The position numbers were made by a program, and so were the translations under genes. The notes beneath the pieces were generated by a model. The model ran no database searches. It saw nothing but the letters and a program-made list of their open reading frames with translations, and had not been told where the DNA came from. A stretch of DNA of 64,000 bases from Parasitella parasitica NRRL 2501 (taxonomy: Eukaryota > Fungi > Mucoromycota). The stretch covers positions 14,567 to 78,566 of the forward strand of contig MU619311.1 of NCBI GenBank assembly GCA_025201805.1. Direction: 5' to 3'. Positions 1 to 64,000 of the stretch are shown piece by piece. Each line of letters opens with the position of its first letter. Positions within the stretch are counted from its first letter, which is position 1.

Positions 1-660
1 ACATGTTATACGGCTGGAAGATTTCTCTTGTGCTCAAATAATATCGAAAGTAAGAGCATTTTGTTTATGGTAAAAAAAGACTACCAAGGGTTTCTATTCT
101 TGCGAGATGTTTGAAAATCTAATTTCTGGTGTTTTTTCACTGTAGATTTGTTTGAAACGCTCCTTTTTTGCGACTCACAATACTTTAAAATTTCCAGATA
201 TTGTAAGTAAAATTTTGCAATGAAATGGACCAAAATTAAGAAATTAAGAAGCTATTTACTTAGGTTTTGCTGATCATGATACAAACCTGTGTGTTGAATA
301 GACATACGTAGTTATTGCTGTAGGAATAGAAAATCAGCCAAAAAGAATGTATACTCTGAATTTAACACACTACTAGGTAAATGAGTTATCATTCTATGAT
401 AATACGTGCTAACGTATCTTTATTTTAGGGGAAAACTGAATATGGAAAACGAGCCGTTACTAGGCCAAGCACTGCGTAGATCAATAGACTTTATAAATGA
501 CAATACTAAATGTCAAGCTTGTTAATCCTACAGTATATACAGCTAATCAATGTATCATTCATAGTATCTATTGAAATAAATCCATCTGCAGTTTGAAACC
601 CTAATGAATACGCGAGAACAATTTATGAGAGATAAATACGATACCAATATAGTGATTCTA

Positions 661-933
661 TTTTCTATGTTGTGCACAAATGGGCATAATGGTGTACACG
701 TGAGCATTTCACATAGTATGCACTTTTGAGCATAGTATTAAGCATACGGGCAGATTATATGAAGAGCACATATGAGCTTAACAATAAGCACATGTGCTGT
801 TTTGTCTATTATGCACATTGTGCATATTAATGTATTATTAACCATATTCACTGTGCATAATAGCTTAGGCTTTAGTGGTATGCCCATTTGGGCATAATAA
901 GGTAATAATGTGCATACTACTTCGGCCGTAGTG
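661..933. mobile_element. Probable right end of a CACTA (EnSpm/CMC) DNA transposon with subterminal repeat array
   Basis: Ends in TAGTG at 929-933 (minus strand reads CACTACGGCCGAAGTAG). The preceding ~260 bp are packed with direct and inverted copies of a ~10-bp TRNGCAYA-like motif. The LINE RT homology stops here. The partner end is not in the window. Confidence 0.55.
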
Positions 934-1400
934 GTAGTGTGGTCCATATGTAATCTCTATTAACAGAGTCGTAGGCTGCTTTGATATCCAAAAATGCAAG
1001 TGTTGGTGACTGATCATATTGTTTTTGGTATTGCTGAATGAGTGTATGTAAATTGAAGGCTTGATCGATTACTCCACGTTGTCGTCGAAACCCGCCTTGA
1101 GCGATGTCCAGAGCATGCATATTGCCTAAAAGATCAGGTAGTAACAATCTTTCTAATAATTTTCTAAATGTTGATGTTAATGATATAGGTCTATAGTTAG
1201 CTGGATTATTGGGATCGTCTTTCTTGTATATTGGTACGACTTGAGCAGTGCGCCATGAAAGTGGAATCCAGCTATGCCTATAACAAAGATTGAGAAAAGG
1301 AGCTAATACTTTTGATAGTGGATAAGCGATAGGACGCAGCATTTCAGCAGTTATGTGGTCTGAACCAGGAGCTTTGCGCGATGGTAATTCTTTAAGGATA
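934..1400 (-). mobile_element. Non-LTR retrotransposon (LINE) reverse transcriptase fragment, truncated at both ends
   Basis: RT motifs KAPGSDHITAEML, WRTAQVVPIYKKDDP, NYRPISLTS, QGGFR, FLDIKAAYDSV. Homology ends before the YADD motif. Confidence 0.95.
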
Positions 1401-1472
1401 TCTTCGGTAGTATAGTGGTAAGTATCCCCGCCTGTCACGCGGGAGACCGGGGTTCAATTCCCCGCCGGAGAG
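1401..1472 (+). tRNA. tRNA-Asp (GTC)
   Basis: Acceptor stem TCTTCGG/CCGGAGA plus discriminator G; A-box TAGTATAGTGG; anticodon loop CTGTCAC; T-arm GGTTCAATTCC; intronless. Confidence 0.97.
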
Positions 1473-1473
1473 A

Positions 1474-1479
1474 TTTTTT
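1474..1479 (+). terminator. Pol III oligo-T terminator of tRNA-Asp
   Basis: TTTTTT one base after the discriminator. Confidence 0.85.
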
Positions 1480-1570
1480 AAAAATTTGATCTTTGAGGTG
1501 TGTGTAGCAACATACTTTTGAGGAATACTCGGCTATATCAAAAAGGACTAAAATTGCAGAACTAAGTTAA

Positions 1571-1860
1571 TTTTTTTTTTCTCTCTCTGACTGTTAGGTA
1601 TATCAGTTCTTTTTTAAAAAAGGTTTTTATTGATTGCTCTGTGTAAAGCACAGTAGTGAAACGGGCTCAAGAGGCCGGCGCAGATAAAAATATAGTCAGA
1701 CGGAGATAAAATAATACTGAGGGACAGAGATTGAGAGATATTAAATTGAAGGGACAAGAACACAGCAAAATAAACACAATCCAGCGAGGAATAGAGTGTA
1801 TAAATGCTTTGTTTGGTTTTGTAATTCCCATTCAAGTTTCGAATTTTTGAGAAGTCGGCG
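1571..1860 (-). mobile_element. Possible LINE 3' end (3'UTR, AATAAA, A-tract)
   Basis: Minus strand shows a T-rich tract, then a GC-richer stem-loop-like block (ctgcgccggcctcttgagcccgtttcactactgtgctttacacagagcaatc), AATAAA at 1631-1626 and A-runs ending at 1571. Architecture only; no clear coding homology. Confidence 0.4.
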
Positions 1861-2205
1861 TTAAATCAAGTATATCTCATTTTCAAAAACTAATTAAAAA
1901 TATATAGAAGTTTCAGAAAACTATGAAAAAAAATATATGTGCGTATGCAACAAAGCGTGAAATAAATGGTAATGTATTTTGATTTGAAAATAAGAACTCT
2001 TTTGACAGAGTAAATCATGTTGAAAGTCGGGCGAAATAGCTTGAATCAACCAAATTAGGAGATTCGAAATCCAAAAAAGGCGATTTTTTAAGCTGTACAC
2101 TTCGTTCTAATTAATAATATGTTAATATGTAAACATATGAAAGTAAAAGATAATAATAAAAGAAGGTGTTCAGTTTGACGATAGAACGATGACCCTACCA
2201 GTATG

Positions 2206-2375
2206 CTACAGAACGGAATGAACTGAGTCTTCCTCAATGCGTTTTAAAATATCGATTCGGATGTTGGCCAAAACCGCGGCTGTAGTGAAAGGAGTGCCAT
2301 CAAAGATAAAGCGACAGTGAGCTCTCCAGATGTTAGCCGAGGCTATGAAAACTATGAGAGGCGCAGGTAAACAAT
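2206..2375 (-). mobile_element. LINE ORF2 C-terminal relic
   Basis: ANIWRAHCRFIFDGTPFTTAAVLANI matches the IWxAHWxxxFxxxPF motif that ends L1-like ORF2 proteins; ends at a stop codon. Confidence 0.7.
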
Positions 2376-2799
2376 TCTTTTTTTTTTTGAAATGGTTCCT
2401 GAAATAATTTTTCAAGTACTGCGTTTTTTTCGCTTTCCGTGACCGTAGTGTTACTTTCATAATCAAATTTTTTTAAAACTTGACAAGATAAAAAAAAAAA
2501 AAGTCTTTTTCCAACGTTCATATCTCACTTTTTTTTTTGCGAGATCAATCAGCAGCTATTGTCTTTTGTTTTTTTTGTTTTTTTTGAAAGAGAAAAAAAA
2601 AAAAGAAGCATTTACAAGTATATATTGCAATCTACAACAGCGCCGTTCGTCATTAGAAACTTTTTTGTTCATATTTGAAGCTGGAATCATCCTGCGAAAT
2701 TTCACCATCGAGACAAACATTCAGTATATATAGTCTGGATATATCTGAAATACCCATACGCGCTTTACTCGAGACTTACATCAAATATCATTTTATATA

Positions 2800-4701
2800 A
2801 TGGGAGGGTAAGTTAATTCTGATATGTGTCAAATTTTTCTCCTGACTCGGTTTTTTTTTTTTTTTTCTTGTGCTCTCATGGTCACAGAGTTACCGTTGCC
2901 CACCAACTTAAAAGCGAAATTGTGAATGAGGAAAGTTATTCTGCAAATTTTTCCGTCGATGCGAATGGCCAGTCTTTAAATGACGAACAAATCGATCAAA
3001 TATTCGCTACATCTGCCGAATGGTCAAACAGTTTGCCTGTTGAAGATTTGACAGATGAAGTTCAAGAGCTTATGATACGGTACGACATGTCTAAGAATTC
3101 TTTACATGGACAAGTGATTGCTAACTAAAATAATATAGAGAATCTATGAACTCATGGCTACAACCTTGGGGAGAAAACACAGCTTGTCTTTCTGACTTTG
3201 ACGCTCAAATGTATGCTCAATCAATCCAACTCGAAGATATTTTCGGCCAGAATCAAATGGAGTTCAACCAAAGCATCAACCAAACTGCGTTTTATGATGA
3301 GTTGGCCTTTGGTAAGACTTGAGTATTAAGTTTTTTTTGCTGGATTCAAAATCTAATCCTGACCATTTTTAAGTACCTGATGATGGATCAGTTAATTTGA
3401 GCGCTCCCACTTCAACTGCTTCTTCCCCCTCTGATAGCTCTGCTCAAATCAGCCCTATTGTTCAGCCCGTTCCTGATGTTCATATCGAGCAAATTGAAGA
3501 GCAAGGCGTTATTGTCAAACAATTACAAATTTTTGAAAAGAATGATTTTGAAATTAATATTGATGAAGAGGAACTCAACATCGAGGAAGAAGAAGAACAG
3601 CCAATTATCAGGAACAATAACATATTGAAGCGTAGAAGAAGCTTGTCAAGTTGTAGCAGCAGCTCTAACGACTCTAATTCTGACTCCTCATCTGAAGACG
3701 AGTCAGACTCTGAAGACGAAAATGTTATTCCTACAACCGTTGCCAACATGAGTTGTCGTGGTCGTTACGCTTCATCCTCTGATTCTGAATCTGAATCTGA
3801 AGCCACATATGGTCGTCGCTCCCGTGCTGTCTCTCCTATTGCAAATGCCTATGTATATATGCACAAGCGTCAAATTGAAGAGACGTTATTGGATCGTATC
3901 ACCAACAACCTTGATCCTGAGAAGCTGCCCAGTATTTTACCCATTTTATCACCAGAGTCGAACCAACAAGAAGATGAAGTTGAGATCGACTTGTCTTGCT
4001 TGGCTCGTGAACAATTGGTTCAAGTGCTATCTTACGTTGATGCCTGTATCTTGGAACAAAACGGTGGTCCCACTGTCAATGTTGAGGATTATATCAATAA
4101 GGATCCCAAAGACCTTCGTTCTCGATCAGCACTGGTAGAGAAGAAAGTCCAGCGTAGACGTAAACCCATTAAACCAAAGCCACAATCTCGTGCAGAATTA
4201 ACTGAAGATATCGATGCAGGTTCATCGTCTGACGAGGAGGACGAACAGGTCAATTATGCTACGTCTCAGCTAAAAAATGTCTCTGAAGGTCCTATTTCCA
4301 TGGCCTCGTTAACAAAAAAGACTAATGCGACCAAGAAACATAGAAAGTCTCCAGTAAAGAAGAGCAAAGCCCGCCGCAATGATGATGATGCCCTTGTTTC
4401 TTCATCGATTCAGGTTATCCAAGATCCCAACAGTATTGCAATTTCAAAGCCTAAACGACGAGCAGCTATCCACAAGCGTCGCTTATTGGAAGAAATGCTT
4501 GCTCCTTCAGATGACGAGGAAGATGAAAATGATAGCCTTCTAGTTGTATATGGTGAGGAAAAGATGGATCTTGCTGTGATAGAAAATTGTACAATTACGC
4601 ATCAAATGCCAGTGACAGCGACCGAGCAAATTGTAACATTATCGCCTGTAATTGAAGAGGATAATGAAGATACCGACGAAGAAATTGATATTATGTGTTA
4701 A
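2800..4701 (+). CDS. Acidic low-complexity nuclear protein with an extra-terminal (ET/NET)-like domain; 3 introns
   Basis: ATG 2800; intron 2808-2887 gives MGGVTVAHQ; further introns ~3079-3138 and 3312-3372. LDPEKLPSILPIL...DEVEIDLSCLAREQLVQVLSYV resembles the BET/Taf14 ET domain. Confidence 0.75.
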
Positions 4702-5029
4702 TTTCTTTCAATCCTTTTTTTATACATATATTATTCATCACACCAGCGCATATCTACAATCCACAAAAGCCATTTAATTATTCATGATCTACTATATTCC
4801 AACGCAACCCAAAAGCAACTTTTGTTTTCCTTTATTTTATATATAAAAAATGTTATAAATTTTTCTGTATGTTGTACAATTTTATCAATATTTCTGTTAT
4901 TGAATTGCGGAAATACATACTTAAAAGTTTATTATGGGAAATTTATAAAATGACCTTCCCATACTCCATATTGTTCAAACTCTTTTATTCTTCTTGATTT
5001 GATTTGCTTGGTTTTTTGGAACAGAAAAA

Positions 5030-7384
5030 ATGACAAATAACACCTTACCATTTATCTCTCGTCGTTCAGCTGTTTATGGCACTCACGCTATTGTGTCTAG
5101 TTCGTAAGTCTTCATCTATTACTATTTATTTACCCATCTAAAACAAATAATACTTGACATCAGACAGCCTTTAGCTACTCAAGCTGGCATTGATATTTTG
5201 AAACAGGGCGGAAATGCAGCTGTAAGTTACTTTCGCAAGTCAACCCCATGTCATCTTTTTTATATTAATCACTCGCGCGATGTAGGATGCTGCTGTTGCT
5301 GTTGGTAATACATCACACGTTTAACATTTACCCGGAATTTTTCACTGACTATAGAGTTATTTCATGTAGCTGCTGCATTGAATGTCACTGGTAACTAGTA
5401 TACCTATAGTACACTATGAGTTTATCTTATTCATCTTTTATTTTAAATCAAGAACCGGGGTCAACAGGCATAGGTGGTGATGCCTTCTGTCTCTTTTATG
5501 ACGCAAAATCCAAAACTGTAAAGGGACTCAATGGATCAGGAAGGCAAGTAACTACCAAATCGCGATCAATAAGTTTATTGTTGAATGAGAATATACTGTA
5601 GAACTCCTGCTGCCCTGACCTTGGAACATCTCCGCAAACAAGGCATTGCAGGCCCTTCATTGCCAACTGATTCTGCCCACGCTGTCACTGTGCCTGGGGC
5701 TGCTGCTGCCTGGGTTGATACTGTCGAAAAATTTGGCTCCACGAAACTTGACCTTGCTGCTATACTTGGCCCTGCAATTGACCTTGCTGAGAATGGGTAA
5801 AGGAGTAAGCCCTTATATATATAAACCATCATTTAATATTTCGTTTGTAGATTCCCTGTATCGCATATTTCTGCGACTTCCGTAAGCAAAGAAACTCCTG
5901 GACTAAAAATGCATCTCTAATTATCTACGTTTAGTGGAGTCAAGAAACGGAACTTCTCATTAAAACAAATCTTGGCCAACAAGTTGACTGGCTGGTTAAT
6001 AATGAGAGAGCACCTAAAGAAGGCGAAATCATGTCCATTCCCACACTTGCCGAGTAAGATGATACAATTGATGCTTTTTTTTATCAAACACTAACAGCTA
6101 GTAGGACTTTCCGAACTCTCGCCGCTGAAGGCAAAAAAGGCTTTTATGGAGGTCGCATTGGCCAAGCCATTGTGGATGCTCTTGGGTCAAGAGGTGGTTT
6201 GATGACATTGGAAGATCTTGCTCGACATGAATCCGAATTAATTGAACCTATTTCTCTCGATTATCATGATTGGACTGTATGGGAAATCCCTCCCAACGGC
6301 CAAGGCATCACCACTTTAATCTCGTTGGGGATTATTGAAGCATTAGAGGAATCAGGCCGTATTGATTTTAACAAAATTAAGCATAATTCTGCCGAATATG
6401 TACACATTGTTACAGAAGCTCTTCGTCTTGCTTTTGCTGATACTAGACATTACGTAGCTGATCCTCAAGTCAAAAATGTTCCTACCGAAGCACTTTTAAG
6501 CAAAGATTACCTTAGAAAAAGGGCAAACCTGATTGACTTGAATCATAGAAACGATGATGTTAGCAGAGGCTTCCCCGAAGCGACAGGCAATACGGTTTAC
6601 TTTTCGGTTGTTGATGAAGAAGGAAATGCTTGTAGTTTCATTGTAATTATATTCGCATATGCTATTGTTCTGCACATATTTGCTAATTTCTGTATTTTAG
6701 AATTCTACTTTCATGCATTTTGGTGTATGTGTTATTTATTTTGTCGAAATTTAGATGCTAACTTTTCATGTTTTTAGTCTCACATTATCGTTGATAACTC
6801 TGGCATTGTTTTGCACAATCGCGGCAGCAACTTTGTGTTGATTGAGGATCACCCCAACTGCATTGGCCCTGCAAAACGACCTTATCATACTATTATACCT
6901 TCTATGGTTACTAGCAGATCAGAAAATGGTCATAAACTCGAGGCTTGTTTTGGTGGTAATGTAATTTAAACTAGCTATACTTAGGTACTAATTGAAGCAA
7001 AACATAGTAATGGGCGCTTTTATGCAACCGCAGGGACAAGTTCAAGTGATTTTGAATATGAAGCATTATCAATCAAACCCTCAACATGCTCTCGATCTCC
7101 CACGTCTTTGCGTTGCACCTCCAAAGAGCAACCCATTGCTCTCTGGTGGTGCGTATACCTTTACCGAAGTAACCCAATCTGTCATCTACTTAGAAGACGG
7201 TTTACAGGATACCGTTGAAGGATTAGAAGCTAAAGGCCATACTTGCTATATATTGCGAAATCATGCACGCTCTATGTTTGGCCGTGGCCAAATTATCCGA
7301 TCCATCACAGATAGCAGGACAGGTAAAAGAGTTCTTGCTGCAGGCAGTGATCCCAGGGGCGATGGTTGTGCTACAGGCTGGTAG
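5030..7384 (+). CDS. Gamma-glutamyltranspeptidase (Ntn-hydrolase), many introns
   Basis: [36 protein letters not shown], nucleophile in [31 protein letters not shown]. Confidence 0.95.
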
Positions 7385-7549
7385 TCATAGCATCAATTGC
7401 ACAATAAATCAGACAGTTGCTCAACAAAGAAAACAACACAACTTTAGAGTAATTCCTTTTTATATACTTTTATATATATATAAAACGCATCTTCAGTCTT
7501 TTTTTTATTTGTTTCTTTGGATACGTTACAATGAAGCTGGCTAAACAAT

Positions 7550-8311
7550 TTACTTCTTCTATAATCCCAAGAAAGGAATGTTAGTACAAAAACTTTTGTG
7601 TTGTAATGTTAAGATCAAGTTACCTTATTAGCCTCCTCCTCAGCCTTATCACGGGCACGCTTTTCACGGGCACCGAGAGTACGGGCAGCAGAGCGAGCAT
7701 AACGAAGATTCATGTAAGCATTGGTAGATTTCTCCTCTGCAGTAATGGCACGAGCTTCAGGGGCAGCAGTAACTTGCTCAACAGGGAAGAGAGAACCACG
7801 AAGTTGAACAGCAGAAGCAACTTCAGCAGCTTCAGCATCACCCTTCTTGGGCTTGCCAGCCTTACGGGGGAAAACAATAAGTTTAGCCTTATAAGCCTTC
7901 AAACGCTGAACGTTGAGTTCGAGAGACTCATTGGACTTGTTGCGACGACGGAAATCGACGGCAATGCCAATGGAGCGGGCTTCCTTACGACGGACACCAG
8001 CTTCCTATTTACGATTCGTATACTTTAACAAACTCATCCCAATCCCTCTACATTTTGAAACCTACCTTGAGCTCTTCGAGTGTGAAACCACGACCGCTTC
8101 TCAACTTCATATTGTAACGGACAGTGGGGCAACGAACAGCAGGGCGGAGAAGACCATCAACAGGTCTAGGAGCAATGCGACCAGCCTTTTGGACACGTGC
8201 GATTCTTCTAGACTTCTTGCGGCCAGCTTGGTCGAACCAAGTCTTGACACGGAGGTCCCATTGCTTGCGGAAATGCTGGTTAGGCAATTGGTTGTTGTGC
8301 TTCAAAACCAT
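7550..8311 (-). CDS. RPL13: 60S ribosomal protein L13 (eL13)
   Basis: [48 protein letters not shown]. Introns ~8006-8065 and 7559-7623; last coding exon is AAG AAG TAA; probable 5'UTR intron 8315-8494. Confidence 0.98.
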
Positions 8312-11300
8312 GGTCTATACGAAAAGAAGTTAGACTTTGGCTCATAATTTATGTAACCTGTACTTTGTTTGATGCAAATAGAAGAATCCATCCAAAATCA
8401 ATTCATCCATTTCACAACTTGGCCTCTCTCTCTCTGATGATGATAATGATGGATTCCTAACAGGATATCTGAATACTACTCAATCTATACATACCTAAGG
8501 ATTACCGGTGAGGGGGAAAGAGAAAGACTGCATCGATTACATGGTGTTGGAAGCACCAAAACGTTGATTTTGGATTTCCGAACGATATACCGGACACATG
8601 GCTTGCAAAAGCCCTCCTCAGTGACTTAGTAAGGTGCGGGCCGATGAGCTACATATGATCCTACAACTTGCAAGATAAAAAACTTGAGACCTAAACTAGA
8701 CACATGCTATTTTCGGTCGTCAATGAACGTAGCTTTATCTCAAAGCCTTACAATATATCTAAAATCCTCTAAATTAATTTGTATTCGATACAAAAATACT
8801 TCTGAATGAGTAGAGATGTCAAGTCATTTCCATTTTGGAAGCAAAGAAAGCTCCAAATTGAAGTTTCGAAAATATATTTGGTTTTAAAAAACTGCTTTGT
8901 CCATGCCATGATAGTCTGGTTCTCGGATGGCCATTTTCAGCCAAAGAAATATTAAGGGAGGTGTTTTCTGACGGCTTAACTTGGCATTTGATGCTTCATA
9001 CAACTCTCCAATTATAAAATGAAAAGTTGATATCAATACGAAAGTAAGATTAAGGTCGTGAAATCATCACATATTACAAATAATGAAGATAAAAAATGAG
9101 AAATTATGTTAATCATTGTTGTATGATTTGCTTTACCGTACTAAGTTTGACATCTTCCTCACCGAGTAGTAGTGCAATTTGATTGATGCTCGACATTCAA
9201 GTTCTACATGTCATAAGGATATTTCTTTGATATTCTTTATCCTGAATTATAGCGTATTCCTGAGTTGATGCTTCGGCACTATCACAAAAGTTCGTATACC
9301 CAAAAGCTCATCAATGTTTTCCTGTTGATTCGTATGGATTTTGCTCTCCTTGATACAATCCCGATGAATTTTGGAGCGAGGTCTATATTGTGACACCCCA
9401 GCATTACTACCGTATCACCGGAAGAAGTACAAGTATCGCAACTTTGACTTGACTGACCAGGTTTGCGTGAACGGGGGCGTTTCATGCAGCTATTCATGGC
9501 TTCAAACATCATGCAAAGGAATTTTATGTGAGGGAGGGGGGGGGGGAATCCATTTGGTGTGGTTCTGACTATAATCCGTCAAAAGGAGTATCTATTCCAA
9601 TTTGTGATATATCCAAATGCTGGCATATGTCTTCTTTCCTTCATTCAGTTCATCGTGGTATTATAATTTGACTAGAAAAATTCGCAATTTTATTCTAAAC
9701 TATATCCTTGGCCAGACTCGTTAAAATTGACCAAACTCATGCGTTGTCGAGTTCGCTATCAAACAGGCTTGTGCATAGCAGTAGGTAATATTGAAAATAA
9801 AACATATAGCAAAGGTTATAATGAAGAAAAAGTGGATCTGGACTAGAGATATTAAAAGCTGCTTTCGATAGGCGAGAGAAATACTTGATAATTATATATA
9901 TATAGATTCAAGAAGAAGTAACTCTTCGTTATGGCCCTGAGCCATTTTTTGTTGTGCTGAATTCATTAAAAAAATGAGCCAGAAAAATTTATGCATATAG
10001 AGATACTGCACTTCTTTATTATGAGTTTAGAAGTGGGCTGCCATTCTTCAGCATATTTCGTCCAGCTAAGTTTTTCCTCAGTAGAATCAAGTTTTTATCA
10101 CTCAAACAGGATAAACCGGCTGACGGAAGATGAGTTGATTATTACTCATGTCTTATTTTAGTGTAATTACAGGAGGCATGGCAAGATGGGATATATTCAA
10201 CTCATTTTGCAATCTTGATGAAGTTTGACAAGCTGATATAGACTACAGACATTTATTTGTTTTGTCAATTGAATAGAATATTTTCTGCATAGTGCACACT
10301 CAAAACCTTGCAAATCATATTTTGTTGATAGCCTCTATAAAAATCGGGACGAAACAGTTGATTCATTTCTACGCCCTAGCTCAGTTTGCCAGAAACAAAG
10401 CAGCTTACAATTATAGAAGCCGTGGAGAAGGAAATGTCACCTTATTATTTCGTGCTAAATATACCCCTCTCTGTATCGAATACGTTATATCAACAAAAAG
10501 TAGAAAATGATATAGTCTTTGGGGTCGCAAAATTAAAGAAGGTTATGCTTATCAAAAAGAAAATTTATTTTATCCTTGCATCTTAATTGCAAAAGAGTGA
10601 AAAGAAGAAATCTCGAAAAAAGGGAGGTATTATTGATCAGTCGATATTTTTCACTTGTTCAGCTGCATGGTATGATACAGCTTTCAAGACATACATGCCA
10701 TGCCTTACAATGTGATAAAGTTCAACATCTATCATGATGTCACTTAGAGAATGCAGAGATGAAATTGAGTCGACGGCAAGTTTCTTTTATATTGTTTGTA
10801 TATGATGTGAGTGTTGAAATTGTAATCACTGTGGCGATCTTTTTGATCGGATTTTAGTGCGCACGCACTGTGTTCAAGGACCCTCCCAGGGCAGCTTTAC
10901 AACTGAAGTTAAATAATAAATGGAAAGACTATAAAGAAGGATTGGATTGATTCAGATAATAAAATCTTCTCATCGCCGTCTTAACCAGATTGTTTCATTT
11001 CTAAAATACCTTCTGAAGCTGTTGTCAAGTTTGAAAACAGCACGCCATTTTTGCTGCTCCCACTTTTTGCCAATACATGGGCACATGCTTTTGTTAAGAA
11101 GCTAATAGAAATTGATGTAAAGTTATGGCATTGGAGATTCTCCGAGATTGAATTTACTTTAGTTCTATTTTTTGGCGGGTTAATACGGAAACCTGATGGA
11201 GCAACATCTTTTTAAGGGAAGTTGCTCAAAATATATTCGGCTTATAGGAACGAATCATGAAATGGCAGTGCGGGGCAGCATGAGTTATTGGTGAGGTCCC

Positions 11301-11480
11301 AGTGTTAAAAGTTGCACAACTGAATTTAACAGGTTGAGAGGAATCCCGTGTGATCCCACTTTGACGGGTTTCACTCCACTTGGGCCTTATATAATCTCTT
11401 CTGTGTTATATAAAAGACGGGAATTTCTTGTATCCTTTTTTTTTTATCCTACGTCTTCCCTCCTTTTTATATACACTGTT

Positions 11481-12723
11481 ATGAACGATTTCAGCTATCC
11501 ATCAATGCCAAATGTCATGTCAAAAGTTGGCGGAATTCTTTATCCAGAAACAGCACCATTTGCTCGTCCTAATTCTATGAATAAATTCAATTCATTCTCC
11601 CAACCACAAGTGTATGACCAATGGAGAAGCAATTCTTTGCCATCCTCGGTTTCCACGACACTACCAACAAATGCAAACGTTCAAAATAACATCAATAGCA
11701 CGAATACCAACTCGAATGATAATAGCAGCAATCCTACCGCTAATCCTGTTTCTTGTGATCTGCAAGAAATCATTGTCTATTATCAATCTCAACCTGAACT
11801 ATTGCGTTTAATTTTATTGAGTAAAGTTGAAGAAGATAAAAGAAGGACTGAGGAAGCCAAGTTGAGAGTCAAAGAGCTCGACATGTTCTTGCTTCAGCAA
11901 CAACAGCAAATGACGAACAGAACACCTCAAACACCGGATGCAATTATTGATACCAATTCCTGTAATATCTTGAATAACTCAACTACAACAACTGCGACAA
12001 GCACCCCTACTGCTACGCCCACGTCAAATAATCTGCTAAATACAAATCAATTTGGCCAAGCTTCAAAAAGACCTAGTGTTTTAGAAATGTTGATGGACGA
12101 CTCTGATTCCAATCGCCGTGATTCAGCACTTGGTTCTTCTTTTGATGACAGTGCTAATTCTGATGAAATCGATGATCGTACATTCAGTCCTAACTCTACA
12201 GCAGCAGCAGCATCTATGCTTTCAATGAGGTACGTATATCTTGCCGTATTGCCTTAATTTAGCGTCTAACTTTGTCCCATTTAGTTTCACTGCTCAACCC
12301 GTTATGCCCGCAAGAAACTCGTTCCACCCCCTTTCTCCACCTTATGCGCTTAATAATAATCAACCCGTTGAAGACACGCTTCCGTCTCATATCAAGCCAA
12401 ACACTTCGCCTCTTAAATCCACGCCTCGTTATGACTCCTATTTCCCTCAACGTCCTCGTCGAAGACGTGAAATGCAGGCTATTTCGAAGATTGTCGAAAC
12501 AAGAGATTACCCCTATATCGACGGTTTCTTCTGGAAGAATAATGGTAATACCGTTCAAAAGAAGACTGGAAACAAGAGCGTCTACTACAAATGCTCCAAT
12601 AGTAGTAAGGGCTGTCCTGTAAACAAGACTGTTACCTGGAAAGAGAACGGCGAATATCTGATTAAATACAGAGGAGAACATCTCGCTGAATGTGGCAAAG
12701 TTCAACGTATTGTCGACATGTAA
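11481..12723 (+). CDS. Fungal-type WRKY transcription factor
   Basis: DGFFWKNNGNT...YYKC-x6-C...H-x3-C at the C-terminus; intron 12230-12284 joins the two ORFs in frame. Confidence 0.9.
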
Positions 12724-13788
12724 TTTTTTGTCGTTTTGTAATTCCCTTTGTAAATATATCTTTAAATCATATAGCACTCCCCCCTTCCCCTTTTTTTCTC
12801 TTCTCCATTCTCATATTTGTAGTAATAGTTTCATGGCATAGCTTTATAAATCAAAGAAAAAAAATATCTAGAGCGGGTTCTCTTTTGTATATTTTTTTCT
12901 TTTCATCCATTTATTTTTATTCGCATAGAGCGCTTCGCAAATTCGTATCATGACGCTCAGCATCTAAATAATTCAGCTTCGATTCTTTACAAAATTCCAA
13001 AACATATGGCCATCTCATTTGAATTCTTCTCCGAGGTTAATCGGCTGTCATTTTATGCTTGATTTGTAATATCCACACTTCCGTTTTGTCTCTTGTGAGA
13101 TAGTGAGTATGATTATTTCCTAGATGTTGACGCTTTCGGCATTCATATAAAATGCCATGTTTCATTATTGATTACTATGTTGGACCTGAATAATAGCAAC
13201 TGTTTTTATTGTTTCATTCGGTCTATGTTCACGATATTATATAGAAATAAGTCATCAAGACGTGGTTAGTGTAGCTCATTGTTTCTATACTGTAACAACA
13301 AAATAAATCTAGGAACAAACTGATTTGATTTTGACTGTTCGAATCATCAAGTTGATTTACCATTAGCCTCCATCTATGACACTAATAAGCAGTACGAACT
13401 GGCGTTGAAAAATAGAAAGCAAGCAAAGCAACATCCCCAAGGCCAGGAGTAAAACCCAAATTTGGGTTTTTGAAACTGTTCAATTGATGGCTCATCCAAT
13501 TACTTTTTGAATGGGGCAAATACCTATCTCGGTCACACCCGTAGAATTGAATAACAAGTTAGCTCGCTCAACCTGTCTATTTTCAACTCTTAAATTTTGG
13601 GATAACTTGTATTAATTACACAAACATACACAGACAGCGTTTTCATTGAGGATAAAAAAAAATATCCCCACAAATTCAATACTGGCTCCTCTCTTTTCCC
13701 TTTTTACTGTCGTTTCTGTTTGCTTATCTTTTTCTACTCAGGCTTTCCTTTTTGTTATTCTTCTTTCCATTTTACATTTTAATCAGCT

Positions 13789-16317
13789 ATGTTTGCTACA
13801 CTTGAATTACCACTCAGAGGTATATATACATGTAAAAATAGAAATTTCAAAAAACGTATGATTAATCCTGTGTGTTTTGTATTTTAGATGATAGTAGGCA
13901 TAAGAGATTAAAAGTTGGAAGAGCATGTCATCCTTGTAGAATGAAGAAAATAAAGGTGAGAGAATAAAATAAAAATAGAAATGGATTATAGCTTTGAAAT
14001 ATGCTTACATATAAAATTATAAATTCGCAAGTGTGATGGAAAGCAACCATGTATGCAGGTACTGTTTAATTTTTTTTTTATGTAATATCATTAGCATATT
14101 AACTTGTTCATTTACTAGTGCAAAGGTTATTATTCAAATACATTAATCAAAAATGCTTTTGTTGACATTTTTCTTGTAGCAAGAAGACGCAAATGTATGT
14201 ATTTAAAGAACCCTGATGAAACATATATACGTTTGGATCCAGTAAATGAGCCCACACCATCCAAAGTCGACAATACTACTGCAGCTGCTATATCGGAATC
14301 TTATTTTCAGGACATTGGCGATCGAGCTCAGTCAAAACAGCAACATCTAAATGGCACAAATTCACCCTCTCGGGACGACAGCAGCAAGATATTTGCCCAA
14401 GATCAGCCAGACAACCTATTCGCTAGCCATTCCCCACACAGTCCATCATCCATATCGACCCAATCAGCCTCTCAGCCTGCAACAAGACCAGACAAGATGA
14501 TTGAACAATTAACTGATGGTCTGGTCCGTTTAACGTTACATCACGACGCTTCAAAGTTGGGAAACGAAAATGTTACGCCATGGAGGAGCTATGGTGAATT
14601 TGTACGATGGACGCCTGAGCCTCATCTTCCAACATACTACACAGCACCCATCGACATGCCATCTCGGCCTACCCAAGAGCATCTAATCAGCGTTTTTTTT
14701 GATGAATGCCACCACATATTGCCGACACTATCAAGGTCCATGTTTTACGATCAACTCAAAATTAAGGGACCCCTCGTGACACCACTCCTACTGAATATCA
14801 TTTATGCGCATGCCGCAAAGCGCATCAACAATCCTGCTTTTCGCTCAGAACAGAACAATCCCTCGACACAGGGTGATTTGTTTTATAACCGTGCTAAACG
14901 TTTAGTCGATGATTTTTTGGATATACCTCGGATTAGTACAGTGATTGCTTTGTTGTACATGGCACTATATGATTGCGATCACATACCTCAAGGCGGTACT
15001 CGCATTAGATCAAGTCGCGCTTGGATGTATAGTGGAATGGCTATACGTATGTGTTTTGAATTGGGTTTACACACTGCGAACTACAGTAGTCAAATGTCTC
15101 AGTGCGATATCGAACTGCGTAAAAGAGTGCTGTGGACTTGTTTTGTCATGGATAAGTTGGAAAGCTGCACAATGGAAAGACCTTGGATGCTAAAATCAAA
15201 GGATATTGCGTTGGATTTCCCTACTCCCTTACCCGAGGATTCTTTGCCAGAAAGACTGGTACTGGAAGGATTCAATCAACTGTGCAGACTCATGATTTTG
15301 ACAGAAAAAGTCATTCATTTCTTCACCTACGATATGAAGAATCTGAGTCTTTGGACGATCAGCGAAGAAAACCAGATTTTGCAGTATCTGGATGCTATTC
15401 ATCAGTGGAGAGACATGCTGCCGAGTGAATTGCAATGGACCACACCTGCCAATAACTCCGGCGTACAGCGATTTATGCCCGCTGTGCCCTTGTCAGCTGT
15501 TGTTGCAAATCTTCACCTCGTCTGTTACGATTTAGAACTTTCACTCATCATGTGTTGCCGTTATCAAGACGAACATTTACACCGTGAAAGACGCAGAACT
15601 CTCGCAAATACCATTACACACATCGTTTCTTTAACTGTTCAGCATCAACACCTCATGTACACCTTTGCAGTGTCCACATTTTCTGGCATTTTTGCTGCCT
15701 TGACGCATGCCGTCGATTTTGACAATCAACATTTGGATGTGTCTGAAGGCGCAAAGCTGCAATTTAGAAAGAGCTTGGAAGATGTACGGTTGATTGTGGA
15801 GCGCATCCCCATGCGAGATTTGCGCGATTTTGCTCGACTTGTGGATTTGACACTGCAACCCAATACACAGATGATGGGCAATACCATTTCTGTGCCTCCC
15901 AATGCGTATGCATCCGCGTTTTCTGCTATTAGTGACCTATGTCGTAAGGATAATGGTAGTAGTAGTAATAGCATCGAGCCAAATGCCAGTGTGTACTCTC
16001 AACAACACGAGGTAATCGAAAATGGAGCAGGTTATGGCTCAGCTTCGCCAGAAAGACGTAGATCACCATTCCCCAACAATCCAATGATATCTGGTCAGTT
16101 TGCTTTTGACGCCTGTTATCAACAGCAAGCTAGTAGTACATCATCGCCGTCAGGCAGCGTGTCTGCTGCAGCAGTAGCAGCGGCGGCAGCGGCTGTTGGC
16201 GCAGTGGGAACTCCAAGTGCACAATCAGGACCGACAAACAAGAGCATTGAACCAGCAGACTATACATTTGAATTAATCTCTGTTGCAGATGAATGGGCAA
16301 GATCACTTATATATTAG
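13789..16317 (+). CDS. Zn(II)2Cys6 transcription factor with fungal-specific TF (middle homology) domain
   Basis: Spliced N-terminus RACHPCRMKKIK|CDGKQPCMQ|CK|ARRRKC; later AWMYSGMAIRMCFELGLH and ELRKRVLWTCFVMDK. Confidence 0.93.
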
Positions 16318-16814
16318 TATCGTTTTTTTTTTTGGCTTCTTTTTTTTTGTCGTATGTATATTAAATCTCGTTTTTGTTAATTTTCCCTCTTCACCATCCC
16401 TTATTTCTTTTTCTTTTTTTTTATCCTAATACTACCATCCTCATGTATTTATATAAAAGATATATAGCAGTAATATTAATATCATCAAGGAAAAAGTCGC
16501 AAACTTCTTTAGTAGTTTTGATACCATACGAGACAAAAGGAGACCTTGAAGAAGCGATGGAATGTTTACATGTGGGTGCACCCGTCTTGCTTTTGCATTA
16601 GATTTCTGTTGTCAGTATAGAGACTTTTTTTTTTTACATGTATACAAATAAATGCAACCAAGAAGCAGATCTTTCACATCTTGCCCTTGAATCTCCTTGA
16701 ATTATACTACATGACATCTGATTAAAGTGACAACAGCCCTGATTCAGATAAAAAAGCGTCGATTCATATTTTTTTTTCTTTTTTTTTTTGTCTTGTCTTT
16801 TCATTACATTTACA

Positions 16815-18514
16815 ATGCTCTTGAAATCCGCCTTAAGTCTTACATTGGTTGCCTCTCTAATCAACGCTGCTGTCATCATTCCGAATATCCATAAGCGCGG
16901 TGAAGGAGCATCTGGCAAATTTGTCCATGTAACAGGTATGTGCTATATGCGTATACGTCGCTTCATCTATACATTGAATTGAGCCTAACATGTCATACTA
17001 AAATAGACTTTCATTTCGATCCCCATTACGTCGAGGGCGCCTCTGTCTCGAGCTTCTGTCACCGTAAAGATGGTGAAAATGACAAAGGTATTGCAGGGAA
17101 ATTTGGTACCTTGGGAAGTAAATGTGATGCTCCAAAAGCTCTAGTACGTGAAAAAATTATTCGCTGCCATGCAAATGTATTTATCCTTTTAATATGTCTG
17201 TTTATAGATTGACGCCACATTCGAGTTCCTTAAAGAACAAGCATCAGATGCAGATTTTGTTATTTACACGGGTGATTCTGTTCGTCATGTATGCATACAT
17301 AGAGATCGTATTGAATTGAATTTTAACAACATTATAACATATAATTCATAGGATCGTGATTTATTCGAAATGAGAAGCGACGAAGAAGTCAAATCTACTC
17401 AAGAACTCTTGGTTAAATACTTTACATCTACTTTTTCCAAGGTAATCCCTGTGCTTGGCAATAATGATGTCGAGACACACAACAACATCATGGCCTATGA
17501 TGACCAATACCTTGAGTTCATGTCCACTTGGGCTCCATTTAATCTTAATCTCGGCCAAGACTTTATTCGAGGTGGCTACTACGTACAGGAGCTTGCACCC
17601 AATTTGCGTACCATCAATACCAATACCATGGACTTTTTCAAAAAGAATGAGCTTCTGTATACTGACTGTGATGTTCCTGGCCCAGGAAGAAATCAATTAG
17701 ACTGGCTAAGAAAGTCTTTGGAAGATACTCGTGCCTCGAAATCAAAAGCTTATATTCTGTATGTATCCCCCCGATCTTGCCTGTTCTCATTTGACTAACG
17801 GCTTCTTTTTTTTATTTTATTTTTCATCAAGTGCTCATGTACCACCAAACAGCAAAAAAGACAAACATTTTTACAAGGATAGATGCTATAATGAATATTA
17901 TAGTCTGTTAGGCTCTTATTCAGATGTGATTTTAGCTCATTTCTCTGGCCATTTCAACTGTAGGCTAAATCAACTAATTTATTTTAAATGAATGAAAACT
18001 AACGCTCTGACTAGATGATCAATTGACAGCTGTATTGCAAAATAAACAGGACGGTACCTACACTAGAGTAGCTGCCCTGGGAGAGGAGGAGGTTCCCATG
18101 ACAGCCGAGGAATTAGAGATATATAAAGTAGTGGGTGTTCTTTTCAATGCACCTTCTATTGTCCCTCAACAGAACCCTGCAGTTCGAATCTATACGTATG
18201 ACACAGAGGGAACACAGTAAGTCGTGATTTCAGAAATTTTTTTTAGAGTGCTTGTATGCTAATCATGCATATGCAGATACCCGTATGGCACTATCCTTGA
18301 TTGGGATCAATATTATGCCAACCTTGAAGAAGCAAATCAAAGTGGCACTTTAAAGTACAAACTAGAATACACAGCCTCAAAACTGTATAATGTCGACCGC
18401 TTTGACGCTAGTGGGCTACAAAGTGTATTTGAAGCAATTTCACTAGATGAAACTGTTCGCCAACAATACACTGCTTTCCGTGCTGTAAACGTTGATAAAG
18501 CAGCAGAGATTTAA
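16815..18514 (+). CDS. Secreted calcineurin-like metallophosphoesterase (endopolyphosphatase PPN1 / acid sphingomyelinase-like)
   Basis: Signal peptide MLLKSALSLTLVASLINA; motifs VTDFHFD, YTGD, LGNND, AHVPP, SGHFN, NPAVRIY across exons. Confidence 0.88.
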
Positions 18515-18690
18515 GCTTTTTTTTTTTTTTTTCAGCTAAATTAATTATAATTTATTTATTTTTTTTACAGAGGAAAAATATTTATGTTGTATATTTGTAT
18601 GTGTGTTTGCGTGTTGACGATGTGAATTGTGTTGTTGGTGCTGATTTTTACAAGAAGGGTTATCTATATTTGCTTTTTTTTGTATTTATT

Positions 18691-19783
18691 TTACTCTTCA
18701 TCATCACTGTCTACTTTCTGCTTTTTTGATGATTCAGCGGCGTCTTCTTTTTCATTAGCGCCTCTCTTTAAACCCTTCATCTTTCTGGTTTGAATCTTAT
18801 CAATTTCTTGTTTGCCAAGATGAATGCGGCCATATTTATCACCCATCTCATCCACTTCGATATTCTTTGCCTTCTTGGGCTTGACTTCCTTGGCGACTCT
18901 GCAAGCAGACTTCCAAATGTCTTGCTTGGGAACAGATGTACGCTTAATTTTCAAGTCGTAACTGGGACCCATCTCTTCCAATTCGACGCGGGGTGTTTTG
19001 AGTCCACTCTTCTTCATTTGAATAGCATAAGTCCGGAAAAGGATACGATCGTCAGGCGTAGCAGTCAAGCTAACAACATGCTCTAGACCGGCCAAGTTGA
19101 CGGCATCTGTTTCTTCACCATTGAAGAAATCCAAAAAGTAGTTTTTGATATACTTACACTTTTCATCAGATTCAAAACGATCACCGTTAAAGATCATCAA
19201 GGGCTTCAAGCCTAGCGAACACTTGGGGCCCTATCGAAAAAATATTGGCATTTGTATAATCACACCGCTTGTGTACATATTACTTACAGGAAGAGAGCCC
19301 ATAGATTTGGGATTCTCAATGCTAAATTCATACATATCCAGCAATTGATGATTGTACATGCGAATAAAAGTCAAATTGTGTGGCCTCTTCTTGGAATGAG
19401 TGCCAACAACTAAATGAGCTGAGTCGTTTTTCTGAGAGAAAAACTCGAGCTTTTCATCATCTTCAAAGGGTTTGATCTCATTCTTCTTACTAAAGTAGAT
19501 GGCATTGGGACGCTTCAATGCGTACTAAAACAACAGTCAGTGGGCAACTTATTGTCGTCATTACCATACACACTTACCAAATCTTTCAATGCATCATTCA
19601 CAATTTGGCTTGTAGAGGAACCCCGCACAACCAAAGTGTTCTTGGGATTTTCATGGACCTTGGCTTCACGATTCTTCAAAAAACGCTTCGTGCGAGCATT
19701 TTTAGCCTTACTGTAGTAGATGTCAGTAAATGAAAGTCGGTTAGGGGGTTTGTTTTAGCAGAATCTTACACTGTACGCAACAT
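18691..19783 (-). CDS. RPF2: Ribosome production factor 2 (Brix domain)
   Basis: MLRTV|KAKNARTKRFL, HSKKRPHNL, PRVELEEMGPS, IQTRKMKGLK. Confidence 0.95.
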
Positions 19784-21599
19784 GATAAAATAATTTAAAA
19801 AAAAAAAAAAAAAAAAGAGAGAACATTTTAGGAAGGATGGATTAACAGTCTTTTTGCTGGTGGCTTGATAAGTGAACCATGGTGAAAGTGAGTTGGATCA
19901 TCGTCTTGCTTGCTGGATACTGCAAGTACATGATTGTTGCTTTTGGATTTGTAATCATTTAAACGAATACCCAAATACGGATTATGCTTTAGAAGGATAT
20001 ATAGCGCAGCAAATATCTAGTAAGCTATCAGGTTTTGGAGATCAATGCTCCATATTTTGTTAGTCTTTGCCTTGAAAGATGAATATTTATTATAAAGTTC
20101 ATCAAACGAATGCACCAAAATCAATGAAAATCAGTATTTTGAATGCTTATTTCTCAAGATGTAGCTTTTTAACAGTGTACAAAAAATACCAAACAATTAC
20201 TATCATTCTGATTTATTTCCTGAATTTTTGCGGATCAGGAGGATTTCAACTCAATAAATGGGCTCAGGTACCCGAATTTCTTTGAGATGAAATTTCCCCC
20301 ATAAGCAGGTACACGTTTGGGAAAATAAAAAAAAACCGCCTTAAAAGCCCAGTTGGTAGGCCATTAATGAATAATTCACTATATTTTAGGTTGGTAGTCA
20401 TTTATCCTTGAGAAACGAATGCAAAAAAATAGTTTTCAAATGACATTTTGGTCATCTTTCTAACTTTTCATGTTCCATGTACACCTACGAACCGAATTTG
20501 CCTAAGCTTACACAACAACTGATCAATCACTATATTTGGTATAGTATATTAAAGCGAGCATGAGCAGAGATGCTAGTATAATATGATGACTTTATTTAAA
20601 CATGGCAAAAGAGACAAGAATGGTGCCATTGGATGGCTAATCTTCATCCTGGTGCAGAGTGGATCAGATAAAGTGATATCCCATTGCATTTTGTTTCTGA
20701 AAATGGGGTTAAATCCTGATGAATATTCTTCCACCAAATCTACTATAATGAACATTCTATCATCCTTTGTGCTCATCTGGAATATTGCTTTACTAGTGAT
20801 TCGTAAACTCTTATCCACCAATCTCTTGTGAACTGATTCAAGGCTTATCCGACTATCCCCCATCCTAGAGCAAGGTCCTTTCGCTGCGGTGCCGTCAAAT
20901 AACTATAAATGCCTTGGAACCTTACACTAGTTTCAATCCTAATTCAATCCTGGAATAGCTAAATAAATATATTTAGTTCTAAGTGTGTTTTTTCTGTCTA
21001 TATTTTGTTGTTCTAAACATCTATGAGAATCAAAAGTGAAAAGCTAAAAGAAGGCTACGATCAAGACCAAATAAAGCCTGTTTTCATTGTTGTCTATAAA
21101 GTTATCAACGGAAATTATATGAAAACTGTATTTACTAAACACTGATATAGGCTAGGCCCACCGCTCTGAAATGGATATTCCACTTTGGAGAAAACGGGCT
21201 CTACGCTTTAACGATAGCTGAGGGCATGATTTGAGTGATCAAGAATGGGTGATAAATGGAAGGCTTATGTGAACAACAGCGAAAAAGTACCAAAGACAGC
21301 TGATGACAGCGCCAAGCAGAAATACAGCAGCATTATTATGGCCATCCTCAAGGATATTGCCAATGCCCATCCCAACATCAGCTCTTAAACCCGGCGAAGG
21401 CACTATGCCCATGCCAAAAACTCAATTACAAACAAATGCGAATTGCCGATAATCCCGAATAGCAATGTCCAGCGCAATAAATGACATCGCGTAATTTGAG
21501 CACTCAACGAGTAACTTGGAAATATTGAACAATTGAATAATTGGATACTTAAATAATGAAAAAGAGAAAAGAAGGTGTGATACCAAATACTAAGAGGGA

Positions 21600-22090
21600 G
21601 AGAAGTTTAAAGATGGGAGCACTCTAGCTGATGGGGAACTTAGGGTGGGTCAACAATAGTTTAAGAGTGATATGTACGGAATTGGCGAATAATGTCTATT
21701 ACATGGTGGCATCCGGTGTATAAAGGAATGTTGTATGAGGTAACAATTGCGAATATGACTCACAAAAAATGTTTTTCAGCAAGCTACAAAGAGAAACCAG
21801 ATGGACATATTGCGTTGGCCAGCCGTTGAGAAAGAAGGAGTGGATTGGCGTAGTAGAAAAGCGAGTTGAGGAGGGATTTTTTGAAATATTCGCATAAGAT
21901 GGTGGCCATTAAGCATGGAATAAGATAACGAATGGTGGTTTTCCAGATGAAGCATATGTCTTCAGCAGTATGTTCTTTAGAATTGGTAGGGCATAGGGGA
22001 CATAAAAGTGAAGGGACTTTATTAGACATGAGGTAGTGTACCGTAGTAGTAAAAAGTCGGGCACTTTTCAGGCCTTGTACGGGCGAATTA
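21600..22090 (-). mobile_element. Degraded LINE zf-RVT / C-terminal relic
   Basis: HYLMSNKVPSLLCPLCP...IWKTTIRYL resembles the zinc-knuckle region of L1-like ORF2; decayed downstream. Confidence 0.5.
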
Positions 22091-23026
22091 ATAGATATTG
22101 AAGGAAAGTTAACAATATAAAGCATAGGTAAACGTAGCGCAGTGGTAGGGTCAATAGAAAAGTCGTTATCGGCGCGAGCATCTGGAGTTAGGCGATACAG
22201 CGCCAATAAAAGCACAATAGAATAGAAAGAGGGATAAAAACCGAGCAAAGTGTTGCATTTAGTTGTTAAGATCATATGATATTTAGGGATCAAGTTGAAT
22301 TTGCTATATGGGATCTAGTGTCTCCACCGTCCTTTTGCGAGTAAACGGAAGGATTTACGAAAAAACACTGCAGCATTTTATCTAGAAGATAGTAACTACA
22401 TCTGAGGTCTGGCCGCATAAACCCATGCATTTGTCAAGAATACAATGTCATAGAACAAAGAAGGTATTATTTCAAGTGGATGCATTAATGGGATACAAGA
22501 ATGCCCACATCAAAGCAACCACCGTAGTTAAAACAGAAACAACTGCAGATCCCAAGATTTACAGACGCCCGATCTCACTTAATTTGTATCTTTTTGAATA
22601 TGTCTGATATTGGAACATTGAGTTTCCACACAGGCGACTACCTGGTACCTTCTTGGTTGTATTCTATAACGAGCGATGAGTAATCAGAATTAAAATTGCT
22701 GAAACTATATGTATATATTTATGAGCATATTCCCGCCAACATGTTCTAAACTAGGGTGCTGCAATTGGGCTTGTGATAGACTTCACAGCACTTTTCAATA
22801 AAAAATTTACTAGACGCAATCGCTTCCAGAACAGAGGCTGGTAACACTCGTAATAACACTAACAGCTCATTATCCACCAAATAAATATATTTTTCTTGCA
22901 AAGTATTGGACGGCATTTTACAATGTCAAGAGGGGAAGGGGGGGGGGTGTGAGTGTGTCAAATAAAGAATTTTTCAGAGCCAGGCCATTTACTCTTTCTC
23001 TGCTCATCATACGTACAACGAGAAAG

Positions 23027-25000
23027 ATGCTAAGGAGAATTACACCATTATGGCCTGCTGTTACCAGATCCATGCATCGAATGAGACATACTAATCCAGC
23101 CACTTTTAGTTATCGGCCATGTTTATCAGCAAACAGACACTCCTACACAACTGAGGCCACAGTATCAACACCGAACGTATTGCACTGGGAACGATACCGT
23201 GAACTAGTAGAGAGCAACAATGAGGAATTACCCGCAAAGGAGCTTGAAGCACTAGCTAAATCCATCCTGGTCCAAAGAAAAATCAGACCAAGCGAAGCCG
23301 TTAGTCGGATCCAAGATATTTTGAAATACATGAGCACTCGCTTGGCCAATCCTGACACCAAAGAAAGCTTCAACACATGCTGCAATTATTTGATTCGAGC
23401 CTACGTACAACTAGGAGATCTGAAAACTGCAAGAGTCGTATTTGATAGAATGGCTGCTCATGGTGATGCAAACGACATGTCAATATCAGAAGTCCTGTCC
23501 GGATTAAGATCACATGGTACGCGTGCTGAAGTTTACGAATTCCAGAGAACATTAGAGAAAAAGGGCCTATGGGCAGACAGTGGCATGTTGTACGTAAGCA
23601 TCATTTATGCATTAAGCGACTTTGGAGATATATTAGGCTGTCGTCATTTTTTCGCAGAGATGAAAAGCAAGGGACTAGCTAAAGACAATGAGGCTTACAG
23701 AGCCATCATGTCTGCGTATAAAAATGCAAATCAGCCCCAGCAGGTATTAAAGTACTTTAACGAGATGGAAAAGAAAGGCATCGAGCCCAACTTGAAAGAA
23801 TACGGCGTCTTGTTTACTGCGCTTAGCAAAGACAAGTACTACAGCGCGCACATGGTGGAGACTTATGAGACAATGAAGTCAAAAGGATTGGAGGTGCATG
23901 CTCCTTTCTACCTCGCCATGGGCTGGGATCCCTTGAAAGCGTTGCAGGAAATGAAGGATTCAAACTTTAAAATCAGTGTTCGAGATTGCAATGCAGGCTT
24001 GGCGTTTTACGTGAAAAACAACCAATTCGCTGAGGCGCTGAACGTTATGAAATGGATGAACAAGCACCAGCTCAGGATGGACAGATTCAGCTACAGTATC
24101 GTGATTGACGCATTAGCCAAAGACCAAAACTCGCCACCCGAGATTGTGTTTGATTTATACGAAGATATGAAGCGACATGATGTCACCCCCGATATAGTCA
24201 GCTTTTCCTCTCTAATCAACAACTGCTGCAAAGATCAGAATCTGGATAAGGCACTGTCAATGTTGGGTGAAATGCAGACCTACGAGATTAAGCCAAACAT
24301 CTACACATTCAATTGCATACTCAACGTCCTGTCAAGTTTGACCAAGACGTCTTGGGTCGATGTCGAGCGTGCGAGAGTTATATGGACAAAAATGATAGAT
24401 CTTGGCATCCAGCCTGACACCCGCACATGCAATATCTATCTAGCACTCGTAGGCAGACTGATCAAATCCTCACGCACTCAGCATTTCAAGCCAGAAGAAC
24501 GCCACTCGCAGACATCGCTGTGGGGGGAGTTGGAAGACACCAATCGTCATGTACCTGAAACTGTGAAAGAGATGCAGAAAATGTATCGGCATATGCGACA
24601 ACACAAGCTGGATGTCATGCAACCAGACTTTATCACGTATTCTATTGTCATCAACGCCTTGTCTGTAGCTGGTGAGATTCGATCTGCAATGCAAGTATAC
24701 GATGATGCCAAGATGAGCCGTGTTATTTTGCCCTTGTCAGCATACAACCAGATGATGGGCGCATTGCAGCGTTGTGGCAGAGTATCGGAATCAATGGGGA
24801 TTTGGCATGACATGAAGCTGCGGAGTATTTTGCCAGACAACACAACCTACAGCCTTGTGCTGGAAAATTGCGAGCAGCTTGGTTTGGTAGACTCAATTGA
24901 GAACATCCGTAGACAGCGAAAATTAGATTTTGATAGACTTGAGAGATTAGAAACAAAGAGGGAGATGCGTAGATTAGGAAAGTCTCTTAAAGCGCAATAA
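23027..25000 (+). CDS. Pentatricopeptide-repeat protein, likely mitochondrial; intronless
   Basis: Repeated 35-aa units (YRAIMSAY...MEKKGIEPN, PDIVSFSSLINNCC, PNIYTFNCIL, PDFITYSIVINAL); Arg-rich presequence-like start MLRRITPLW. Confidence 0.93.
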   Translation: MLRRITPLWPAVTRSMHRMRHTNPATFSYRPCLSANRHSYTTEATVSTPNVLHWERYRELVESNNEELPAKELEALAKSILVQRKIRPSEAVSRIQDILKYMSTRLANPDTKESFNTCCNYLIRAYVQLGDLKTARVVFDRMAAHGDANDMSISEVLSGLRSHGTRAEVYEFQRTLEKKGLWADSGMLYVSIIYALSDFGDILGCRHFFAEMKSKGLAKDNEAYRAIMSAYKNANQPQQVLKYFNEMEKKGIEPNLKEYGVLFTALSKDKYYSAHMVETYETMKSKGLEVHAPFYLAMGWDPLKALQEMKDSNFKISVRDCNAGLAFYVKNNQFAEALNVMKWMNKHQLRMDRFSYSIVIDALAKDQNSPPEIVFDLYEDMKRHDVTPDIVSFSSLINNCCKDQNLDKALSMLGEMQTYEIKPNIYTFNCILNVLSSLTKTSWVDVERARVIWTKMIDLGIQPDTRTCNIYLALVGRLIKSSRTQHFKPEERHSQTSLWGELEDTNRHVPETVKEMQKMYRHMRQHKLDVMQPDFITYSIVINALSVAGEIRSAMQVYDDAKMSRVILPLSAYNQMMGALQRCGRVSESMGIWHDMKLRSILPDNTTYSLVLENCEQLGLVDSIENIRRQRKLDFDRLERLETKREMRRLGKSLKAQ

Positions 25001-25204
25001 AAATGTAATATATAATATCAAACAGAGTTGCCTGCCAAACTCCTTGGTCGAATGCATGCCAGGAGATCCTCTCTGTTGTGGCACAGCAGTAGCACCGTAT
25101 ACACAATCAAACCTAGTGACCACTATTTGATAGACACAAAAATGCAGCACTCTCTTTTGTATTGTGCAAACATCTCTCTCTTCTTTCAGTTTAAATACAA
25201 CAAC

Positions 25205-26025
25205 ATGCCAGGAGGTTTAGAAAGACAAAATGCTTTCAGTGAATACTGCCAATCAAAGCCATTCATTCAGGTAAACAACTCTTTACATTGTGAACCGCTT
25301 TCTTTTTTTTTTCAATTTCGTTCCTTATATTAAACTGGTTCCACTTAGTTACGGTGTCTTATTTGTGAAGAATATGAACATGACGGAGACTGGATCAAAA
25401 TAAAATGTCATTGCAGTGCTCCCCCATATAGCGATAAATATGCCTACACACATAAACATTGCCTGCAAATGTCTAATAAATGCAAAGCATGCGGCCAGTC
25501 CTACAGTAGACAACATCTCACAACTGCTACCCGTATACCAAATACCCAGGAATTTCAGCTCTCCGTTCTGTTATTAGGTATATATATATATATGTATATA
25601 TATTATCATTGAGAAAAACATGCCCTTGAATAGCCAAATTATAACCTTTGCATCTAGAAAACGTGCGGAAATATAGAGTGTATATCTCGTTGTCAATCTG
25701 CTTCATTGTCGGCTTTTTGATATTCAAAGATGCACTTGGCTGCATTACAGTTGATTTGGTTGATGGACAGGATCTGGAGGGGCTAACAGACGCAGACTAC
25801 TTGTATTTACCGGTAAGTGATTTTAAATTAAATGAAAATTACTCTTCTTATATTTTGTATGCATTATACAAAAAAAAAAAAAAAAAAAATCCCACCCCCA
25901 CCCTTAACAACACACAGAGATTTCACAAAACATGCTTTCAGTCAATGTCAGCCAAAATACAGACAGAACTCGTTATATGTTTTGTAATCATGTTGTGTTT
26001 ATTTTTTGACCGTTTTCTTTCTTAA
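25205..26025 (+). CDS. Small RING-variant (C4HC3, MARCH-like) membrane E3 ligase candidate
   Basis: Exons 25205-25270, 25349-25577, 25658-25812, 25918-26025 join in frame. Exon 2 encodes CLIC...CHC...HKHC...CKAC; two hydrophobic helices follow. Confidence 0.75.
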
Positions 26026-28911
26026 TGTGCTAGAAGATTTCTTTTTGCTGGGTGAACGTGATTTCTTTAATTTCGTACAGCCTTCACCAGTCATTAGATG
26101 CAGCTTCCATCCCTCATCATTTTCTGGTTCGATCGCTATCAAACACAAAGGACACTGTATTTTACTCACTACGAAAAAGACGTTAATATAATCAAGTCAA
26201 TAAAGCTATATACGCATTTTACCACTGCATGTTTGCTTTAATGTATGCTGGAGCCATTGCTCAACTGGAATCGCCTGGAGACATCGATTACATTGCTTGA
26301 TTAGATGCTTCTTTTCGCAATCTTCCAACATGTGCTCATTCAATGAAGATATCTCAGTAATCTATTTCAGTATATTAGTAAAATTCAGTAATATATATAT
26401 ATATATGTATAAAGAGTACTCACAATTTGGCACATGGGACAATTGGTAAGAACTGGACAGGTATTGTAATAGTGCTTGATGAGCGAGTCTTCATTGAATT
26501 CAGGGTTGACTTCGTCGCAAAAGACGCAGACACTGTCTTCGTTCATCAAGTCGTCAGCTTGTGCTGCTGGTGCAGGCTTCGGTTTGGGTTTTTCTTTGGT
26601 TGTCGTTGTTGCTGCTGGCGTTGATCTGGTGGTAGTCTTCCTGACAGAGCGAGTGCTGTTGGTGGCAGTTGTAGACGTTGATTTCTTCTCTCTTGTTGTA
26701 GTTGACACGGCAGACTTTTTCACCCGTGTAATAGTTTTCTTTTCGGGACGAACTACAGTCAGAGCTCGCAATTCGGTCAGCGTGTCCTTTGTCACAGAGC
26801 CCTTCTTGAAAAATGAACCGTTGTCAAACAATTTCTTGACTGAGTCTGCTAATGTGAGCTTCAACGGCTCGTCTATATACGGACTGACATGGTGAAATCC
26901 GAATCGATCCGCTACGGCAACCAACAACTTGACGGCTGCCTGCTTAACGTCTTCATGTACGTGCTTGAGATACGCTACTACAAAGGACATGACGTCTTGC
27001 AATTGCACTGCTTCACCGAATCTAGAGACAGTTGTCTCTACCAGCTGCACACGTGCCTTGGCCTCCCTGTGGTTGTGGATGATTCTTTCAGGTTTACAGA
27101 CATAACATGACATGAGTGGATATTCCTGTACCAGCACCAAAACAAGCTCTGTAGCCGTTTGTCTGATATTAACATTGCTATCGGAGGTTCGTTTGAGCAA
27201 GCCGCCAAAGGCGCGTTCCATGTAGTACATGTCAGCCAACTTGGCGATCTTCTGGTGGGTTTGGTGCCAAACATCCATGGCGAGGCACACGATCGTCTCT
27301 CGTGAGTCCATAACGGCTTCCTGCATCATGAGCAGGGTCGCGTGGACTACATTCTGATTGGCTTGGTGATCTGCGTCCTGCTCGGCCTGCTGGGCGATAT
27401 ACTGTTCAATTTGTGTCAAGCCTCGTTTTCGGCATATAGCCTTGATGCTAAGCACGCATGCCACGGTGTCTTCCCCAAAGATTTCGATGGGAAGGGTATA
27501 CGGTATGCGTTCTTCCTCCATGATAGGCTCGGGTATACTTTCAGGATCAAGTGGGGGTATATATTGCTTGTTGCTCGATGATATCTCAGGCTCTTCGATC
27601 AATGTATCGTCTGTTGCGTTTGGATGTGATTTCTGGTCGAAATCGAAAGCGGCGTCGTGTTGTATTTCTAACGATGCAACAGGTTCGTCTTGCTCCATAG
27701 CTACGTCCTCGTCATCGAGTGTTATAACTCGGCCGTCTTTGATGCAAATATGCGCCTTCTTCAGTATGGCTTCTGCTGCCTGTTTGATTTCTGCTATGTC
27801 GTCTTTGATTTTTTCGGCTTCATCGTAGTCTTTTGTGTCAACGGCATGTCGTTTGCCGATTTCCAGATCGGACAGTATCTTGGTGAAACGCTCTAATTTA
27901 TCGCCAAGGTGTTTGTACGTTTTTGCAATCTTGTATGATTCATCTAGGCTGAGCATTAGTCTTTTGGCATTCCTCATTAAAATAGGATGTAATTACCCCT
28001 GACAGCTTCTTCTTCGGCATTGAGCAGCGCTATAGTCCATTGCTGTAATTCAGCTTCGGCTACGCTGGTTGTGGGTGACCTATTGGCTTGGCTTTGAGTG
28101 CTAGAAATACTCGTTCGCCTTGTGGATGAGCTGAGGACGCTATTGTCATCGAACGATCTCTGCTGAAGTAGTTTTGAAGGAGGAATCATGTCATTTTTAT
28201 CGATTAAATGTACTGGGTGGCCTAGTATGTTTAAAGCAAGAATTCCAACCTAGTCTAATGTCAGTGTGCGTTTGTATTTCTTAAAGTGATAGGTTACTCA
28301 CTTGATTGTACTCATTCAGTCTATTGCGATGGCAGTTTCTTATCACTAGTCGTACAAATTCACCATCAACGTTTATCTTGATGGACTTTAGCTCCCGAGC
28401 GCTGTATTGTGCGCGTGCGTTATTATCAAAACAAACATAGCTAAATATGGAGCCTGATTTAATACAGCAGAGCAATAATTCATACATGTACGCTTACCCT
28501 AATTTTGAAAACTCGACCAACATGTTGTCTTCGTCTTCGCACGGTGGCGTATCTGGCACAATGTCTTCTAGCACATCTTTAGGATCTTTTAGGACACCAA
28601 TATACACATCTATTCTCGTCGCAATTTTAAAGTGATGTGATAAAATCTGAACATTGGAGATGCGACTGGTGCCAGATAATAGGTGGATGATCAAATCTTG
28701 AGGGTATTCAGGGCATCTAGGAACAATGTAAGTAACGCTGCTAAATACTAGCTCAACGGCTTTACTTTGGTGTTTGCCATCCTTTGCATTTTGTCTGTTG
28801 GTGAGGCTCTACTTGGTTTCCAGGACTACTGTTTACCAGCTGTTCTGGACTGTATTCGTCGTCCCAAGAGGAGCAATGAACAACCTCGTAAGGCAGAGCG
28901 TTACTTTTCAT
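25999..28911 (-). CDS. CEP104: Centrosomal protein CEP104 homologue
   Basis: N-terminal jelly-roll region (KGWQTPK|CPEYPQDLII, NNARAQYSARELKSIKIN, HRNRLNEYNQV), coiled coil KRHAVDTKDYDEA, HEAT/TOG region, C-terminal zinc fingers CVFC...HYYNTCPVLTNC and CPLC...GWKLHLM. Confidence 0.92.
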
Positions 28912-29386
28912 TTTTCAAATATTGCAGAAGAAAGAGAAAGAGAGAGAGAGAGAGAGGAAAAAATAATTTTTGAATCTGGGTCACCTTCAAGCTAAAAAAA
29001 AAAAAAAAAGTGGATCACTCGTGGCTCTGCATAAAATAGTATCATTTACCATAGCCCACTTGTCTGCTAAAATAAAATACACATCCCCTGAAGCACACAC
29101 GGATCCCCTTGAAAAAAGGTTCCACACAAACTATATATTTATACAACCAGCACGTTTCCTGAAATAAATGTCAAAAAGCTGCTGCTATTCAAAATTTAAA
29201 GGAGAAAGAGCTAAGGATAGCAAACGAAGCAGCCCTTCTTTTTCATTTGCTTGGTGTTATTTTTTCTAGTGTTGTGTTACACTTGTATTAAAAAGTAATT
29301 GATTGCGTCTAGTTCTTTGTTCTCTTCTTTCTCTCTCTCTTTTTTTTTTCCTCTCTCTTACCTGATTTGTAAAACATTTCATTGTC

Positions 29387-30436
29387 ATGAATAACAACAA
29401 TAGCAACAGCAATGTTTCATCCAACATGAAAAGATCAAAAAAGCCTATGCCGCTCTTTGGCCTATTTCGCAAAAATAAGCCTGATCCAGCTGCAATCGAG
29501 CAATCTCAATTGGGATCTGGCGTGTCGACGGTGCCATTCAATTCCATGTTGTCTCCAACATATCATCACTATCACCAACAACAGCACGACCCTTATTCTC
29601 CGCCTAGAATTCCAAAGCCATCAGTGTCTGACTCTCGCCGACCCACAAGACAACACCCACAGCAGCATCTGCAGCAGCATCTGCAGCAGCAACAACAACA
29701 ACAACAGCAACAGCAACAGCAAAGACACCGCATGAGGCAAAGATCAAAGTCTGTTGGCAGAGATCCCTCTACTGCTATGCTTGAAGAAAGAGAATTGGCT
29801 CTCAACAAATTGTGCAGACGAGAACCTCCCTCATCGCTGGTCGATTCGCTTCCTCTTTTATCACCTACCTATAATGCTGCACCACCCGTACCTCCTATTC
29901 CATTAAAACACCAACCCAACAGCCCCAGTATGCGTAAATTCAGTTCGGCTCATGATTTGCGAAAAGCAGCCAAACTTCAACAAGAATCAATGCACCAGCA
30001 AGTTCCATTACCCAAGAAGCAGCACGAACTATCCCGCTCAAGATCCTTGTCAACTTCTCCCCGTAAATTGCAAGCTAGTAAATCATATCAAAACCTGACG
30101 AAATCACCTACTACACCCACTATTCGCAGATTTAAGAAACCACAAAAGCCAAACGACGATTCGGATGATGACATTCCCCTGGGGTATTTACAATCACCTA
30201 CAAGTAAACCATCAAGCTTGCTAAGCGATCAAGAAGAAGACGACGACAAGGATCTAGTGCCCATTGCCGCTTTGGATGTGAGGCCGACCGAAGAATTCCA
30301 AACTGCAGCAGATAAATATAAATTAAAAGTAAAAGAAAGACTGCAATTCAGCAGCGATGCAGAAGACGACGACGATGACGATATTCCAATTTCCTTGGCT
30401 CTAATGTCTCCAAAAGGGAAAAATAAGATGAAATAA
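29387..30436 (+). CDS. Hypothetical disordered Pro/Ser/Gln-rich protein
   Basis: 349-aa intronless ORF with a polyQ tract and repeated DDDDIPL-type motifs. Confidence 0.75.
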   Translation: MNNNNSNSNVSSNMKRSKKPMPLFGLFRKNKPDPAAIEQSQLGSGVSTVPFNSMLSPTYHHYHQQQHDPYSPPRIPKPSVSDSRRPTRQHPQQHLQQHLQQQQQQQQQQQQQRHRMRQRSKSVGRDPSTAMLEERELALNKLCRREPPSSLVDSLPLLSPTYNAAPPVPPIPLKHQPNSPSMRKFSSAHDLRKAAKLQQESMHQQVPLPKKQHELSRSRSLSTSPRKLQASKSYQNLTKSPTTPTIRRFKKPQKPNDDSDDDIPLGYLQSPTSKPSSLLSDQEEDDDKDLVPIAALDVRPTEEFQTAADKYKLKVKERLQFSSDAEDDDDDDIPISLALMSPKGKNKMK

Positions 30437-30497
30437 AGAGATTTGTTTTATCTTTTATTTTTGTGAATAAGGAATTTACCAATTGGCCAGGGTTCTG

Positions 30498-31825
30498 CTA
30501 AATGCTAGCTTCTTTGTAGCCAGGGATATCTTTGTCATTTTTCTTGACACGGAACTCCTTTCGTGAGTATCGGATATCCCTGCATCGTTTGAAATTAGAT
30601 ATTTGAGGGTCACTAGTGATTTTACAGATATGCAAACTTTTTTAACCTCTGCCCAACCATGTATTTGGGAATATAAGTTTCTTCGTATCTTGTAAGACCT
30701 CGAAAAGAATTTCTTTGGTTCCAGTGAGCCCGTTTGATCTAGTGTTCAATGAGCAGTGTACTGCTTCTTGTGAAATTAGACCGATCTGCAGTTGCAAATC
30801 TGACGTTATCGCTTTGATGTCTTTGATGGCTTCATTATATCAGCCTTACCGCATCCATCTATGTGTAATACCCTTGGTACTAGGTTTACAGCAAGGATTA
30901 GATGGGGTGTTTCCTCATTTGGACCGTTCAACGTTCTTAATCTACGTACAAATTTGAGTCGTTGTCGTCTGTATTTTTTTAGCTAGATGCTCTGTTTTAT
31001 CTTTAATGACTCTATCTTTCCAACAAATACAAACAATTGTTTCGCTAAACGCGTGAGCAGTTAAATACCACACTCTTCTGTGTATGTTTTTCATGGATAT
31101 AATGAAACCGGATGATACCCAGAAGTCTGAATTTCCGGGAAGGTGCTTTCTTTTGTACTGCGTACTCTAGTTATATGTATTTTGTGATCTTTGCGTTTGT
31201 ACCCACTCTTCTGTCAGTGGCATTGGACGACCCGTATTAGAAATTTGTTTAAAGTAAATTTAGACAAACATAATTTTTGAAGGTTTCCTACCAATTAGTT
31301 GTTTAACAGCAATTGATCTTGAGGTGTTATCGATTGCACGAGATTTGGTCAGTAGAAGCTTATGCAGGTATCTGATATAATCATATATATTAATATATTC
31401 AATCAAGATTCTATTCCTTACTTGCAGTCAAAGTTAAAGGATCACATCAAATGTAATAATTTCATGTTTCCTCAAAGTTGTATCCAAGTAATTGTATTAT
31501 CACACCAACTCCAAATGTACCATCAAACATAGATGCACTTTTAATAACCAGGAGATCTAGTCATCTTCAAAAGGTTTTTCTGGAAGGTTTGCAGACCATT
31601 CAGAGTACCACCTCACATCTTTACTGCTACAAGACAAAATCACCTCCAAGCTTTGACCTCTAATTTTAGGCCATAAACCAACTCGGGTACATATTTTACT
31701 CCCCAAACCGCAAAATAAGATGTAAATCGTGGAAGATGTGATGCTGGAACTCAGTTCTAATTCATGCAAAATCTGATGGATGTTACTACAGAATAAACCA
31801 GATCAATCCACAATTTTTTAAGCAT
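30498..31825 (-). CDS. Possible multi-exon hypothetical gene
   Basis: Several GT...AG-bounded open segments (e.g. FRGLTRYEETYIPKYMVGQR|DIRYSRKEFRVKK). No family recognised; start and full frame not resolved. Confidence 0.35.
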
Positions 31826-32112
31826 ATATTTTCTGACTGCAATGTTTAAAGGTTGACCATCCTATGTACATGTATTCGGCTGATTTCATTACTGATCTGG
31901 TTCCTTAATTTTTTACCACGTACAGCACGTGAACAGCCATTAGACACTGGGGTAAATATACGTCACAGTGCCCCCAACTGCGAATCACGATGCTTTTAAA
32001 GGGCACTGGCCATTGGCAAAGATCAAGACATCATCCACTGCTCTTTCCGTCTTTATCTTTCCATTTTTTCATTTTTTTCATTTTTTTTCTTCAATTTTTT
32101 CATATATGCATA

Positions 32113-33779
32113 ATGAAAGTTGAATCTGATATACCTCATAGAACTACATCTTATCAAAGATTGGTCGAAAAATTGAAAAGAAATCCCTCAGAGCGTGTCG
32201 ATACCAAAGATTGGCCAAGGCCCACCACCCCTAAAGAGGTGATACAACATGCAATTAAGGGCGCAACCAGTAAGCAAGAAAGAGACGTTTCACACCATAT
32301 GACATCCTCTTTCTAACAACTCAATTAGGAGCATTTGTGCTGGCTTATGGTGTTAGAGCAACTGTCAATTTTTGTTTATACCTTATACGTATCCTGAGGG
32401 GAAAGTAAATACCACACGCTGCGAGATATATAATGAAATCTCAAAAAAAAATCAACACATTCAAATAGAGCATCTTGGGATCATCTATTGCAAGCATCGT
32501 TTAAAAATTTGGATTCAGTTCGATTTGGCGCTATGTTTGGTTCTTTTGCATTACTATGGAAATCTGTCAATAATGGCATGCGCTTATATAGGGGAAAGGA
32601 CGATCGTTTGAATGGCTTGGTGGGTGGTGCGGTGGCGGGTCTCAGTATTTTGTTTGAAAAGAAAGAACGCAGAGTGGATATTGCTCAGCAAATGTTGGTG
32701 AGGTAGGATATGATTGTTTCTCGGGAGAGGTAGTGTCCAAATTTAACATGAAAAAAAAAAAAAAAAAAAAAAAAATAGAGCATTGCAAGCCCTTTATAAT
32801 GCCGGTAAAGCAAGGGATATCTTTTATTTTAAACATGGTGATGCTTTATTGTTTGCCGTTACTTGTGCACAAGTGTTGTATGCGTATACAATGAGGCCTG
32901 AAACCTTGCCACCCGACTTCTATGCATTCATGGTGAAGGCTGCAAGGTGTCCAGAAGGGGCTCTTCGTTTGAATGAGAAGACTGTGCGGGGTATACCTAT
33001 CAATGCTGAAGAAGCACTGGCAGTGGTTCGGAAACTGCATCCTACAACACAATCTCTTAATGTAGTGAGTCAATTACCCATAGGTACATCCGCTATTCCC
33101 TGGTAAGAAGAATGTTTGTTGATGCATAATTTGAAACTAATGCTGCTTCACTAGTGAAATACTTCACCCCTGGATTGACAGTTGCCATGCAACCGCATTT
33201 GATAGATTTGCTAAGGTATTCAAGAGCTTTTTGCCGGTTTATGGCACACTTCACTTTGTTCCCATGCTGCTGCTTCGTTCTCAACATTTCAGACGAGAGT
33301 AAGATGGTGTTTCCTATGTTTAGACGCATGTATATTAACAGTTTTCTATCATTAGTCCTGCTAACATGCTGTCCAAAACTGCAATCGCTACGCTGAAATC
33401 AGGCACATTTTTGGCTACATTTGTCACATTATATCAATACTATATTTGTATGCATAGAAACTTGTTCAAAACTGGCTTGATTGGGAAATGGAACTCGAAA
33501 TATATATATTACATTGCCGGCTTTCTTTGTTCTTATCCAGCTATCTTTTTGGAGGACAAAAAGAGACGTAGTGAGCTCGCTCTTTATGTTTTGCCCAAGG
33601 CAATCCAAAGTTTCTATCAGATTGCTTATTCTCATAGCTGGATTTTCAAGGTGAAGCATTTTGAGGTGGTTATGACAAGTTTTGCAATGGGTATCATCAT
33701 GTCATTTTACCAGGAAGAAGCTGACGTATTGTCATCATTTGTCCGCAAGATCATGTATCAATTTTTCCAAAAGAATTAA
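32113..33779 (+). CDS. TMEM135: Transmembrane protein 135 (peroxisomal PMP52-like)
   Basis: GAVAGLSILFE, HGDALLFAVTCAQVLYAY, FLEDKKRRSELALYVLPKA. Confidence 0.88.
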
Positions 33780-35336
33780 AATTAATAAAACATTCGATGT
33801 ATTGAGAGAGCCACTGTGTTCCTGAATTTTTCCAGTTGTGTTGATAGTGAAACATTCTTATACTCCTTCCTACATTCCGCTCATTGTACTGTCAATCTGT
33901 TTATCTCTCTCTGTGGTAAGACTAACTATGCTCTTTCTTGTCCTCGTAATAAGCTTGGCTCATTACAATTTTAGCTTATTCAAATTAAGATTCTGATAAC
34001 CCATCAAACTGAGAGTAGCTCTAAAATAGTAGGAGTGAGAAACGTATGCATTTCAATATTGCTGACTCATTGTCATGTTCATTCGTCAAAAACATGTTGG
34101 TTGTTCATTCTGTCCAATCAAAACGAAGCAAGAGATTAAAATGTACAAGTTAGGTTGTACCCTATAATGGTTGTACGAACCAAATGGCTACTCACATTAT
34201 GGTAACAATGCAATTGAGCTGCGACATTTTCATTGTCGCAAAAATTTAATGATCTCCCCCTGCTATTGTTTACTTGATTTGTGTAAATGTGGATTATTGA
34301 GTAAAATCATTCACGATCTTGTCAGTTGTAGAATGGATCAACGATCGTGGTATTACAGATTTCATGTTTTGGCTATTATACTATTAGCCAATTAGCTATC
34401 AGTCGCTTTTCCCTAACTCATTTCTAACCTTTCTAACCTTCTGTGCCCCTTGATGCCTACAGTCTTTGTTAATCCATTGATTTAACAAAGAGCCGTCGCC
34501 ATTCACAATGGAATACACAAGAATATTTTTCAGAGCTCAAATATCCTGGAACTTTGGCAAGGCTGACAGACAGGATAATTCGAGAGGTGCACAATTTCAT
34601 GTCTTAGACAGTTCCTCTTTATGACATGTTCTAAGTGATTTGTTGAATTGAGATTCATCCTAGGTACTATATTCACATTTTGTAATCTTCTAAATGATGG
34701 ATACAGATCTTTTTGCACGTCAGTATCAAAGGTAGACTCATATATGCTACAAAAGCTTGCCATTGCGATAAACAAAAGAGAAGTTTAACACAAGAAGATA
34801 ATATGTGTACATTCATCTCTTAATACAAGACTGCAATATTACAGATAAAAATGAAATTTGGAAGTCCATAGTTCAAGTGGTTAGAGCAGTGAAGATCATA
34901 TTTTTTTTTTCAGGCATTTATAAAGAAAACCATCACTTGGAACAAAAACAAACCACTTCTTTTTGCAGTCCTATTATTTCTCTTAAATTTGAGCATTAAT
35001 CAAAGGATAAACGTTTTTTTCGCAAAGCATAGATCAATGTAAATGAACCTGCTTCAGTCGTTGCAGTAGCAAATTCGCCTCAAGTTTTGAGTTGCAACTT
35101 GGTTCTTGTTTCAATGCACAGATCTTGAATTCTTTTAAGCGGGAGTGAAGGTTCTGGTTGGAATTATTTAGTATGGACACATGAAGAACTGCAATCTTTG
35201 GCTTTCTGTTGTTGTGCCATTCTTCCCTTTTTTAAACTCAACAGAAAATCCTATTATACTTTCAAAGAATGAAATGTATTTCAAGGCATGATTTTTTTTA
35301 CTCCTTTTTTCTTCTTTTCCTTCATATTACATTACA

Positions 35337-36963
35337 ATGAATAAATTAAAAACCGTATTTCAGCGTTCATCTCAAAAACAAAGTATAGTTCAAGATAGAC
35401 GGCCGCAACAATTTGTAAAAAGACATTCTTCTGTAACTGCACCTGCAGCACCAACAGCGCCTTCAATCTTTCCAAGCATCAGCACTTGTAATGGTGATCC
35501 ACCAGCCATTGGATTTGATGATTTGTCGGAAGTAGAGAAACCAGCGTATCGGTCATGGTGGAGAGATTTGGATCCGTTTAATTTGGGGAAAATCAATAAC
35601 CAAACCGTTTTGAAGTTCCTTAATGGATGTAGTCTGCAAGATGATAAACTGGAACAGGTAAGTTTATTTGTGCCATTCTTTCGCCGCAGCAATACAAACA
35701 AATTTATTGTAGATTCTGGTCCTGTTTGAGACTGCAGGCGATGGACTAAACAAGCTACAGTTTTTTGCTATGTTGCGTTTAATTGCTCATGCTCAAAATG
35801 GACGGAAAATCAGCGGAGCCCTTGTCTATTTAGGAGGTAACAAAAAAAAAAAAAAAGACATATTTAAGGTTACAAAGTAATAATCGATGGGGCTGATGAT
35901 TTAATTTTATTCCGTAGCTCCAATTCCCCATTTTCATTGTAATGCTATCGATGTTTTGATTAAATCAGACATTGTACCTCGACTACAGCAAGAGAATATT
36001 AGCAGCGATGAGAAAAACTCGCAAGAAAATGGACTAGAGATGATGCCAAATACAATGAAATCATCGCCACAAAGAAAATCTTGGTGGGGTCATGAAAAGC
36101 AACAGCAGATTGAAAGCCGGCGTTCTTCTATGGGCCCCTTTTCTGCACATCCACCTATACCAAACACCAGATACACATCTGAACCTGAAACTCCAACAAC
36201 TAGCTCAGGGCAAGATTATTTTTGCTCAATACCCTCAATCCATCATATTCCCAATCATGTTACCACTACTATTCTTAATGCACCTAATAGCCAACACCAG
36301 TGGCCTCAAACAATCCGCCGGGAATCAATTTCAACAAACGAAGCGGATGCTAATAATATGATACGACCTGTTTTCGCTAGCGCAATGGCGGCAACAGCTA
36401 CAATTACACCTGTAACACCAAATATTATACAATTAGAGGAGAAACAGCAATATACACACAACCGGTCTAGGTCTGCAGGCAATCCAAGTGATTTCAATCA
36501 TAATAATCCATATGAATTACCGTCAAGTCATGCACCAACGGAAGACCAATTGCCTTCAACCCGATCGTCACTATCATTGCATGAATTAAACACAGGCCAA
36601 ACCCTTTTATTGACGCAAAAGTTTGTTTACCAATCACCTTCAATTCGTAATCAAGCGCTATCCTCTGCAAACCCTTTCAACTTAACAGATGAGCAGCCGT
36701 TAACAAGTCCATTTGGCGACGAAAATCATAGTGATGAAGACGACCGACCAAACGACCTCATCAATTATAAACCCAACAAGCATTGCATACTCCCACCACC
36801 TGTACCTACTCAATCAACAAAACCCGCATTTCCAAAATACACAAGAACGAATAGCTTTCTTATCAAGCGAAGCCAGAGCACTGCGACCGTCGATCGGAAA
36901 GAAAATTTCAACAAGCATCAACGACATCAATCTACTGATGTAACCCAAGACATTTTATATTAA
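35337..36963 (+). CDS. EH-like domain protein with disordered C-terminus
   Basis: EKPAYRSWWRDLDPFNLGKI...KFLNGCSLQDDKLEQ|ILVLF...QFFAMLRLIAHAQNG; NPF motif and PxxP tracts downstream; introns ~35657-35712 and ~35837-35917. Confidence 0.8.
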
Positions 36964-37798
36964 ATAAATTCATAGTTTGAGAGAAAATTGGATGAAAATA
37001 TTATCATATCGAGGGACGACACCTTTTTGCAAGTTAATTTTATATTTAGATGAGCTGTCTTTCACCCTGAACGATGGCGAAAAAGAAAATGTATAACCTG
37101 AGGGAAGCAAAGATCGAGTTTTTTTAAACCTTTGTTCTGAAGGGGACAATGCACAGTTCTCGCCTTATGGTAGGCAATATTAAGAAATATACAATGTTAA
37201 TCAAACGGGTTTTTTTTTGGTGGAAGACATTGTGTATTATTACCACGAATAATCAAACATATCACATATATTTGCTCATAACTTGTGCTAAAATGACAGT
37301 AGAACCGTGATCTAACTTGGAAAACTTAGCATTGACTTGGCATTATCTCGAGGACACATTTGTATCCATGTTTTTATTGAAATATAGAAATTTATCTGCT
37401 GAAACCATACGAAAATAGCATATAAGCGCTGATAGGCTGCGATAAAGAGCAAAATAAACACAGTCTTATGCGCCATAAAAACAGGCATGATCATCGCTAT
37501 CTGAGCATAACTTGATTTCCACTGGGCGATGTCTCTATCAAACGTCTTTCTGTTTTCTGTAGCGGAGTTTTACATAAAGATCACGTGATTTTTTTTTTCT
37601 TATTTGGTAGTAGTATTGCGATGCTTATGATGCTGAAACTAAATGAGTTACTTATTATTTTTGATCATCATCGGTGGTGATAGCAGATTCCAAATCAATA
37701 AAACGCATTTCAGGAGTAGTATATTAAACCATTAAATACTGATAGTTCAGTGTTGATTGTGGAGCCGTTATAGGATTGTTGTATCCATAGAATACCAT

Positions 37799-38616
37799 TG
37801 ATGTGTCAATTTCCCAACCGGAAGCCAAACTCAAGTAAACTCAATCCTGAATAAAATTCAGGAACACATTCCAACGGATCATGTTCCTTATTTATAACTC
37901 AACATGACATGTTCATGGACAATAAATACAACCTATCGTTCCATTCTTTAAATCACACCATGTCTCAAATTTGTATTTCATCCTTCCGTCAGTCCATTTA
38001 GATTCACTAGTATATAAACCATCATTTTTTTCATGTAATAAACGAGATCTTTACCTGATTAATTCACAACCGTTTTATTTGAATAATTTCTCAATCTGAT
38101 AACTCAGTACATTAAGATGTTGGCACATAATGCTGGTTCAAATAAATACATCCAGAAGAAGTATTTCTAATAAAAGTGTAAAACTCTGTGGCAGATTTAT
38201 TTTACTGACTGATTTGACAAAACAGTACCGATCGCTATGTTTTTCAAGTTTCATTTCGGTTCTACAGTTCATTTAAAAGTTATGACCAAATGTCTGTTCA
38301 ATATTTTGTGATTTACCAGAATGAGAAATTATTCAAATAAAACGGTTGTGAATTAATCAGGTAAAGATCTCGTTTATTACATGAAAAAAATGATGGTTTA
38401 TATACTAGTGAATCTAAATGGACTGACGGAAGGATGAAATACAAATTTGAGACATGGTGTGATTTAAAGAATGGAACGATAGGTTGTATTTATTGTCCAT
38501 GAACATGTCATGTTGAGTTATAAATAAGGAACATGATTCGTTGGGATATGTTCCTGAATTGTGTTTAGGATTGAGTTTACTTGAGTTTGACTTCCGGTTG
38601 GGAAATTGACACATCA
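37799..38616. repeat. Long inverted repeat (arms ~37799-38102 and ~38313-38616, spacer ~210 bp); foldback/MITE-like
   Basis: By-eye alignment: 37879-38093 is the exact reverse complement of ~38322-38536; the outer ~80 bp have about 7 substitutions. Confidence 0.95.
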
Positions 38617-39532
38617 TTTTGTACATAACTTTTGGTAGACACGTATCGCAGCATTTACCAAGTAATCATCAGATAGTCATGATTATGGTTGTACTAATCA
38701 TTCCTAAGACAGTCCCTACTTTGGTTTGTACGAAAAGTCAATAGATGTTTATAAGTATATTTAAAATGAAAATCGCTGTTTTCTACTGACAACAACTTTG
38801 TATAAATATAGATCATTTCTTGTAGATTTTTTTGTTAATATAAATGTACAACAACTTCTGCCCATCATTATAATCTTAGTTTTGTGTCTGGTAAATTAAT
38901 AGTCTTTACTATTTCCTTTTTTCGTCTTATCAATCGTCTCTGATGTACTATTTTCGAGAATTGGAAGCACACAACAATATTGACTCTGTACATAATAACA
39001 AAAATTAAATGGACCCTACTCTATGACCCTTTCTTTTCCATGAGTGGCATACTATGATGCCTTTTTTGAACCTCTTTTATGAGAAATGCAAAATCGTAAA
39101 AGAGTAAATAGCGTATCCTCTTTTTAACATTTTCAGGTTGGGAATTTGTGTTGCTATTGTTCTTAAATGATCTGCTAAGCGGCTTTCTTGCGATGCAGAT
39201 GACAAATTTGACATGAAAGTCGATCCACTTAGTGGCCACAAACTAACTCGTTCGATAACTTTTTATTCAAGCAATAGCTTTTCTTTACATGACCTGAGAC
39301 TACTGCAGAGTAAGCAGATGAACATTTTTATACTAAATGTGCCATATAGTTTCAGTCTTATTTGATGAGGCATAATACATCTATCATATATTCAGATTGA
39401 AAACCCACATCAGGGCGAATCTATCAAGACATTATACTGCGCATACAGTCAGAATATAATGGATGCCACAGACAATTGAACATATAATATCCATCGGTCA
39501 TCGTGATGTAAGAAATTTATTAGATCAAGAAA

Positions 39533-40184
39533 CTACAGTTTCATTTTTAACAAGGCAAATGGGACGTTATTAAGGATCGTAGCACCGTCAGGAGGATGAA
39601 ATGGTGATCGCTCCATGGTGTCAACAAAGCCAAGCTTCTTGTACCATTCAATGAGCTCTGTTCTGTTTTCAAAGACAAGGATAGAACACACCGAATAATT
39701 GGCTTTCTTCATTTCGTCTAAACCTACCTGCAAAAGCTTTTTACCTAGACCTTTGGAGTGGTGGGACAGATCAATGGAGAACCTGCCAAGCATCCCATCT
39801 CCCTCTGGCAAGTCTCCATCCGAACAGCCACATTTTGATTCAATAGTCAATGTTCCAGCAACTGCCTTGTCATTGCCTTGCGTATCTCTTTCAAATAAGA
39901 ACAATTGGATGAGATTTCCAGCCACACTCTCACGGATATAGTTTTCCATTTCTTCTTTTGTGGTATGATAATTATTTACAATTTTCTTTACTGATGCCCA
40001 CCCATCTATACCACCAGCACACAACAAAACCATTAGAAACAATTGCCATCTCTGATACATAGCGGTGTACTGTACGGTTGTTTACTCCATAAGCTGCATT
40101 GAATATATCAGTTGCATGATGAACGTACTTTAAGTCCTCAAGGGTAGCTTTGCGAATATAGAAGTTAGGGAGAGTAGTAACCAT
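39533..40184 (-). CDS. GNAT-family acetyltransferase, one intron
   Basis: IRKATLEDL, FNAAY, acetyl-CoA loop HSKGLGKKLL, LIEWYKKLGF. Confidence 0.9.
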
Positions 40185-40557
40185 AATGCGAGGGTGAGAA
40201 TTATTTGTTGAAAAGTTAGATTTTATATGACAGGAGCTAGTCATTGTCTTGCACAAGATTCTTCATTGTGACTCATTGACCCTGAAGTTCGGGATGAATG
40301 ATTATATCGTGCCGTGAATACCGAATACACGACATAGGCTTAAATTTTTAGCCTCTGAAGCTCATCAAAATGAAGATAAAAATCTACAGATAAACATTGA
40401 AAAGTATGCAAATATGAAGTTTTGAAATCGGGATATGATGTATACACGTTTATATAAAAGTAGATGCATATTTGTTTGAATGAGCGAACCACCTCCCTTT
40501 ATCCATTTCTTGTTTTTTTTTGTTTTTTTTGTTTTTTTTTTTTCTCAACAACTAGCA

Positions 40558-41693
40558 ATGGCAAACGTGAGTCAGGAACCGGGTGCTTTTTTCCAAACAG
40601 ACGCGGAAATTGCAAAGCAAAAAGAAAAAGAAGCCAAGTACAATTATACCGAAGGCGATGCTATCAAGTTACCAAAAAAGGTTTTAAATATTTGTCTCGA
40701 CAAGGATCAAAAGTACCTATACGTGGCTGACGCAGGTCACCGAGTTGCAAAAGTATCCTTGGCTGTAGGTTACTGTTATGTCGAGAAAACTACAGTATTT
40801 TATTCATCACCTCAACATAGAGTTCAAAGGTTGTCAAAGCATTCAAAGGTCATACCGGCCCTGTTACGAGTTTAGCAGTAACGGACACACATCTGTGGAC
40901 AGGTTCTTGGGACAAAACAATCAAGAAATGGGATTTGAATACGGGTGATTGCATTGGAACATTGGAAGGACATACAGACTTTGTAAAATCACTCGTCTTG
41001 GTAGGCAATTTCCTTTATTCTGGTTCCTCTGATTGTTATCTCCGTCGATGGGATATTCATACACTTGAATGCAGAGGTGTAGAAAAGAAGCACAGTCGTG
41101 CTATCGAGAGTTTAGCGGCTACTGAAGATGGAAAATTCATATATTCTGCCTCATCAGATGGTAAAGTTTTAAAGTGGGATGCCAATACATTGCAAGTAGT
41201 TGGCGCTTTGGAAGGCCATGAAACCAGTATTTATTGTGTGCGTGTGTCGAATGATGATGTCTGGACAGCTTCAGCAGACAAAACTGTCAGAAGATTCAAT
41301 CAGCAAGGGGTTCAAGACATGGAGTTGGCGCATCCTGATCGAGTGAAATCAATTTTAATTGCAAACCCTTATATCGTGTCCGGCTCAAGCGATGATAGTA
41401 TTCGCGTATGGGATATTGGATCCACAAACTTGGTTTGTACCATTGAAGGACATTTTGATGAAGTGGGCTGTTTAGACATTGCTGGAGCTACACTTTACAG
41501 TGGTTCGTTGGATCAGTCGGTCAGAAAATGGTCTCTTACAAAAGAATCTATCAAGAAATACAATGAAACTAGAGAAGTCAAATTAAAGAGATTGGCTGCA
41601 GAAGAAGAAGAAAAGAAGAAAAAGGACAGTGGATTAACAGAGGAAGAAGAAAAAGAATTAGCTGAATTGATGTCGTCTGATAATGATGAATAA
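40558..41693 (+). CDS. WD40-repeat protein
   Basis: Repeated GH...SGS.D..I..WD units; one intron ~40766-40820. Confidence 0.92.
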
Positions 41694-41705
41694 ACAGTTT
41701 ATTAT

Positions 41706-42732
41706 TTATGGCTTTTCTTCAGCTTCATTTTCATCAAGCCTCTCGAAAATTTACTAGGTTTTTTGAGGTCTTTTAAAGGGTATTTAGGCGCATTTTTTCT
41801 ATCTCTTGCGTATGACGATTGCAGTTCATCTAAATTATCATCCCAACGGGCATTTCTTACACGAGAACTCATGCTGTTGACATCTAAGCTTCTTGCACAT
41901 CTATTGACGATAAATCCAAACCACGTCTATTGTTTGGTTAGAAAATGTTTATCGTTCGATGGCCATTGTTTTTTACCATTGACAATCCACCCATAAAAAG
42001 ACAAATGGCTATTCCAATGATACCCGCCTCTACAGCTTGATCACAGTTGGCAAGACCATAAGTTTCGCCGTAATTTAAGCCTAATAAGGTGGTCGTGTAT
42101 CCTTCGACTGTTACATTGGCATTTTCGGTCTGGCTGTAATCTTGGCTGGGATTAGCTTTATTGCATGCTTCAGTTGTCTCTGCTCTATTTACAAGAGCTA
42201 AAATAAAAATGATGATTTGCCAAATGTAAACAATCAAAAACGTTATTAACCAAAACATCATTCTGTACATGACCATGAATCCATGACTTCCCTATTAAAT
42301 GGACGTTTGTGTGAACACATTGGCTTACATCCGGCTAAGCATGATTAACGTACCGCGAGACTAGCCATTAACCCAAATATACCGATAACTCCAACAACCG
42401 CTGAAGTAAAGTAATTAGTATATATGAAACAGACACTATCAAGCATGTTATTACCCAAGCTGATAATATAAATCCAAGGTAGTGCGGCATGAATAACAGC
42501 AAGATGGATCATCATAGCTATATGTTCAAACATTTTGTTAATAATCGCCTTTGTAAGTAGGGAACATTGTAATACTATACGGTTTCTATGCAAAAATGTA
42601 ATGGCGATAAGCACGCCTGAAACACCCTATACTTATATTTAGAGGCTATGCTTAGCAAATGATAAAAAAGACCATCTTACAACAATAATGAATGATATAA
42701 CAAATACTGCCCATCGAACAGGGAATATCCAT
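41706..42732 (-). CDS. Hypothetical multi-pass membrane protein
   Basis: Several hydrophobic helices over ~4-5 exons with a Cys-containing loop (EACNKANP...ANCDQAV); charged C-terminal tail. Confidence 0.65.
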
Positions 42733-43405
42733 AAACAAGTTTCTCTTCGAGTCATTTTTCTTTCTCGCTTTGGTATATCTCAAAGGTTTGAAAAATAAAA
42801 TAAGAGAGAAAGAAGAAGCAGATAAGTACATTTTCACCTGTTGTTTATGATTTATTTTAATTCAACAAGACCATATAGCAATAGACAAGCGCATTGGAAT
42901 GCCGCGTAAAAGATTGAGCCTAATTAACTGTTGCAAATATCAACATTATGCTTTTTGAAAAAGTAACTCTCAATAGCATTACGCATATTCTTACGAGATA
43001 CTTCAGACAATAATACAACCTGATATATAATATCTTAGTACTTTAAAAGATTTGTAAATTGAACCCTGAATTAAATATAGTATTTGTTGTAGACGTCAGA
43101 TATCCAATTCTTTTGAATTATCTCTGAGTGGACCTAATTGTAAAGCGCATGAAAATCAGTTTCTGTGAAACAATACTGATCAGCTAAATCAGGCCCCATA
43201 CACAAACGTATGCAACCTTGTCAATAGGCCAATAGTGTACAAGAACCGCAAAGATTTTGAATACATAGACATTTATATTATAAATCATCGAAGACTTTAT
43301 TGAGAAACTTTGATTAAAAAATGGGATGAATAGGTTTATATAAAAGATACTTAGAGAATATATATAGAATTGTCTGCAGCGCATAGCACGTTGTATGTAG
43401 AGCTA

Positions 43406-43890
43406 TTATTGTGTAGAGTTGATAGCAGCTTGAGCGCCATTGAATGAATTCATAATATGGGCATAGCTAGGGTTACGCTTAGCAAACAAAGCAGCCATAC
43501 CATTGATATCATGTCTCCAGTCACGACCTATGATATTTCGCAAGCAAAAGCGAACCACTTCACCAGCTGAACACCAGCTTGTTGCATTCTCAACCAAGCA
43601 GCATCACGGACAGATTTATTGAATGTACCAAAAGCATCGGTAACAACAAAGACATATTAGCCAGATTCTTTAGCAGAAAGAGCTATAAATGTAACACGGA
43701 CATCAATGACAATACCAGAGATGATCAATTAACTCCTTACGGTGGCCTTGACAGCGTTCACAAACTCTTCAGAGTCCCATGCATTGATTTGACCTGGACG
43801 AGGAATGTAAGGAGAGCTAGGAAACATTACCTTGAGTTCAGGTAACATAGAAACATTAGGGCCGTCCTCATGGGAAGTTGTTAGGACAGT
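43406..43890 (-). pseudogene. ycaC: YcaC-like isochorismatase-family hydrolase pseudogene
   Basis: TVLTTSHEDGPN...RPGQINAWDSEEFVNAVKAT...VFVVTDAFGTFN...RMQQAG...RDWRHDINGM. In-frame TAA at 43731-43729 and 43659-43657, frameshift near 43530, 5' part missing. Confidence 0.9.
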
Positions 43891-44341
43891 GCTAGCGTTC
43901 TGCAAACCTTATTTAAAAATTGTCCGTCTGTACTAAAAGTTTAATTCGATGCATTTCAGTGACACCTACACCTTGTGGACTAACTGCAGTTTTCTTTAGG
44001 GACATAAACCTTAACTCTTTGCGCACGACTGTTCACATCAATCAAAATGAAAGTCAATTTGATTTTATACATCGCATTGCTATACGCTTTTTCTCTAATT
44101 CTTTTGTTTTTATTGTAATTCAAAACCTGCAATACATTTTGCCGAAAGTTTTTAAAAAAAAGAAAAAAAAAAAACTTGGCACCTTCTTTAACTGATATCA
44201 TTGGCAAATCATAGATTGACCTTTGCTCCTAACTGGTCCGGTTGGTCAGTGAAGCAAAGTTGTTTGGAAAATGAGAAAAGCTTTAAGAATAGACTTCTGT
44301 ACCTGTTCTTGTGTAATCTTTTTCTTTTAATCCACAACAAA

Positions 44342-46231
44342 ATGAAAATATCTGCTGGTAATTCAAAATGAAAACGGAGCATTCAGACGAGACCTAACAT
44401 AATCTATATAGCTTTTGTATTTTTGACAGCTAATGTAGCCATTGCTGCCGCTCGGTCCAAGATGACCTTCAAAATCATTTCGCTTGCACCCGAAAATCAG
44501 ACTGTAGCTGTCATTGTAGACGACAAAATTTACCCATTGTTATCTGTAGATGGTGCTTCTAGTTTATTACACACTGGCAAAGCACCCATTTCCTCCAATG
44601 GATACCGATACGCATTGACCGATATGAACAATGCATCTAATATCATTGATAAGGAAAAGTTTCTCCGTAAACCTATCACCAATTCTAGTGAAACTTTGAA
44701 TGAATACTATGGAAGATCATGGAACTCAAAGTCTTTAGATCCGCTTCCAACTATTATGGACCCTCTGCCAATTATCAACCGCATTAAATCAGATCTACAT
44801 ATTGATGGTCAAATTCCAACAATTCATATCACCGGAAATCAGACCGCTATTGACTTTATTCATGCTAATGCTCAATCCGATATTGACATTCCCGACTTGA
44901 AAATGGCTTATATTAGGTTTGCATATAACAACAACTGTTAAACCGTAAATAGCAATTATTAACCCACTTTTCTATGCAGCCCTAACGAAGTTAAGTCTTT
45001 CACAAACATCACATTGGCAATCTCTGGTCACAGCACTCGTAGCAGTGACAAGCTCTCCTACAAGATTAAAATTCCTAAAGGCCAAGATCTTTATGATTAC
45101 CGCCGTCTCAAATTAAGAGCCATGGCGACTGATGCTTCGTATATGAGAGAACATATTGCCTATGATATTGCAAAGTCAGTTGGACTTTTTACTTCAGAAT
45201 ACAGTTATGTTCGTTTGTATATCAATGAACAAGCTATCGGCCTTTTTGGTCTTGCTGAGGTATTCAAGAACCCTTGGATTAGAAATGTATTTGCTGATGG
45301 TGACAAGGATTACAAACAAGGAGCTCTTTTTGCTGCTGAAGTTGGTGGAAGTATGCTAAGCGGCGGCATTCGTACTGGTTCTGCTGTACCGGGAAATGAC
45401 ATTACGAATTTTCCACCTGATGGCATGGGTGGCAACATGAGCTCCATGGGATCTACCTCTGATTTGTCTTATCTTGGCGATAATATTACTCTCTATTCTG
45501 GCTACTCTGTTAAAGAGGATCCTTCTTCTGGTACCGCTAATTACTCTCGTATTGCAGAATTAACCAAGTTTATCTCTGAGCAATCTAACAGCACCGCCAC
45601 TAATGACTCTGTTGCACTTTGGGAAGAGCATATGGATCTCACAAGTTTTTTAAGAGGTTTGGCTCTTGAAGTAGTCATTTCAAACTCTGATGGCTACTTT
45701 ACCATGGGCAACAACTATCTTTTATATGACGATTTAGAAAGCGAGCGACTTGTGTTCAGTGGCCAAGATTTTGATCTGACAATGGGTACATCTATTAACA
45801 ATGCGACTTTGATGAACAGTGGAAATTATTCGGAATTTCCTAATATACAGACTCGTCCATTTACCTCTCGTATGCTCGTTGTACCTGAGCTCAAAGAAGA
45901 ATTCGAAAATTTGATTCTCAATTATACTACTGGCATCGTCAATCCCAAAGTTTTGTACCCTCGTATTGAACAGCTTTATGATTTCCTTCAGGAAGATGTG
46001 GCCTGGGATAAATCTTTGCCTCGTGTCGCTGCAAGCAACTTTTCATCTTCCTCAGAACAAGGTGGTCGTGGTAAAGGAGGAGAAATAATGGATAATACTA
46101 ATACTACATTTCATGAAGCCGTTAATGGATCCAACGGAACTACTAACTCTAGAGACTCTCTTTCCCTCAAGAATTGGATTCAAATTCGTAGTGCCAACAT
46201 CTTGAGTTTTTTTAACGGAACTAACGCCTAA
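44342..46231 (+). CDS. cotH: CotH-family spore coat / invasin-related protein kinase-like protein
   Basis: Signal peptide; SGHSTR, KLSYKIKI, LKLRAMATDASYMRE, YVRLYINEQAIGLFGLAE, SNSDGYFTMGNNY, DFDLTMG; introns ~44358-44411 and ~44917-44979. Confidence 0.93.
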
Positions 46232-47288
46232 GTCTCATTGCTGACACTTCCGTATGTGATTTTTTGTAATTAATGATAAAAAAAATATATTTTACCAATC
46301 TATTTTATATGAAATGAGAAACGCCTCTCAAAAATATGCAAATTATACGGTACATCTAAATATAATCCGATGGATCCATAAAATTAAAACAAATATTTGT
46401 ATTTGATATATCAAAACTATACAGATGACCATAGATGGAGGATTATACATGTATGCAAAGCTCATGGCATGGTCTTTGTGAGAACTAATGAGCTGAATAT
46501 GCTACTATCTTGATATGGATTTAGCAGACAGGCTTATGTCATGAATAATGGCTGAGAGAAACTCGGGACACTGGAAAAACCATGCCTTGATAAGAAGAGA
46601 TTTTATCCCATTTTGCATTGAAATCCAGTAGGATATCTCGCAAAGTGCAGTCGGCTTCAGTGCAGTGAACTATTGTTGGTAGTACACATTATAATTCATT
46701 TTACCTGGTTTGCAAAAGCTTTAAATAAGAGATCAATCTATAATAACTGATACGATATCGTGTAATACAAAAACAAAAAAAGGTACAAATTACACAAGAA
46801 AAACATTTTATTTATCATGATATGACAACAACCAATTCACACCATGCCAAAAAAAATATCAGTAATGACCTTATTCAATTTTTAAGATGGTATGTTCTCA
46901 AATAGGTTGAGAAATATACATATCATAGTTACTTGTGCGCACAGCATTTGCATAGCTTGTATATTGGTTTGTTAGGTGTAGCAGAATCAGGCAGCAACCT
47001 ATTTTTATGAGAGCAAACGATGAACAAAATCATTGCAAAACTTTCCACAGCTTCAGGGAGTAATAACAAAAGCCGTTAAGCTACAACCGGCAACAAGCTA
47101 CATAGCAAATGGCGCTAAAAATGAGCTGGTATGACAGGTTAAATCATTGTGCACCTTGGTACTTCAAAAGTAATACAAGTTACGCACTAAGCCCACGATA
47201 TCACTAAAAGCTAAAAATAATAAAGCATGATCACTAATTTGAGTTTGTGGATTCTTTTTTCTTTTTTCTATTATATTATTGCATAAGC

Positions 47289-49424
47289 ATGCCTCAATTT
47301 ATAGTCTTACTACTTGCAGTAACATTAATCATAAAAGCAGTATTATCTCAAACTGCAGCTAGAGCCAACACATGTAATTCACGCACGGTACAGAATTAAA
47401 TCGACCAAGGTAGAATAAGACTAAGACTTAAATCCATAGGCTGTGGGCTCATGTCCGGAAAAGTATATTGCTACGGCGGCTTCATTTTTACGAGCACAAC
47501 AGACTACAAAGTCGATAATGTCATGAATGTGTTAGATATTACCAATAGCAGCGGAACCACCTCAAGTGATTTACAGAACATGTGGAAACCTGTCAGTTAC
47601 ATTGCAAATAATGTAGATCTTACACCTCGGACAGATCCACAATGCCTTGTCATCAGTGACGAAAGCCGTTTGATTATAAATGGAGGCTATTATGCCTCGC
47701 AAGAACTGGTGAACAAGAGCATCATGTACAACGCCCTGCAAAACAAATGGTATAGTCATTCGTCATATTCTGATGCTCCCTATGGCGACAGACAAATGTG
47801 AGTATACAGATTAAGCTTAATACTACAATACTTTCAGAACTGTAACAATTGGTCATCTTTAGATACTATGGATCCGCAAGTTATGTCCCTGGTAAAGGAG
47901 CAGCTTTCTTTGGCGGATTTGAAGTGTTCGTATATAATTTCATGCCAGCTTTCTAGCCTGTGTAATTGACGTATATTATGCTTTTAGCTATGCAAACCCA
48001 AATTGGACAGTACCATATACCAATGCCTCTGTTTTCAGCTTTGCAAATGGTCAATCGAGAACAATTGGATACACTCAAGTTTCCTACTTTAACGTTGACA
48101 ATGCGGCAGCAAGTATTCTCATATCTTTAGTCGTTACAGTGCTGCACTGACACGGTTTATATATATACATATAGTCTACTTGGGTTAAACCCGTGCCTTT
48201 TACAACCGCTGTAGACCAGTTCTCGGCTAGACATACGTCCGTTTTTGATCCTGTCGATAATTTGCTGTATTTTATGGGTGGCGAATATCGAACTACTGAT
48301 CCTCCATCACAGAAAGGCATTCCACGTCCTTACTCTTATGTAAAAACATTCAACACCGAAACTAATGCATGGAGCTTTGTCAATCTTACTGGCGAAGTAC
48401 CAGCAGCAGGCAGAATATATTCTACCTTGACATTATGTAAACTATAACCACTTCTTGGAATTGTGACATTGCTATTTACAAATACTACAATAGTACCCTC
48501 CACCAATCGACATGTTTTGCTATATGGTGGAGAAGTTGGTGATTCAGGTATTGTAGCTCAAAAGATGACTCGCTTGCTATTGTTTTCTTAGTCGCAAATT
48601 ATCTTTAATGTTTAGTCGCTTTGGACTACTGTTTTGTCTTGAATTTGGATACCAAAAATTGGACAAAACAGGCCATTACTGCACCGGCTGGAACTATATT
48701 GGCTAGATCAAGGCATTCATGTATGTAAATTGTGCAAAAATTCGTGTGTTTATTAGCTAATTTTCGAATGTGTCCATAAGCTGTGCTTGTCAACAATAAT
48801 ACGCTATTCGTGATATGGGGAATTGACAGCAATAAAGTAGGCACTAGTTCTGTGCTTATTCTGAACACTACCAATCCTGATCTAATAACCATGTCCAGTA
48901 AATACATTGGCCCTAATCCCAGCAATGGTGACAGAAATAGCGGTCTTAGTGGTGGTGCAAAAGCTGGTATTGCTGTTGGTGTGGCTTCTGTTGTAAGTTC
49001 TACTTTGAAAGAAAAAAAAAAAACCATATAGACTTATTTGCTTTTCTGATAGGCGATATTGGGTGCATTTGCCATTTGGTTCTGTATTCGCAAAAAGAAA
49101 AAGAACGAAAAAGTTAGAGCACAAGAACAAAGGCTTGCAGAGCAACAGCAATCCGAGTATTTCAATAGAGCTGAAATCGAGCCCAGGGAGTACGATTGGG
49201 ATCAAATCGAAGATAAATACCCAGAAATGCCAACAAGTAACTTTGCAAATACGAATGCGGACAACCTTGGTAGCGTAGCATCTCCCACGCTGGCTGATGG
49301 GGGAGGGATAGGCCCCTCTTCAGCTATGCCAACAGTACATCCTGACGGTGTTGAAATACACCATCCACATACAATCGATACACCACAACCGCCCAGGGTC
49401 TTGAAGCCTGACGGTGGATATTAA
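47289..49424 (+). CDS. Kelch/galactose-oxidase-like beta-propeller type I membrane protein
   Basis: Signal peptide; Kelch blades (YCYGG, YFMGG, LLYGG, ARSRHS); TM GLSGGAKAGIAVGVASV...AIWFC followed by a basic stop-transfer; many introns. Confidence 0.85.
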
Positions 49425-50035
49425 AGAATTTTTAACCGCATATCAACTCTTTCTTACTGAGAAATGATCTCCACGTGCGGCTTCTAGATCAGCGATATCA
49501 TACTACATATTTTGAAAGCATATGCAGGTTCATATCCCTATATTTTTTTTTCTACCTTTTCCAATGAATATTTGTAGAATATGAGTATATACAATCTGTC
49601 ATTCCAAATGTGAAGTCCTCGTTCTAGGGGAAGGGGAGATAATGATTAATTTGAACTATAATTACACATTACTAGCTATTCCTACTAACCATTAAAAAAA
49701 ACATTTGAAGTATGGAATTGGGCCTTTTTTGATGTGCAACATGTAGAAACCAATGTTGATTGTATATACTGCATGAATTAATTCCATGTAAGCTTTATTT
49801 AGATGTGTTTATAAAGTTTGTGTATGACAAGAGTTTATTTCATTTTGAGGATTGAATTAAAAATGATTATTTAGTATGTTAGATTAATTTTTTTTTTGTA
49901 GAATTTATGTATTTAATTTAATAATAATAAAAAAGAAAAAAAAAAAAGGTAAAGGAAGGGAAGAGGCAAGGGAAAAAGAGGGGCTGAATGATTAATTGAT
50001 TGATGGATGAATGCTTTGTATGAGAGGACGAGGAA

Positions 50036-52435
50036 TTACATATCTACATGAGCAAGAGTGGACGATGAAGATGAGGATGCAGAGGAGCAGGCTGACAATG
50101 TTGGATCGTTTACGTTTGAAGGGTTAGCTAAAAAGTCGGCAAAGTCCTTCTTGATGGAAGAAGACAGGGTATCTACTATGCTAATTTCCATTGTGCCATG
50201 ACCACGTTCGAATTCGTATACCATGACTAGAAGAGGCGAAATTTCTGGAACAGCTGCACAGGTAGAAACAGCAGCGGCAGCATTGAGATCATCTGTCGTC
50301 ATGTCATTAGAGCCAAGCATTCCTTCCATGGGCTGGACCACTCTGGATTCAATATCTTCAAACACCTGCATAATAAAGGAGGGGAGGGGGGGGGAGGTGT
50401 CAGTTTTGGTAATGTTTGTACAAAGATGCACAACATACCTGTACTACACATAAATTATTGATGGCAATATCCACTTCATCCCATGATTGCAGCGATCGGA
50501 TACCCTTCATGAATGCATCGAAAAATTGGTTTACGTAGACAAAACTATACATGTATTTGCCTTCGTTGATCCAAAGGGCTTGTTGCACTTCTTTTGATTC
50601 CAGCACAACATTGCCAAAGGAGTAGATGGTGGTGGTGCATTCAACAGTACGTCGATCTTGCGTTTCGAAAAACGAAGTATTGTTGAAGAAGAAATCTGAC
50701 ATGTTTAGATTCAAATTTAGTTTGACCTATGCATAAACAAAAGAGATTTAATTATGCGAGTTTAATGAAAACTTCATCCCCCCTCCCCTCCCCTCTCCTT
50801 TTTGCTCGTGGCATTCAAATTACCTTGGCTGCTAACGTAGTGACAGCCGGATTGGATGAAAGTTCAGTAAGGGATGGACATTTATTTCTAGCCACTAACG
50901 ACGCGTCAACTGTAGGGATACAATTAGGCACACATTCTGGTAGGTTTGCAAGCGTATGTGGTATAGTGATCTAAGGAACAAACGTTAATATCTCTTCTAC
51001 ACGCAACAGAAAGCAGCGCACTTACTGATGGATCATAGGGAAGCGAGTATTCTAGGTATAAACATATGTAATTTGGCCATAGAGGGTAAATAGACGGGTC
51101 AATCCAAATATTAGAGCTGCCTGGTAATGTCATATTCCCCCCTTCAAGCATCATATTCATACTGGATGAAGATGAGGGTTGAAAGTGCATATTATTGATA
51201 GGGAAAACTTTCTTCTTTCTGTTGTATTTTCTAGTGTTTGCAATGGTCTTTTTTTGCTTTTGGTATTGCTGCTTCATTGAAGAGAAATTAGAGTCTAGTA
51301 AGTCAACGACTGTTGGCTTATTGCTGTTTGTTGCAGCGTTTTCATCGTAAGGAAACAGCTGCTGCAGCACATCATTGGTAGTGGCAGCAGCAAGGTTTTG
51401 AAATGACAGCGAGGTTGCCATGCCGCCAACATTGGTATCAATTATTGTATTTGATGCTGTTGCTGCACTGCTATTGTTATTGGTGTTTGTAAGGTTATTT
51501 GGCAGTGCGCCAAAGAAAGGCTCGTAAAACGGGTCCTTCATATCCAGCATAGAAAGAGAAGCTTGTTGATCATGGTACATGATATCAAAGACGTAGTCGG
51601 CCGGCGACGGAGAGGAGGACATAGAAGACTCGTCCGAAGAGAGATCTGTTAGGGTTATCTTTTGCTGATGGTGTGTATGGTTGCTGCTAGTGGTATTGTT
51701 TTGACGGCGAGGCATGGTGGCCGTCTTTGGCTTTCTATGCGTTTGGGCGGAAGTGACAAACCCTTCGTCTTCTACGGAATCAGTTAACAGGCGCATAACT
51801 AGACTTCAAAAGTTAAAATGGAAATGCCAAGTACTATGAGATTAGCCCAACTTACAGTGAGGATCACCTTTGCGTGTGTTTTTCAGTACTTGAATATGTG
51901 ATGATACTTGCTTTCTAGTGCGCACCTTGCCAGTTTTACGGAAAATAAAGTCAGAGATCAATTCATTTCGTCCTGGATGTAATGTTTAAATAAGAACGTG
52001 TACTTTAGTCAATAAATTAGTCAAGTTTACCGCAAGGCTTTCCATTGACCAAGATCTTTCTTCTGCCTAATTTTGGAATTGTTTCCAGCGCTGTTGCAGG
52101 TCATATGAGTAACACAATATCTGCAAATGCAAAAAGCGTTAATTACCTTTAATAAAGGCATCTTCGACATCTGGCGGCCAAACTTGTTGCTGTAAACACA
52201 CAGTTAATACGGATATATGTTTATAAAAAAAATAGTACGCTCAAACCTCTTCTTTTTCTTTATTCGAATTGAGGTCTTTTTGTAGTAAATGTTGTTGCGG
52301 TTGAAATTGGTTGTTATTAATGTGTCGATGCTGACGGGATCTTTTATCTTTAGAAGGGTCATTAAATTGATCATTATTGCTGTTTGAATCACTACTATTT
52401 GTAGTGAAAAAGATGTCCTGAGCACAAGCCAACAT
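50036..52435 (-). CDS. TEA/ATTS-domain transcription factor (AbaA/Tec1/TEAD family)
   Basis: Spliced [12 protein letters not shown]|[20 protein letters not shown]|[31 protein letters not shown]; C-terminal beta-rich domain. Confidence 0.93.
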
Positions 52436-53209
52436 GTTATAGTGTATATTTATATTTAAGAAAGAAAGAGAGAGAGAGAGAGAGGAAGACGATTGAAATG
52501 TGAAAGGGGTATTTATAGTTGTCGTATGGTGCAGTATTTGCGTCTGTGAGTAATTGTTGTTGTTGGGGGTGCTAGAACACAGGTGCACATGTAATATTAT
52601 ACGATAATTGCAGTTGTAACTGTATTATTTACCTGGTATAGCACTGATATTCATTCAGATTACATGAAACATCCAGTCTTTTGCTTGATTTGGTACGGTT
52701 GGAATGGTCTACTTTCCATCAAATATAGTAATAAATATGTCCTTATTTTGTACTTGGTTGTTTTGTCAATGCGATATCCCTTCTCTTTGAGTCATTAATT
52801 GACTAGAACCAATCCTATTTTCTTTAGTTATGAAGAATCATAAGCTGCCAAATGTCATATTCAAGAGAAAAAAAAAGGCAGATATGAAGCTAACGATGAT
52901 GGTTTAAGAGCAGGTAGATCGTCCATGTTCATATGTATCCATGATATTTTATGCATCTCCTACGGGTTATTTGTCATAAATTTCATTTTTGCCAAATTGG
53001 TCAATCTATCCCCCCCACACCCATCCCTCTCTTCTTTCATCCCTTACAAAACTATATCGCATATAGTTTTCTTTCAAATTAAACTTGAATTTCCATATGA
53101 CGATTCTCTTGCTATATATACGCATATGTGTATATGTATATAAATATCCACAATGCACCAAGCACATTCAAAAAAGAAGAGGTTATATAAAATGTGCATT
53201 TATTTATTT

Positions 53210-53632
53210 CTACTGCTGTTGTTCTCGCTTATTATGATTGTCTTTACGATTGTTGTTATTCCTTAAGGCTTTCTCTACTTTGATATCTACAGGCTGATCA
53301 AATAATTCAGATTGCATTTTGATAAATTGATCTGTCATTGCTTTTTGGGCATCCGGATTGTTCTTGTATACAACAAATCCATAACGCAGATAATTGAGCG
53401 TCTCAGGGCACTAGTATTTGTCAGCACATCTTGAAATTTCCTTTTGGTGATTTGAAATACTCACTCTCATCACTTTGTATTCCACCATGTCTCCATATTT
53501 ACCCAATGTCTTGAAAACTTCGCGAGCCTGAGCCACACTTGTGATATCTGAAGATAATCGAAAGAAAATACGAGTAGGTGTAATCTTATTTTTTGTTAAT
53601 TGTGTAGCAGCTGTCTTCAATGTAGTGGCCAT
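53210..53632 (-). CDS. Small RRM-like protein, possibly mitochondrial
   Basis: REVFKTLGKYGDMVEYKVMR|CPETLNYLRYGFVVY (RNP1-like); one intron. Confidence 0.65.
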
Positions 53633-54233
53633 GATGATTGTTTAAAAAAAAAAAAAAAAAGTCGAACAAAGGACCCTGGACTGTGTGGGCTATTGGCAGC
53701 TTCCCAACTGTTGTTTCCGTGACGCTGTTAATATAATTTGAATTCTCTTGTCAAGAAAAGTAAAACCATTATGAGGCAAAGGACATGCGTCTAATGAGTC
53801 AATTAAAAGTAAAAATGTTATAAAAGAGAACAATATCTACTGCCTACCTACAATAGAGTACCACATATAACATGTACTATTGAATGCTATTAAAAATCCT
53901 CTAAAAAAAATTATTGATGCAAGGTAAATCCCCTCTCGTTTCCTCCGCGGAAGCATCAATTGATCCGGATCAGATGTATAGCCATCATACAGCGCCTCCA
54001 CCCCCAAAGTTCATTTTCCAACCTGCCAAATTCGCTTTTACATCACCCAAGTTCGAACATTGAAATAACATCCTATCGGAAAAGGTGATCGATGGGATGG
54101 AATCTGCAGTAAATCTTTCTTTTTTTGTTTACAAAAATAAAGGCGCATGTTAGATTTTAGAAACGATTATATCGTATTTATTCGAAAAAAAAAAAAAGAA
54201 GGAAAAAGATTAATTATTATGTAGCAAAATGTA

Positions 54234-55576
54234 TTAAGATCGACTATGAGGTCTTTGTTGTAATGGAGAGGACGAAAACGTACGGGATTGGTTTGCAGGC
54301 GGGGTAAGTGGATAAATAGGATAGTTGGAAGTTGTATAATCCACCGCCGAAGTTGCAAATGTTCTTTTCGATAGTTGATCTACAAAAGGGATAGGGTTAG
54401 CTTTCAATTTTTCAAAATCTAAAATCTACAAGCAAACAGATGATTTACCCATTAGACTAGGTATAGTACCCAGAGTAGTGTTCCATTCGTTATTGTTATG
54501 ATTGTCCTGTTGTTTAAGGGAGGCTAATGCACTGCGTGCAGAGTTGGGTGGGCTCGGTAGATATTGTTTTTGTTCCATCAAAAAATTTTCCAATTCCTGT
54601 CTTTTACCTCTGGAAGAAGGCGGAGAGATCGGCCACAAGGAAGCAGCTGATGACAGCGTCGATGACGAAGGTGATGAACTGGAGGCTAAAGGATATAGAT
54701 TGATTCCACTTGATAGAGTAGACGATGATGAAGGGGATATGGATAGGTTGAGCATGGAATGTGCTATACTTGTCTGTGAATTGGAAGGTCGCATGATCGA
54801 AACTGGGCTTGTAGTAGTAGACGACGACGCAGCAGTAGCAGATGTGGCAGTGGCAACAGCAGGGGGAAGTGGTGGTGGCGACAATGAACTGAATCTCGTT
54901 GGAGAAGAATAAGGCGAACCTATGAATATGCTAAGGACATGCGCTCATTTAGATCATCAATGCTTCCAAAATACAAACCTCGTCTTTTAATATCATGTTT
55001 GCTGCTCAATTCTAGTTGCTCCTTTGCTACATTGATGCCTTGAACTGAATGGCGGGTAGGCCTGACCTTGTGGTTATTGCTGCTACCAGCTTCACTGGAT
55101 AAAGATGAAGAGGCGGAAAGCGGGCTGGGAGTAAATGCGGTCATCAGTCTCTCGATACGTCTTAGTCTATCTTCGATACGATCCATTGCTTCGCCTGGAG
55201 CCTTGGTGTGGTTGTGCTTGTTTAAATGTCTTCGTTCTGAATGATTCACACATTCAATATGATTAGTGGCACAGAAATTACAAGGACTCCCTCCATCGCA
55301 TTTGGTTTTTCTTCGTCTGCAAGTCTCACAGGCTGATCCGGAACTCAGTCTTCGAGCTGCGTGTGTTGTGAAGACGCCTCGAGAATTGTCCGTAACGACG
55401 CTGTAGACGCACTCTAGCTTTGTTTCTCTACAATGGTTACAGGGCCTTCCAGAGTCGCATACACGGCGCCGCTTTCTACACTGCTCGCAAAATTTTTTCA
55501 TTGAATTTAGTCTACCCGCTGATGCTTTTGGTTGGTCATTTTGGGATGAAGACGAAGAGGGATCAAAAGACATCAT
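54234..55576 (-). CDS. Transcription factor with two tandem Zn(II)2Cys6 clusters
   Basis: CEQCRKRRRVCDSGRPCNHCRETKLEC and CETCRRRKTKCDGGSPCNFCATNHIEC, then coiled coil IEDRLRRIERL and a Ser/Pro-rich tail; two introns. Confidence 0.9.
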
Positions 55577-55769
55577 AGAAATAATATAAAGAGAAGGAAG
55601 AAGAAAGAGAGAAAAATGTGCGACATGCGAATTGTCTATTTTGTGCAAGTGTAAGTGTGAGTATGAGTGTGATTATATCGTATGTGTATGTGTGTTTGTG
55701 CGTATTCCCTCTCCCTTATTTCGGTCGGTACTCACTCCGGACCCGAGTTTGTGTACCTTTTTTTTTTTT

Positions 55770-55854
55770 NNNNNNNNNNNNNNNNNNNNNNNNNNNNNNN
55801 NNNNNNNNNNNNNNNNNNNNNNNNNNNNNNNNNNNNNNNNNNNNNNNNNNNNNN
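55770..55854. other. Assembly gap (N run)
   Basis: Run of N following a poly-T tract. Confidence 1.
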
Positions 55855-55996
55855 CAATGTGATATCGATCCCCACACAGTTCTCTTTAGGTCTAATGACA
55901 CTCTAGAGCATAGCCACTCAGCATACGCAAGACATCTATGCAGTTTCAAACGATACATATTCATTACACTACCAACATATACACACATACACCACA

Positions 55997-55997
55997 C

Positions 55998-56028
<31 letters not shown>

Positions 56029-56032
56029 TACA
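55997..56032 (+). repeat. (CATACA)n microsatellite
   Basis: About six tandem hexamers. Confidence 0.9.
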
Positions 56033-56208
56033 ATGGCTATACAGACGATCCATTTTTATACATTTCAAAAGTGGAATACAAACAAGTTTCTACTGAGATT
56101 TCTTGTCACAGGGTCAAATAATGGAATATTTTTTCCGGTCAATCCGAAGGTAAGACAAGAAATAATCATATCATATATAAATATATACAAAGGTAAATCA
56201 AAGAGGTT

Positions 56209-59200
56209 TTAATATCTTTGTTTTTGTTGTTGTTGATGCTGTGACAGAGCCGAAAAAGATGGAAATGAAACGGGTTTTGCAGTGGATGAGGAGGACATGA
56301 TATTTGTGATCCATTCATGCTTTAAACCTTCCTGCGGCGTCATACGTTTGGACGGATCCCAACACAAACATCGTTCAACGAAATCAATAAACACAACATC
56401 ATGACATTTGAGTGCCTGGAATAACGATCGTGTGCCTGGATATCGTTTTTTTCCTTTAGAATTGGCTGCAATGCGAGGATTCCCCAAAGAATCTATGTGT
56501 TCCTGATATTCAATTTTTGAAGCTCGCTTTGTTTGTTATAATGAGCACTTACCGAAAAATAGCTGTCTTCGAGAGCACCTCTCAATTAAATGTCTATCGG
56601 GCAATCCCATCATCTCCATAATGCAGCTCAATTGTTCTTGCTCATTTTCGCCAGGAAATAATGGCAGGCCAGTATACAGCTCTGCCAAGATACAGCCCAC
56701 ACTCCACATGTCGATGGCTTTGTGATATGAAAGCCCCAAAATGACTTCAGGTGATCTGTAGAATCGGCTTTGTATATAAGTATACACTCTTTCTGATTCA
56801 AAACAGCTGCTGCCAAAGTCAATAACCTTGATAGAGTATTTTGCAGGGTGTTTCAACATGATATTTTCAGGTTTCAAGTCGCAGTGGATAATATTATGCT
56901 TTGCAAGCATGGTGAGTGATTGCAGTATTTGAAAAGTCATTCTATATGCACATATGCACACTGTTAGCCTGATATTCGCTGGATGATATCATTTTCTGTT
57001 GTTATATATGTACCTCTTGATCAGACTCAAACTAAAGCCCTGGAAATGATTAGCCTTGATAAACTCGTACAGGTTCATGGAGAGGCATTCAAACGCAATG
57101 CAAAGGTGGTTTCTGAAATAAAAGTGGTCTGTCATGCGTATTGTGTGAAACTGGTCTTGAGGATCCCACTCCAAGAGCTTCTTGAGGATACTCACCTCTG
57201 TGATGGCTTGGGCATGGAATCTTTTCTTGTTGCGGATAAGTTTGATTGCCACCATTTGTGCTGTCTTGTGATCAAAGCATTTGACAACCTGACCAAATGA
57301 ACCGCGCCCAAGTACATCAATGACTTCGTAACGGTAGGCCAAGTGATCTTGCATCACAATCTTGTAATCTCCTCTTTCATCATCAAATCCGAAGTTGTAA
57401 TCACCTGCACTATGTTTTGTCCGTGCGTGAGGTCCCACAAAGTAAATTTGGCTGTAATCGTGAATCTCAATTCGCTTTTCGTATTCACTCAGATACTGTC
57501 CGTAGTACTTTAGTGCTGTAAATGTGCTTTTGGGCGATCTTGCCCCGTCTGCTACTGGATGAGATGTGCTGTTTATTTTATGATGTGGTTGTTGAAGCTG
57601 ATGATGCTGCGGCTGCTGTGGTTGCTGTAATTGCTGGGGTTGCTGTGGTAACAACTGCTGACTCGCTTGTATTTTCCGTATTGACAATGACGATAAAGTT
57701 GGTGGAGGAGGTGGTGGTGCCTGCTGTGCTGAGCTTACTGCTTGGTGGTTTGTATTTATTTGGCGACAGCTTGCGGCCCTTTTGACCTTGGGAACAATAG
57801 TGCTAGTCTTTGTTGGTGTTGGGATATGGCTTTTTCGTTTAGGTAAGGAGGATTTGTGCTGTAGAGGTTTGATATCGTATTTTAGTCCGCCCAATCCAGG
57901 CGTCTGATGTTTTTTACTAGGCAAAGGATCGTCTTGAGATGCTTTGATCCTGTTGCTTTTACTAGAAGGGGTGGTAGTAGATGTGCTCTGTTGAGGCTGA
58001 ATTAAAGGAGCTGCTGCTGCTGCTGCTACTGCTGCCTTTTTCTGTAGGTTTTCTGGGATTGTCATTTGTATGGGGTTCAATATCATTGGGGGTAACGGCA
58101 TTGCTGGTATGGGTGGTGGTGTGGCCAAACTGCCAGGCAACGTCTAATTGTAGGGCAGTTATAGGAGCTGATTTTTAAGGGAGAACACTACAACATTACG
58201 TACCTTTCCTCGTTTACGTCCGATAGTTTTTGTAGTGGTTATGTTTTGTTGGGAATTGGAATGCGATAATGGCGTGGTTTGCTTTTGTATGGGTGTCTTG
58301 GACTTGGGTGGTGGATATTCTTGCTTTACCTGCTGCATTGGCTCAATAGAATTGATGAACAACGAATGGCGATCCCTCTCCAGTTCCAATTCCTTGATAT
58401 CTTTTTCGATTTCTGCTAAATCCAGTGATAGACTCAATGCGAATGTGGATGCTGATGGAGTCATTTGAATGCTCTTCTCAATGGGCGTAAGAGTAGGTGA
58501 TGTCAATTTGCTATCAGTGTATTTCTGATGGTCTGCTCTACTCGCAGGCCTACTCGAAGTGCCACTACCACTGCCACTCGCTGTGCTATCTTTACTCTTT
58601 TTCTTTCTTACAATCGAGTTGGATCGTGATTTCAGTGCTTGATGTTTTGGAATAGGTGGGACAGCAGGCACTTCTGCTGCATTCAAACTGCTGGCTCGGG
58701 GCGGTGGGGGAGGAGAGTAGGTAAAGGAGCGACTTCGATTATGGCGAGTATAGCCTTGATATTCAGACAACCCGTTATTGCTGGACATAGTTGCAGGTAA
58801 TTTAGGTGGAGGCGACACTGATGGTGGATATAAGATGCTCGAGGATACAGTTTTTCTCGGCTCACGAGTTACTGCAGACACACTGGGCTGTTTATTCGCA
58901 GCAGAGGAGGGGTTCTTTTTGTCCTTGCCAGAGCTCAGTTTTCGTTTGATCTTGGTCATGAATTGCATTGAGGGTTTCCTTTCTGGCAGTCGTGGTTGAT
59001 CATGAAACAAATCTGGATGTTGCGCGGGAGGAGGAGGGGGAGACTTGAGCTTGGTATCTCTCATTGATTTTGTTTTTCTAATTGTAATGGGCTTCTGCAT
59101 GTTGTTGTATTGGTGGAATGTACGCCGATTCGATTTCAAAGGCTTGGTGGGCATGGCTGTGGTTGTTGAGGTTGCGGCTGCTGTTGTTGCGGTCGCTGTG

Positions 59201-59478
59201 GCTCTTTGGTCGTAGGCATCTATCCAGCTTTGCCCTGAAAAGTTCAAGATATCGATGTAAGATGGGACAATAGAGCTTGCTTCTGAATCAGAAGAATTAC
59301 GGGAAGAAGGGGGTATCATTTGTGTCGTCAGCCATTCTGGCTTGCTCGTTGGCTTCGAATGATTTGTATAAAGGCGTGAAGAAGAGACTGTATTGGAGGA
59401 ACGGCTTGTTGTTAATCGTCGTATAGTGGTTGTTTCTCGAGTATTATTAATGACACTGTCTTTTGCAGAGGAAGACAT
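56209..59478 (-). CDS. DYRK-family dual-specificity kinase (class 2 / Pom1-like) with long disordered N-terminus
   Basis: DH box [53 protein letters not shown]. Confidence 0.95.
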
Positions 59479-60096
59479 GTATACGGAAAACTAGACAAGA
59501 AACAAGGGAGAAAGAGAGAGAGAGAGAAAAAAAAAACAAGGTGATAATCATCAAGTTAAAAATAGTTGATTTAAAGGGGCCTCTCTTTTTTTTATGTAAG
59601 CAGATGATAGCAATCTCCTCCAGTCATCACAATAGCTTATGCAGTTGAAATGGAGTCCTGCCTGTTTTACTTGCAGCGTATTTTCACGTCAATGATCGTG
59701 ATGGCTTCCATTGTTCGCTGCACGTGTATGCGTTTGTCCCTTACTACCGTATCTACGCTACAATTAGCAATGGACAAAGCAAGTCATGATCTACATAACC
59801 GCATTGTCCTTTGATCTTAAAGGGCTTTTGGCAACATTGTGTCTATAAAAACGTAGCCGATTTCGGCAGCCTTCCACAGGTTCGTCGGATGAAATATCAA
59901 ACATTTCAGCATGTCCAGCAGCTTAAAGCAACAGCATGCGATGTACCGTATGCTATTAAAAAAAGGGACAAGAGGCATCAGCAATGGTTGAACTCCCGAT
60001 TGCTTTTGCTTTTGCTTTTGCTTTTTTGTTTCTAAGCGTTGCCAAATACCCTCTTTCCCAAGATTGTATCCTTTCCTTCCTCCCTCGTGGATAAAA

Positions 60097-60618
60097 ATGC
60101 ATCAAGACGATCTTTATGAAAAACTCAATGGCTTTTCAATATCTTCCAATGAAGAAAAATTGACCAAAGCATTGGATAGCACTCATATTTCATCGTCCAC
60201 ATCATCATTAGCAAAACCATCTATCTTCAGTCTTCCATCGCAACAACCACAAAATCAATTTACACAACCTCCGCAGCAGCCCATCTACAGTGGAGATATA
60301 CAGAACAAAACTGGTTACATAGAACACAACATGTGCGATTCGGATCCAGCAGCTGCAAACAACTGGAATAGTGGCAAGACCACTAATCAGCATGATAATT
60401 CACAAGACGGCTGGGGCGAGGACCCACCAAGCTATACAGCCATATTACAGGGGACTTACTTTGGATTCAATTCGATTTTAAAACCGTCAGATGCGATTTC
60501 TAATCTGTCACCTCAGCAAACTACTAATGCGCAAGCCTTTAGTCGTTACAAAAACTCACCAGTATCATTCATCTCGGCTGCAAAAGAGGCTACTAGTGAT
60601 AATAATAATAGTCAGTAA
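60097..60618 (+). CDS. Hypothetical protein
   Basis: Open frame from MHQDDLYEK; low complexity, contains PPSY. Confidence 0.55.
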   Translation: MHQDDLYEKLNGFSISSNEEKLTKALDSTHISSSTSSLAKPSIFSLPSQQPQNQFTQPPQQPIYSGDIQNKTGYIEHNMCDSDPAAANNWNSGKTTNQHDNSQDGWGEDPPSYTAILQGTYFGFNSILKPSDAISNLSPQQTTNAQAFSRYKNSPVSFISAAKEATSDNNNSQ

Positions 60619-60726
60619 AAACAAATATTGCCAAAATATTGTTTGCAACAACCATCATAAAGATTGTTTTGCACGATATAGCAGGCTTTGGGTTTCATAA
60701 ACAATGAACAAATCTAAAGATAGTTT

Positions 60727-60728
<2 letters not shown>

Positions 60729-60767
<39 letters not shown>
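60729..60767. repeat. Poly(T) tract (~39 nt)
   Basis: Uninterrupted homopolymer. Confidence 0.9.
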
Positions 60768-60772
<5 letters not shown>

Positions 60773-61640
60773 GAGGGCATTGCAACAATAGTAGCAACAA
60801 AAGCATAAGTTTATTCCGAATCTGTGTTTCCATATTCATGCTTGATCTCAGAATGATTCTTAAAGTTTCTCCATTCCAACAATGCCGACTATGTAAGAAA
60901 AAAAAATAAGCAAAACCATTTGGTGTGGCTCAAAGCGGTTGAATCGGTTAGACATAAATTCTATTAGCATTGTGCAAAACAAGTTTACTAGCAAGTATAA
61001 AGTATGATATTCACTCATTAATTCATTTAATAGAGTTTTCATGACAATCATAATTGCCGTCCTGAAATACTGCGGTTATCCTTTATTTTTAGTGACAATC
61101 AATCTCTATAGATTTGTGATAGCTGGTCTGATGATAAAGTAAGAGTTTTAGGACAAGCAACTATTTAAACATTGGATCACCAATGTACCTACTAGCATGT
61201 TTTAGGAGGTACAGAGTACAATGACGGTATTTGGAATCTGAAATCATAAGCTCGTTTAAAAAGAGACTTCTGCCACATGCATTTATACCAGGTCGATATT
61301 TCATATGTATTTGTATCACTCATTATCCAAACAGAAAGTAATTTATAGTATTAAGGAACTTGTACATCAAATCCAAAGCTCTTAATTTCTCTCATAACCC
61401 CCTTTTCCCTTATGTATACTACAGCAATATATTGGAGACTTGAGTGTAATGAACCTTTTCTTGGTTGCATACTGCATCTCCAAGAGTCATGAGCTGAGCC
61501 ATATCTCATGAAATTATTTGATCGCCCTAAAACAAATATGCTCATTAAATAAGTACATACGCAGAAATTGTCCATGTATAAAAGAGTCGATTAAAGCTGC
61601 AAAGGAGCTTTCTTTTCCTTTGGCAGCTATACAAAAAAAA

Positions 61641-63395
61641 ATGTGTCACCCACATGTAGAATACACTTTACCTGAGGAATTATGGGCCATAATATTTCAG
61701 GAAATTAGACAAGTAGAGGACTTGGCCAGGTTCCGATTAGTCTGTCAACTATGGAATCCTTTAGCCGAGAGAGCACTGTTTGGCCAAGATTTAGATTTAA
61801 CGACGGCAGACAAGATCACCAAATTGCTTTATCACTTGAACAGGAAGCCACATATGGCACGATACATCAAGTTCATGCAATTGTCTGATACCGCCCCTTC
61901 AAATTTACAAAAACGATTACTTGATCGAGCATTGACGCCAAATATCAAATATTTGACAGGTCGAATGAGGGAAAATGTGTTTGGCCATTTGCTAGACATC
62001 CTTCAGCATTCAGCAGAGAAATTCAGCAAACTTCAAGTACTGCCGAATTTTCCTGATCTTTGCAGGAAAAGAAACCCGACTGGAATATTCGTACCAACGA
62101 GCAAATATGGCAAAGTACTCCTCTATTTCAAAGAGACTTTGAAGCAGCTAAGGATACAAATACGCCCATGCGATCTCCCTCAACTTTCAGAGTCTGTCAT
62201 CCTGCGTCTGCACGAATTTCAAAACTTGACTTTTCTCGCTTTGGACCTTCAAATCTACCATCACGATGAGCTTGGAGATTGCCTTGGACTAGACTATATC
62301 CTTAGCAAGTGCCCTACGAGTCTAGAAACCTTACAACTGCATTGGGAACCCAGATTTAATTTCATGGAAAAAGAAGACTTCAAGTCTTGGCTCAAGGGCA
62401 ATAACGTAGAACAAGCCCCAAACCTCCGTGAATTGAAAATCGCCAGAGTTTCAAGGCCTCATTCAGTAGAGTATCTTCTATACAAGTATCCCAATGTCTT
62501 GAAACTAGCTATTGGAAGCCTTAACTGCTTTTCGGACCGTATTGTGGACGAGCTAAAGAATATAAGCCTATTCTTGGTCATAGACCATCTACATGGTCTC
62601 TCGCAATTTTACCTAGAAAACAATAGTATCGATCAATTCACAAATTTTCTTTGCAGCTTCAAGAGTACAACAACAAACACATTGCAAATTTCAAAAGGCC
62701 CCAACAATCTTCCAAAGAAAGAAATGTTTTATGTTGAAAAATCCATCGACACTGGAAGCACATTGTACGGGCTCACAACTTGCCGATACAACCCATTAGG
62801 CCACAAGGAACTTTCATCGCTAACTGGTCTAGTAAGTTCTTTTCGTGTTTGTTACGACAACCACGTTGGACAGCGTCTCGGTGAAGAACTATGTGAATTG
62901 TACAAGATAGTCCCGTTTAATATTTGGAACAATTTAGTTTACCTGGAACTCTCTGGTGATAGAAAGATTAGTCAGGCTATCTTGAATAGAATTGATCATT
63001 CTTCAGTCTCAAATTTGAAGTACTTGACTATAGGTGATTGCTTCTGCCCTGGTGAAGACATTGCTCTATCGTTTCCTCAAATAGAACTTGAAATGGTGTC
63101 TTTTGTTAAACTACCTACTTGCAGAGAAAGATGTCCTCCACGGAAGACCCTCTTGATAACAAAACAAACCAGTGCCTCGCAGGAGTCCTGCTACTTTTTG
63201 ACAGCTGGAACACCCTCTCGTTGTGAACAAATTGACGGACAAATTATATCAGAAGATCATGAAAATGTACCAGTGATTCGTTTTTCTTTTAAATCTTTGA
63301 ACAGGCTATACATTAAGCTTGAAGACCATATATTTGATACGAAAGCTAGCATTGATCCCACTGCCAAGTTTTTCTCTACTCTAAAACAGGATTAA
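61641..63395 (+). CDS. F-box protein with degenerate LRR region, intronless
   Basis: LPEELWAIIFQEI...LARFRLVCQLWNPLA F-box; LxxLxL repeats downstream. Confidence 0.85.
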   Translation: MCHPHVEYTLPEELWAIIFQEIRQVEDLARFRLVCQLWNPLAERALFGQDLDLTTADKITKLLYHLNRKPHMARYIKFMQLSDTAPSNLQKRLLDRALTPNIKYLTGRMRENVFGHLLDILQHSAEKFSKLQVLPNFPDLCRKRNPTGIFVPTSKYGKVLLYFKETLKQLRIQIRPCDLPQLSESVILRLHEFQNLTFLALDLQIYHHDELGDCLGLDYILSKCPTSLETLQLHWEPRFNFMEKEDFKSWLKGNNVEQAPNLRELKIARVSRPHSVEYLLYKYPNVLKLAIGSLNCFSDRIVDELKNISLFLVIDHLHGLSQFYLENNSIDQFTNFLCSFKSTTTNTLQISKGPNNLPKKEMFYVEKSIDTGSTLYGLTTCRYNPLGHKELSSLTGLVSSFRVCYDNHVGQRLGEELCELYKIVPFNIWNNLVYLELSGDRKISQAILNRIDHSSVSNLKYLTIGDCFCPGEDIALSFPQIELEMVSFVKLPTCRERCPPRKTLLITKQTSASQESCYFLTAGTPSRCEQIDGQIISEDHENVPVIRFSFKSLNRLYIKLEDHIFDTKASIDPTAKFFSTLKQD

Positions 63396-64000
63396 TGGCT
63401 AGCAAACTACAGTGTCATTTTTACGACTATTTATGCAAAAACTACTATGACCTTAAAAAAGCTCACTTTACGACGCCCCCCTATGAACATGGTTTAACTT
63501 TATGAAATAAAAAACTTATGCTTTTTCAACTGTTGAATGGTTCTGATTGCGCAAGAGCGCTGCACAATATACGAGATATTCGCTCCAAGTGGATCGTAAG
63601 AGTATTTTTTTTTTAAAAAAAAAATTCAAACTGTTCATGTTTGTTTAAATGGCTATCTTCATTTTGTGATATGTCTCCATTACAACAAGATCCGGGCAGA
63701 TGCATTCATAGACAGATAATTTTTTTTTATATGTGAGTTTCCCATGTGCACAGTTGCAACGCTCAATAAATAGCAAGTAGTAATCCTAAAGCTTCTTTTT
63801 TTTTTATTATTATTATTTATGAATAAAATCAACTGCTATTTTTCTTCATTTCTTCTTGGATTTTACGATGCAAAACACACATGTAATCAACATAGGTTTG
63901 AACTTCAACGTTACGGTCTTCAGACATCCAAGTAGCAAACATAAACTCCAAATTATCCTTTTCTTGTCTAATGACGTGCAAAGCTAAATACCTGGCACGA

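Follow-up and report, generated by a model that had tools for sequence, protein, structure and literature searches.

A LINE fragment abutting a tRNA-Asp gene of Parasitella parasitica and its probable origin in a tRNA-gene-specific family

A short LINE fragment in the genome of Parasitella parasitica NRRL 2501 (positions 934–1400 of the window, the 64 000-nucleotide stretch of contig MU619311.1 analysed here) is very probably a 5′-truncated member of a family, termed C, that inserts specifically into tRNA-Asp genes via target-primed reverse transcription. The fragment stands head-to-head with an intact tRNA-Asp gene, and the same geometry is found at tRNA genes on many other contigs and in other species. 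The evidence comes from the locus itself, from relatives of the fragment elsewhere in the genome and from the tRNA sequences found at their ends.

The tRNA-Asp locus in the window

ARAGORN finds a single tRNA gene in the window, tRNA-Asp(GTC), at 1401–1472 of the plus strand. The gene is intact. It aligns to the full Rfam model RF00005 (positions 1–71) at 60.2 bits, against a cut-off of 29, and a T6 Pol III terminator is read directly at 1474–1479 of the same strand. A full-length match above the gathering score, followed by a terminator, marks 1401–1472 as a tRNA gene. The genome contains seven tRNA-Asp genes, all of which begin with the same bases as at window 1401; three of the others are identical to the window gene at 72 of 72 positions. 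The upstream flanks of all seven are different. A downstream motif of the GGTGT..GTAG type is common to all seven, window copy included, and because of this match the 3′ side of the window gene, beyond the terminator, is recognized as the original, native locus. The motif sits 15–35 nt 3′ of the terminator in tRNA-Asp genes; in the window the corresponding region is 1480–1515. The window gene is therefore native on its 3′ side and bounded by a LINE on its 5′ side. The first-pass annotation had described a replaced native 5′ flank next to an intact tRNA body and terminator, a description upheld by ARAGORN, Rfam, the T6 tract and the comparison of the seven flanks.

The 5′ neighbour, at 934–1400 of the minus strand, is a fragment of a family-C LINE ORF2 truncated at both its 5′ and 3′ ends, identified by Pfam RVT_1 and by homology to copies on contigs C222 and C304. 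A minus-strand ORF at 917–1438 matches RVT_1 with an E-value of 3.9e-10. Its apparent start does lie within the antisense tRNA, as first noticed, at a GTG at 1438; this is an accident of frame and has no meaning. The fragment spans the pre-RT region and the N-terminal part of the RT, approximately residues 446–615 of the 999 that make up the complete family-C ORF2 on C304, to which its protein is 79% identical. The 5′ part of the element (endonuclease and ORF1) and its 3′ part are missing. In a whole-genome search the fragment is 99% identical to the LINE copy on C222, with differences at two of 350 positions, and the LINE homology extends from 1400 down to 934/935. The two copies part exactly between 1400 and 1401, with zero shared bases at the break, and the C222 copy goes on into the APE domain. 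Measured against this copy, the original statement that RT homology runs to 1400 and that the tRNA begins at 1401 on the opposite strand, with no spacer, is exact.

The left boundary of the fragment is formed by a second, unrelated non-LTR element, called LINE-X here. Its 3′ portion occupies 1–933 of the plus strand and continues off the left end of the window; it is delimited by the 3′ end shared among genomic copies. At least 17 copies occur in the genome, with differing start points, one common 3′ end corresponding to window 933, and unrelated flanks beyond. This is the usual pattern of 5′-truncated LINE copies, and LINE-X is a dispersed LINE. As a tRNA-directed element it was discarded, its 3′ flanks being unrelated to one another and having no tie to tRNA. 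The conserved 3′ end of LINE-X folds into hairpins and lacks a poly(A) tail. Further families have a related 3′ end of 55 nt, and one of these families is inserted in the tRNA-Phe-associated LINE on C137. The tRNA-like look of window 920–942 was rejected, as this is the conserved LINE-X 3′ end, and an Rfam RT-11 match at 762–898 (E-value 0.08, far below the family cut-off) was disregarded. LINE-X would have inserted later into the family-C fragment, separating or removing the fragment's 3′ part.

LINE families at tRNA genes

The first-pass annotation had proposed a non-LTR family in this fungus that inserts at a fixed position of tRNA genes. In its core the proposal is right: such junctions recur genome-wide, and the window copy belongs to a family of this kind. 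Its suggestion that the assembly be searched for the RT and the copies placed relative to tRNA +1 was followed with the C222 ORF2 as query; the LINE loci were matched to a partial tRNA list and to ARAGORN runs on the loci themselves. On this basis, LINEs of no fewer than six families (A, B, C, D, E and I) face intact tRNA genes in head-to-head orientation. Ten kinds of tRNA gene are involved, namely Thr, Lys (two anticodons), Phe, Met, Ile, Ala, Gly(GCC), Gly(UCC) and Asp, and the distance from the LINE 5′ end to tRNA +1 is 0–19 nt, mostly 0–4 nt. Families A–E have different 5′ ends, and their ORF2s, compared for A, B, C and D, are 35–37% identical.

The 3′ ends reveal where the elements enter the gene. 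A full-length family-A copy on C16, approximately 4.9 kb long with ORF1 and an ORF2 of 1123 codons, carries tRNA-Lys bases 1–14 directly at its 3′ end, followed by a different, older upstream flank; the 14 nt are thus duplicated. Stacked LINEs are likewise separated by stubs of 14 tRNA bases, from Lys on C3, Ala on C269, an Ile-like tRNA on C274 and Asp on C222. For Lys, Ala, Ile-like and Asp, as well as in other species, tRNA base 14 is thus the last base before the join to the LINE 3′ end. Independent copies therefore share the same target nucleotide at the 3′ junction and lie 0–19 nt from +1 at the 5′ junction, as is characteristic of a sequence-specific LINE. Junction counts are limited by the masking as N of large parts of LINE bodies, ORF1 and ORF2 included (loci L036, L037, L055, L056, L061, L062 and L140–L143). 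At the window locus the DNA to the left is masked as well (for example C75:11442–14566), and the copy's own duplication is reconstructed from family-C relatives: 1401–1414 of the plus strand, tRNA-Asp bases 1–14, would be the gene-restoring copy.

Family C illustrates the tie to one tRNA most clearly. Its complete ORF2 on C304 contains an APE domain, the RT and a C-terminal CCHC motif, and its copies have a common 3′ end. Six family-C 3′ ends could be read (four in this genome, one in Mucor ambiguus and one metagenomic), and all six continue into tRNA-Asp bases 1–14; at one of the four in this genome the adjoining 14-mer has two changed bases. The C222 copy is preceded at its 5′ end by the tRNA-Asp 14-mer, itself preceded by another family-C 3′ end. 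The exact 14-mer occurs 14 times in the genome, seven times within the tRNA-Asp genes and seven times as an orphan, against 0–1 occurrences of a control pattern. One of the orphans lies on C6, 1955 nt upstream of a tRNA-Asp gene, with a family-E LINE between the two and a family-D LINE beyond, the arrangement predicted by stacking. A LINE adjoins +1 in four of the seven tRNA-Asp genes: one of family C (the window), one of family D (C186) and two of family E. For tRNA-Phe, three orphan 14-mers are present.

How common such junctions are was assessed in a sample drawn without regard to LINEs. For 56 further genes on the Rfam tRNA list, 350 nt of upstream sequence were added, and 71 flanks were compared altogether. 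At least 15 of 63 listed tRNA genes, sampled irrespective of LINEs, bear a LINE 5′ end at +1 (ten of family A, four of family I and one of family B). Family I is confirmed as a LINE, with a tRNA at its 5′ end in all four loci fetched. Its 5′ ends are 100% identical at several loci; this identity and the near-identity of the window and C222 copies indicate that the families have been active recently. Truncated members are represented by the window copy and by an 82-bp stub on C3 that was noticed by eye; blastx over the 71 tRNA flanks finds no 5′-truncated LINE coding sequence directly at +1 other than the window copy. A search of the LINE 5′ UTRs with Rfam at a permissive E-value, aimed at self-cleaving ribozymes such as those of R2 and L1Tc, matched only tRNAs.

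Individual copies depart from the general pattern. Two have 19 extra bases between the LINE 5′ end and +1, one at C6:6586–6604 (L033) and one at tRNA-Gly (L059). The extra bases of the former resemble the motif at the 5′ end of a different LINE family, which points to a switch of template as reverse transcription was ending. The LINE at C51:507–5264, with a 1209-codon open frame and an ORF2 36% identical to that of family C, has neither a tRNA nor a stub of one within the 500 nt that precede ORF1. Perhaps this relative does not target tRNA genes, or perhaps its actual 5′ end is at another place.

The families conform to the general definition of non-LTR retrotransposons: they have no LTRs, are variably truncated at the 5′ end, share a common 3′ end and are flanked by a target-site duplication. 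Pfam Exo_endo_phos_2, Exo_endo_phos and RVT_1 match the complete relatives of families A, C and D in the order APE then RT; the window fragment itself keeps only part of the RT. Pfam finds no RNase H in these elements and no restriction-like endonuclease C-terminal to the RT, the hallmark of NeSL- and R2-type elements; the only endonuclease domain it finds is the N-terminal APE. A profile of eight ORF2s was compared with solved structures in the PDB. Its best match is human L1 ORF2p, along a stretch that reaches from the endonuclease to the RT (E-value 1.4e-38), followed by R2 at 1e-26 and the R1Bm endonuclease at 0.03. Family C is accordingly best described, from its domains (APE endonuclease, RT and C-terminal CCHC), as an L1-like LINE, a likeness that is read from the ranking of this PDB profile.

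Relatives extend beyond this genome. A protein search with the family-C ORF2 returns sequences from Mucor ambiguus, Circinella, Phycomyces, Phascolomyces and metagenome assemblies. The M. ambiguus relative (DF836860.1) is 73% identical and a relative on a JGI metagenome contig 75% identical; in both, the family-C 3′ end is followed by tRNA-Asp bases 1–14. The specificity of family C for tRNA-Asp is thus conserved. On KV440982.1 of Phycomyces blakesleeanus, a scaffold of 1.48 Mb, a LINE stands head-to-head with tRNA-Thr, and its 3′ end is followed by tRNA bases 1–15 and then by the next LINE. Relatives from P. blakesleeanus and from metagenomes share the head-to-head geometry with duplications of 14–15 nt, and on other contigs tRNA-Val, tRNA-Asn and tRNA-Cys occupy the same head-to-head position. 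Judged from these sequences, the tRNA-targeting habit is old and widespread in Mucorales.

This recurrence decides against an artefact. The assembly is fragmented (450 contigs), with breaks often at these repeats, and a chimeric join, or the chance adjacency of a randomly inserted LINE and a tRNA gene, might be suspected at 1400/1401. The same base-exact geometry is repeated at more than 20 other loci on different contigs, on the 1.48 Mb Phycomyces scaffold, in M. ambiguus and in several metagenome assemblies, and chance or assembly error is for this reason given practically no weight. The ends of contigs C79, C5, C41, C145, C160, C427 and C99 often fall 2–300 nt upstream of a tRNA gene. LINE–tRNA junctions seem to be a major cause of such breaks, which the insertion habit of the elements would explain.

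Insertion mechanism and choice of target

The observations as a whole are best explained if the family-C fragment is part of an element that inserted in this very tRNA-Asp gene, its cDNA ending in the middle of ORF2, and confidence in this reading is high. The geometry of integration is shown by the junctions. (i) The first, priming nick falls after tRNA base 14, in the A box, and the LINE 3′ end is always joined to the tRNA sense strand there. (ii) The other strand is cut at −1/+1, where the LINE 5′ end is joined. (iii) The 14-bp stagger between the two cuts duplicates tRNA bases 1–14. (iv) What remains is an entire tRNA gene facing the LINE 5′ end; beyond the LINE 3′ end comes the 14-base stub, still attached to the old upstream flank. 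In the window copy, reverse transcription or its template would have ended within ORF2, and the cDNA would have been joined at the fixed second cut. A copy that stopped early still meets +1 without a spacer because the second cut is fixed by the target. The window copy, cut off in mid-ORF2 and yet joined exactly at +1, in turn indicates that the target, rather than the element's own 5′ end, determines where this cut falls.

Regeneration of the gene by the duplication explains why tRNA genes are not lost even though LINEs occupy a quarter or more of those sampled, and the combination of a tRNA-internal cut with regeneration explains the head-to-tail stacking of insertions. A tRNA gene next to a LINE presumably stays functional. 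The first-pass annotation had suggested integration upstream of the gene, guided by TFIIIB in the manner of TRE5 and Ty3. This part of it does not fit, since the join lies after base 14 inside the gene and the 14-bp duplication rebuilds the gene.

The two ends of the window fragment invite a further explanation, in which a piece of LINE cDNA was captured once, independently of the endonuclease, during repair of a break at a fragile tRNA gene. Such capture would account for truncation at both ends, and indeed the fragment lacks its 5′ and 3′ parts and shows no microhomology at 1400/1401. It would not be expected to place the junction at base +1, exactly where all other family members have it, nor to involve an element from a tRNA-Asp-specific family, and the 3′ loss is accounted for by LINE-X ending at 933. 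Capture of this kind is very unlikely.

How the site is chosen is a separate matter. Under insertion by target-primed reverse transcription as outlined above, the endonuclease would read the tRNA DNA sequence directly, and base pairing between the nicked target and a read-through transcript may contribute as well. Alternatively, the integration machinery might be tethered to TFIIIB, TFIIIC or Pol III on active tRNA genes, the geometry of the complex fixing the cuts. One cut falls where the mature coding sequence begins, the other in the A box, where TFIIIC binds; many different tRNA species are used across the families; and the head-to-head orientation resembles that of TRE5 (PMC5911963). All three points agree with protein-mediated targeting. 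What speaks against it is the narrow, sequence-defined set of genes used by each family. Families A and I adjoin 14 of 24 sampled tRNA genes that have GCTCA at bases 10–14 and none of 45 that do not (Fisher p = 1.3e-8, a value that overstates the support, as tRNA genes of one species are not independent). Family-C 3′ ends are followed by the tRNA-Asp 14-mer only, and those copies of D and E that can be placed are at tRNA-Asp genes only. For tRNA-Gln, despite having bases 8–14 in common with tRNA-Asp, there are no orphan 14-mers, and none of the five genes adjoins a LINE. The insertion point, moreover, is within the gene and not approximately 50 bp upstream. The family-specific target sets argue for sequence readout over general Pol III tethering, and targeting by a protein tether is on balance rather unlikely as the determining principle; tethering could still act as a co-factor of sequence readout.

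The upstream flanks of tRNA genes have features of their own. Of 69 sampled tRNA genes (loci L069–L124 and L030–L035), 36 have a CACGTG box, usually TCACGTGA, at a distance of 58–85 nt upstream of +1; shuffled flanks contain 0.56 on average, and the region further upstream contains it in one of 65. The box is also present in non-repeat flanks. LINE families B and D carry the same box 55–75 nt from their 5′ ends; it is absent from families A, I and E and from the truncated window copy. The window tRNA-Asp gene, its own sequence unchanged, has lost the upstream CACGTG box. Other repeat families, extending over at least 200–350 nt, lie upstream of unrelated tRNA species and end 3–10 nt before +1, several of them in TGTAACA (L069, L071, L083, L088, L101, L108, L109, L112, L120, L121, L123, L124 and L068:2600–2907). 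These repeats may represent solo LTRs left by Ty3-like elements, which would then be directed to tRNA genes as well.

A more speculative proposal, considered improbable, makes target choice partly RNA-guided and the relation between element and gene near-mutualistic. Transcripts reading through the LINE 3′ end would carry the 14 tRNA bases in antisense as a tag. Base-paired to the sense strand of the nicked tRNA gene (bases 1–14), such a tag could set the start of reverse transcription, and a family would inherit its target from the tag adjoining its source copy. Full-length B and D copies would in addition bring in the TCACGTGA box at the distance natural in half of the tRNA genes, the LINE replacing the upstream control region as well as the first 14 bases of the gene.

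Relation to known systems

LINEs directed to tRNA genes have been reviewed only for the dictyostelids, or social amoebae (PMC5911963). TRE5 elements insert 40–54 bp upstream of tRNA genes via contact of the ORF1 protein with TFIIIB, irrespective of the tRNA sequence (PMC5911963). TRE3 inserts downstream of tRNA genes, and NLTR-B behaves like TRE5 (PMC5911963, PMC5006619). TRE5-A of Dictyostelium, an L1-group element, resembles the elements described here in its APE-type endonuclease, its two ORFs, a 5′ end that faces tRNA genes of many species and its use of safe sites (PMC5911963, PMC3159450). The differences concern the target. In place of an insertion approximately 40–54 bp upstream, the spacer here is 0–19 nt and the primary cut lies inside the gene, after base 14, with a duplication that rebuilds the gene; in place of tRNA use regardless of sequence, each family has its own, sequence-defined subset of tRNAs. 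The closest published position is that of NLTR-A of Dictyostelium purpureum, a non-LTR element located 2–6 bp upstream of where the mature tRNA begins (PMC5006619). NLTR-A possesses an RNase H and has an amoeba as host (PMC5006619); the present elements have no RNase H match, a 14-bp duplication and a fungal host. A text search of the article on NLTR-A retrieves no mention of its target-site duplication (PMC5006619).

Dependence on one tRNA species is a feature of the NeSL-related LINEs NeSL-1_TV (tRNA-Pro), LIN15_SM (tRNA-Arg) and LIN25_SM (tRNA-Glu), each of which uses one tRNA just as family C uses tRNA-Asp (PMC4640811). LINEs at sites inside tRNA genes have been reviewed only for elements with a restriction-like endonuclease (PMC4640811). 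The NeSL-related elements encode such an enzyme, whereas those of P. parasitica have an APE endonuclease and are, among solved structures, most like human L1 ORF2p. APE-type LINEs of the Tx1 and R1 clades (Dewa, Keno, Mutsu, R1 and TRAS) likewise have base-exact targets in multicopy RNA genes or repeats (PMC3706591, PMC4640811). The target of Dewa is the spacer of zebrafish tRNA-Leu arrays and not the gene body (PMC3706591), and no site-specific LINE of the Tx1 or R1 clade has been reported to use one conserved position in several tRNA species or to restore the gene.

Parallels exist outside the LINEs. Yeast Ty3 integrates at tRNA genes, only a few base pairs from where Pol III starts transcription, and the gene stays intact (PMC5911963), but it is an LTR retrotransposon with an integrase, is tethered by TFIIIB and makes a 5-bp duplication upstream of the gene. 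Dada DNA transposons occupy fixed sites inside tRNA or snRNA genes, with one family per target (PMC3706591, PMC8869645). They differ in being elements with a DDE transposase and 6–7 bp duplications, and are not retroelements.

The first-pass annotation knew of no such element in Mucorales, and a search of open-access papers and preprints likewise retrieves no description of a tRNA-gene LINE system of this kind in Mucorales or other fungi, though absence from this literature is not proof. The elements offer a natural, compact system for studying how an L1-type endonuclease gains base-exact specificity, and how Pol III transcription responds to replacement of a tRNA gene's entire upstream region. 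Set beside the known systems, what appears to be new here is the combination: L1-like APE LINE families in Mucorales that use one conserved position inside tRNA genes and repair the damage with their own duplication.
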